From Vicugna vicugna (lineage: Eukaryota): a stretch of 64,000 nucleotides of DNA. The position numbers and the translations under genes are program-made. Of this stretch, positions 1 to 64,000 are shown one piece after another. The stretch spans positions 310,001 through 374,000 of the forward strand of contig MU057744.1 of the NCBI GenBank assembly GCA_013265495.1, given 5' to 3'. The notes under the pieces were generated by a model. That model was given only the letters and a program-made list of their open reading frames with translations, had not been told where the DNA came from and did not search any database. Position 1 is the first letter of the stretch. Each line of letters starts with the position of its first letter.

Positions 1-160
1 CACCAGAAAGTGGGAGCTTAACAGTTTGCTGGTTATTAGGAAGCTGGAATGAATTCGTGGAGGAGTGATTTGGGAAGATTTGGTGGGATTTGAAAGTATG
101 TAGAGAAAAGGCACAAATTTATTGATTCACTAATTTTATTAGTTCCTTTCATATAGTTTT

Positions 161-288
161 TTTTTCTTTTGGTGGGGGAAGTAATTAGGTTTACTTATTT
201 ACTTATTCTTAGAGGAGGCACTGGGGATTGAACACAGGACCTCATGCACGCTAAGTATGCATTCTACCACTTGAGCTATACCCTCCCC
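161..288 (-). mobile_element. Vic-1-like camelid tRNA-derived SINE
   Basis: Reverse complement GGGAGGGTATAGCTCAAGTGGTAGA...GTTCAATCCCCAG (A/B boxes); TSD cctttcatatagtttt. Confidence 0.88.
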
Positions 289-489
289 CCTTTCATATAG
301 TTTTATCATAAAAATTGTGGGTTTAAGTCGTTGGTGTTTTAGACAGAAGACACGTCCACAGCCTCTTCAGATATGCCTAAAGCTTTTTGGAGGAGCTACT
401 GAGGATGATGTGAGACAGTTCACTCTGAGGCGGGGAAACACTGGGAGGGTGTAGGACCGTTTGGACACAGGCTTTGATGTTAGGTGCGA

Positions 490-805
490 AGTGCAGGAAA
501 GGACAGTGGGACATGATGCTGAGTGAGGCAGGCCAATCACTAAGAGACAAATACCGTGTGATTCCACTTCCATGAGATATTTAGAGTAGTCAAGTTAATA
601 GAGATTGAAGGTAGAGGCTGGGGAGAGGCACTTACGAGGAGTTGTTTAATGAGGGTAGACTTTGCAGTTTTGTAAGACGATAAAGTTTCGGTGATGGATT
701 GCACACCAATGTGAATGTATCTAATGCCACTGAACTGTGCACATAAAAATGGTTAAGATGATAAATTTTATGGCATGTGTATTTTACCACAATTAGATTT
801 CTTTT
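490..805 (+). mobile_element. Old L1 (L1MB-like) 3' end
   Basis: ...gattccacttccatgagatatttagagtagtcaa...aatgccactgaactgtgcacataaaaatggttaagatgataaattttatg. Confidence 0.75.
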
Positions 806-1959
806 TGATAAAGGACAGCAGATGGATTTGTTTCCAGTTAGGCTCTTCAGTACTTGGGAGTTGTTATGTTTTAAGTGGTAATTTAAAAGCAAATGACATT
901 TTTGCCCTTACATGTTCAAAAGTATTCCCAGATTCTTAGTCTCCCAACATGAACCACCCGTCAGTGAAACCCTCTTCCATTTCCCTACCTCGGAAGCTCT
1001 TTCTCTTCATTTCTGCTGCCCACTTCGATTATCACTTAACCAGGGCATGCTTTCCGCATGGAGCCTTCCTCACTCTTAACCCACCTGGTTGTTGTCAGCA
1101 CTGAATGTGATTTCTTGCGTTACTAATTTTAGATCTTCATTTTTTTGCTGTTAGTTACCTCTGCTAACTAAGCTGTAAGTTCCTTATAAGAGCATGTCTT
1201 CTTCTTCCGTATGTGCTTCATGACGGAAGGGTCAGCGGGTGTCAGGGCTCAGCCTAACATTGTCCTGCCCAGAGCTCCTCATCTCCGTTCGGGGCATTTC
1301 CCGCTGATGTCATGTTTTATACTGGAGAGGTGTCAGCATGAATGGTCTTCAGACCTCCTGCCAGTTATTTTGGTACAATCTTGAACAAATATCAGGAAAG
1401 ATTAAGGAAAATACACTTGGGGAAAAGAATCCATATTGAAGAACTTTTTTCTGATATGAATTCACGAAGTGCTAGTGTTCTCACCTTTTCTGTTGTGCGT
1501 CCGACATCTGTTTGGATCTCTTGGTGGCTGAACAAGGTAGCAGTTGTAACTGAATCTGTACCTGCGGTGGCGCTAGACTCACCAGGATTAAACTTCCCCA
1601 TATCAGCTACTGTTATTCTGAACTTGTGATACTTTTTTTTGATGTGGTATTTTTTCCTTGTTCTAAATACAGAATCTGATATATGATCTTAATGGCTAAC
1701 GTATTTACTAGATGTTGAACACTGCTGCACACTAACTCATTTAATGCTTACGACAGCTCTGTAGGGTCAGCCCTAATCTCATGCACGTTTTACAGATGGG
1801 GAACCTGAGATGTGGGTTAAGTTATCCAGCACCCCGTGGTCAGCATGTGCTGGGAGAGGTGGACTTTCTCTCCAGCAGACTGGCTGCATGGAATGTCCCT
1901 AGAACATTAAATTGGAGCAAATATGACCTAAATTCTTATTTATTTTTCAGGATTTTTTC

Positions 1960-2360
1960 AGTTGCAGGAGAAAGAAAGCCAGCTCAAACTGATGTAAACA
2001 AAAGAAGGAATTTGGCGGTTCATTTAACTGGGCTGGTGAAAGGCTTTGCGCACAGCTGGATCAGCTCTGCTTTCCTCTTTGGCCTTAGTCTCAGACAGGT
2101 TTCTTCCATGTGCTGGCAGGCGTGACCCTCAGCTGCTCCAGGTTTAAGTGGTCCTTTTGTCTTCAGGTTTTGGGAAAGAGAAAGATGAATCCTCCCTTCA
2201 GGGGTCCTTCCTGTTGACTGAGAACAAGTACTGCCAGCTGTTTCTCCAGTCAGGATGGGTTAATTTGGGATCAGCAGAGAACTGGGCTTTGGGGTCTGCG
2301 GTGCTGGTGGGCCGCAGGGAAGGAGAGCGCTCTGACAGCGAGAAAGGGAAATTGGGAGGC
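1960..2360. mobile_element. MaLR LTR (MLT1J/K-like)
   Basis: gttgcaggagaaagaaagccagctcaaactgatgtaaacaaaagaaggaattt... resembles recalled MLT1J/K ends. Confidence 0.55.
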
Positions 2361-2934
2361 TAGATGAACAGTGTCCGTGGTTTTCCCTTGGCTGCAGCCA
2401 TAAAGGGAAAGGAGTCTTTCTTCTTCCTGCTGGGCTCCGCTGTGGTCACAGGGTGTGAGACTCCCCTCTTCTGGTCCCTTGACTCGGTTTAATTGAAGTT
2501 TGTGTTTATTAATTTTTTATGATGTTATTTCCTAAAAGATTGGCTCTGCTTGGGTTAGGATCTCCACAAGGAAATGGAGGTGAAGAGTCATCACATTGGC
2601 CGCCCTGGACACATGTCCTCTGCTGTAGTGGGGGAGGGACAGCCCACTGGGCAAAGAAAGTGCACTTCCCAGAAGGGGAGAGGATGTGGGGCTCCCGCTC
2701 TTGGTTCGCATGCCTTTCCCTAGTTAAGATTCTTGCACTCCAAAAAATTACAGTAATTTTTAGAGAACGTGTTAAAATTTTAAATGAATATTGTACAATT
2801 AGGATAAGGAAAATGAAAGCACTTTGTCAAGTGCTGTCATTTACGGTCAACAGTATGCTTTGTTGTTGACCCTGGAGTCTCACCACTGAGTTCCTCTCGT
2901 GTCCTCCGGCCTTCTTAATTGATTCTTTATCTAG

Positions 2935-3355
2935 GATAAAGACCCTTTTAGCAGTCTGATGAGGCCAGTGAACTCCTCCTTAGAAGGTTTTTAAATACAG
3001 AAAAACATGGTATTTCAAATGAAACCCTTTATGTGAAATAAAGTTATCAAATTACTTTAAACATTGTAATATAATAGTATGTGTGTTTCAGTATCAATAT
3101 ATTAAATAACAAAATCCAGCGGCAGGTCTAATTACTGTAATTTTGAAGTGGTGATGGATGTAAAGTTCATTTCAAGATGTCTGTAACAGCTATAATATGC
3201 TATAAAATACTTGTGATCACAGCTGCTGCTAATCCATCTGATTTTTTCGCCTATTTTTATAATTTAGGGAAGTGCTAAATTTCAGTTAGAGCTTAGTGAA
3301 AATCTTCAGGTAGAAGATACGTTGAGAGTCCATAGACCGCGGGTAAAGAACACCT
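2935..3355. mobile_element. hAT-Charlie DNA transposon remnant (Charlie4/MER119-like)
   Basis: gacccttttagcagtctgatgaggcc...taacaaaatccagcggcaggtctaattact...; a related copy lies at ~44480-44880. Confidence 0.6.
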
Positions 3356-3804
3356 TGCTTAGGCTCTGTGTGGGTGATCAGCCTAGTCCTCCAACTTCCT
3401 GGTGAGGCTGAGGTCCCACTTTGCTCTTGCTAGTCATCCCTGGTCCCCTGTCTGATGACTTCTGTTACGTTTCTTCGACCAGTGTTCCTTGGTGCAGCCT
3501 TTGAGTTTCTGAGAACGTCCGCTTGGACTGCCTGCTACAGAGCTCTCCCCACTTTTGGGGAGAGTCATCTCTGTCTTCTTGAATGCACTGATGCCAGGTA
3601 TTAACCTTGACCTTCCTCCAGCCTGAATTTCTGGTGGTCATGGCTTAACCGCTGAGACACATTCCCTCCCATCTTTCATTCCTAGTAAACGTATGTAGTA
3701 ACTCAGATCTTGGCCCAGCTCCTCCTTTCCTGTCTTCCCAGATAATGGTCAGCTTCATTCTAAAGTATTGTGCCTCTCAGGAATTGGGGAAAATAGTAGA
3801 ATCT

Positions 3805-4150
3805 GAAGGAAAAAAAAAAGACACAAATGAACTTATTTACAAAACAGGAACAGACGCACAGATGTAGAAAGCAAATTTATGGTTACCAGAGGGGAAGAAG
3901 GGAGGTGGGAAGGGATAAATTAGGAGTATGAGATTTGCAGATACTAACTACTGTATATAAAGCAGATAAACAACAAGTTTACACTGTACAGCACAGGGAA
4001 CTATGTTCAATATCGTGTAATAACCTGTAATGAAAAAGAATATGAAAAGGGACATACGTATGTATATGAATGAATGAAACATTATGCTGTGCACCAGAAA
4101 TTGACACAACATTGTAAACTGACTACAATTAGAAAAGAAAGAAAGAAAAC
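3805..4150 (+). mobile_element. 5'-truncated lineage L1 3' end
   Basis: acaaatgaacttatttacaaaacaggaacagac...agcacagggaactatgttcaatatc...attgtaaactgactac plus A-rich tail; same family as the large L1. Confidence 0.85.
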
Positions 4151-5071
4151 ATGATTGAGGAGAATGGATGCTAAAATTTTATGAAGAGGGAAAATTTGCT
4201 TGTGAACCATTGAACTGCATGCTGTTGAGAAGAAAGAGTGTGACATATAACCAAAGCAGTGGAGGAAGCAGCCAGCAATTTTGATTTAGGAAGAGATATT
4301 ATAGCAAAAGCACAGTAACTGATCTTGTGGTCTCAAGTGCCCATTCTAGAAAGATACATGCAATGCTGTGAATATCACTGAAATTTGCTGGGACAGTGGA
4401 CTCATTATCTGAATGAAAATACATATCTTTGTTCTAAACAATCCAGTGTAGAACTTGGGAGACAAATACTGTGTATCAGGAAGATCTGTGTCCTTGTTTG
4501 GGGCCAAGAGTATTGGCATTAGAGTGGAAAGCATAAAGGACAAGGAACAAGAAGTGGGAGGACCCTCAGATGATGCTATACATCATTCGGGAAGGAGGAG
4601 AATAAGGTGGTTGCTCCCCTAACACAGATTATAAAAGTGGCACAAAAGTAGGTTAGTGTTGTGATGGAAGATGTCAGCTATCTGAAATTCTACTAGAGGC
4701 CCATTCCTTTCTAGGGACAAGACCTGATTCTGTTTTTTTTGTTGTTGTTGTTGTTGTTTTAACCATTTAAGTTCCTTGGAAGAAACAAAAGGAGAGGAAA
4801 GATTCCTTTGGTTTGAAATCTCATTAATAGGAAGGAGGAAACAGGTAAAGGAGAAGACCCTGAAATATTGTGGGAGAAGAAACTGCAATTTTTGAGAGTC
4901 TTCCCAAACAAACAAAATGTTGTGTGTAATCAAACTGCTTCCTTGGGTATTAGGAAGGTATGTTTTGAAAAATGGAGAATAACCATACTCTTTAAGATTC
5001 AGTGTCCCAGTTACAACTGAATCTAATCGAAGTTCTATAAAACCTAAACTTTGGGGAATTACATTTTAGAT

Positions 5072-5580
5072 TTTTTTTAACCGTAGTAAAATACAGATAA
5101 TATAAAACTTACCATCTTAGCCATTTTTAAATGTGCAGTTTTGTAGTGTTAAGTATATTCGTATTACTGCTTAACCATCGGCGTCATCTGTCTCCAGGAC
5201 TCCCTTCATTTTGCAAAACTGAAAATGTTGCCGTTAAACAAATCCTGACTCCCCCTCCCCCAGGCAGACCACCGTCCTGCTTTCTCTGCTAAGTTGACTC
5301 CTCCAGGGACCTCTCTTAAGTAGAATCATACAATATTTGGTCTTTTGTGGCTGGCTGATTTCACTTAGCGTAATGTTTTCGAGATTCATTCCTGTATGAT
5401 GTGGCAGAATTTCCTTCATTTTTAAGGCTGAATAATCCATGGTATGGATAGACCACATTTTGTTTATCCGTTCATCCATCAATGGACATTGGAGTTGTTT
5501 CCGCCCCTTGGCTGTTGTGAATAATACTGCTGTGAACATGAGTGCAAATACCTGCTTGAGTCCCTCCTTTTAATTCTTTT
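5072..5580 (-). mobile_element. L1MB-like 3' end
   Basis: taaaacttaccatcttagccatttttaaatgtgcag...atttcacttagcgtaatg...atccatcaatggacatt. Confidence 0.8.
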
Positions 5581-6540
5581 CAGAATGTTTTATTTGGGGA
5601 ATTATGTAGTTATCTCATCATTAAGACCATATAGGAAACAGTTTAGATTTAAAAACTAAGAAATAAACAAATAAACCCATGGGAAATGGACAAAAGATTG
5701 TGAACTGGTGGATCACAGAAAAGGATATCCAAATGAATGGATCAATAGATGCTCAGCTTCCCTCGTGAAAGGAAAGGCAAATAAAATATGTATTTAATGT
5801 ATCAGACTGATAGGTAACCAAAAGTTTGTTAATATTCTGTGAAGGGTGAAGTTGTGATGAAACGGGGGCTTAGACACTGCTAAAGTGATTGTAAATTGGT
5901 ACAGCCACCAAAAAGGGACGTTTGTCATTACTTCTCAAAATAAAAATGCACATACCCTTTGACTTAGCAATGCCCATTTTGAGAATGTTTCCTACAGATA
6001 TTTTTGCACAAGTTTGAAAGATAAATGTGCAGGGTTAATCCTTGCAGTATTTTTTGCAGTAACAGAAACTTGGGAGTAACCTAAATGTCCATCAGTTTGG
6101 GGACTAGTTAAATAAATTGTTATATCTATACAAATACTGTGCAGCCATAAAAAATCTGAAAGCTCCTGACATGGCTGTGGATAAATCTCTAGGACCTACT
6201 ATTGAATGAAAGTGTAAAGAATAGAAGCACATATACAGTATGCAATCATTTGTGTAAAGAAAGAAAAAAAGCATATATTTGCTTATATCTGCATGAAGTA
6301 TGTATGGAAATACACTTAAGATACTAGTGAGGCTGTTGCCAGCGGGAGGGACAATGACCTGCAGGAGTGGAAGGGGAACTTTCAGTGTATTCCTTTTTGT
6401 AATTTTAAGTGTCATCTGTTCCAAAATTAGGTGGAAAAGATATGCATAGAAAAACACAAAGGGATTACTAAAATGGAAAAAGAGTCTTAAACCAGTGACT
6501 TTTAGACCCTTGAAAAGACCTCTTAAGAAAAGTATCACTC

Positions 6541-6652
6541 GGGGGAGGGTATACCTCAAGACGGAGAGCACGTGCTTCGCGCGCACAGGCTCCTGGGCTG
6601 AATCCCTGGTACCTCCTCTAAAAATGAATAAAATGAATAAATTACCCCCCCC
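6541..6652 (+). mobile_element. Vic-1-like SINE (diverged)
   Basis: gggggagggtatacctcaag...tacctcctctaaaaatgaataaa...ttacccccccc. Confidence 0.8.
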
Positions 6653-6823
6653 AAATATCAGTAATGTTGAACCTCAAAATCAACTTATGAAAATATGTGA
6701 AGACAAGAAAAAAGCTTTTAGGGTTGATTTAGACTAGAAAGTAGTATAAGAATACACTGGGTAGAGTAATATATTTCTTTTAACTTTAAATCCTCAACAT
6801 TTTTAAATGTAAAAAAAGAACAT

Positions 6824-7510
6824 AGGAGCCCTCCTTATGTGTGGGGGATACATTCCAAGACCCCCAGGGGGATCCCTAAAACTGCAGATAGTACCGAGCC
6901 CTAATTATACTCCATTTTTCCTAAAACGTATAAATTAAATTTATAAATTATAAAATGAAATACAAATATAAATTAAAATATAAATTTATAAATTATAAAA
7001 TATATAATTCATAAATTTTAATTTGTAGATTAGATACAGTAAGAGATTAATAGCAATAATAATAAAATAGAACAATTATAGTCATATAAAAATAATAAAA
7101 ATTATGTGAATGTGGTTTCTCTCAAAATATTTTATTGTACAAATTTAATGCCTTTTCTGCTTAAGCCCTGATCATGCACATGGCCATAACTTTTGCAGTT
7201 CGAGGTATGACAGCTTAAATTTCTTTTTCCTTCTTCACAAATTCATGGATAGGTTTGTTCTTAATGTAGATCTTAGCGACTTCAGCATGTGATTAGTTTT
7301 TTTTCCTTATTACGTGGAGCTCTGTCACCTTTTCATTTACAGGAAGCACGTTGTGGCTACTTTCTGGCATCCGAACTGCCAGCGTCGTTGCGCTCGTGCT
7401 TTGGGGCCCTACTGAAGTGAAATGTGGGGTTACTGGAACACAAGGACTGTGATACCTGGACAGTTGATCTGATGACCCAGACAGCTACTGAGTGACTGGC
7501 GGGCAAGCCG
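6824..7510. mobile_element. Tigger/MER44-like DNA transposon
   Basis: gggggatacattccaagacccccag...gatagtaccgagcc...gtaagagattaatagcaataataataaaatagaacaattata. Confidence 0.75.
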
Positions 7511-7849
7511 GGAATTTAATGAGAACAGTGCGTTATTCCTCCCGCTTTTCAAAATCATTCTCCTTTTCCTCCTCATTGTTATTAATAGAAAAAAATAACA
7601 ATTACTTGTTCCAAAAACTCAACAACTCAGAGGTGTCTAAGCTAATAAGTAAAAGTATTCCGTCCCTTACCCCTTCCCTCCTCTGCCTGATTAAGAGTGT
7701 ATCATCCCTGGGCTGACATTGTATTTTGATTTCAGTGAGACATTTGATTGATAAAGTTCATGACACTCTTGAATGTGAGTTGGATAATAGAAAGACTTGT
7801 AACTATAAAGTTTTACCCGTGGGTTTCTGTCTTTGGTCAGTGTCTTACA

Positions 7850-8010
7850 TTTTTTTTTTTTTGGTGTTTTTTTGTTTTGTTTTGTTTTTGTTTTTTTTGA
7901 TGGGAGAGGTAATTAGGTTTATTTACCCTTAGAGGAGGTACTGGGGATTGAACCCAGGACCTCGTGCATGCTAATCATGCACTCTATCACTTGAGCTATA
8001 CCTTCCCCCC
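7850..8010 (-). mobile_element. Vic-1-like SINE
   Basis: gaggtaattaggttt...ggggattgaacccaggacctcgtgcatgc...gagctataccttccccc with T-rich tail. Confidence 0.88.
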
Positions 8011-8789
8011 TTATATTCTTTTTTTGTCTTTGTTTTTATAAAAATTGCCCAGGACAATGCTGGGAGAGATGGTTAATATGTTGGATTGTTGACTCTTTAA
8101 TATAGATAAATGTAAAGTCCTACATTTACAATAATATTATCATTTATTAACTTCCACCTCAAAAATTAGTTATTCAAGTACAGGATAGAGAAGACCTGAT
8201 GGAAAGCTCTGGATGAGAACTCCTAAGACTTTGTAGAAATACGTAAACAAGTAGGTTTTCTCTTGGTGCCAGTGCCAATAATTAACTTTTTTTTTTGATA
8301 GACAATTTGGCCATGGCTTTCCAGAATCTTAAACATATTTATTTTGAATAATTGTCTCAAGAATTTGTCCCAAGGAAATACTTCAAAGGATACCAATAAT
8401 TTAAAAATGAAAGATGTTTTTAGCTGTTTTCTTTAGGATAGTAAACAATGAAAACATATAACAGTAGAGAAGTGATTAAGTAAATTGTGGTATCTACATG
8501 TCAAGATTAAAGTGATTAATATGATGACCTTGTGGCTCTATAGAAAAATGTTTACAGAATGTTAAAATAAGTAGAATAGAAATTATGTGTCTTTGTATTA
8601 TATTAAAAATTCTATTTACATGTTGATGAAAATTGAGAGGGCATTTAAAACTATTGTAAACTGTTTTTTAGGGTAATGTAATTATAGTGAAATTTTAACA
8701 TTTCAGTTTTATGGTCAGAAAGTGATGGTAACTCAAAAATGGCTATAGAGTTTATTTCATTGTGGTCTTAATAGCAAGCAACAATCGTT

Positions 8790-9790
8790 CCCATGAGAAG
8801 GGGGAAAGTGAATGTAATATTAGGCTACCTTATTAGATGAGTGATTTTCAGACCATTGAACCCACACACAGGTCAAGTCACATTTGGAATGTGGTTTTCA
8901 GTTTTAGGTGTTGTATTTTAAGAAAAGAATCGGTAAATGAATTGTGAAGGAGAACTTGGAATTCACATGAGGATGGTTTATCAAGGAAAAGAGTTTTAGG
9001 AGATGGGGACAGGAAGAGGAGAGAGGAGAAACAGTAACATAATGGTGGCCTTCAAATGTGTCAGTGTCAGCTGGGAAGGGGAGTAGTTTGATTCTCTGTA
9101 GCTGAAGAGGGCAGCGCTAAAGTCAGTGGGTAGAAATGATCGGGTGGCATGTTTCATCTCTTTAAAGAACTGTTATCTAACTGGTGGGGTCACCTGAAAA
9201 TTAAGTGGGCCATCTTCGTTCGTTAGTGAGCCTGTATACTTAAAGTAAAAGGCTTGGCTGGCCCCCAGAAGAACCTAACCAAGACCCAGTGCAGGCAACT
9301 AGGGAAAGTCTAACCAACTGGGCGCGCTGGCTTCAGACAGTCTGACTGGACACTGACACGGGGGAGGGCTTGGGTTGGGGTGATCGAGGCGGGGGTGTTA
9401 GCAACAGACCATGGAGGTCTAGGGTGCACCCATCACAGACGTCAAGTGGGTCTAATGACGGGGAGTTACTGGGTGACCAGCCAGAGGGAAAGGGAACCAA
9501 GGCCTCGGTCTCCAGAACCTCCCAGAAGATCACAGTATCAAAAAACAATTATTAGAAGAATCAAGAGACTAGACAGGGTCATCAGAAGTAGTGACATGAC
9601 ACGCAGCCAATAATTACTGACCTTAGACCCCGTGTAGCTAATGGTCTCAGGTCCTGTGGGCACGACTTACAGGTGGGCGTGGGAATTGTTACTAAAGATG
9701 GAAGGGGACCAAGCACGTGAAGGAATTTGGTAATCTATGAACTGCTTGTGTGCGTTCAAGGAAAGTGAGGATGGCTCCCTGATGTCTTCT
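8790..9790 (+). mobile_element. L3/CR1 LINE 3' remnant interrupted by a ~500-bp insertion
   Basis: tcacatttggaatgtggttttcagttttagg...ggccttcaaatgtg...gttagtgagc, resuming at ...gcgttcaaggaaagtgaggatggc. Confidence 0.5.
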
Positions 9791-12001
9791 CTCCACACTT
9801 TGCTGTTACGCCACTTGGTTTCTCACCAGTTGACCACTGCCCCGTCCTCCTCACCAGGCCGTTGTCACTCTTAGCCTCTGTGAGGCGGGGCCCTTAGGCT
9901 GAGCCCCAGCCAGAGCTGCAGCCTGACTGTGGGGCTGGTTGTGGGTTTCTGGGTTTGGAAACCCCCCTGAACTCCAGTTCATGGAAGCAAGACTCGGCCT
10001 CCTGCTCTAACGTCTCGTGGGAGCAGAGTTCGGCAGCGATCTTACTAGTTCTCTCCTTGGGGACTAGAACTTCGCATCTGAACACAGGCTTGTGAGTAGG
10101 GCCCTACCTGTAGACCAGATGTCTCAGCTGCTGACCATGTGTGTCTGAGCTTCCTCCACAGGAACATGGCTTCCCCACACCTGTCCTCCCTTCTTGTTCA
10201 TTCTGTCCTCCAGGTACCAGAACTGTCTTGACTTTTCCCACCAAGCTGAGGTTCTGGGATGCTTTCCCTTTTGCTTTTCAACCCTACCAGGCAAGTTTAG
10301 ATCTAGATTTTGTCCCCTTCCTGACTGCCCTATCCTCCCATATTTAAACCGTCAAAATTCAGCCCCATTTTGAAATAGGGGTCTTCTCATAAGAATTGGG
10401 GAAAATTTTTTTGGAAAAAAGTTTTTATGAGAAAGTAGAGAAAATGACTGAGAAAAACCAATACTGAAATTTGATAAGAGATGGCAGCGCTCAGATTATT
10501 CTGTTTTATGGGGAGAGCAGGTCAGATGTGACACAGACAACTACAGTAATAGAGGAAATGTCTACTGTTTCTTTAAAAAGCATAACATAAAGGCAGAGAA
10601 GTAATAATGTTAGAGACCTCAGCTATCCAGTTAAGGTTTATGAGTAATGAAAAATGTGTTTTGAATCCCAAAAAAGTGCGATTAGCGGTGTATGTTTTTC
10701 TTATATTGTGCACCTATTATATGATAATATTATTAAAATAGCAAAGTATTTTTTCAGTAGTCCTGTAACTTGTGGTCTTTTCAGAATCCTTGCACGGCAA
10801 CATTGCTAACTTTTTAGCAACTAAGTTTCATTTAGACGAAGATGAGGGTCTAGTTGAAAACCGTATTTGTGTCAGCAGAAGGAACACAAAGTTTTTAAGC
10901 TCTAGGCTCACACGGTCCGATACGGTTGCTCCATTATTCCTACTGCAGTCGATGCCGACACCAGGAATCTAGTTTTCTCTTACCCTTTCTGGCTTTCCCT
11001 CCTCTGACCCTTTAGGGATTTCTTCCCTCTCCCGTTTAAGTACTTTATTTCCCCGTGGTTCTGTCACTGATCCTCCTTCTTTCCATCTAATCCACTTTCC
11101 ATTTCATCCACTGTCATTGGCATCAGTTATAAATTGTGCTGATAACTCCCAAATACACATTTCTAGTGAAAACATGTCTTCTGAACTGGAGACCCCATCC
11201 ATCATGACGTTCTATGGACACCTCCAACGAACTCTTTCCTCCCAAACTTGAGCCTCCTGTTGTATTACCTGCTTTGGTGTCTGGCACCACCATCTACCCT
11301 AGACAAAACATTGAGTCTTCCCAGTCCTCGATTTTACCATTTCTATCCATTTAATCACCGGACCCTGTTCCAGCTCTTAACTTTCCCTGAAATGCACACC
11401 CTTCTCTCAGCTCTGATGGCCGCTGGACTGTAAGCTTCTGAGACAGGAGTCACACGCGCGCGGTCAGCTGTGATGCCCCGTCCAGCACAGTAGCTCGCAT
11501 GTCGTCAGCACTTACCATGTGTTGGATGGATGGGTGGAGGCCAGCGCCTTGGCCTAGGCTCTCATTGTTTCCACCTGCTTTCCAGCAGTGTTTCCCTCAC
11601 TGGCTACTCTGCCTTTTACTTTCTTTTGGTGTGTTGTTTACACTCCCGGTGGTGGGATACATCTAAAATACAGCTTTAAAAACTTTGTAAATAAATAATG
11701 TGTATTTCTAAAAGATAAAGGCTTTTCAAGAGTCATAAGCCCTATACCATTGTCACAGCTAAAAAGTTAACAATTATTCTTCCCTTTTTTCCAAAACAGA
11801 TTATTTGTTAGCCTTTTTGAAAGGTTATTCTTTAAATATCACCAGCTATCTAGTCAGCGTTCAAATGTTCAACTTTCTCATAATTTATTTTAAAAAGTAT
11901 TTACAGTTTAAAAAAATTTTTAGGTTCCAAATAAAGTCTGTACATTGAAGTTGATTGCTATCTCTCTTAAATTTCTTTGATTTCAAAAAATTTTATAATT
12001 A

Positions 12002-12124
12002 TTTTTAGGGGGGAGGTAATTAGGTTTATCTATTTAGTTTTTCATGGAGGGACTGGGGATTGAACCCAGGTCCTCGTGCATGCTAAGCACATGTGCTCTA
12101 CCACTGAGCTATATACCCACCCCA
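12002..12124 (-). mobile_element. Vic-1-like SINE
   Basis: Same consensus as the other copies. Confidence 0.87.
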
Positions 12125-12538
12125 CTTCTCTTAAATTTCTCTTAATCTCCTTGTGTTTCCCCGTCTCTTTTTTTTCATTTGTTGAAGGATCCCACTTGTT
12201 GCAGCAGGAATTCTGTCTCGTTTTCATTCCTAGAGAGATGGTACATTTCTCCTAGGCTCCTTTTAAGAGCTTCTCTTAATTTTTAGGGGTCTGAGCTTTT
12301 TCATTATCTGTGCTCCTTCCTGTGTCTGTGGGTCTGTGTGTTTCTCCTTCCTGGGGGGAGAACAGTGCCCATGTCACCTGTTTCCTTTCCCTGTTCTCTG
12401 GCTCCTTTATCCCCATCATCTCCTATTTTCCTCTCCTTCCCACCCCTTTCAGTAAATGATAGAATACACAGCCGTGTGATGTGAGCTTACTGGAGTTAAG
12501 CAAGATTTTAAAAACTGCATTAGATTATCAAAATGTAG

Positions 12539-13138
<600 letters not shown>

Positions 13139-13349
13139 TGAACAATAACCAAAAATACTGAATTCCCATAAACCTAAGCTCAAGAATGGAGTGATTTTTT
13201 TGGAAATTTCCCTTGTCGTTAATCCATGTGTATATGTATTTAATGTAGTTTAAATTGCTATACATACAATTTTGTGTTACCTTTTTTCACTTATGATTTG
13301 TTATGTATTTATCTGTGTTGCTATAACATTATTTTACATGTATTTCTTC

Positions 13350-14530
13350 TTTATTGAGATACAGTTTACATATATTAGTTTTGGATATGCGTAATGATTC
13401 AGTATTTACATATTTTGCAAACTGATCACCACAGTAAGTCGACTTAACATCCCTCACCACACAGTTACACATTTTTTCTCATGATGAGGATTTTAAGATC
13501 TGCTGTCTTAGTCATTTTCAAATATACAATACGCTGTTACTGACTGCAGTCACCACACTGTATGCTGCACCCCCAGGACTTAGTTATTTCATAACTGGAG
13601 GCTTGTTGTCTTTTCATCCCTTTCACTCGTTTTAGCCTCCCTGCATCCTCCACCTCTGGCACCACCCACCTCATCTGTTCTCTGTATCTATATGTTCTTT
13701 CTTTCCTTCCTTCCTTCCTTTTTTTTTTTTTACATTCCACATGGAAGTGAGATCATAGGTATTTGTCCTTCTCTGTCTGCCTTATTTCATTCAGCATAAT
13801 GCTCTCAGAGTCCATCCATGTTGTCTCAAGTGGCAAGATTTCCTTCCTTTTTGGCTGAATGATATTCCATTATGTGTGTGTGTGTATACACACACTATAT
13901 ATACACACACTACACACACACATGCACACACACACTACATCTTGTTCATCTCTTCATCCATCAGTGGGCACTTAGGTTGCTTCCATGTCTTGGCTACTGT
14001 GAATAATGCTGCAATAAACGTGGGGGTGTGGATACCTTTTTGAGCAGTGTTTTTGTTTCCTTGGATAAGTACTCAGAAGTGTAATTCTGGGCCCTGTGGT
14101 ACTTCTATTTTAATTTTCTGAGGAACCCCTGTGCTGTTTTCCTTAGTGGCTGCACCAGTTGACATTCCCACCAACAGTGCCCGGGGTTTCTCTTGTCTCC
14201 TTAGCCTTGCCGTCACCTGTTATCTCTGTTTTCTTGAGAACAGCGTTGCTGCCAGGTGTGAGGTGATAGCTCACTGTGCTTTTGATTTACGTTTACCTGG
14301 GGATTATTGATATGGGGCGTCTTTTCATGCACCCATTGGCCGTCTGTCTGACTTTGGAAAAATGTCTATTCAGAGACTCTGCCCAGTTTTAAATCAGATT
14401 GTTTGTTTCTTTGCTGCTGAGTTGTATGAATTTTTTAATGTATTTTGGATATTAATCCCTTATCAGATGCAGGATTTGCAAATACCTTCGCCCATCCGGT
14501 AGGCTGCCTTTTCATTTTGTTGATGATTTT
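13350..14530 (-). mobile_element. L1MA9-like 3' portion
   Basis: tttattgagatacag...gatctgctgtcttagtcattttcaaatatacaatac...gatttgcaaataccttcgcccatcc. Confidence 0.82.
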
Positions 14531-14749
14531 ACTAGTGTTTCTTAATGGTCACATTTAGTGCAGTACATAGTTTGTTTAATCATGCCCCCTTTTTAGACAT
14601 TAATTTCATTTTGTTTTACTTTTGTAAATAACAGTATTGTAGACTTATTTATACATCTTAGTCAATTAAGAAATATTTAAGTATCTTCTCTGTATTAGGA
14701 ACTGGCCTGAATTAGTACAGGTAGATTCCGTGATAAACTTATACCAGAG

Positions 14750-14946
14750 GGAATTTCAAAGTGTGGTCCTTGACCAGAATCAGCCTCACTTGGTTACCTG
14801 TTAGCCATGCACATTCTTGGGCCTCACCCCAGAACTACTGAGTCAGAAACTCTGGACGTGTTCTGGCTCCATGGGGCCCAGCAGGCTGTGTTTTAAGAAG
14901 CCGTGCAGGGTATTATGCTAAGTTCACTAAGGGTTGAGAATCACTG
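14750..14946. mobile_element. MER5A-like hAT MITE
   Basis: tcaaagtgtggtccttgaccag...gggcctcaccccagaactactgagtcagaaactct...gttgagaatcactg. Confidence 0.8.
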
Positions 14947-15235
14947 AACTGGCCAGATACGGACTCTGCCTTCACGGACGTATGCTTTACCCGGATGCTT
15001 AGTGTGGAGAGGGTTTCTTCCCTTGTTTGACTTGGATTATTGGTAAATTGGAAGAGAAAGTAACATTTAACTTTTTTCTTTAATGGTCAATTTTATGTTA
15101 CTTTTGTTTACCACAGTTTTTAAAAATTCAGCAAAAAAAAGTTAAATGATATTGAGAACCTATATGTACAAGGCAGAGTGAGAAAAACAGATTCAAAGGA
15201 CCAGTTCTTAGTACTCAAGAAAGTAACATTTAATC

Positions 15236-15362
15236 TTTTTTTTTTGGTGGAGGGAAGAGGTAATTAGGTTTACTTATTTTTAGAGGAGACACTGGGGGTT
15301 GAACCCAAGACCTCGTGCATGCTAAGCATGAGCTCTACCATTTGAGCTATACCCTCCCCCAC
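15236..15362 (-). mobile_element. Vic-1-like SINE
   Basis: Same consensus; TSD agtaacatttaatc. Confidence 0.88.
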
Positions 15363-15734
15363 CAGTAACATTTAATCCTAAAGTCAGCTGATGATCCCAA
15401 CTTAATTGCTAATTAAGCAATCATTGTGTACCAGGTGCTTCTACATATGCACTCCACTTGGAACAAGAACATTGTTACAACTCACAAATTATAATAGCAA
15501 CTCTAAAATACAAGTACTGTTAGTCCCATTTTTATTGATGAAGAGACCAAGACTCAGATCTCAAAGCTTCCTTCTGGCAGAGCTGGGATTTGAATGAGTG
15601 CTTTAGAGGCCATGCCTTCTCTTTTCTATTGCTTCTTGAGAAAATGAATATTTCAAGATTCTTGGTATATATTGCCAAGTAGCCGTCTCAAAGTATTGGT
15701 TCAATGTCCAATTCTTGGAAAATTTCTAATACCC

Positions 15735-16162
15735 TAGTTCTCGGGGAAGCCGACTGAGACGGAGATTCAAAAAGTTTATTTGGGAGTACTCTTAGGATTG
15801 ATGCTCATGGAAGGGGAGGGGGCTGGATTGGGCTGGATGAGGGGTACAAGATGGGCTGTGAAGTCATCTCCATAAAGGTTTCAGCTCACACCACGGTGGG
15901 GACTCTGAAGATGTGATGGCCTTCAGTCTTTCCTCGTTGAGGTGGGGGGCTGGGCATTGGTACCTCTGTGATGATCTGTCTTTGGGTTCTGGTTACCCTA
16001 GGAGGGAGGCGTGCCCTTGGCCAGGGTGCCTTTTTCAGTGGAGGCAATTCTAAAAGAAGGCCCACAGCTGAATGCTATCTGCCAAAGCCGGGACTCCCAG
16101 CAGGTGGGGGGAATACGTCCCAATTCCTAAAAGCAGATTGCAGTGGCACATCACAAATACAG
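15735..16162. mobile_element. ERVL solo LTR (LTR33-like)
   Basis: gaagccgactgagacggagattc...gtttatttgggag...ggaggcaattct...actcccagcaggtggggggaat. Confidence 0.65.
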
Positions 16163-18849
16163 TAATTTAAATGGAAGCTATTTAATGGTAGTTCAGCAAA
16201 TATGAAGTGGTATGTATTATTTTCATTGACTGGGGGTTGTATGCTTTCTTCATATATGTTATCAGGCAATGTTTTTTCCCTGAAAATTATAATTCTGCAA
16301 AGAGAAAACTACTGTGTGTCTTTATTGCTTATATCACTGGGGCATTCTCTCCATTACTCGACCTCAATTGGTGCTACTTTTGGATTTCTATTAGAGATCA
16401 TCTGTTGGGATTGGTATGAAGATGCAGAGAAATTGAACATGTTTAGTAATTACTCCTGTGGTTATTTCACTGCATGTTGTTATAGGGTTGTTGTGAGAAT
16501 TAAATGAGTTAAAGGATTAAAAACACTTAGACCAGTTCCTGGTGTACGCTGAGCACCGGGAATGGTGGCACCTAGCTCTACAAGTGCCTAGTAGGTGCTC
16601 AGTATGTTTGTTGAATGACTGAACGATCTCACATCCAGTGGAGTAGACAGCATAATCCCTGTTTTCTGGATGAGGGAACTGAGGCGCAGAAAGGTTAAGT
16701 AGACCTGATATCACCTAGTTAGGAGTTGATAAGGTAGGCCTTAACCCCAGGTGCTCTGACCCTTAACCCCTGTGCGGAGTAAAATGCAGAAGAACCACAA
16801 AGTAAGGGCACATTCTGAGCTGCGAGGGGCTAACAGTGCTCAGGGAGGTGTCAGTTCAGAGATTGAGTGACCTGGGCAGCGGGGGTTGTGTGCTGTTGTG
16901 CTGGCGATTTCTGGGCCCTGCATTTTATCTGCTTTAGGGCTGCACGGGGCAGACCTACCAGCAGATTCCCAACACTCAACAGGTGGTCATAGGGCTGGGC
17001 ACTCTCACGAAGTTTCTGGGCTAAATCTCGAGAGTAGGCGGGGCTGTTTGCTGAAGCCCCTCTGCCGGATCTGCCCGGGTTCCTCCCCAGAGCTCTCCCT
17101 GCCCTGGGGCGCCTGCCAGCAGGCCTGTGTGAACCCTGTTAGCATCGAGTCCCTGGAAGTCCAAGGCAGTGGCTCCCACTGGTATACGAAGACTCCAGGT
17201 CAGATCTCTGGGCAGCCCTGCCCTGGCTGTCATTTGGGAGAACAGTAAAAGCTGCATAAAAGAGCTTCACTCCTTTGCTCTGGTCCATCACTTGCTAAAG
17301 TCACAGAACCCCAACATTTGACAAATGGTGGCTCCGTAGTTTAGAGGAAGAAGCAGGAGGGCCCTTGGAATGAGAGCGACCACCCGACTGAGGGCTCCCC
17401 GCCTGCTCAGCCAGGCCCCTTTCCTGGTGGGAACTGGTTTTGTTCTGCTGCTCGGTGATACAGGCTCAGAGGGAAATCTGTGAGTTGTCTGCAGCTGGGA
17501 GGTGGAGACGGCTTGGCCTTCTCTTCCGTGGAGAGCCCAGCTTCAGTGCGGGCAGGTGGGGAGGAGGAGGCCGGGCGGACCGGGCTGCACAGGGGGACCG
17601 GGCAGAGTAAGGAAGACCGGGAAGACCCCTCGGAGCCTTTGGGCTGCGTTCGGCGCAGGGTGGTGGCAGGTAGCCCCTTATGGGGGTCTGGGGGCCCTAG
17701 TTCCTCTAGCCACTCGCTGCCACCTGACCTCCAGTTGGCCCCTCAACCCCTCCCTTCACCCGGGTGTGAACACCTGACTGCAGAGAGCTCCCTGACCGAC
17801 CCTCAGGGCCGGGGCTCGGCCCTCTGCGCAGCTCCGGGTGGTCCTGATGCTGGGGGCGGGGGGGGCCACCGAGCCGGCCACCTGTCAAACTGCGAAACCC
17901 TGCGAATCCACTGCAGCCCAAGAAAGCGTCCCCCCGACACCCCAAGGCCCACCAAGCCCCGGCCGTGAGGGCGGGGTGTGCTGTGCAGTGGGGCGGGGGT
18001 CAGGAGGGAAACTTCTGGGACATTCCTGAAGCCTTGCTGCGGTGTCGTCTTTTTATTTTTTTAGTGTTTATTAAAATAATGCATGAACATGTGAAAATAT
18101 AGCCTGGAAGGGCTCGTGATGAAAGCGGCTGGTCCAGGTGTGGCAGTTTCTTCACTCATTGCTTTGGTGTTCTCTCGATTAACCCTGCTCAAGCTGGTTT
18201 TTTGGGGTTTTTTTTAATGTTTTTATTGAAGTGTAGTTGATTTACAGTGTTAGTTTCAGGTGTACAGCAAAGTGACTCAGCCATTCATTTACATCATATG
18301 TGTATTTTTTTGTTTTTTCTTTCCTTACAACTTGTTTGTTGAAAAAGTTGTGTTGCTGGTCTGGTGAAATTTCTCAGGAAGCACATGCTGTCTGGTTGCA
18401 TCTCTTTCTGCTGTGGTAGCAGCTGTGGTGTGGATGGCTTACATCCATTCTCTCCTTCGGGCTTGTAAAGTGATGACATTCTGATAACTTTCTTTCTTAC
18501 ATCATCATACGTCTGGCAGAGGAGATGTGTAACTGCGCAGATTATATCATGGAAAACTTCCCCGTGTTAATTACTTGCTTTCCAAAATAATTGGGTGACT
18601 GAAAGGCAGCTTAAGTGTTTGATTCTTTCCTTTTATCAGTCTTCATCATGAATTGATTCACTAGGAGACGAGTGAACTTAAAAAGAATCTTTAGTAAGTC
18701 ATGGGTTTAAACAAATTTGATGTGTTTCCGTCCATTGCTGCTCTTCTTACCGACGCTCAAGTTGTCCCATCTCTGGCGTGCCAGAGCCCTTTCACGTTGG
18801 CCCCTCGGTACTTTTGGTGTGACCCAGTAGGTGTTCTTTTATTTTTGAC

Positions 18850-18998
18850 TCTTTTTTTTTTTCTTTAATTTAGTTTTTTCTTTTTTTGTGGGGGGTGGTT
18901 GGAGGTAATTAAGTTTATTTATTTATTTTTTAAATGGAGGTACTGAGGATTGAACCCAGGGCCTTGTGCATGCTGAGCATGCGCTATGCCCCACCCCC
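18850..18998 (-). mobile_element. Vic-1-like SINE (5' part shortened)
   Basis: ggaggtaattaagttt...gaggattgaacccagggccttgtgcatgctgagcatgc. Confidence 0.82.
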
Positions 18999-19441
18999 AG
19001 TATTTTTTTTTGATACCTTCCTTATTCCTTATAGGTTAAGGAAACCATCAAATGTGCAGGTTCATCTTATACATTTTTTGCCCCACACCACGATCAGCCA
19101 TTTCTCCAAGAGCCTGATTTATTTTTTCCTTTTAAAGCAGCAGAGAGTATTTGAGGCCTCAGTCTGAGCTCTAAGGTGCTCACTGCTGCTGGGTTGGTCA
19201 TTGTTTCTAGGCCGTTGAGTGGCCAGAGCTATATTTGTGGGGTTAATTCCTAGAAGTAGAACAGATTTAAGGAGGGTGTGTGTATTTTTTTTTTTTTTGG
19301 TCCTTACTATGAAAAGTTTCAGACGTACAGAAAAATAGACTAATACAAAGAGCACCTCTGTATATACGTGTTATGTTGTTAGTGTTTTGCCATATTTGCT
19401 TCATTTTTTTTATTCTTTGCTTAAGCATTTTAAATTAAGTG

Positions 19442-19472
<31 letters not shown>

Positions 19473-21392
19473 GTGGCATTTCATCCCTGAATACCTCACT
19501 ATGCTTCTGTAAAATAAATAAATTTTCTTACGAAATAGTATATATATCTTAAACTTAAATTTTGATTCATACTGTCGAATTGGTGAATAGAATTCTTTTA
19601 AACCAATAAAGAAACCAGATTTTTGAAAAACTGTGTTTATTAACCTCTTGGTTTATTGTCCTTAAAGATTAGTCCCAATGTGGAATAGGTCCCTTCTTTG
19701 ATATGGGTAGTGATATGGTCCTTCAAAATTATACATCTTTTAATCTGCTATTAATGTCATTAGAATTCTACCTTAGCTTTTTTCTTGATTAATGTTAGAT
19801 ATGAGTTTCTTCGTATCTCATGTAAAGAAAATGTATATCTAAGCTTTACCACTGTTGCACTCTTTTTTCCCCAAAGAGGAAGGTTGTTTAACATTTTAAG
19901 ACTTTTATAGGATTTTGACACCACTGTAGGCCATTGACTTCATTGATGAGCTGACTTCTATTGCCCAAGGTATTTAAAAAATACCATTTACTGATTGTAT
20001 TTTATTTATTTTTTCAGCAGTTGATTTCTTTTTTTTTAACATTTTTTATTGATTTATAATCATTTTACAATGTTGTGTCAAATTCCAGTGTTCAGCACAA
20101 CTTTTCAGTCATTTATGGACATATACACACTCATTGTCATATTTTTTTCTCTGTGATTTATCATTGATTGTATTTTATTAGTGTTGTTTTGTTGCTGTTA
20201 TTCCAAAGTTTTTACTGTTCCTTTGTTCATAGCTTTTGTTGAAATGATACCACTGAGGATCAGAGTCTGCACAAATTATCTGTATAGTAAAACTCTGCAT
20301 TAAGTATGTATAAAGTGCTCTTTTTTGACCATTTTGGTACAGTTTTCAGCTAAATCATGCTTTTGTCCTCCTGCCAAAGCAGATAGAAAGGAGTATGTGT
20401 GCTTAAATATCATAACATAAAAAGTTTTCATGTTCTGGGAGTAGATGGAAGAAACAGCTGAACTTATTGTTTAGAAGAACATTTAAGCATCATGTCAAAA
20501 TCAAAGTCCTTGTCTTTGACAGACACATGGTAGTATTCTGATGAAAACCTGTAAATAATGTAATTAATTGAATAATGCATTTAATTATTTCAGGATGCAT
20601 TTCATAACTTACTTACCCCTGGGATGTAACCTACTTAAATTTTGTAGCAGATTTTATTATAGAAGAAACAAGCTTTTGGTAATTTCTAACTTCAAGTGTG
20701 TTTTAGGCCCCATGTCATCTCTTCCATATTTTATGGATGCAGGAAATTTGGTACTCAGGTGTGTACTTGTTTGAGGCTTTGAACAGATGTGGGGTTGCTT
20801 CCTGAGAGAGAATTCTTGCTCCTGTAAGTTAGTGGTGATTTGTGCAGCTCATAAACACGCTGAAATGTTCTACCTCAATGGTTGTTACGAGGATCTGATA
20901 AATTTATGTGTGTGTGTGTGTGTATAAATAAATATCTAAAGCACTTAGAACTATGCCTGACAGGCAGGAAGGCCTTTCAAATGTTAGAGATAATTGTTTT
21001 TGCTGTTACGGTGTTATTACTGTGAATTAGAAAAAAAAAGTACTCCTTTCTTAGGACACTTAATTTCCATCTATAGGGAAATTGTCATAGTATATTGGTT
21101 TTTGTTAGAGCCTGATTCTTCATTGTCATCGGCCAGAAAATCAGTGTAATAAATATAAAAATCTATAATTTATGGCCCTCAAGGCTAGAAAATGTCAGAT
21201 TAAACTATTATCCTTATCAACCACATGCCTTATAACTCGGAATAGCCAAATAGAATCAGTGTTCTTCAGTTTATTGTAAGTGACTTCAGTTTGGAATTGC
21301 TGACATCTGACTATGGAAGGAAGCTGAGGTAACATGTCGAGGAAGGAAAGTGATGTGGTGCACCTGCAGTTCTTGTTAAAGATATGAATTCT

Positions 21393-21492
21393 TGGGGGTG
21401 GGGGTGTAGCTCAGTGGTAGAGTCTGTGCTTAGCATGCGCAAGGTCCTGGGTTCAATCCCCAGTACCTCCAATAAATAGACTGAGTGATTTT
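21393..21492 (+). mobile_element. Vic-1-like SINE inserted in a MER5-like element
   Basis: ggggtgtagctcagtggtagagt...gggttcaatccccagtacctcc; TSD aaa(g/c)atatgaattct. Confidence 0.87.
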
Positions 21493-22864
21493 AAACATAT
21501 GAATTCTCAGGTTCTATACCTGGAGATTCTAAATGCAGTAGGTTGGAGTTATGGTCCGAACTTACCATTTTTCACATGCTCCCTAGGTAATTCTGATGCC
21601 CCATTTTGAGAATGGTTAAGTTTTTATTCCTTAGGTGGCACCAATGTACCAGTGGATAAGAAATCATCAGAAAGCGAAATAAAAATCACCTGAGCCCTTT
21701 GTATAACTGTCTTTACAAAACTAGGCTTTCTATTCTGAGCTTCGGCTGAGGCTTGAGTAATGTATTATAAAAACACTGTAAGTGGGATGTGTTCTTCACT
21801 ACCTTGCTTGATGCCCCTTAAACACTCTTGTAACAAATTACTGTTAGCTGAGGGACAGGGGAAAACTGAGATGGTTCTACTACGGTCAAGAGAATTGATC
21901 TTTTTTCCTTGCTGCAGGGAAGCTCAAAGCTCTGTTTTATACTTCACTGCTAGTCTTTCAATTACTCGCTTCTGTTCTCTTAATGTTTCTTTTACATCCT
22001 CACCCCCCCCTTTTTTTTTCTGTTAATGGCTTTTGATCTTTCAGTGCCTGGTTTTCTTTCCCCAGAATTTTTTTTTTAATTGTAAGTTATTGTAGATCTT
22101 TTAAGGACATCCTCAAGTTACAGATTCCAGAAGTGAGAGACTGCCTCCAGGAGGCATTGAAATATTCCGAAGTCTGGACTGCCTAGGGTAGTGCTAAAAA
22201 CAGCCCACTTCATAATTTCAAAGACTCCAAGGTTTTTTAGACTAACCTTGTAGTAAAATGATTCCAGCTACTGGAGTATTGACATTTTGACTGTGTTTCA
22301 GTTCTGAGCCATGGACAGTATTTGGAGGCTCCAAGCTAGTGCTCTCAGAGTAATTTTGTAAATTCACAGAGTTAATCAAATTAGCAGCATCGCTTAATGG
22401 AGACAGAAGATTCTTTCTGAATTTCTCAGACTTGGATGACTTGAGTGTAGTTTTTAAAGTCTTTAAAAAAAACAGACAAACAAAGTGTTAGTTATCTCAG
22501 GAGTTGGTCAGCCCAGGAAGTCAAGGAGCAAAAGAACCACCGAGGCAGATGTTGGCAGCACGCATCTTAGACGTCTGAGTGGAAAGGCGGAGGAACTGTA
22601 TCCTGGGTGCAGTCCTGGTGAGGAGATGGACCCAGGAGTGAAGCCAGGGGACTTGAAATGACTCCTATCCCATTGTTAAGATTACTGACCTTGTGAGATA
22701 GACAGGTTTACATATTTTTGCCAAATACCATTAATCATTCCACTCACGGAACTCCTCTAGTTTGTATTTCATGCTCACCAAGCAGTCTTCTGATTATGGT
22801 GTGGCTTCTGGTGTTAGTCTGTGTATAGGAGTAGAATATATTGATCATGTATATGGAATCATTT

Positions 22865-23530
22865 TTTTCAAATAGACTGTTTCTTAGAGCAATTTTTAGG
22901 TTCACAGCAAAACTAAGCAGAAAGTACAGAGATTCCTAGATTCTCCCCTGTCGCCCCCGTAGTGCAATCTCCCCCACTGTGGACACCCGGGACCAGAGTG
23001 GTACATTTTTTACAACATTGATACATCATCATCCAAAGTCCATCATTTCCATTAGAGTTCACTCCTGATGTTGTATGTTCTGTAGGTTTTGACAAATGTG
23101 CAATGACATGTATCCACTATTATAATACCACACAGATAGTTTCACTGGCCTACAAATCTCCTGTGCTCTGCCTGTTTGTTCCTCTCTCCCCTCTAAGCCC
23201 TGGTAACCATTGATCCTTTTACTATCTGCACAGTTTCGTCTTTTCCAGAGTCATATAGTTGGAATGCTACCCTAGGTAACCTTTTCACATTGCCTTTTTT
23301 CACTTAGTAATATGCATATAAATTTCCTCCATGTCTTTTCATGTCTTGATAGCTCATTTCTTTTAAATGCTAAATAATCCATTGTCCGGATGAAATATTT
23401 GTCCATGCGTCCAAGTTTTGACAGTTGTGAATAAAGCTTCTGTAAACATCCGTGTGCAGGCTTCTGCATAGACAGAAGTCTTCAACTCATGTAGATAAAT
23501 ACCAAGGAGTGTAACTGCTGGATTGTTGGA
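22865..23530 (-). mobile_element. L1MC-like 3' end
   Basis: tagagcaatttttaggttcacagcaaaactaagcagaaagtacagagattcc...cattagagttcactcctgatgttgtatgttct. Confidence 0.8.
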
Positions 23531-24206
23531 TTCATTATTTTTAGTTCTTGTGATTTCAGTGAAGTAGGGTCTGTTTACAGTTGGTTTTTCATGTGTATTG
23601 ATGTCCAGGAAGAGAATGGAGTACTCGTTGGCCAGAATGTTTAGGTTTGTGTGACAGTTTTATCATTGTAAATTAGTAAACCTGTATTCTAGTATCTCCT
23701 TCAGAAGCATGCCTTAGAATTTGCTAGGCTGAGGCCACCCAGGGTCTTATCGCCCTGGCAGGTAGAAGGCGGAAGCCTGGACCTTACACTGCTGGGGTGA
23801 CTGGTGAGGGAGGCCTGCCCAGCCCCCACTCCTGTCTGCTCCCCAAGGTGTGCTCGGAGCACTGCTGTACTCGCTACGCTCGCCTGTCTTTAATGGGCTG
23901 GCTCCTGGGTAGCAGCTCGCCAGACAGCAGGCGGTCCTCACCAGGGTCGTGCTAATCACTGCGGGGTGCTGGCCGTGCCCTTCCCACCTGGCAGCTGGAG
24001 AGGTGACTTCTCTGTAATGCGCAGGAGTGGCCTTGTTTGTGGGTTCTTGGTAATGTCCATCACCTCAACTCATTCCGGTAGCTTTTATGATTCATAATAT
24101 TATCTGTATTTCTTATGTAAAGACCTTTGATAAAAAGTATATTAAGACATACATTTGTGTGTGTGCTGGCACGCGTCTGGTTCTTTTTGTTTGTTGTTTT
24201 GGCAAG

Positions 24207-25003
24207 TGTGACATAATAAATATGTGCTGGGCTCTGTCTTAGGGTCCTGACACAGAGCTCCTAAAACCCGTTTAATTTCCTGAGTGTTGCCATGCTAGGC
24301 ACCTCTTTTGTTCTAATATTAGATCTTTGACCCCAGTTCCTGAGCCCAGAGCTTCTAAGGCCCTTGGCATCTCCAGACTGACGAATCTTTTAGTATGCTG
24401 ATAGTGCCTGGGGGGCTGGGGACCCTGGAGAGCGTCAGGCTGGGGCTGGTCACCAGAAAGACCACACCTTGTGGAGAGGTTGGAACTTCTGCCCTCTGGG
24501 GTGGGCAGGGGGCTGGAGGAGGAGTTAATAATCAGCCGTGCCTACATGATGGCGTCTCCGTGGAAGAGCCTAACCTGTGGGGTTTGGAGACCCTCCAGGT
24601 TGGCGAGCGCTCCCACACGCCGAGAGGGAGGTACGCCCCTGACGCCGCAGGACAGCCTCTTGCCTTCCCTAGCTCGTGATGTCGCTGTTCCTCTGTGTCC
24701 TTTATTACACCCTCATGACAGACCGGTCGGCGGGTTTCCCCGAGTTCTGGGAGCCGTCCCGGCGGGTTCTCCAGCCTGAGGACGGAACGGGGGACCCGGG
24801 TTTGCAGGCCGGCGCTGAGCAGCACAGGTGGCACGCTGGGACTGGCGGTGGGGCCGCCCTGCGGGGCCGAGCCCCTCACCCGTGGGTCTGCGCTGACCCC
24901 CGGCAGTCGGTGTCCGAATCGGGTTAAACTGCACGTCACTTAGCCTGGTGTCGGGAGTGTTGTGAGACTGGAGGGGGAAGCAGTTCTCCCTGCAGTGAGT
25001 CAC
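24207..25003 (+). mobile_element. MER21-like ERVL solo LTR, 3' half GC-enriched
   Basis: tcctgacacagagctcctaaaaccc...ggggctggtcaccagaaagacca...gagcccctcacccgtgggtctgcgctgacccccggcag. Confidence 0.78.
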
Positions 25004-25325
25004 ACGTGTTCTCTGGGCTTCAGTTCTCGGCTTTAGAATGGCGACCCTGCTTCTCCGTGCTTGCTCCGCAGGTTCTCTGGGGAAGCGGGTGGAGTTCAGC
25101 CCCTTTCTGCACGCGGGCGGACCTCTGCGGACCCCCCGCCCGCGCGTCGGCCCCCGGGCAGCGCGCGCCGCCGCAGCCGCCGCAGCCGCTGGCGCGCTGT
25201 GAGGGTCCGGGGGCGGGTGGCGCGCCCTCGCCGGCCGGCGCCCCGCCCCCTCCCCGGGCCCCCTCCCGCGTCTCTCCCTGCGCCGCTCCCCAGCTTTGCC
25301 TCGGCGTCCTGTCTGAGCCGCTTCC
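24700..25325. promoter_or_regulatory. Intronic CpG island-like GC peak
   Basis: Dense CpG (gcgcgccgccgcagccgccgcagccg) and GC boxes (ccccgcccc), with abrupt AT-rich flanks. Confidence 0.65.
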
Positions 25326-26044
25326 ATTGAACATAACACTTTTAAGTCTGTGAATTTATCTCAGAATGGAGCTTTTAGCTGCATTCCTCAACTTTTGATG
25401 TGTAGTGTTTTCATTATCATTCTGTTCCAAATATTTTCTGTTTTGATGCGGTATTGCTTAATTTCTAAACATAGGATTTTCTAGTGAACATTTTGTTACT
25501 GACTTCCAGCTGAATTCCGCTGTGTGAGAATCTGCTCTGTAATTTCACTTTTTAAATTTTTATTTCTGATTGTGGTAATATAACTTAAAATTTACATTTT
25601 AAGCGTATAGTTCAATGGCATTAGGTACAATCATATTGTTGTGCAGCCATCATCATCATCTCCACAACGCTTTTTAGCTGCCCGAACTGAAACTTCATAG
25701 TCATTAAACAACAATGTCCCTCTCTTCCCTCCCCCAGCCCCGGGGAGCCACCGTTCTACTTTGTCTCCGTGAATCTGACTCCTCTAAGGACCTCATATTG
25801 GTGGACTCACACAGGACTTGTCTTTTTGTGACTGGATTATCTCACTTCGCATAATATCCTCAAGGTTCATTTGTGTTGTAGCACGTCAGAATTTCCTTCC
25901 TTTTAAGGTTGAATAATATTCCATTGCATGTTTACACCACACCAAAATACTTAGGAATTAACCAAGGAGGTAAAAGACTTGTATGGTGAAAACTATAAAA
26001 CAGAGCTGATACTACTATTACTTTATAAAATGTCAATATTAATT

Positions 26045-26177
26045 TATTTTCTTTTTTTATTTGGTGGGGGGGTGATTAGGTATATTTATTCACTCTTAGA
26101 GGAGGTACTGGGAATTGCACCCAGGACCCCATGCATGCTAAGCATGCACTCCACCGCTGAGCTATATGCCTCCCCCC
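26045..26177 (-). mobile_element. Vic-1-like SINE
   Basis: Same consensus as the other copies. Confidence 0.85.
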
Positions 26178-26887
26178 AGTGTCAACTTAGATTTACTATA
26201 TATTTACCATTTTGTTGCCCTTTACTCTCCTCTGTATCCGTAGGCCTCCATCTGGGATAATTTTCTTTCTTGAAGATCACCCCTGTCAATTATTTATTTG
26301 TTGAAATTGCTTTTATGTTGCCTTCTTTTGTGTGTGTGGAATTGTGTTTAATGTCTGTGCTCACTGTAGGCAGTCCGCTCCATCCTGAGAGGGGCGCTGT
26401 GTTGCAGACCCAATGTTTAGCACAGAAGCACACACAGTAGGTGCTGCATTCTTTTTTTTTCCCAGCTGTAAAATTGTTACGTGTAAAACATAAAATTTGC
26501 CATTTTAACCATTTTTCCATTAAAATTTAAAAATTGTAAAATACATGTAACATAAAATTTACCATTTTAACCTTTCCTTTTTTCTTTATTGAAGTATAGT
26601 TGACTTACCACATATTAGTTTCAAATGTACAACTTTATAGTGATTCAATATTTTTATAGATTACACATCATTTTAACCTTTTTGAAACAGACTTTACTTT
26701 TTGAAATAGTTTTGGGTTCATAGCAAAATTGAATGGAAGGTGCAGAGGTTTCCCAAGTACCTCCTGCCCCCACACGTGCATAACCTCCCCCATTACAGCA
26801 TCCCCCACCAGAGTGATACGTTTGTTATAGCTGATGAACCTCAACTGTTAACATCATTACCACTCAAAGTCCGTAGTTTACATTAGA

Positions 26888-27548
26888 TGACACCAGAAAC
26901 AAAGGCAACAAAAACAAAAATAAACAAATGAGGCTATGTTAAACTAAAAGCTTCTGCACAGGAAAGGAAACCATCAACAAAATGAAAAGGCAACCTACCG
27001 AATGGGAGAAAATATTTGCAAATCATATATCTGACAAGGGGTTAATATCCAAACTATGAAGAACTCATACAACTCAACAGCAAAAAACAAACAATTAAAA
27101 AATGGGCAGAGGAGCTTAACAGATACTTTTTTCAAAGAAGACATACAGATGGCCAACAGGTACATGAAAAGATACTCAACATCAGTAATCATCGGGGAAA
27201 TGCAAATTAAAACCACAATGAGATAGATGTCATCTCACACCTGTTAAGAGTGGCTAGTATCAAAAAGACAGGAGATAACAAATGCTGGTGAGGTTGTGGA
27301 GAAAAGGGAACCCTGTGCATTGTTGATGTGAGTGTAAATTGGTGCAACCACCATGGAAACAAGTATGTAAATCAAAAAATTAAAACTAGAACTACCAGAT
27401 GATTCAGCAGTTCCACTGCCGGGTATTTATCCAGAGAAAACAAAACACTAACTCAAAAAAAAAAAGTACCCCCATGTTCATTGTAGCATTATTTACAATA
27501 GCCAAGACGTGGAAGCAACCTTGGTGTCCACTGAGGGATGAGTGGATC
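26888..27548 (+). mobile_element. Internal L1 ORF2 fragment without 3'UTR or poly(A)
   Basis: aaactaaaagcttctgcacag...gaaatgcaaattaaaaccacaatgaga...; flanked by cattaga at 26881-26887 / 27549-27555; splits an older minus-strand L1MC-like 3' end. Confidence 0.85.
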
Positions 27549-28279
27549 CATTAGAGTTCATGCTTGGTGGTGTGTGTCCTACAGATTTGGGCAAATTTAT
27601 AATGACATGTATCATACAGAGTAAGTTCACCACGCTAAAAATGCTCTGTGTTCCACCTATTCATCTCTCCTTCCCCTCCAACCATTTTAACATTTAAAAA
27701 TATTCAAGTGTGGTAGAATATACATAATGTAAAGTATACCGTCTTAACCATTTTTAATTACATGGTTAAATAGTGACTACGTACCTCAGACAGGTAGAAT
27801 CCGGTAGCGTTTGTACTTTTGGGATGCCGTATTTCACTTAGCAACGTGTCTTCAAGGTTCACCCATGCGGCCTGTGTCAGAGGTCCATTCCTTTTCATGG
27901 CTGAATGCTGCTCCATCCTATGTATATCACACTTTGTTTATTCATCAGTTGATGGACATTTGGGTTATTTCTACCCTTGGCTATCGTGAATAATGCTTCA
28001 CTGAACATTGGCATACAAGTACCTGTTTGGGTCCCTTTTTCAGTGCTTTTGTTTGTATACCTACATGTAGAATTGTTGAGTCATATAGTAATTCTATGTT
28101 TAGCTTTTTGTTTTAGTTTTGGGACTGCCAAACTGTTTTCCACAGGGGCAACACCATGTTACATTCCCACCAGTGATATACGAGGGTTCCATTTTCTCCA
28201 CACTCTCACCAACACTTGTTACTGTCCATTGTTTTGATCATTGCCATCCTATTAAGTGTGAAGTTGTATCTCATTTTGG

Positions 28280-28385
28280 TTTCTTTTTTCTTATCTTTTT
28301 TTTTTTTATGGAGGTACTGGGGATTGATCCCTGGACCTTGTGCATGCTTAGCACGTGCTCTACCACTGAGCTATATCCTCCCCCT
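28280..28385 (-). mobile_element. Vic-1-like SINE
   Basis: atggaggtactggggattgatccctggaccttgtgcatgcttagc...gagctatatcctccccc. Confidence 0.85.
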
Positions 28386-28529
28386 CATGGTGATTTTGAT
28401 TTGTATTTCCCTGATTATTAGTGATGTTGAGTATCTTTTCAGTTGCTTACTACACCATTTGTACATCTTTGGAGAAATGTCTGCATAATCCTGTGTTCAT
28501 TTTTCAGTTGGATCGTCTTTTTGTGTTGA

Positions 28530-31500
28530 TATATTTTTATTGAAGTATGGTCAGTTTACAATGTTGTGTCAGTTTCTCATGTATAGCGTAATGCTTCAGT
28601 CATACATGAACATATATATATTCATTTTCATATTTTTCACAAGTTACTACAAGATACTGAATATAGTTCTCTGTGCTGTACAGTATAAACTTGTTGTTTA
28701 TATATGGTAGTTAATATCTGCAAATCTCAAACTCCCAATTTATCCCTTCCCTTCCTCTTCCTGCCTTGGTAACCATAAGTTTGTTTTCTGTGTCTGTGAA
28801 TCTGTTTCTGTTTTGTAAGTTCATTTGGCTTTTTTTTAGATTCCACATGTGAGTATTTTTCTTTCTCTTTCTGGCTTACTTCACTTAGAATGACATTCTC
28901 CAGGTCCATCCATGTTGCTGCAAGTGGCATTATGCTGTTCTTTTTAATGGCAGAGTAGTATTCCATTGTATAAATATACCACAACTTCTTTGTTCAGTCA
29001 TCTGTTGATGGACATTTAGGTTGCTTCTATGTCTCGACTATTGTATATAATGCTACTATGAACATTGAGGTACATGTATCTTTTCACATTAGAGTTCCCT
29101 TTGGATATATATCCAGAAGTGGGATTGCTGGATCATATGGAAGGTCTATTTTTAGTTTTTTGAGGACTCTCCATACTGTTTTGCATAATGACTGCACCAG
29201 TTTACATTCCCACCAGCGTTGTAGGAGGGTTCCCTTTTCTCCACAGCCTCTCCAGCATTTATTGTTTGTGGACTTTTGAATGATGACCATTCTGACTGGT
29301 GTGAGGTGATGTCTCATGGTAGTTTTGATTTGCATTTCTCTGATAATAATGATACTGAGCATTTTTTCACATGCCTATTGGCCATTTGTATGTCTTCACT
29401 GGAAAATTGCTTCTTTAGGTGTTCTGCCTGATTTTGGGTTGGGTTATTTGTTTTTTTCTTATTAAATTGTATGAGCTGTTTATATATTCTGGAAATTAAG
29501 CCCTTGTTAGTCTGATCTTTTGCAAATATTTTCTCCTATTCGATAGATTGTCTTTTTGTTTTGCTTATGGTTTCTTTTTGCTGTGCAAAAGCTTATAAGT
29601 TTAATTGGGTCCCATTTGTTTATTTTTGCTTTTATTTCTGTTGCCTGGGTAGCCTGCCCTAGGAGAACATTGCTAAGATTTATGTCAGATAATGTTTTGC
29701 CTATGTTTTCTTTAAGCGGTTTATACTGTCTTGTCTTATAAGTCTTTAAGCCATTTTGAATTTATTTTTGTGTTTGGTGTGAGGGGGTATTCCAACTTCA
29801 TTGATTTACATGCAGCTGTCCCGTTTTCCCAACACCATTTGCTGAAGAGACTCTTTTTACTCCATTGTATGTTCTTGCCTTTTTTGTCAAATATTAATTG
29901 ACCAAAAGTTTGTGGGTTCATTTCTGGGCTCTCTGTTTTGTTCCATTGATCCATATGTTTGTTTTTGTACCAGTACCATGCTGTTTTGATTACTGTAGCT
30001 CTGTAGTATTGTCTGAAGTCAGGGAGGGTTATTCCTCCAGCTTCATTCTTTTTCTTCAGTAATGCTTTGGCAATTCTTGGTCTTTTGTGATTCCATATAA
30101 AATTTGAGATTATTCTAGTTTTGTGAAAAATGTCCTGGGTTATTTGGTAGGGATCACATGAAATGTGTAGATTGCTTTTGGTAATATGGCCATTTTAACA
30201 GTATTAATTCTTCCAATCCAAGAACATGGGATATCTTTCAATTTCTTTAAGTCATCTTTAAATTCCCTAATCAATATTTTGTAGTTCTCCACATATAAGT
30301 CTTTCCCTTCCTTGATCAGATTTATTCCTAAGTATTTTATTTTTTTGGATGCAGTTTTAAAAGGCATTGTTTCTTTTTTTTTTCTCCAAGTGTTTTTTCA
30401 GCTTTATTGAGATATAATTGATGTATAACGTGGTGTACAACATGATGATTTGACATACATATGACATACGTATATATTATGAATTCATTACCACAATAAA
30501 ATTAGTTAACAGATTCATTGCCACACACAGGTACAATTTGGTGTGTAGTGAGAACTTTTAAGATTTACTCCCTTAGCAACTTTCAAGTATATAATACAGT
30601 GTTGTTAACTATAGTCATCATGCTATACGTTACATTCCCAGAATTGATTCATCTTATAACCTGAAGTTTGGGGATTGTTTCTGTCCTTTTCTAATATTTC
30701 ATTGTTAGTGTAAAGAAATGCCATTGATTTCTATATGTTAATCTTGTATCCTGCTACCTTGCTGAATTCTTTTATTAGCTCTAGTAGTTTTTGTGTGGAG
30801 CCTTTAGGGTTTTCTGTATATAGTATCATGTCATCTGCATATGATGACAATTTTACCTCTTCTTTTCCAGTCTGGACCCCTTTTATTTCTTTATCTTGTC
30901 TAATTGTTATGGTTAAGACTTCCAATAGTCTATTGAAATAGAAGTGGTGAGAGTGAGCATCCTTGTCTTGTTTCAGATTTTAGTGGGAAGGTTTTCAGCT
31001 TTTCACTGTTGAGTATTATGTGGCTGTAGGTTTGTCATAAATAGCTTTTATTTTGTTGATATGTTCCCTGTATACACACTTTGATTAGAGTTTTTATCAT
31101 AAATGGGTGTTGAATTTTATCACATGCTTTTTCTGCATCTATTGAGATGGTCATGTGATTTTTGTCCTTTTGTTGATGTGATGTATCACATTAATTGATT
31201 TGCATATGTTGAACCATCCTTGTGTCCCTAGAATGAACCCAACTTGATCATGGTGTATGGTCTTTTTTCTGTGTTGTTGGGTTCTGTTTGCTAATAGTTT
31301 GAGGATTTTTGCATCTATGTTCATCAGCGATATTGGCCTATGACTTTCATTTTTGGTAGTGTCTTTGTCTGGCTTTGGTGTCAGGGTGATGGTTGCTTCA
31401 TAGAATGAGTTTGGGAATATTCCATCCTCTTCTGTCTTTTGAAGGAGTTTGAGAAGAATTGGTATGAGCTCTTCTTTGTCTGTTTGGTAGAATTCCCCAG

Positions 31501-34500
31501 TGAAGCCATTGGGTCCTGGACTTTTGTTTTCAGGGAGGTTTTCTATTGCTGCTTCTATTTCGCTTCTAGTGATTGGTCTGTTCAAATGATCTTTTTTTTT
31601 GTTTGTTTTTTTGATTCAGTTTTGGTGGACTATATGTTTCCAGAAACATGTCCATTTCTTCTAAGTCATCCAATTTATGCCATATAATTGTTTATAGTAT
31701 TCTCTTATGATAGTTTTGTATTTCTGTGATGTTGGTTGTAATCTCTCCATTTTCATTTCTTACTTCGTCTATTTGTGTCTTCTCTTTTCTTGGTGAGCCT
31801 GGCTAGAGGTTTGTCAATTTTGTTTACTCTTTCAGAAAACCAGCTCTTGGTTTGATTGATTTTTTCTATTTTTTTATCTCTATTTTATTTGTTGCCTCCC
31901 TGATCTTTATTACTTCTTTCCTTCTGCTGACTTTAGGTTTTGCTTGTTATTCTTTTAAAAATTCTTTTAGGTGGTTGTTTATATTTGAGATTGTTCTTTT
32001 TTGAGGAAGGCCTGTATCACTATGAACTTCCCTCTTAGGACTGCTTTTGCTGCATCCCATAGATTTTGTGTGGTTGTATTTTCATTGTCGTTTGTCTCAA
32101 GGTATTTTTTAATTTCTTTGATTTCATTGTTGACCCAGTGGTTTTTGAGGCTCATGTTGTTTAGTCTCCATGCTGTCATTTTTTTCTAATTTGTTTTACT
32201 GTGGCTGATGTCTAATTTCATGCCATTGTGGTCAGAGAAGATGCTTGAAATAATTTCATTCCTCTTAAATTTTTTGAAGCTTCTTTTGTGCCTGAGTATG
32301 TGGTCTATCCTAGAGAATGTTTCATGAGCACTTGAAGAGAATGTATATTCTGTTTTTGGGGGATGTAAGGTCCTAAAAATATCAGTGAAGTCCAATTTTC
32401 TATTGTGTCATTTAGTATCTCTGTTGCCTTACTGATTTTCTGTCTGGAAGATCTGTCCAACAATGTTAATGGTGTGGTAAAAAGTCTCCTACTGTTTCTG
32501 TATTCCCATCAATTTCTCCCTCTGTGTCTGTTAGTATTTGTTTTATATACTCAGGTGCTCCTATATTGGGTACATATATTAACAAGTGTAATATCTTCAT
32601 CTTGTATTGCTCCTTTGGTCATTATATAATGTCCTTTATCTTTCTTTATGGCCTTTGTTTTAAAGTCTATTTTGTCTGTTATGAATATTGCTACTCCCAC
32701 TTTCTTGTCATTCCCATTTGCATGAAATATCGTTCTCCATACTCTCACTTTCAGTCTATGTGTCCTTCACTCTAAAGTGAGTCTCTGGTAGGCAGCATAT
32801 TGTAGGCTTTTGGATTATTATCCAGTCCACCACTCTGTGTCTTTTGGTTGGAGCATTTAGTCCATTTACATTTATAGTAATTATTGATGTGTGTTTATTG
32901 CCATTTTGAACCTAGTTTTCCAGTTGATTTGGTATTACTTATTAGTTCCTTTCTTTTCCTTTTTCTTTTTGTGGTTTGATCGTTTTCTTTTGTATTAGCT
33001 TGGTTTCTTTTTGTTTTTTTGTGACTCTATTGTATGCTTTTGATTTGTGGTTACCCTGTTTTTCAAATATATTAGCCCCTTACTATATCTGTTTACTTTA
33101 GACTGGTAGTTATGTAGGCGCAAACACATCCTAAAAAGAACGAAGGGAAAAAAAAGAGAAGTATATTTTCTTGCTCCCTTGCTCCCCTCTCCCACCTTTT
33201 ATGATTTTGATATTCTTTAATTGTATTCATTTATTTATTTACATCTTCATGTTTATTCTCTTGCAACTCATAGTAGTTATTGCATTTCCAATTATGGTTT
33301 TTCTCATTTTTATAGCTTCCTGCTTCTTTTCTGTTTAGACCTTTCAATATTCCTTTTAGGATAGGCTTAGTATTGCTGAATTCTTTTAGTTTTTGCTTGT
33401 CTATGAAAGTCTTTATCTCTCCTTCTACTCTAAAGGATAGTCTTGGTGGATAGAGTATCCTAGGTTGCAGCTTTTTCTCATTCAGGACTTTGAATATATC
33501 TTGCCACGCCCTTCTGGCCAGCAGTGTTTGTGTAGAGAAATCAGCTGAAAGCCTAGTGGAGGTTCCTTTGTAACTGAGTCTTTGTTTTTCTCTTGCTGCC
33601 TTTAGAATCCTTTCTTTAACTTTGACCATCTTAATTATAATATGTCTTGGTATAGGTCTGTTTGGGTTCATCTTGTTTGGGATCCTCTGTGCTTCCTGTA
33701 CTTGGATATCTGATTCCTTGGGAAGTTTTCAGTCATGTTTTCTTCAGATACCTTTCAATTACCCTTTCTTCTCCTTCTGGGACCCCTATTATGCATAGGT
33801 ACCATCTTAATTATAATATGTCTTGGTATAGGTCTGTTTGGGTTCTTCTTGTTTGGGACCCTCTGTGCCTCCTGTACTTGGATATCGGTTTCCCTTCTGA
33901 GATTTGGAAAATTTTCAGTCATGATTTCTTCAAAAACCTTTTCAATACCTTTTTCTCTTTCTTCTCTGTCTGGTATCCCTATTATACTTATGTTGGCACA
34001 CTTTATATTATCCCATAGGTCCCTTATATTGTTTTCATTGGTTTTTACTTGCTTTTCTGTCTGCTATTCTGATTCGGTGACTTCTGTTATCCTGTCTTCT
34101 AAGTCAGTTATTTGTTCTTCTGCATTATCTAGTCTGCTTTTGTCTGCCTTTAGCTTGGCTCTTATCTCAGCAATTGAGTTTTCTGTTTTTAATTGGCTGT
34201 TTATAGTTTCAATTTCCTTTTTAAAGTATTCTGTCTCAATTCATAGTCTCTTATTTCCTTCAGTGCATTGATCATTCCCTTTTTGAAGCCATGATCTAGT
34301 AGACTGTTGAGATCTATCACTGAGATCAGGGGAGTTCTCTTTTTCTTTTAATTGGGAGTGGTTTCTCTGCTTCTTCATTTTGCTTATATTTCTCTGGCTC
34401 TGTGGATCTAGGAGTGTCAGTTATTTACTGTGGTCTTGAAGGGCTGTTTTATTTTTTTACTTGTTTGTTTTTATTTAAGGTGGGAGTGTTCCTGTGTGGT

Positions 34501-35932
34501 GGATGGTGTCCATCTAATAGTTTTGTTGCAATGGCTGTTCTTCGTATGGACAGTTGCCACATCTTTCTTCTGTGAGTGTTGACTGTTATCCCTTAGGTTG
34601 GGGGTGTGGTTGGTGTTGTGATCAGAGGCTGCCCTGATTGTTGTTGAGCATGGCCTCCATTTTTGTTCTGTAGTTGTCACAGCCTTGCCAGGGCCTGGTC
34701 TGCTCCCTTGTTGCAGGAATATAAGCTTCTAGACCTGTTTCTCAGCTGTGGTGTGGGATAGGCAGGTCTGGAGTGCTTCAGCTGGGAAGAAGAGTAGGCA
34801 GGAGGTGTCCACAGGGAAGTGCCCTCTGTGGTTCTGTCTGTCACTTGTTACGTGGGCTTATAAAGCACTCTTTGTTGACACTGCCCTTGCCCCTGCCTTA
34901 GCTGTGGGTATGTCAGCCACCTGCTGTGATGCCCCCTTAGTTCTGAACCCCAGGAACCACCAGTGCATATCCGCCAACGTCAAGTGCTAAGACCCACTGT
35001 AGTGAGCATCCAGTCACTTACCTGAATCCGCGGTGCACCGCAGGGCCAGTGCAGACCCCAGCCCCGCCTCCACATATGGTATAGAAGGCTGCCTATTGTA
35101 AATACCTGTACTTGCCCCGAATCAGAACTCTGCTCACTGCCTGTCCCTCCCAGAGGCTCAGGTCCACAAAGGGTCCAGAGACAGTATATCTGCCCCCTCT
35201 GCCTGGGGCTGTAAACAGATCCTGTGAAGTTGCAGGGCCACTGGGTAGGATTCAGCTTTCAGCCCCACCTCCACGCAGCAGGGATGGCTATGACCAAGCC
35301 CCACCTCTCTTCTCATGAGAACACACCAGCAGTGGAGCCGAGTGGAGACAGGCTACGGCTCGGCTGTGTTGTGGCCCTCCCCACCATTCATACCAGCAGT
35401 GGTGCTTTTTTATGGGGGTCCCATGCTGTTCTGTTCTGCACACATCCCCAGCCAGAGCTCACATCGCCCTCCAGTCCCCTGAGGCTACCTCCATGCCGTT
35501 GGCCCCAGGCTCCTCACCGACCTCCAGCAGCCCCTCTCGGCTCACATCTAGGGCCACAGATCCACGGACCCTCTGTGTCAGTTTCCCTTAGTTCTGTCTG
35601 TCAAGCAGCTGCCACTTTCTCATCCAAGCCTTGGAAGCTCCACTTCTGCCCCGCTGACCTCCCCGCTAGAGAGGGGGTGGCCCAGTGTGAGGGTGCCTTC
35701 CTTCCTATGCTGCTCCCTCACTGCAGGACCAGTCCTGCACCAATTTTTTCTTTTTTCTTTGTTTTCTTACTGGATCTTGTGAGAATCCTGTATTTCGAAG
35801 CGAGAGATACTCGGCCAGAGTTCAGTAGGTGTTCTGTGTGATTCAGTGGGTTTGTAGATGTTATTCTTGGTGTATTTGTGGGAGAGGGTGAGCTGTGAGT
35901 CTCTCCACTCTGCCATCTTGGCTCAACACCTC
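28530..35932 (-). mobile_element. Near full-length, degraded LINE-1 (cetartiodactyl/camelid lineage)
   Basis: ORF2 fragments (endonuclease ...IFHANGNDKKVGVAI, RT ...YADDMILY, C-terminal [14 protein letters not shown]) and ORF1 fragment (PRHIIIKM...KERILKAAREK). 5' end has YY1 motif CAAGATGGC (35912-35920). 17-bp TSD tc(g/a)tctttttgtgttga at 28513-28529 / 35933-35949. Many stops and frameshifts. Confidence 0.96.
30375..30670 (-). mobile_element. L1MA-type 3' end fragment inserted inside ORF2 of the large L1
   Basis: T-tract, then tttattgagatataattg...; TSD gg(c/g)attgtttct at 30363-30374 / 30671-30682. Confidence 0.8.
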
Positions 35933-37831
35933 TCATCTTTTTGTGTTGAGTTTTGAGAATTTGTAAGTCCTTATGAGATTTGTGATTTGCAAATATTTTG
36001 TCCCATTCTGTAAGTTGTCTTTTCTCATTTTCATGTACAAAAGTGTCTAAATTTTATAAAGTCCAATATATCTGTTTCTCCTTTTGTCACTTGTGCTTTT
36101 GGTGCCGTATCTAAGAATCCATTGGCAAATCCTTGGTCATGAGAATTTACCTCCAAGTTTTCTTCTAAGAGTTTTAAGGTTTTAGCTCTCATATTTAGTT
36201 TGTAGATTTATGTTATTTTTTTTTATCTGTGATGTGAGGTAGATGTCCAAATTCATTCTTTTGTATGTGGATATCTAGTTGTGTCCACACCATTAGTTGA
36301 AGAGACTGTCCCTTCCCCATCGAGTGGACTTGGCACTCTTGTCAAAAATCAGCTGACTATGTGTGGGTTTATTTCTGGACTCTCAGCTCTGTTCCTTTGG
36401 TCTAATCCTTCCGCCAGCACCACACTTTTTTGATGACAGTAGCTTTGTAGCAAGTTTTGAAATTAGAAAGTGTGAGCCCTCTGACCATGTTCTTTTTCAA
36501 GATTGGTTTGGCTGTTCAGGGCCCTTTGCTTGCTTTTACTTTTTTGAAGGGTATCTTCACCAGTTATAGTGTTGCAGATTACCAGTGTGGTTTTTTTTTC
36601 CCTTCAATATTTGAATATATCATTTGTTTATCTTCTGGCTTTTACTATGTCTATGGAGAAGTCTGCTGTATCAGACTCTCCTTTGAGGGTAATCTGTTCC
36701 CTCTCCCTCATCCCCAGGGTTTTTTCCCTTTGTGGCAACTGCTGTGGGGTTTTGGTTGTTGCTTTTCTTTTGTCTTTTTTTCTTTCTTTTTTTTTCTTTT
36801 TGCATTTGTACTGTTTGTTCTTAGAGCTTCTTAAATTTGTGGTTTAATGGCTTTTGTTAGTTTTGTAATAATCTCCATCATTGTTACTTCAAAGATTTCT
36901 TCTTCCACAATCTCTTCTGCCCTCTTTTTGGGACTGCCGCTGTACGTACTGCAGGCCCTTTCGTTGTATTCCTTATGTCTCTTACATGCTACTCTGTTTT
37001 TCATCACTTGTTACTGTGCTTTGTTCTGTACATGCTTTTTTCTGATCTAACTTTTAAATTGTGTATAATCTATGATAAAACTCTATCCATTGGATTATAA
37101 TCTGAATTACTGAGTTTTTCAGTTCAGGATTTCCGTTTAGGGTTTTTAAAAAAGTTTGAAAATTTCCTGCTGCAGTTCTCACACACGTCTTTTAGTTTCC
37201 TAAAAATATTAACCACAGTTAAAACGCCGTCATGCAGGTGTCTGGTGGATCTATTTTTGTTGGCCGCTGTTCTTCTTGGTTTTCAGTCGTACAGTCTTGT
37301 CTTTCTCTGTGCGTGGCTGTGTGTGGTTGAGTGCCGGGTATTGATTATGAAGAATTACAGTTGCGCTTTGCGATGGCCCTATCTTCCTCCTGAGAGGGCA
37401 GAGGTAACTCTGGCAGGGGGAATTCCAGATCGCTGTAGACAAATCTGGGAATGAGATTACTGGGAGTAGGCCTTTGGTCCCTGCAAGGCCTAGTCTGTTT
37501 AGAGTTGGTTCCCTATTCCTCGTAGGATGAGGATGTGTAAAGCCCCTGTACAAAACCGAGAGGGTTGCCCGCAACCTTCCCCTTCCTGGGGAGGCTGTGC
37601 TGTTTAATACTGATCTCTTAGCCCCTCAAATTTGTCCAAAGCTCGTTCAGCTTTTTAGCATCTTCGCCTTTTCTACCAGAATCAGCAGATGCTTCATGGA
37701 GAAAAAGTTGCTCTAAATGCTTCGTTCAACTCTGAGCTCCCCTTCTGCGCTCAGATATTGGCCTTGTAATCCTTCACTGCCTTGGTAGCTCTCTGGTGTT
37801 TTCAGAGAAATATATTGTATGTATACATACT

Positions 37832-38585
37832 TTTAAATTGTGTTAAGTTATACATAACTTACGATTTAATCACTCTTAAGTGTGTAATTCAGTGATATTA
37901 AGAACAGTAACGTTGTTATGCAGTCGTCACCACCATCCATCTCCAGAGCTCTCTTCTTTTTGCAAAACTGAAACTTGATACTCATTAAACGCTAATTCCC
38001 CAGCCTCCCCTTCCCTCAGCTCCTGGCAACACCCTTCCACTTTCTGTCTCTGGATTTGAATACTCTAAGTATTTCCTGTAAGTGGAATCATGTATTGTTT
38101 GTTCCCCTGTGTCTGGCTTATTTCCCTTAGGGTAATATCTTCAAGGTTCATCCATGTTGTAGCAGGTGTCAGAATTTCATTCCTTTTAAAGACTGAATAA
38201 TAGTCCATTGTATGGAGATATACCACATTCTGTTTATCCATTGATCCATCAGTGGGCACTTTGTTCATCCATTCGTCCGTCCATCCACCTTTTGGCTGTT
38301 ATGAATAATGCTGCTACAAACCAGAGTATACTAACATCTGTTTGAGTCCCTGCTGTCAGTTCTTTGGTGTATATGCTCAGAAGTAAAATTTGTAAATCGT
38401 ATGGTAACTCTATGTTTAGCTTTTTGAGGCCCCACTGTACTGTTTTGCATAGCGGCTGCACCATCTAACATTCCCACCAGCAGTGCCTGACAGCTCTAGT
38501 TTCTCCACATACTTGCCAATGCTAGTTATTCTTTTGTTTTGTTTTGTTTTTTGACATCAGTCATCCTAATTGGTGTAAAGTGATT
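37832..38585 (-). mobile_element. L1MB-like 3' end
   Basis: ttgcaaaactgaaacttgatactcattaaac...aagtggaatcatgtattg...acattcccaccagcagtg. Confidence 0.8.
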
Positions 38586-39296
38586 TTTTAAAATAGTTTA
38601 TCTAGATTTTCTAGTTCTCAGCAGGAGGGTAGATCAGAAGTGAAAGTATTGGTCTTACTCTTGTACCCAGCACAGTGCTAGATACACAGTGGGTACTTAG
38701 TAAATGTGGGTGGAAGAGAGGAGAGAAGGTAAAGAGAATGCTCTGAGAACTGGAAGGTGGTTTGCAAATGTAAGACACGAGTTATAGATGGCGTGGTATG
38801 ATGTGTGAGTACTGGCCTCTGGAGTTAGAATGACCTGGCTTTGAAGATGTGTGACTCTGGCTGTTCTTTTATCTGTATTGAATAAGAATACTAATTGCAT
38901 ACAGAACTTTATTTTATGAACAGCAAATTGCTAGACTAGGACTCAAGAAAGTGTGTGTGTATCCAGGAGCTGTTAAAAAGAGGATAACAAGAATACCTCC
39001 CTTGTAGAGATGAAATTAATGTCTGTTTTAAGGATAACATGAAATTATGCAAAGAAAAGTTCCTGGCGTTCAGGAAGTGCTCAGTACATTTTAGCTGCTG
39101 CTGTTCCCTGCAGTTGTGTTATTGGTTGGCTTTTGGAACCAGACGTGCTGTTGCATTTGCTGATTGAAGTCCTGAGTCTCAAGTTAACTTGTTTTTCAGA
39201 GACATTTCTTCCCCGCCCCCACCGGTGTTGGTGTGATATAGTTTCCATGCCAACTGGATTTGCTTGTAGGAAAGTGGAGCATCGCCTGTGTCATAA

Positions 39297-39416
<120 letters not shown>

Positions 39417-42400
39417 TAATTTTCCATTATGAATTGTATGGTTACTTAGGATAATATTTAATAGTTGAATAAACGGCGGGTGGGGAGAAGAAACAATGTT
39501 TTTGGCTCTTGGGATAGTTACAATGTAGAATTCGGTGTGTTCTTAAAAAAAGACGCTTCTATTAGTGGAATTTTTTTCTTGTTTTTAAAACTCTTGAGTC
39601 GTAACCTTACAGGTGGCGTTGCTTTCTTTGTCCTTTTTTGTGTTTTTGTTTTGTGACAGTTTTTTCTGTTGGATATAAACATTTCTCATTGATTCATTAA
39701 CACTTTATCCTTTAAGTGAATACTAGAGAAGAGAAATGGCCTAGGTAACCAATAAGAAGCAGTTGATTAAACAAAATACAGAACATCCATAGTGGAGTGG
39801 CAGGCGATGAGGGGAAGAAGCCCTTGTCATGGAAAGACTCACACTTGTACTGCACAGCTCCTGGGCGTTTCTAACTGCTTGTTTTCAGAGAAACTGCACG
39901 AAGCTCTGAAAAGCGTGGTGGGGAATTTCAGGCAGAGTCTATCTTTTAGATTTTTGCTATTTGTTCTTTTCAGGTTTCAGTTTCCCATAAGAATTTTTTA
40001 GTAGTAAGCTTATTATTCTGTAAATGTGTTACAATGAACACAGTTCTGGCCTAGAAATCAAGAGGCAATTTTTACAACCCTAAACAAGATGAAATTTACT
40101 AACCTCTAAGATGACGGTCAGAATTAGTAACAAAGTATGTGTCCTGGTCCACTCTCCTGTGACTTTAGGATTGGCACGTTCCTAGAGGCCAGCTGTGACG
40201 ACTGTGGCCCGGGCCAGCTCCGAGTCGGCCAGGAGCTCATGGAGGGTGTGGGGAGCAGTCCCTGTGTTGAGAGAGATGGTGGGAGTAGAAATTTCTTAGC
40301 TTGGCCTGGTGGTCCCTTATCTGTCTGGGCCACGACCTCCCAGAACCTCCAGTGCAGGAGCGTCCCCTGCGGAGCGTGCCCCAGCATCTGCCACGTGGCC
40401 TGTGGTCACACTGTCCTTGGTGGTCTCTGGATGTGATGATGTTTTCCGTCTTGGTTACTCCGAGTCGGAAAATCCAGACTTGGGTCAGTCCTGACAGATC
40501 CAGAGTTTGCCCTGAAGTGCTGATGGGCACAGACTTAGCGTCTGGGTTCTTCCCCTTGGAGTGAGCATTTCCTCTTCTGCTGTAGTCATGCCTGAGCGTT
40601 CACATGTGGGAATAAATATTGTCTTATTACAGATTACTTTTCTTTTATCTCAGTGAAATGGGCACTTTGTTGACTTTGGAGTCCTATATGGGTGGGTAAT
40701 TCCGTCGCAGGTTATGAAGGGGGCGTTGGCTCTGACGTGGAGAACCCTGGTCTGGACTGAAGGACTCGCGCTGTGCTCTGTGGTCATCAGTGCTTGTGCT
40801 GGTATTAATTAGAGCAAGGCCTCAGCTAGTAAAGACTACGCCAGTATCTCGGGGCCTCTGAATCAGACAGAACAGATCATACCATGCACACTTGTTGTCA
40901 GACTAGCTCAGATCTCCTCCTAACGTGTCATAGACACGTCTTCCCTTTAAGAAATCCATTGGAGTCTTTTTTTATATTTTTCAGATTTTCCTTGGAAAGT
41001 CATAATAACAAGATGTTTTACCGCAGTAAACATTTTTCAGTGTTTAGATGCTGTTTTCATGAAGGCAAAGCAATGGCAAGTTGTCAGGTCATAAATTGTC
41101 ACATCTTATACGTGTGAAATAGCTAAATGGCAAAATGGTGATATTCCCGCTGTAGCTGAGGGGGAAAGTCAGAAGCTGGCGCGTTTACAGCAGAGCTGGG
41201 ACCTGCGTGTCTTCAGAAGCACGTGTTAACACCCCGTGGCTGGCAGTGCGTTACGCGGGGTCTAACGAGGTGGTTGCACGGTTTGGCACATACATCTCAG
41301 GAGTCCTGGCTTGCTGTCCTGTGCATTCGAAGCAGGACATCGGGGTAGGTTGAGGGGAACGTTTGAGCTCCCTCTCGCGTCTCCCCAGCACCTCAGGTGG
41401 CTGGGGTGACTCCCTGCCGCTCCAGGACAGAGCTGTGGGCAGACGGTGGTCGTCTGGCCTGGTTCACGGCATACGTTCTTCTCTGTGTATCTTCCCCAAC
41501 CAGTCCAGCTCAGCTTGGTCCCATGAGACTCCAGTTTAGACAGCATAACATTTGCAGGAGTGTAACCTCGGTTTGAACAGTGACCTTAAAGAACTGTTAA
41601 GGCTTTCACCCAGAGAATAACGTTCTTACAGTCAGCTTCCCGCGTGTCTGTATTTGCCACGGTCGTCCCTTATTCTGGCCCATTTGAGATGGCAGTGGCA
41701 GGCACAGATGACCAAGCCGGTTATGAGTACAGCTTGACAAGCTGGAGTTGAGCTCAACTCCTGTCTGGGAATGGACTCCTCTTCAGTGCAGGTCTCTGCA
41801 AATGGGGTGAATCTTTTTCTTAGTTGGTGTGACATGGTCAGAGGAGGATTAGGGAGTGGACCAGACACCTTGGAAGGCCCCCCCAAACATGGGTGTTGAT
41901 CATTTCATGTCACTCTTTGGTTTTAATCTGAACTCATATAACCTAAGGTAACTGTGGCCATCTCCTGAGCTGGTATTACCCATAACCAATATTTGTGACA
42001 CTCCTAACTTACAGTAGTAATGTTCAGGCTTACCCAAAATTGGTGGCGAGAACCCACCATCAGTGTTTCTCCCAGGCGCTTCTGTTTCCGTCTCTCGTCT
42101 TTTTGGCGAGTTGAGAGGTTCGGTGAAGGTGATGAACCTTGAAGTTCTCTCTGCCTTGCGCCTAGGGTTCCAGTGTTTTCCTTTCAGCCTAAACTAAAGC
42201 GTATACTCTAAATAGAGCTGTGTGGCCAGTGTTTCACCCTCAGCTTTTATTTAAAATGTTCTCTTTTGAAATAATTACATGATTTCTCTTTTCTGGTGAG
42301 CAAGAAATCTTAAAATCTTTTCTTTGACACCAGTGAGTGGAATTTAACTTGAGTCCTTGGCGTCAGAGGGGACACACTGTTCCAGACTGTGGCCGCCATA

Positions 42401-42985
42401 CGGGAGGGCTTGAAAAAGGGAAGCCCCGGTTACTTACCTGTGTGTGTCGTGGGATTGTTGCAAAGTGTTTGGAGGTTCTTGAATGAGCATTAATGGGTCA
42501 GTGTAAAATATCCCCTGGGATGGTATAAAGTGTTAGAAGAATTAAAAAAAAGTCACTATCGTTAGTGTGCTGAGAGGATACAGACAGGGCATATCTCCGT
42601 CAAAGGTGAAGAGAGAGACTCCATTTTGGGAAGCTGCCCGTGAATCAGGGCAGAGGAGAAATCGTGTCATTCAGAAGCAGTGTCCAAAAAGCTGCTCCTC
42701 TGCTGGGCTGTTTTTTTTCTGTTTGGAAAACAAGTTCCCCAGGTCAGATATGACAGCGATGTACGTTCGATGAGAGTGAGTCTCCTCTCGTGGTGGACAG
42801 CAGTTATGCAAGCTTGCAGAAAAGACTCTGCCAGTGCCTGTAGCAAGCAGTGCAGCAGGACCAGCGTGTGCCAGAAACTCCCCGGTGGGCCGGTCTTCCC
42901 CAGCCTCCAGCACCTACGCATAAGCCCCAGTCAGCAGGATGCTCACTAGGGGAGTCTGGAATCTGTTGAGGACCCTGCCCCTTTG

Positions 42986-43172
42986 AGTAAGTGTTGCCAG
43001 ATTCAGCAAATAGAAATACAAAGTGCACAGTGAAATTTGGATTTCGGATAAGCAGTAAGTCATCTTTTACTGTAAGTGTGGGGCATGCGTGGTACATACC
43101 TGTACTGAACAATGGTGGTTTATGTGGAATCCAGGTTTACTTGGGCATCCTGAACTTTACTTGACAGCTCTG
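42986..43172. mobile_element. MER53-like palindromic MITE
   Basis: gttgccagattcagcaaatagaaatac...gtgaaatttggatttcggataa...ttgggcatcctg...ttgacagctct. Confidence 0.7.
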
Positions 43173-45064
43173 TTGGGCGGATTGAATCTTGATTACAGGA
43201 CCTGCTGAGAGTCTTCCATTTCCGCCAGGGCCGTGGTCAGGACGTAAGTTTTGTGGGCTGCCTCAGTAACCGGGGGGCGGAAGGAGGCGGGAACGTGGAC
43301 AAGCTGAACGCTTACAAGAGAAGAAGTCGTGGGCTCTCTTCCTCCCACCTCCAGTTTTTTTTCTCTTCAGACAGGATTCAGGATTTCAGGTTTGGCTGCA
43401 ACGTGTTGATAGAAGCCTAGGATCTGTGGCGTCCCTGTGAATTACTAGTTTACCTCTGGAGATATGGTGGTGTTGACAGGCACGCCCTCCGCCAGTTTCC
43501 TTATTTGCTGGGCTCTTTTGTTTTCTGAGCAACCTGCCAGCAGTGTTCCAGAGGAGACAGCTCTTTGATGTTTTCCTTTGATCTGTAAAGGGCGCAGCGC
43601 CTGCTTTGCAGCCTCTGAGCACCACTGCTCACTCCTTTCATCTGCCTGCAGCCAAGCTAAACGGGAATCAAGGTCTCTCCTGGCATTGCTCATTGCCACT
43701 GTTAAAGTGTGGGCTTAGTACGGAAGAGAAAACCATGGTATTTGTTTTCAATTGTCGTTTTCTCATTTATTATAAATGTGCTGGTTTTAAAATTTGTGTC
43801 TGTATTATTTTTAAATTTCAATCACATAATATTTGAAAGATAGATTTTCCTGTTTCTATTTCCACCCCCTCTCCATGTTACTCCTTTAAGGAAAACTAAT
43901 ACTATTTCATAAATTTCATAATTTCATTTCACTAGAATTTCAAATTTCACTGTTTCATTAACCAAAGCCTATTTCATAAACGGGAGACTCTAGGAATAGT
44001 CAGATGCAAAACTCATTTGTTGGTATACATTTAGGTAGATGGAGGTACATGAGTTACTGTTCTAAGTTGTCTGGAATTATTTTTCCAACACCTGACCGCA
44101 TACCTTGGGATTAGTTCCACCATGTACAGGTGTAGTCTTAACATTTGTAATAATAGTCAGTCGTCAGTAAACACAAGATCTGACTGTGTGCTGTCGGAGT
44201 GGAGAAATTAAACGAGGTGACCTGAGAGTGATCTTTGTCATTTACTTCATAAAAAGCACCTTTGTTTAAACTGTGATGTGTTACGTCCCACGTCACAGTT
44301 GTGTGTTTTGTGGTCATAGTGCTGCTGTGGCTGTGCCTTCTTTGTTCGCATAGGTGTTGACACGTAGGATCTTCCTCTGTGCTCACGGGAGGGCAGAAGT
44401 ACCAGCACGTTGTCCTCAGACCCCTGCATGTGTGTTTCAGGGTCCACGTCAGAGTCTCCTTCTCTGTGGAATACGCACTAGACCAGGGCTTTTTTTGTGC
44501 TATGTGTCCTTTTGGGAGTCACAAAATAATATTTTTAAAAAACAGGAAAACTACATTGTGTTACCGAGGAATATTTGGTCACATTGAAGTAATAAAAGTA
44601 TTTTAAAATTATCATATGGTTATATATATATTTCTGTACTAAGTAACATTAGATAATAAGATCTACCAACAGATCTAATAGCTACTAGAATTTGTGGTAG
44701 TGATGAAAATAAATATAGTTTTTAAGATCTCTGCAAGGACTGTAAAGTGATACAGAAGTGTCTGATTTCGTAGGTGACAAAATACGACAGATACTGCTGT
44801 GGTGTGTTGCCTGGATTTACAATTACAGGGGGTCCTGAATTTTAACTAGAGGTTGTTGAAAATAACACATTTCCCCACCTATTTCAGTTAGCTATTTTTT
44901 AATTTAATTTAATTTATTTTTTATTGAAGTCTAGTCAGTTTACAGTCTGTGTCAGTTTCTGGTGCACAGCATCATGTTTCAGTCATACATACACACACAT
45001 ACATTCTTTTCATACTCTTTTTCATTATAGGTTACTACAGGATATTGACTAGAGTTCCCTGTGC

Positions 45065-45510
45065 TGTACACCAGTTAGCTATTGACGCATGACAAACCAT
45101 CCTCAAACCCGGGGCTGTAGACAGCCGTTTTACTGCTCTGACTCCGTGTCTCGGGGATTTGGGCAGATCTTGGTGGAGACAGTTGTCTCTGTTCCAGCAG
45201 TGCTGACCAGAGGATCCCAGATGGCCTTGCACGATGGGGCTTGGTGTTGGTTGGTGGGGGTGGGAGACCTTGGGTCTCCTCTGCATGGGATCAGCCTCTC
45301 TCTCTCTCCCGCGGCCTTTCACCCTAGCCTAGAGCTTTACACAGTGCCTGGTCTCCCGGAGGGTGAAAATGGAGACTGCGAGGCCTGCCAAGGCCGGTAA
45401 GAGCAGGTCGCAGGGCGAGTTCAGATTCAAGAGGGAAACGGACAAGCGGCAAAAGCACAATGCCCGAGGGCATGTGGGCTGGGAGTCCTCATGGAGACAA
45501 CCCACCACTG
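45065..45510. mobile_element. MaLR LTR (MLT1J-like)
   Basis: cagttagctattgacgcatgacaaaccatcctcaaac...gggatttgggcag...cagattcaagaggg. Confidence 0.6.
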
Positions 45511-48500
45511 TTCACCTGCTGCTCACAGTAACTCACCTGCCTCCCCCGCCTCCCCCTTGCAAAGTGCGCTGTCCCGTCTGCCCCAGGCTTTTCCCCTTTT
45601 GACAGTGGCTCGAGGTCCAGGGCATCGCTGTCTGAATTAGTTCCAGAGGTTCCTGGGTCCAGTTCTCCTGGTTCAAAACACTGCACCTGGACCCAGAGCT
45701 CTGGGAAGTGCAAGGTAACTGCCCTCCAGGTGCCTGCGGGGCGAGGTCCGGAGAGAGAGGGGGCACTGAGCTCAGCATGCTCTCCTCTGGAGGAGTTTCA
45801 CTGGGCAGGGGACAGGAGAATAGGGACAGTTACTGAAGGGAGAGGAAGGGTGGGAGGGGGAGGTGTTTTCAGATGGGAGGAGGTACCAAACTTGGGGTGC
45901 TGCTGACAGGAGCCCCGTGATGCAGGAGATTCAGTCCTGTGCTGCAGCTGAAGCAGGTTCTGAGTCTGGGTAGTGCCTTGTGCTGTCAGAGGCTCACTGG
46001 CTGCTGGAAGCTGCCTAGAAAGTACTTCGTTTGACCTCTAGGAAAGGCTCTGTTTTAATAAACATACTTCTGTCACTCAGCTAAGGAGATTAAATGTAGC
46101 TAGCCTCGTTTTTCAGGAGTTCAAGAGGATCTACCTAAGAAATGCTCTAGTCCAGCACGGACCTCTGAAGCTTAACCTGAAAGGCAGCCAGGCGCCTGGC
46201 AAGCTTACTGGAACCCACCCCAGATGTCTGTTCACTGGGTGGGACTGGGCTGGGGCCCATGAACCTGCTGTTGGAAGCAATGTGCCAGAGGTTCTGATGC
46301 AGGGGCCTCGCGTCCCACCTTAGGAAACTCTGACCACGTGACCCGGTTTCGGCCAGGGGTCCTGGGGTCACTGGACAGAGTTTGTGCAGCCAAGTCCAGG
46401 AGTCTTGGATTCCTGGCTACTAGTGCACCGTTGTTCCCCGCGTTTCTGTCTTGGCCTCCAGACCCGAATCACTGTGTCTCTGTAAATCACACACAGCTCA
46501 TAAATGAAAACCCTAGCTGCCCCGTACATTCCCAAGATGGGAGGAGGGGGCAGGGTAAGGGTGGGCGCAGCATGTGCTCTGCAGCTTAGCAGACCTGACT
46601 CCGTCACTTAGCAGTGTGACCTCAGGCAGCGGAGGTGCCAGGTGTCGTCCTCAGCCTGTGTCCTCATCTGTAAAGCCCTCTCAAAGAGGATATTTATAGG
46701 GTTAAATACGCCGTGCTGTGCAAGCCACCACTGTGTCGCCTGACATAGGCTGTGTGTCCTTTACCGACAGTTAGTGTATCTGATATACTTTAAAAAATCC
46801 ACACACTGAAATATTGGGCCCAGAGGCTATATTCTCTCAACTTGAGCATCGGCCCCCACACATGTTCAGGTGGGCTTCTGTAGTAGGTAGGTGCACCACG
46901 GACGGTGACACAATTGCAGATAGGAGCTCTGTGCAAGTTTGCTAAGAGAAATACGGTTCTGAGGACCTCCGAGCCACTTCTTCTTACCTGTGGCATCACG
47001 TCCAACTTTTTGAGATGACAGGTTCCTTCCACAAGCTGGTCGTCTCTCTAGACTCACTTCCCGGAAGATAATGTATCAGTGTTCATATTGCTAAAATGTA
47101 TCATCAGTGTTATTTTCATTCTCTTTAATTATGGTGACTTCTAGGAAAGTTTGGTTTCTTTCAGAGTTAAAGGCTGTAAGCCAGAATGGTGTTTATAGTA
47201 CAGTTTTTGACAGTTCATGTATTTCATCATTTATTCTCTAAAGTGATAAAATGATAATATTAACATTTACAACTGTTTTATAGGCGTACTTAGATTTCCC
47301 TCAAGTAAGATCATCGTTGCCACGATATAATGCTGAAATTTAATGTGTCTAAAGGCCTGTTTGGAATCTCTTGGAAAGCCTGAGAACAGTCATTACGTAC
47401 AGCAATGTGATTAATATTTTCATTGAATTCTGCTAGAGATTATTATGAAAAATTACTATAAAACTTGAACATAAATTGTGGTAAAATATCCTGTATTTCT
47501 TTAGAATTCTTCCTACAATCTCTATTGTAGCCCCATATTTAAACTGCTATTTCGTTCAACTTTGTTATCATTTCAAAGATTCTGTGCGTAATCCTGTTAT
47601 CCACAAACGTTTTCATTTCTCTGTGTCCTTATTCGATCTGTCTGTCTGTTAATGTGATTCCTCTCTACTTGTGTCATGTACAATTTGGTTCAATTTTTAG
47701 AAATCTCGACATTATTCTGTGAGTAATTTTATTAAGTATTACAGCTAGAATATTTTAATGACTATCTATCTGGTTTACTTAATAGTTCCTGTCCAGCTGG
47801 GCATTTTTATGGTTCCAGAGTCCCTCAATTATGAAAAAAAATGCTATTACATAGAATCTCTGTAAATGCAGTTTAGTTTTTATTTTTAAATTGTTGCCTG
47901 CTGACAGATTCCCAGGAGTATGATTATACAGTCAAAAACTAGGCCAGTTTTGCAGTCTTTGTGGTGTTAAAACTTATTTTTTGCCAGTTTTGTTGAAAAT
48001 ACTTTAATTATTTGAATTTGCATTTCTTTTCTTTTTTTTAATTGAAGGATCATCAGTTACAGTGGATCATTTCTGGTGTACAGCACACAATGTCCAGTCA
48101 TGCGTATACATACATATATTTGTTTTCATACATTTTTTCATTTAAGGTTATTTACAAGATACAACATAGTTCCCTGTGCTGTACAGCAGAAACTTTTTCC
48201 TAATCTGTTTTTATATATAGTGGCTAACATTTGTAATGAATTTGCATTTTTTAATCATTAACAAGGTGAGACTTTTTTCCCCCATAGAAATGCTTTTAAT
48301 ACTGCTGTTTCCTCTTGTGGATTATCTGTTCTATATTTCTTGTCTGTTTGTTGAGATTTTACATGCTTGCATAAGTTCACAGCCCTTTATGGTCAATCCT
48401 GTTGCTTATACCCTTTTTTTTAGTGTATCACCTTCCCTTTTGTGCTGATTTTGCTTGTTCAGCATACAGACAGTATTGAAAACCTTCAGAACTTTGCTTT

Positions 48501-48657
48501 ATGGCCATTCTTGGTGGATGATAGCTTCTTGTTTTAAATGGTTTCAGTTGCTTTTATTTGCTAATGTATTTGTAAACGCAGACCTTTTACATTTGTGGCA
48601 GCCTGACAGCTTAAAAAGCATTTCTGTGTATGTATTTCCATTTCTCTCCTCTTCCAG

Positions 48658-48843
48658 GCACCCAACAGGGGGATCCTTCATTCGTCCAAATAAAGTAAAT
48701 TTTGGAGTAGACTTTCTCACTGCAATTAAAAACCGCTATGTGTTAGAAGGAGAACTGGAGGAAGAGGAAGAAGAGGAAATTGTGACAATTGGCAATAAAC
48801 CTGTAGAAACTGTTGGTTTTGACTCTGTTGTAAAACAGCAGAG
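48658..48843 (+). CDS. TBCE: TBCE exon 4
   Basis: cttccAG|...[61 protein letters not shown]...|GTAAGT; 186 nt. Confidence 0.98.
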
Positions 48844-49767
48844 GTAAGTGAAACAGACGGGGGTAGAGGTGACTTACAGCTTCATCAGGGTTCGGGATAG
48901 AAGTTATCTGACTGTACGTCAGTGCCCAGAACTTTGCTCCCAGACTGCTGTGTCTCTTCTGCAGAACGGAGGAATCCAAGGACTTAGGGAAGTTAAAATC
49001 CTTATTTTAGCACAGGGTGGGTGGACTTTTCCAGATTGGAAAGAGAACACTGATTTGCCCATCGTCAGTTTTTACACCGTGCTGCATTGTGTTGACTGAT
49101 CATTAAGTAGCCAAGGTTGGCATCTGGATGATGAGGCGGGAATGGAATGGATGTCTCCGTTGCCCTGTGCCCGGCAGCTTGCTGACACCACCTCGTCCCG
49201 AGGAGGCCCCACCTCTGGCCGCACACCCTCACCCCCCGGGGGCTTCTGAAACACACAGTCCTGGGTCCTACGCCAGGCCTCCTGAATCCGAGAACCATGG
49301 GCTCTTGCTTTTAGGAGGTGCCCCAGATGACTGTAGCCTACTGCAGGCCAGTAAATAATGCATTTTGAAACTGCTGAGTTGGAACATTCTCTGATTCTCA
49401 TAGAGCTGCTCACTGCCCATTCCATGCGCTGTGTGACCCAGAGAGAGTGGAAGCTGATATGCCCACCAGACACTCACGGCTGCGTGAGAACCTCCCGGGT
49501 TACTCGGGTTTAGCGTTGCTCAGCGCTGTGCTGTGGGCCCCCGACCTGGACGAGGCGGCCTGGTAGCGACCCCTGGTGGCCGCTGTGGAGAGCAGTCGAT
49601 TTGCCGCTACTTGGCGTCTTTCGGTCTCTAAAGTTCCACTTGAACTGTGGTTTTGTTCAGAGTAAATTTCCTTGCTATCTTTTTTGTTGTTCTTGTTGTA
49701 ATTATTATTAAGATTTATCATAAAACAGAATTGAAGTGCATATGAGAACAGTGTTGAAGAGTAAGTT

Positions 49768-50145
49768 CATTTTTTAAAAAACTGAACAATTACAGTGTGT
49801 CAATTTCCGGTGTACAGCACAGTGTCCTAGTCATGCATATACATACGTATGTTCCTTCTCATGTTCTTTTTCATTAAAGGTTATTACAAGGTACTGAATA
49901 TAGTTCCCTGTGCTGTACAGAAGAAACTTTTTAAAAATCTATTTTTTATATATAGTGGCTAATGTTAGTAAATCTCAAACTCCCATATTTATCCCTTCCC
50001 AGCCCCTTTCCCCGGTAACCATAAGATTGTTTATTATGTCTGCGAGTCTGTTTCTGTTTTGTAGGTGAGTTCATAGTCTTTTTTTTTTTTTTTAGATTCC
50101 ACATAAGAGTGATATATAGTATTTTTCTCTCTTTCTGGGTTAGCT
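49768..50145 (-). mobile_element. Lineage L1 3' end; a second short copy in + orientation lies at ~50195-50320
   Basis: ggttattacaaggtactgaatatagttccctgtgctgtacag...ggtaaccataagattg. Confidence 0.8.
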
Positions 50146-52927
50146 CATTTCTTGATACCTCTGATTTTTAGTATAGATGACCAGCATTTAAACATAAAAC
50201 AACTCAGAAAAAGAATATGAGAAGAAATATATGTATGTATGTGTATGACTGAAACATTATGCTGTATGCCAGAAATCAACACAACATTGTAAACTGACTA
50301 CTTCAGTGAGAAAGAATGCAAATTTTAAAAAGTACTTTTCACAATATTTAACATAATTAAAATAAAACCTAATGTTATTTTTAAAAACTCAGAATACATC
50401 GATTTTTTTAAAAGCAATAACTTGACTGTTACTTACAGACAATATACAGTCGTTGTTGAGGACCTAGAAAATATAAATTGAACCAGAGAGGGTCATGACT
50501 GTTGCACACTCGAGAGAGAACTAAGGTGAATGGTTTTTGCTGCTGATTTCTAGAACTGTGTGCTTCATGGGGTTAGAGTTCTTTGTTTTTTCCACTTGAA
50601 ATGCAAATATTTAAGTATCTTTTTCCCCAAAAGAGGCACTTTTTTTTTCTCCCTAGCCGGTTAATCTCTCTCAGAGAACACTGTGGGCTCTGTGAATATT
50701 AACAAATTGCAACAGATTTTCCTCCCCTAGTTTATGAACAGCCGGTAGCTCATGGAGTTTTCTGGTGAAGGACTTCCTGCTTGAACATCATCGTGGTCAA
50801 TAATGAGCTAGTGTCCTTCTTGGAAAGAAATACTAGAGTCCGTCAGGCTGGGTCCAGATGTCAGCTAAGCCACTTTCTGGCTCGGACAGCAGTTAGAGCT
50901 AGTTCCTTACGGTTTCTGAGCCTTGGTTTCCTCGCTTACAAAGCCGTGCCTAAGCTGTGAGAGTGGTGGGGAGCGCTGAAATCGTTTCTCTTTGGAGGTG
51001 GCTGTGGCTCTGGAGTGATGGCTGTACTGAGACCCGATCCCTAAGCTTTGTACCAAGGTTTCTGGGCACTGCAGGGGTGCAGCGGGGTGTTTTTAATTTT
51101 GGAGGGAAACAATGACGCGTGTTAGACGTGGTGCAAACTGCTAGTTGGAGGTAGTTCATAGTTTCATGATCGTCCTACTACTGTTCCTTTCAGGGTGTCA
51201 TGTCCCTGCACAGCTGGGCTTTTTGGTGATTCCTGTGCTGGAAGAAAGTTTCTCCTGAAAATCACCATGGCACAGGAAACGGAGGTGGTGGGGCCAGTCT
51301 GATTCTAGGGTTTGGGAAGTTGCGCAGTGCTCAACAGACAAGAAGTTGCCAGGACAGAAATCATCGCTAGATTGTTTGGCCCTGACTGCGTACTAAATGG
51401 AACCGTGAGGTGTTCCTTTTGGCCTTGGCACCATGAAAAAATTACTGACCCGTGAAGGGCCCCGTGAACTGAGAAAGTTCAGGAGCCTCTGCTTGGTTCT
51501 GATGACTGTCACAGCTCCTGCCCTGGCTGGTGATCTTAGTCTTCCCCCTAAAGGTTGTCAGTTTTATGTTTATTTTTGTAAATATTTATAAAATTATTTA
51601 CTACATATCAGGCAGTATTGAGGGTTTCGCAGATATGAGCTCACTGTTACCATAGCGTTGAAAACTTGTGGAATGTATGTAACACCAGATGTACCTTTTA
51701 AGCATTTTCAAGTGTGCAGGTCAGTAGCGTTGGGTATGTCCCCAGTGTGGTGCAGCCGTCCCCACTGTCCCTCTCCAGAGCCTTCTCATCTCCCCAAAGT
51801 GAACCGCTGTCGCCTTAAACCATCACCTCCACATCTCTCCTCCCCCAGCCTGGTGATCATGGTGCTACTTCTGACCTGTGCGGTTGACACCCACCTCGGT
51901 ACCTCCTATAAGTGCAGTTGTTTGTGCTTTTGTGACTGGCTTATATCCCTTAGCATAGTGTCCTCAAGGGTCACAGATGTAGCGTGTCAGACTTTCCTTC
52001 CTTCTTAGGGCTGAGTAAGACTCTGTTGTGTGGATTTACCACGCTTTATGTCTGTTCATCGGTCGGTGGACACTCGGTTTGCTTATGTGTGACTGCTGTG
52101 TGCCGGGAGCCCAGGTGCACACATGTGCAATCTGAGGCTCAGGGAGGTCAGCTCAGCCAGGGCGGAAGGAGGGTGGAGTCGGGATTGGAAGCCAGGCGGC
52201 CTGGCTCCAGATACTGTGTTCTAGACACTCTTCAGCGCTGTGACGCGTGGGCCCTTTTAATGAGTAGGAGACACAGATTCTCTCCACTTCAGAAGTGGCT
52301 TCCGGGAGGGTCTAAAAAAGCTGAAGACACGCATGCTCTCCAGATGCATCCCTGGAGAGGCTTTCCCACGCGAGTCCAGACGGCACTGCTGGGAGTCACC
52401 CCTGGGTCACCAGAGGAGTCAGTAAAGGAACTGCCTTTATTCCACGGTGTGCGGTCGGGGGCTGCAGCGCGCGTGTCCGCCGCGGACGGGGTACCGCAGA
52501 GGGGGGACGTCAGCTGCAGGTGCGGCGGGCCCCGTTCACGGCAGGCTTCAGAGTGTGCGAAGATACCGTGATTGTTGAGGGCCATGGACATAGGTAGTAA
52601 AGCTACTGAGAAATGCTGAGCACGAAGTAGACACCAGCCGTGGCGCGGTGCTTCCCGCAGGGGCAGAGGGCGCGCAGGGCGGGGCGGTGGGAGGGGACGC
52701 CGGGGACGCTGCTGGCGTTTGCGATGTTCGCGATGCTTGCTGGCTGGCTTTCTCTTTTCTCTTTTCTCTTTTCTTAGTAATGCTTTATTTCTTAAGTTGA
52801 GTGGTGGGTACTGGATTTCTTATTTTTGGCGGCTTCTCCTAATGTCTGAAACACTTTAATTTTTTGAAGGGCCGCTGGAGAGCCTGCGTGTTTCTGCATA
52901 CATGTGAACTATGTGTTTTTCATGCAG

Positions 52928-53016
52928 TCAGCTGAGCAAGTTGCAAGAAGTGTCCCTGAGGAGCTGCGCAGTAAACGGTGCTGGGGACCGAGGAGAAATT
53001 GCGGCCGCCTGCCCTA
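52928..53016 (+). CDS. TBCE: TBCE exon 5
   Basis: catgcAG|...(S)QLSKLQEVSLRSCAVNGAGDRGEIAAACP(N)...|GTATCCTTT (U12-type donor); 89 nt. Confidence 0.96.
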
Positions 53017-53706
53017 GTATCCTTTCCGATGAGGGCTTGTCACTGGGGCCTGACTGGGTGTGACACTTGGGCCAGGCATCCCTGGTCGCCTCCACAGTGC
53101 CTGCTCTCCAGACTGCTTCCTCACGGGGACTTGCTGTCCCCCGGGTAGTCGCCGCCCAGCTAAGTGATTGCCTTCCCGGACCCCCTGCTTTCAGGTGAGG
53201 CCGTGCGACTCGCCCTGGCCAGTGAGATGTCAAGTGGGCGCTTCGAGGGGGACAGAGGTGGCGGGCGCGCGCCCTGTCCACTGCCTTTCCACCCCCTGCC
53301 TGGAGCACAGACGGTGTGCGCGGGGCTCAGCAGACGACCTGTGGGAAGCAAGCTGCCCGGGAGGGACTGGGGCGCCAGGATGGGGGCGCCGGCGTCCTGG
53401 ATGGTCCCTGGGCTCCCGTCCGTACGGCGGAAAGCGGTTTGTTATGGTCCCTCAAAGCAGGCCTTCTTACCTGCGCCTTCTCTCATCAGCGTGTTTTTTG
53501 GTTTTTGCTGTCTATGTAGTCTTATGCCCACAGCTAAAAATAGAGGTGGTAAGTTTAAAAGAAAAAATTCCCAATACACTTGCCCCATTTTGTAGTCTGG
53601 TGGAACACGATTCATTCAAGTGCTTCTTGGTTCTGTGTCTCCTGGGCTGCAGTCCTAAGAAAGCCCAAAAAACCAGTGGCAAATCAGATAAACTTTTTCT
53701 AATTTT

Positions 53707-54345
53707 ATTATTTATTTATTTATTTAGGGCTCTTTTCAGTTTATTGCATGAAGGAGTTACACTAGTCCAAGTTAAAAGCAGACCCCAAATGGTTATATTA
53801 TACAGGCTGTGAGGTTTTTAAACTTGTAACAAGGGACAGAAGGGAAAATCTACTCATTGCAAGGAAATCTTCACTTAAGCTTCAGTGAGCCAAAGGCACT
53901 TAAAACGCATGAACCTTCAGCTGGTCGTCCTTAGTCAGTCGAGTCTCTGCAAGGAACTGCCATATGTTCTTGTGCTGGTCACCCTTCTCCATACTCTGGA
54001 TGCTTGATTACAGTACCACTGCAGGCAAGTTTCTTCTTAAACGCCTTCACTAGTTTGCTTTTATCGTAATCATCAGCGATCCCTTGGACAGTGTTAAGGG
54101 TTTTCCTGCTGTTTCTCTGTTGAGTTCTCATATGGGTATAATCTTCAGTGCCAGCAGGAAGCAGATCCTCACCCATACTTGCATCAGCAAAGGGGTCAAA
54201 AGAGTGGAGTTCTGGATGGCGGACATGCAGTACAATTCCTCTTTCTCGGTGGAAACGGCCTGCGGAAGGTGGGCGGGGGGGACGGGGTGTCAGGGCGGGA
54301 GAGGGCTTGCGGGGGAGTCCTTGGCGGTGGCTCAGTGACTGGGGC
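53707..54345 (-). pseudogene. EIF1: EIF1 (SUI1) processed pseudogene
   Basis: Intronless. ATG at 54226 (MSAIQN...), then SFDPFADAS...LLPAGTEDY...KLVKAFKKK...HPEYG...KDDQLKVH, stop at 53900-53902. 1-nt deletion after codon 6 and a 14-nt deletion near 53985. 5'UTR, 3'UTR, AATAAA (53740-53745) and a decayed A-tail are present. ~17-bp TSD at 53690-53706 / 54346-54362. Confidence 0.96.
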
Positions 54346-55049
54346 AAACTTTCTCTGACTTTAAAAGATCATCTTCCAGTTCCTTAAATTGACCTAGTCT
54401 CTACATAATAATTTATGCAAAAGATAGCTTATAATCAGGTTTCTCGGGTGAAGACAGTATTTCTAACCACCTTGACAGTTGCTCCTTTGTGGTGACAGGG
54501 ACTAGAGCAGAGATGCCGGTCCCTTGGGCCTTGGGGGGGAGGTGTCTGTTGGGACCTATCTGTGAACAGCCCCCTCCCCACCTTGGCCCCAGATGTGCAT
54601 TTCCTCTGCAGGAGAGGCGGCCAAGTTGAGGGTGTTGAGGTGGGTTTGGAATCGAGCCTGGTCAGGAGCAGAGTGCCCCAGAGCCTTCAGGAGCATTCTG
54701 TACTCTGGCTGCCTCCTCAGTGATGTCAGAAGATTGGAAATTGGGCCGGTTCAAAGCTGATTTCCCACACACCGGGAGCGATGTGGTCAGCAGAGGGCTT
54801 TGGGAACTCGGCCGTGTGGCTGGTGGAGTTGTCAGCAGTGCTGGTTCAGCCTGTTCTTGCCGCGGAAGAGCGTCCCCCAAGACTTGAAGAAATGGGGTTT
54901 CGGGAGATAATCAAGTAGTGGTGGATATTGCAGACCCAGTGACGAATGTCTCGCGCTTCCTGACTGAATTCTTGCCCGAAGTTGAAGTGCTGCCTGTGTA
55001 TTTAATCCGGTCACCTTTTTGGGGCTCATCTCTCTTGGAGGTCATTGCT

Positions 55050-55945
55050 TCTGCGGGGACTGAAGTCAGTGCGCGTGCAGCCGACCTCAGCGGGTCACGT
55101 CGGGTCTGAGGGCTCAGATCGGGAGCAGCTGCTTCACCAGTTGGCTCTGAACTTCAGGTGGGCACGTGCCCACCGGCGCAAGAACTCCCTGGACTGCGTG
55201 TGTGTCGGGGGGGCACTGCATTCGCAGCTGCCGGCTGGTTCCGCGTGGACGTCAGGTGGCGGTGGTCCCTGCGCTCCGTGCGGACCAGTAGAAATGTGTG
55301 TGATTCCAGCCTCCGCAGTGGAGGGCGTGAGTGAGTGGACTTAAACCGTTTCGAGACCGGGTGGCCCCGGGTGAGCAGGGCTGGTGGGCATGTGGGGCGG
55401 GTGCGGACGCGCGGGGCTGGGGAGGGGCGCACGAGGGGCTGCGCCCCAGGGACTCCGGGCCCGCTGCTCCGGCCGTCGGGGACCCCGAGAGCGGGCGTGT
55501 GCCCAGGTCGCTGGAGCAGGAGCCCGAGGGGGCCCAGGACCCGCATCGCCGGCCGGCGCTCGCAGCTCGTCGACCCTCCCCAGACCCGACCTCCAGAGGG
55601 AGCCGGTCCACTCGTGGCGGAAGCTCAGGCGGTTGCAGCCCGAAACCCCGCTGTTCTCTGCCGTCCCCGCCCCTGCACGTCACTCCGCATCAGAGCTCTG
55701 TCCCCGGGCTCTGGGCTTATCTCCTGACCGTCCTGCGCCCCGAGTCCTTGAGAGCCTCGGAACCGGTTAAAAACGCGGAAACCGGCGGTAGCGCTCAGGC
55801 CCCGTACCCACCGCCCGGAGCCGCCCGGCTCTGGTTCTGGGCGGCTGAGACCCGTCCCTTCCTGCGGGTTCCGGGTTCCGCCGCCTTCCCTCCCTCCCTC
55901 CTGCCCACGCGTAGAGCGGTCTGATCGGTACCGCCTACGTCCTCT
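55050..55945. promoter_or_regulatory. Intronic CpG island-like GC peak inside the U12 intron
   Basis: About 900 bp of high GC with undepleted CpG. Confidence 0.6.
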
Positions 55946-57770
55946 CCTTTCCAACCAGTTCTGTCCAGTGATGCCGTTTCTATCAGAAGCTACTTTCTCC
56001 GTGTTTTATGTGCAAAGACCCCCCGCTGCACTATGGGGCGTAAGAAAATGAGTTTGGAACTGAAGCTGATCTGGGTTTAAGTTCGCACTTGTTGATCTGC
56101 ACAGCCGGCCTGGGACGGGGTTGGCTCACTCCCTCCCTGGCCACCTCCCCCCAGTCTGTCTTGCAGAGGTGGGAGCGCCCAGCCCGGACCTCCGACCCTG
56201 TCTCCTCTGTTCACACTCACTCCCAGGGAGACAGGTGCTGCCTGCAGACGCTGGGCTCCTGCGCTCTGGCCTCTGGCCCAGTCCCGTCCCCTCCCAGGCT
56301 TGTCTCCCCACCGTGTACCTGAGACCTCTGTTTGGGTGTCATCTCGAATTTAACACACCAGAACGTGAAGTCCCCGCAGCCCTGCTCGTCTGTGGTCTTC
56401 CCTGTGTCAGTAAAGGGCACCTCCCGGGGCCCGGGCCAGGGACTGGGCAGGTAACTTAACCCTTCTTTTTTCCCCACATCTCCCATCTAAATCCATCCGC
56501 AAGCACCCCCAGCCCCGCTTCCTCATCGGGAGACGCAGCCCGGCACTTCTCCCGCCCGCTAGCACCGCGATCTGGCCCCAGCCCCTCCCGGCCCCTTTCT
56601 GCTATCTCTGTGGTCCTGCAGCCTGCTCCCCAACAAGCCACAGAGCCTCCTTCCGAGGGCCTCGGTCAGCGCCCACCCTAGGTCCTGTCTCAGGCAGGGA
56701 CTAACACAGGCAGTGTGGGTCCTCCAAGGCCCTCTGTGCCGTGGCCCAGCCTCTAGGGCCTCATCTCCAGCACCCCGGGCACCCTGCGTCTGTCATCCCT
56801 GCTGCAGCCAAGCCGTCGTGACCTCAGGGCCTTTGCGCCGTCCTTCCCTCTGCCTGGATGCTCTTCTCCACGATGGCAGCCCCTCGTCCCCTCTAGTTCT
56901 CTGCTCCAATGTCACCTCATGGAGAAGGTGGTCCTCCGTGCCCCCCCGGGCTGCAGGCCCTGCCTTCTTGCTCTGAGAACGGGTCTGTGTCTGGCACACC
57001 TGGGGTGCATATGCTCATGGAGTTATTTGCTGAATCAGAGCATGAGTGGAGCAGTTCCCACGTACATCAGAGGAGGGTGGAGACTCTCCCTCAGCCCTGT
57101 TCTGCCCCAGGCTTCTCTCTGCCTGGGGTTCTGCCAGGCTCGGCCCTTGATGCCACTGCCATGTCTCCCCACCTCATGTCAGCTCAGGGGCCTTTCTCTG
57201 TCCTGCTGATCTCCCTCTCTGCAGTCCTGTGCCAGGGACACTGGTGTCACTAAGCTCATCCAGGCCACAGGAGACCCTGATTCCAAGCCATCCTGAGCAC
57301 GTGCCAACGTTTGTCCAGGTCTCCCCGTTGTCCCCCGGAGGCGCGCTCAGCATGTGGGGATCCGTGCAGGGCAGAGCCCCCCCTGGTGCCCAGAGGGAGG
57401 ACAGTGTGTGTCCATGTGGGACCACAGCCTGCGGTGCACCTTCTGTGCTGAGTATGTCAGCGCCCCCAGCACTGTTGTCTCTGCCCTCTCTCTGGTTTAG
57501 TGTTAGGATGTTTGGTTCTTACTCATTGGATTGTCGATGTTTGTCCCAAGTTTGCAGCATGTGACAATGAACTTTTTAGTTCCTGGGTGAATAGTTGGAT
57601 GATTTAAAGGGGTTGGATGACTTAATATATGTGCTCGGGGAAGAATTTCAAGCAGAGTAGAGGGTAGAAAATGAAAAGTTAAAAATTACATGTTCTAGAA
57701 CTAAGAGGTAACCAGTATTACATCTTTTATGGATCTTTGTGTGTTACTGTTTCTTAACATGTGCATTTAG

Positions 57771-57870
57771 ATATTAGAAGCATAGATTTGTCAAAAAATC
57801 TACTGTCATCATGGGATGAAGTTGTAGCAATTGCCGACCAGCTCAGACGCCTGGAAGTTCTTAACCTCAG
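57771..57870 (+). CDS. TBCE: TBCE exon 6 (LRR)
   Basis: catttAG|...(N)[32 protein letters not shown](S)...|GTATGA; 100 nt. Confidence 0.97.
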
Positions 57871-58869
57871 GTATGAACTCGCAGTGGCCTGACTGTCACC
57901 TCAGATAAAAGTCCTGATCTCTCCTGCTCCCTCCTGGCATCACTGTAGGGATGAGGTGGGGCGTGGGGCGGGAGGAGGGGAGTGGCTTAGTTGAAGGTAA
58001 GTTTAACTTATTCTGTGTTATGGTTTTTCAGGTGGTCCCACAAGGTGATTAATGGGGAGTGTGCTTCACTTTTGATCAGGGAGGTGGGGAGGTTGACATA
58101 TTGAACTGGAAGGTCTTCCTGGTTCTTATAAGCCTGACCTTAAAAGATGGACCACGCGGGGACCCTGATGCTTACCTGGGGAGAAGAGCTGCTCCATCCT
58201 GCAGCTCCTGGCAGGTACCTGCTTTAGGGGTGAGCGGTCTCACCAGCGGTTGCCAAATTCAGCTCTGGGGAGGATTTTTCATGGAGCTCCGGGTTTCACT
58301 GAGGTCATAGTGTTCCCGGCCTTCTTGAACATCTGGTTAGCTTTGATCTCAGACCCTCACTTTGCAGGGGCTGCGCCAGGTCTCCCCTTCTGCCCCTGAG
58401 CCACCTCTGACACGTACAGAGGAGTCGGCTCCAGCTCAGGCACGTCCGGGGAGCAGGTGCGCGGGCCTGAAGGAGCCCCGCGTCCGAATAGCCAAGTGTG
58501 CGTGGGCCCGTGGTGCTGCCTCTTGTGGGGCTAAGGGCTCGTGTGCTAAAGTGGCGGCGTCTTTCAAAATGACTGTCAAGCCGCGGGCGCCTTCTGAGGT
58601 TAGGACTTGAGAGAGCACCTCCAGGGCAGTGGTTTATCTCGTCTGTCCTGATAGCAGAAGGGCGGACCCTGCTCAGAAGCCAAATTCCAGCCCCTGGTCC
58701 AGCGCAGCGGTCAGACTGCTGAGGGCGCGGCTTCCCATCACGGCGTCCCGCCCGCGGCCCATCAGGCCAGGTGACCTGACGGGGGCTGCCGGAGCTGCCC
58801 CGACCCCGTGCGCCCATGCCAGGCGTCAGGAAGTTGTGTGTTGTTAATGTCAAAAATTAAGTAGTCTTC

Positions 58870-59000
58870 GGGGGAGGGTCAGCTCAGGGGCAGAGCACAT
58901 GCTCAGCATGCACGGGGGCCTGGGTTCAGTCCCCAGGCCCTCCATTCAGTCGGTCAGTCAGTCAGTCAATCTAATGACCTCGGCGCCAAAAACAAACAAG
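58870..59000 (+). mobile_element. Vic-1-like SINE with many A/T->G/C changes
   Basis: gggggagggtcagctcaggggcagagcacatgctcagcatgcacgggggcctgggttcagtccccaggccctcc. Confidence 0.85.
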
Positions 59001-59155
59001 AAGCTAGATGGTCCTGACTAACTTTGTTTTTGATTTAATTGCATTTGAAAGTTGAGACAAACCAAGCTCTGCACAGTAAACCGCACACTCGCGGTGACTG
59101 TGTGAGTTGGGCCCACCTACGGCAGTGAGCACTTTGTGTCTCTTTTTCCACACAG

Positions 59156-59258
59156 TGAAAATAAACTGACATTTCCCTCTGGCTCACCACCTCCATCCGG
59201 AACATTCTCTGCACTGAAGGAGCTGGTCCTGAACCGGACGGGGATAACCTGGGCTCAG
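59156..59258 (+). CDS. TBCE: TBCE exon 7 (LRR)
   Basis: cacacAG|...[40 protein letters not shown]; 103 nt. Confidence 0.96.
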
Positions 59259-60348
59259 GTAACCGTATTTCTTTGCTTTATTAGCCAGTAATGGGCAGTT
59301 TCAGGTTCTTGGTTTACCAGGGGATTGAAGCACAGCAGTGGCTTTGTTTTAACCACCTCATTATCCAGATAACAGGGCTCTGCAGACTGCTTTCCAGGAA
59401 GGAGGCAGCCAGTCCTGGTGGTTGTGGGTGAAGCCCGGGGTTCCTCGGGCAGTTCCGTGTCTCCCTAGCCTCTTGCTCCGCCGTGTCTGTAGCAGACGTG
59501 GGCCAGAAGCTTCTGGCCGCCCCGCTCCCCGCCAGGGTCCCTAGGGTGAGGCCGAGCCCAGGGTGGGCTCTGCTGCCTGCTCTCGCTCGCAGTTCACCCG
59601 GGAAGGCACCACTTGTGGTTGGTGGCCGGATCCCGAGTGGACGTGAGCGCCCCCGCCTGGCAGCCTCCAGGCCTCGGAGCCGGAACTGCCGTGTTCTGTC
59701 AGGGTAACTGACCTCACACCCCAGGACATCCCACTTCCAGCCAAGTGCGAACAGGTCCGTCCCAGCAGTCGTCCGTCTGGGACTTGCCGCCATGGCTGCC
59801 TGACTTCCTCCTATGGCTCCTTCCTTGAGAGCTCCTCCCTCCCCGGACAGGAGGGGCTCCTGGAAACTCGGGCAGTGGAGATGCCAGTTACGGTCAAGTG
59901 AGAACATTGGACTCGTTGAGAAATCTTGTCCTGTTAGTAATATTCTCCATAAAACCAGTCTGGCACTGAGGATTGAGGAGGGGGTTTAGCATCAGTTTCC
60001 TTCCTTTGGTTCAACAGACTACATCCAATAATAAGAAGGTGCTAGGCCACCACCTCCAGTGCCGCTTTGTCCAGGTCGGGATTCACCTGAGCGTGGGCTG
60101 ACTCCTGCCTCGGGGCGTTCTGAGTGCACAGGGTACCTGCTCCCGTGTCACTGAAGCCCAGGCCTGGAAGTTGTTCATTCTGTCACCTGTCCACAAGCAC
60201 CACTGGCCCCGAGGTTCTGTAACACAACGGCCAGAGGCACTTCATTTCTAAAACAGGGACTGAACTGAGCTCGCACGGAGGGTCTAGAAATACACACACA
60301 GGGGAAGGACCAGCGAGGCCGCTTCACCCTGACTTGTTTTCCCCCCAG

Positions 60349-60425
60349 GTGCTCTGCTGTGCCACTGGGTGGCCAGTCCTGGAGAAGCTGTACCTTGAGT
60401 CCAACGATATCATCATTTCAGAAAG
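60349..60425 (+). CDS. TBCE: TBCE exon 8
   Basis: ccccccAG|VLCCATGWPVLEKLYLESNDIIISE(R)|GTAACC; 77 nt. Confidence 0.96.
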
Positions 60426-60749
60426 GTAACCAGGGTTTATGCGTCTGTCACCCCTCAGTCCTTCTGAATAAGTAAATGGTCTCATCATACCTCAGTAAAT
60501 TTTAGAAGGATTTGCAAATAAGGATTAGAAAAATGCTCATTATGTATTGCCTTCGCAAATCAGAATGTCAACTCAAACTTCACTAAGAGGTTCTAATTAA
60601 GGAAACCCCATCAGAGCAAAAGCCTTGAATGAAATGTTTTTGAGGACATGAATCGTATCAGTTTTACATAAATATGTTTAACTTCTATTTCTAAATGGAA
60701 GTTCTGTAGGAAATGCTACAAGGATTAAATGATGGAGTTTAAATTAGCA

Positions 60750-61060
60750 TTGTCTCCGTATCCACAGTCAACCACATAGTCAGCCAGCCGCAGATGGAAA
60801 ATATTTGGGGGGAAAATTCCAGAAAATTCCTAAAAGTAAAACTTGAATTTGTGGTGCACTGGCACCACTCACGGAGCATTTACATTGCATCGGGTATTGT
60901 CAGTGCTCTGGAGATGACCTAAAGGCATCCACACACGCGGGATGTGTGGAGGTTGGATGCAAATACTGTGTCATTTTATGTAAGGGACTGGAGCGTCCTC
61001 AGAATTTGGTGTCCGCAAAGGTCCAGGAACCAATCCCCCATGAATACTGAGGGACGACTT
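60750..61060. mobile_element. MER2B-like Tigger MITE
   Basis: aaattccagaaaattcctaaaagtaaaacttgaatttg...ggaaccaatcccccatgaatactgagggacgact. Confidence 0.78.
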
Positions 61061-61562
61061 TATATATAAAAAGCCCATTTTCTTTGGTAAATTAAATATG
61101 TTGCTGCCTCATTTTCCTCTTTGGTTGGTATCGTTAAATTACTATGTAAAATAAACGTGGTCAAACTTATATGTTCTCAAAGGATTCAAAATAATGAAAT
61201 TTTACTGTTCAGAGTGATTTTATGTATTATACAGGCAAATGCAGGTTTTTAAAAAGTTTAATTTCGAGGAAATTTTAGATTCTCATGCAGTTATGAGAAG
61301 TGGTACCCAGAGATCATGTGTACCTGTTACCATGTGCCCCGCTGGTAACATCCTGCAGAGGTGTGGTCCAGTGTCACGGCCCGGACCTGAGACTCGTCCA
61401 GTCGAGTACGGAACACGCCCTTCACCACCAGCACCTCGTCCGCTGCCCTTTTAGAGGCGAATCACACGCCTGCCTCCCACCCCCAGCCCCTCCTTAACAC
61501 CAAGTGGCAGGTATTTTAAGGCTGTATCTTTGACCACAATAAAGAGATTAAATTTATGTTGA

Positions 61563-61679
<117 letters not shown>

Positions 61680-62133
61680 TAATCTAAGATGCCTGTTCCC
61701 ATAGTGTTTAGTAACATTTTAGTGAGTGGATCATATGCTGTATGTACTTTCTGAGTGGAAATGTGGTGGTGGTGGAATTCCCAACCTGAGTCATTCCCTT
61801 GGGGAGGTTTTTACTTGAATTCGTTGGGATAATTGACTTGTGAACCGTGTCTCTGTCTGTACTGGGTAACTGAAGAATTTGGCCCCGGGGCTAAAATCAA
61901 GTCTGCCTTTGTTAAGCTTTGGGAAGCGAGACTGTGTCTCTTTCCTCCCTGAGACCCGCTTAGCACCTGGCACAGCAGGAGACACAGTAACTGTTTGATG
62001 ATCGCGGAATCATCAGAAAGTGGCAGAGTCCACGCCCCATGTGGGACTTCCTGGTTTCTAAGCACTGCACATGGGACGAAAGCCTGGGGTGTAGGAAGAA
62101 ACTTGCCAAGCCAGTCCGGGTGATAGCCCATAG

Positions 62134-62250
<117 letters not shown>

Positions 62251-62332
62251 TGACATGATTAAGTAACCTCGCCCTGCCCCGTGCTTGAGCTTGCTTCCCG
62301 TCCACTGTGTGACCGAGTCCTCCTTTTTCTAG

Positions 62333-62397
62333 GGTGCAAGACGTCCATGTTCCCGTCCTTGCAGTACCTCGTTCTAAATGACAATCAGATATCACAC
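62333..62397 (+). CDS. TBCE: TBCE exon 11
   Basis: ttttctAG|(G)CKTSMFPSLQYLVLNDNQISH|GTAAGG; 65 nt; preceded by an 87-nt intron. Confidence 0.96.
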
Positions 62398-62713
62398 GTA
62401 AGGGCTCCTTCAGAATGGCCAGACCTGGTTGTCCACTCTCATGGGGGTTTGTAAGCTCCTTCTATTCAAGAGTATTTTAAATTGAAAGAGGGATGCTTCC
62501 TCAGGGTGAAACTCCTCATACCAACCCCAGAATCCTCGCTCGCACGTACGCAGCCCGTCGGTGGCTTTCACGGCCCCGGGGGCGCTAGCTGCAGGGGACG
62601 TCCCGGGCTCCGGGGCAGCGGGGGCCTGGGCGTTGCTGTCGCTGGTCCAGATCATCTGGAAAACCAGCCTGAAACGTGTTTCTTTCCGTGTGTCCTCCGT
62701 GGCCGGGTGGCAG

Positions 62714-62866
62714 TGGTCGGTTATCAGTGAGCTGGACAAGTTGCCGAGCCTGCACGCCCTGTCGTGCGCCAGGAACCCCCTGACCGAGGGCGGCAGAGAC
62801 GCGCAGACCACCCGCCAGCTCATCATCGCCAGGGTCGGTCAGCTCCGAACCCTCAACAAGTGCGCG
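62714..62866 (+). CDS. TBCE: TBCE exon 12
   Basis: ggc[59 protein letters not shown]; 153 nt. Confidence 0.95.
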
Positions 62867-62928
62867 GTGAGCGGGACGGGCGGGCCCGCGGGAGGCGGGG
62901 GCGGGGGCGGGCTGCGTGGGGCCCAGGG

Positions 62929-63077
62929 AGTCCCAGGGCTGGCCTGTCCTCGTGGCCGTGGCTCCTCGTGGCCCCTCGAGGGGCTGCCCCGCTCCGTCGG
63001 ACAAGTCCCAGGGCTGGCCTGTCCTCTTGGCCCTGGCTCCTCGTGGCCCCTCGAGGGGCTGCCCCGCTCCGTCGGAC
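62929..63077 (+). repeat. Tandem duplication, 75-bp period, 2 copies
   Basis: 62929-63002 versus 63004-63077, 2 mismatches. Confidence 0.95.
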
Positions 63078-63325
63078 TGCGGGGCGCAGCGTCCCCGTGG
63101 CCTGCTGTGCGAGGCCGGGGACGGGCGCTGGTGCCTCCTCGGTGGCCGGCCTCGCGAGTCCTGCGCCCGCGGCGGGGGCCCGTGTGAAGGCGGCGCGCCC
63201 CGAAACCCGTCTTCTCTGAGTAACTGCTGGGTCCTGTCACTGTTAGCAAGGACGTCGCCGTGTGGCTCCCCTCCGCGGGGGCGGGGCGGGGGTGGGGCAG
63301 CGTCACACCGCGCTTCCCCGCGCAG

Positions 63326-63479
63326 GTTGAGCCCGAGGAGAGGCGCGGCGCGGAGCTCGACTACCGGAAGGCGTTCGGGGCCGAGTGGAAGGCGGCCGGC
63401 GGCCACCAGGACCCGGGCCGGGACCGGCCGAGCGCGGACTTCCTGGCCGCTCACCCCCGGTACCAGCTCCTCTGCCGCA
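63326..63479 (+). CDS. TBCE: TBCE exon 13 (gene continues beyond window)
   Basis: cgcgc[53 protein letters not shown]...A|GTGAGT; 154 nt. Confidence 0.96.
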
Positions 63480-64000
63480 GTGAGTCCTCGTCACCGTCGC
63501 CAGGGCCCTGGCCGCGCGGCTTCCTCGGGCGCCCCAGCGGGTCCCCGCGTTGTCGCTTCTCGGGGAGGGGGGCTTCTCGCTCGTCTCGGTGGGCGAGACG
63601 CCCCTTCCTGGGCTCCGCAGCGGGGACCCGGGGGTGGGCGGGGACTTAATGAGGCAGCGGCCTCCCCCGCGGGGGAGCTGGGAGCCCCGGGGCGCCTGGC
63701 AGGGAGAGCCTGGCCCCCGGGGGGGGGGGAGGCGGCTCTGAGCAGGCCCGCCGGGTCCCAGGAGGTGGGGACCGCCGGTCAGGAGGGGCAGGGGTTCCCC
63801 GGCGACCCCCACCCCGGGAGGTTTGGACGTGAGCAGCACTGAAGGTGGAACCGAGGCTCCGGTGTTGCTTTGTGCCCCCCAGGTAACTTTACTGTTCCTG
63901 AAAGTCAAGCGCTGTCCTGGCGCCCCGTGTGCCCAGTGCCCGCGCCTCCTCTCTGTCCCTGGTGGACTCGCCATTTTGTTTTGACTTCATTATATTCCGA

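Follow-up and report, generated by a model that had tools for sequence, protein, structure and literature searches.

Two neighbouring exons of a single gene are almost saturated with G and C at third codon positions within a stretch of 64,000 nucleotides of the Vicugna vicugna genome (contig MU057744.1, positions 310,001 to 374,000; hereafter referred to as the window). The question raised by this locus is which force filled these exons with G and C, and whether the same force also altered the encoded protein. An earlier note on this DNA had described the pattern as an abrupt codon-composition switch within one gene and had proposed biased gene conversion to be driving amino-acid change in an essential chaperone.

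Gene structure and local composition

The locus harbouring the two exons is identified by protein similarity as camelid TBCE (tubulin-specific chaperone E). The translations of coding exon 11 (62714-62866) and coding exon 12 (63326-63478) match residues 322-371 (E 1e-16) and 374-422 (E 7e-20), respectively, of PDB chain 9m1k_E, 'Tubulin-specific chaperone E'. The exon 12 product is 100 % identical to two TBCE isoforms of Vicugna pacos in the protein collection and 98 % identical to Camelus models, and it shares 76-90 % identity with other mammals among the matches listed. Exon limits were derived from tblastn searches with camelid TBCE proteins combined with inspection of GT/AG splice sites. 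Twelve coding exons, beginning with the start ATG at 12761, are located inside the window, and the last four (64672-64740, 65255-65314, 67885-67976 and 68149-68241, in window-continued coordinates) in the next 40 kb. The resulting model comprises 16 coding exons that join into a 530-codon open frame with AG/GT at all junctions. Coding exons 11 and 12 correspond to exons 12 and 13 of the earlier note, and coding exons 9 and 3 to its exons 10 and 4; its numbering is thus one higher, which fits one non-coding first exon. The window protein differs from the V. pacos models P0001 and P0002 by E149G, T229S and D243N (window positions 53000, 60360 and 60410, respectively), and the window sequence is therefore not identical to these models, but that of a close relative or of another individual.

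The pig orthologue P0037, with which the window protein aligns over its entire length, displays a CAP-Gly, LRR and ubiquitin-like architecture (Pfam: CAP_GLY 11-75; LRR families 148-394, with LRR_9 at 255-394; Ubiquitin_2 457-526). According to these pig coordinates, exon 11 (plus strand; 51 codons, bordered by AG/GT splice sites) encodes the last LRR and the LRR cap, and exon 12 (63326-63479, plus strand; 51 codons and one base) the linker from the cap to the ubiquitin-like domain (UBL). Taken alone, exons 11 and 12 yielded zero Pfam matches.

G or C at the third codon position (GC3) was counted in 46 of the 51 codons of exon 11 and in 49 of the 51 codons of exon 12, and likewise at 24/27 and 26/28 of their fourfold sites, respectively (50/55 in both exons together). 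Combined, the two exons have a GC3 of 95/102, versus 207/428 in the other 14 coding exons (Fisher p 7.6e-19). Low GC3 is found upstream of exon 11 in exon 9 (62181-62245, plus strand; 8/22) and also in exon 3 (48658-48843; 19/62), and the intermediate value of exon 10 (62333-62397, plus strand; 16/22) marks the rising edge of the spike. The hand counts given previously for the two saturated exons were reproduced exactly by this per-exon computation, and the contrast exons chosen there (8/21 and 18/61) were borne out as well, the one-codon differences arising from a different assignment of split codons. Since exon 9 ends 469 bp before the start of exon 11 at 62714, the word 'abrupt' is fair. 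The word 'switch', however, does not apply, as GC3 falls back to 0.45-0.48 in exons 13 (11/23), 14 (9/20) and 16 (14/30). The composition change is a local spike and not a lasting switch.

A CpG-island-style scan delimited a GC- and CpG-rich segment of 1500 bp at 62451-63950 (GC 0.72, CpG o/e 0.80, 155 CpG), versus a mean GC of 0.447 and a CpG o/e of 0.44 in the 104 kb examined. Besides both exons, this tract takes in the 3' portion of intron 10, the whole of intron 11 (62867-63325, plus strand; 459 bp) and ~470 bp at the start of intron 12. GC amounts to 0.77 in intron 11, 0.59 in intron 10 and 0.64 in intron 12, as compared to 0.41-0.47 in introns 1-3, 7 and 8, and the flanks of exons 11 and 12 range from 0.64 to 0.79. 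The GC excess is regional, covering non-coding together with coding DNA, and is not codon-specific. In a 100-bp profile the 5' edge is sharp, with GC rising from 0.45 and zero CpG at 62400-62499 to 0.66 at 62500-62599; at the 3' edge GC declines over ~1 kb, to 0.60 and then to 0.50 past 64000.

In length, GC and o/e, the tract lies above the thresholds that define CpG islands (500 bp or more, with a GC of 0.55 or more and a CpG o/e of 0.65 or more). The 104 kb contain seven other CpG-rich segments, 400-1000 bp long (at 24.5, 52.3, 53.1, 55.0, 58.4, 64.25 and 69.4 kb), and six of these lie in the range of 52-70 kb, so that the 3' half of TBCE is dotted with peaks, among which 62451-63950 is the largest and most GC-rich. 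Five CpG-island-like segments are located in TBCE introns (24501-25400, 52301-52750, 53101-53500, 55001-56000 and 58401-58900; GC 0.63-0.68, o/e 0.69-0.88), and their ORFs have no Pfam match. Upstream of the TBCE start codon, no CpG-island-like segment is present within the window.

Intron 11 contains a 75-bp unit in tandem duplicate (62929-63077; 2.0 copies, 97 % matches; Tandem Repeats Finder), which also appears as a second match in the search of the own genome. Runs of (GCGGGG)n follow the exon 11 donor (62888-62911, plus strand) and precede the exon 12 acceptor (63275-63298). In a search of all six frames, the tract yielded 15 frames of 80 aa or more without a stop, which are of low complexity because of the high GC content. 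Rfam revealed no RNA family in the tract, and none of the six tRNA-model matches of the window falls into it. Five RNA runs contain 0.20-0.23 of the words sampled from the stretch, about its exonic share (533 of 2501 bases); they offer no expression evidence.

Outside the tract, exon 15 (contig positions 377885-377976) is a second GC3-rich exon (25/31; fourfold sites 17/18); the introns flanking it have only 0.54-0.58 GC, and it carries the camelid-private S490A. Intron 1 of TBCE harbours an antisense LINE-1 remnant (28000-37000, minus strand), which comprises L1 ORF1 domains (Transposase_22 and Tnp_22_dsRBD; 33231-33728, minus strand) and a reverse-transcriptase fragment (31151-31615, minus strand) and accounts for an AT skew of -0.3 to -0.45 at 28000-37000. 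The six Rfam tRNA-model matches (35-55 bits) are scattered over intergenic and intronic DNA, one on the plus strand (21400-21471) and five on the minus strand (7933-8005, 12045-12118, 15284-15356, 26100-26171 and 28309-28380), and probably represent tRNA-derived SINEs rather than tRNA genes.

Direction, lineage and timing of the replacements

Relative to PDB chain 9m1k_E (species of the chain not given), 17 of 50 aligned residues differ in exon 11 and 13 of 49 in exon 12. All replacements that had been listed earlier against the human protein (EK->GR, N->A, L->P, I->V, K->R and E->A) are present in this comparison. For a broader view, the window protein, one Camelus protein and 31 other mammalian proteins (n=33; one full-length model per species, picked from 120 listed) were aligned with MAFFT. 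Across the 102 codons of the two exons, the first two of the 33 ranks for GC-encoded residues are taken by the window and Camelus (GARP 39 and 38, FYMINK 13 and 13, respectively; other sequences GARP 24-36, FYMINK 17-28), followed by Pipistrellus, Ctenodactylus and Tupaia. Over the remaining 428 codons, the two camelids fall in the middle of the 33. As judged from this alignment, the amino-acid composition shift in the two exons is camelid-specific.

Sites were polarised if a residue common to both camelids was absent in pig and two ruminants, and if the plurality residue of the 28 non-artiodactyls was present in pig or a ruminant; polarisation thus follows the plurality of outgroups and not a formal reconstruction, and weak-to-strong (W->S) direction was scored by nearest codon. 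Overall, 37 camelid replacements were polarised, 25 of which lie outside the two exons. The 12 within them, six in exon 11 (F327V, N329S, Q335P, S351G, K352R and I365V) and six in exon 12 (N394A, K398A, K407R, E412A, E413D and L426R), are without exception W->S (12/12, 0 S->W). Elsewhere in the protein, camelid replacements go up in GC at 17 sites, down at 2 and remain the same at 6, and pig-derived replacements also lean towards W->S (14 up, 5 down). As the W->S bias is gene-wide in camelids and present in pig, direction alone is not tract-specific.

The density of camelid replacements is 12/102 in the two exons versus 25/428 elsewhere (p 0.049). By the identical definition, 2 versus 18 were counted in pig and 3 versus 11 on the ruminant stem, and the comparison of camelids with pig yields p 0.105; on these protein counts, the enrichment in the two exons appears modest (p 0.05-0.1). 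Camelid-private residues (15 sites) are not enriched there, 3/15 falling into exons that make up 19 % of the codons, and one site is private to the window. For 8 of the 12 sites, between 5 and 8 other mammals have the camelid residue as well, and only F327V, N329S and I365V changed nearly invariant positions. The replacements are conservative, and those in the LRR cap and linker may be regarded as tolerated passengers.

Three-sequence relative-rate counts (window, pig, outgroup) in the two exons ranged from 9/6 to 16/2, with p<0.05 for 4 of 13 outgroups. Branch lengths were estimated by ML (JTT+G4, fixed species tree) for the two-exon partition and for the rest of the protein. The camelid stem measures 0.189 substitutions/site in the two exons versus 0.094 in the rest and takes up a 2.26 times larger share of the tree length; the corresponding ratios are 0.93 (pig), 1.00 (ruminant stem), 1.12 (rhinoceros), 1.19 (window tip) and 1.07 (Camelus tip). 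Since the total tree lengths of the two partitions are similar (3.51 and 3.93), the two exons are not generally fast-evolving.

The window states of the two exons are also found in Camelus at 11-12 of the 12 sites. After the split of these lineages, D406G (W->S) arose on the window lineage, and G350R and L360H (both GC-neutral) on that of Camelus. The Camelus model P0004 translates through intron 10, and its residues 257-377 match window positions 62510-62872 at 89 % over 121 residues, which indicates that the GC-rich intron is common to Camelus. Together, the states shared with Camelus, the GC-rich intron 10 and the branch lengths place the episode on the camelid stem. Scans for mammalian TBCE DNA returned none; two loci at 50-56 % were obtained from metagenome contigs and three bacterial MAG loci at 50 % from genome contigs. 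The amino acids suggest that synonymous sites likewise underwent a burst of W->S change on the camelid branch.

Several camelid gene models deviate around this part of TBCE. The annotation of the Camelus models P0004 and P0005 is unstable around the GC-rich tract and the 3' end, and P0005 as well as the alpaca isoforms P0001 and P0002 run from exon 15 into the intron, unspliced to the last exon. The Bactrian camel models P0060 and P0091 share a divergent version of exons 11-13. Between P0091 and the window, 17 differences were counted at residues 325-449, 12 being S->W and 4 G->C (hand count, nearest codon); several of the S->W differences are at CpG, e.g., R->H and R->W. This version could be a second copy or reflect poor assembly of the GC-rich stretch.

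Candidate causes of the spike

The observations point to a strong localised G/C fixation bias over ~1.5 kb on the camelid stem, and its cause was probably GC-biased gene conversion (gBGC) at a meiotic recombination hotspot. The bias would have acted after the camelids split from pigs and ruminants, and before camels and llamas split from each other. At the hotspot, heteroduplex mismatches would have been repaired towards G:C, and because mismatch repair favours G:C, W->S alleles would have been over-transmitted regardless of their fitness effect. Synonymous and intronic sites would have been filled with G/C and CpG kept high in this way, and a dozen or so replacements that the protein tolerates (K->R, N->A, I->V, E->A, L->R, F->V) would have been dragged into the LRR cap and the linker. 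Possibly, the episode was tied to an intragenic CpG island.

It is the combination of a kilobase tract, introns, synonymous sites and replacements affected alike, a single mutational direction and a single lineage that forms the signature of gBGC. Coding and non-coding sites are changed alike over about 1-2 kb, and recombination hotspots are described as extending up to 1-2 kb in the part of the literature cited here (PMC2631073), so that the tract with its 1.5 kb fits a hotspot in size. Neither a second TBCE copy nor a processed pseudogene was found in the own genome, where 11/11 matches lie within the TBCE locus; with a single locus there is no conversion donor. Recombination-linked gBGC would be the force at work, in preference to mutation bias or hypomethylation. 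The proposal that biased gene conversion drives amino-acid change in this chaperone thereby gains in part: the regional GC, the 12/12 W->S direction, the camelid ranks 1-2 of 33 and the 2.3 times larger share of the stem speak for it, whereas the p values of 0.049 and 0.105, the 3/15 private residues, the gene-wide W->S bias and a composition within the limits for CpG islands weaken it.

The last of these points leads to the alternative that the tract represents an 'orphan' CpG island within the gene that escapes methylation in the germline, e.g., an internal promoter or regulatory element, in which CpG was spared deamination and GC stayed high without recombination. Its size and composition (1500 bp, GC 0.72, CpG o/e 0.80), the frequent CpG-containing codons in exons 11 and 12, the GGGGCGGGG-type runs and the other CpG-rich segments nearby in TBCE agree with such an island. 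Sparing of CpG alone, however, can neither turn A/T into G/C at fourfold sites, 50/55 of which are G/C, nor would it yield 12 W->S replacements on one lineage. Furthermore, no annotated isoform starting in the tract was noticed in an unsystematic look at the models listed, no RNA family was found in the tract and its open frames are of low complexity. As a replacement for gBGC the island is rather unlikely, and the two are compatible, since hotspots by default lie at CpG islands where recombination is not directed by PRDM9.

Somewhat less likely again is a local mutation bias towards G/C in camelids, e.g., by error-prone repair at a fragile or replication-related site, acting without transmission bias. 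An equal regional W->S pattern in exons and introns would be expected from it, and the tandem duplication and the G-runs suggest local instability; against it, mammals are, to our knowledge, not known to have W->S mutational hotspots of such strength at the kilobase scale. In addition, human allele-frequency data have been argued to favour fixation bias over mutagenic recombination, as far as the cited part of that work extends (PMC2631073).

Adaptive change of the LRR cap and linker by positive selection on the camelid protein could account for the 2.3 times over-representation of the stem in the two exons and for F327V, N329S and I365V at otherwise nearly invariant sites. It is very improbable, as it leaves the saturated synonymous sites and an intron with a GC of 0.77 unexplained, and as the changes run 12/12 in one mutational direction, are conservative and recur in other mammals at 8/12 sites. 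An artefact, be it misassembly, contamination or conversion by a GC-rich paralogue, is hardly credible: GC-rich stretches are hard to sequence and the Bactrian camel models P0060 and P0091 carry a divergent version of the exons, but at least 0.88 of the words sampled from the stretch are present in 14 DNA runs from five studies with two organism labels, independent alpaca and camel gene models encode these exons as well, no other locus of the own genome matches the two exons, and splice sites and reading frame are intact.

Significance and comparison with known systems

With gBGC as the probable cause, TBCE would illustrate, cleanly and on a small scale, how a conserved housekeeping protein can be rewritten in part by a force that is not adaptive. 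The gBGC footprint in the two exons could inflate dN/dS, and branch or branch-site tests on camelid TBCE would be prone to a false signal of positive selection there. Sequencing and annotation of the tract are difficult as well, several camel gene models being disturbed exactly at this place, and the tract provides a defined camelid site for asking whether gBGC still acts and whether hotspots are stable. Among the matches listed in the literature search, there was no relevant PRDM9 work in camelids, no camelid title on biased gene conversion and no TBCE in work on alpaca or on positively selected genes; likewise, no paper in the library searched joins TBCE with biased gene conversion. The kind of event, a gBGC footprint, is well known and the TBCE example is new; no new question is opened by it, episodes of gBGC at the scale of exons being already well known from primates and rodents.

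In Mus musculus, the gene Fxy (Mid1), the 3' part of which lies in the pseudoautosomal region, carries 28 substitutions that are nonsynonymous, each one W->S, according to the cited portion of PMC2631073. TBCE resembles Fxy in the abrupt composition change inside one gene and in the many replacements in the affected part. Fxy differs by a known translocation into an obligate high-recombination region and by the whole 3' end being affected, whereas the TBCE tract spans 1.5 kb, is gene-internal, reverts downstream and has no known chromosomal cause. Single-exon W->S bursts in human genes (Berglund et al.; PMC2631073) and the numerous exon-specific and lineage-specific gBGC episodes of rodents (2025 study; PMC12290510) share with TBCE, as far as its replacements show and in the parts of these sources cited, the clustering of W->S changes in one or two exons on one branch and the W->S replacements carried along. 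The tips leading to the window and to Camelus are almost without excess (1.2 and 1.1 times) versus 2.26 on the stem. In the published episodes, synonymous substitutions were mapped on DNA alignments, whereas for TBCE the evidence across species comes from amino acids. As an impression, the end state of TBCE (GC3 0.93, CpG o/e 0.80) seems extreme if only one short-lived hotspot produced it.

In dog and bird genomes, CpG islands and GC peaks are found at stable recombination hotspots, and TBCE resembles these in its kilobase peak of GC and CpG within moderate-GC DNA and in the clustering of several peaks. It is conceivable, though doubtful, that a long-lived hotspot on an intragenic CpG island, independent of PRDM9 turnover, arose on the camelid stem and keeps GC3 at ~0.93 and o/e at ~0.8 in camel and llama. 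In that case, recombination in camelids would in part be 'dog-like' or 'bird-like', i.e., stable and centred on CpG islands, and TBCE would be subject to W->S pressure to this day and not bear the scar of a finished episode.
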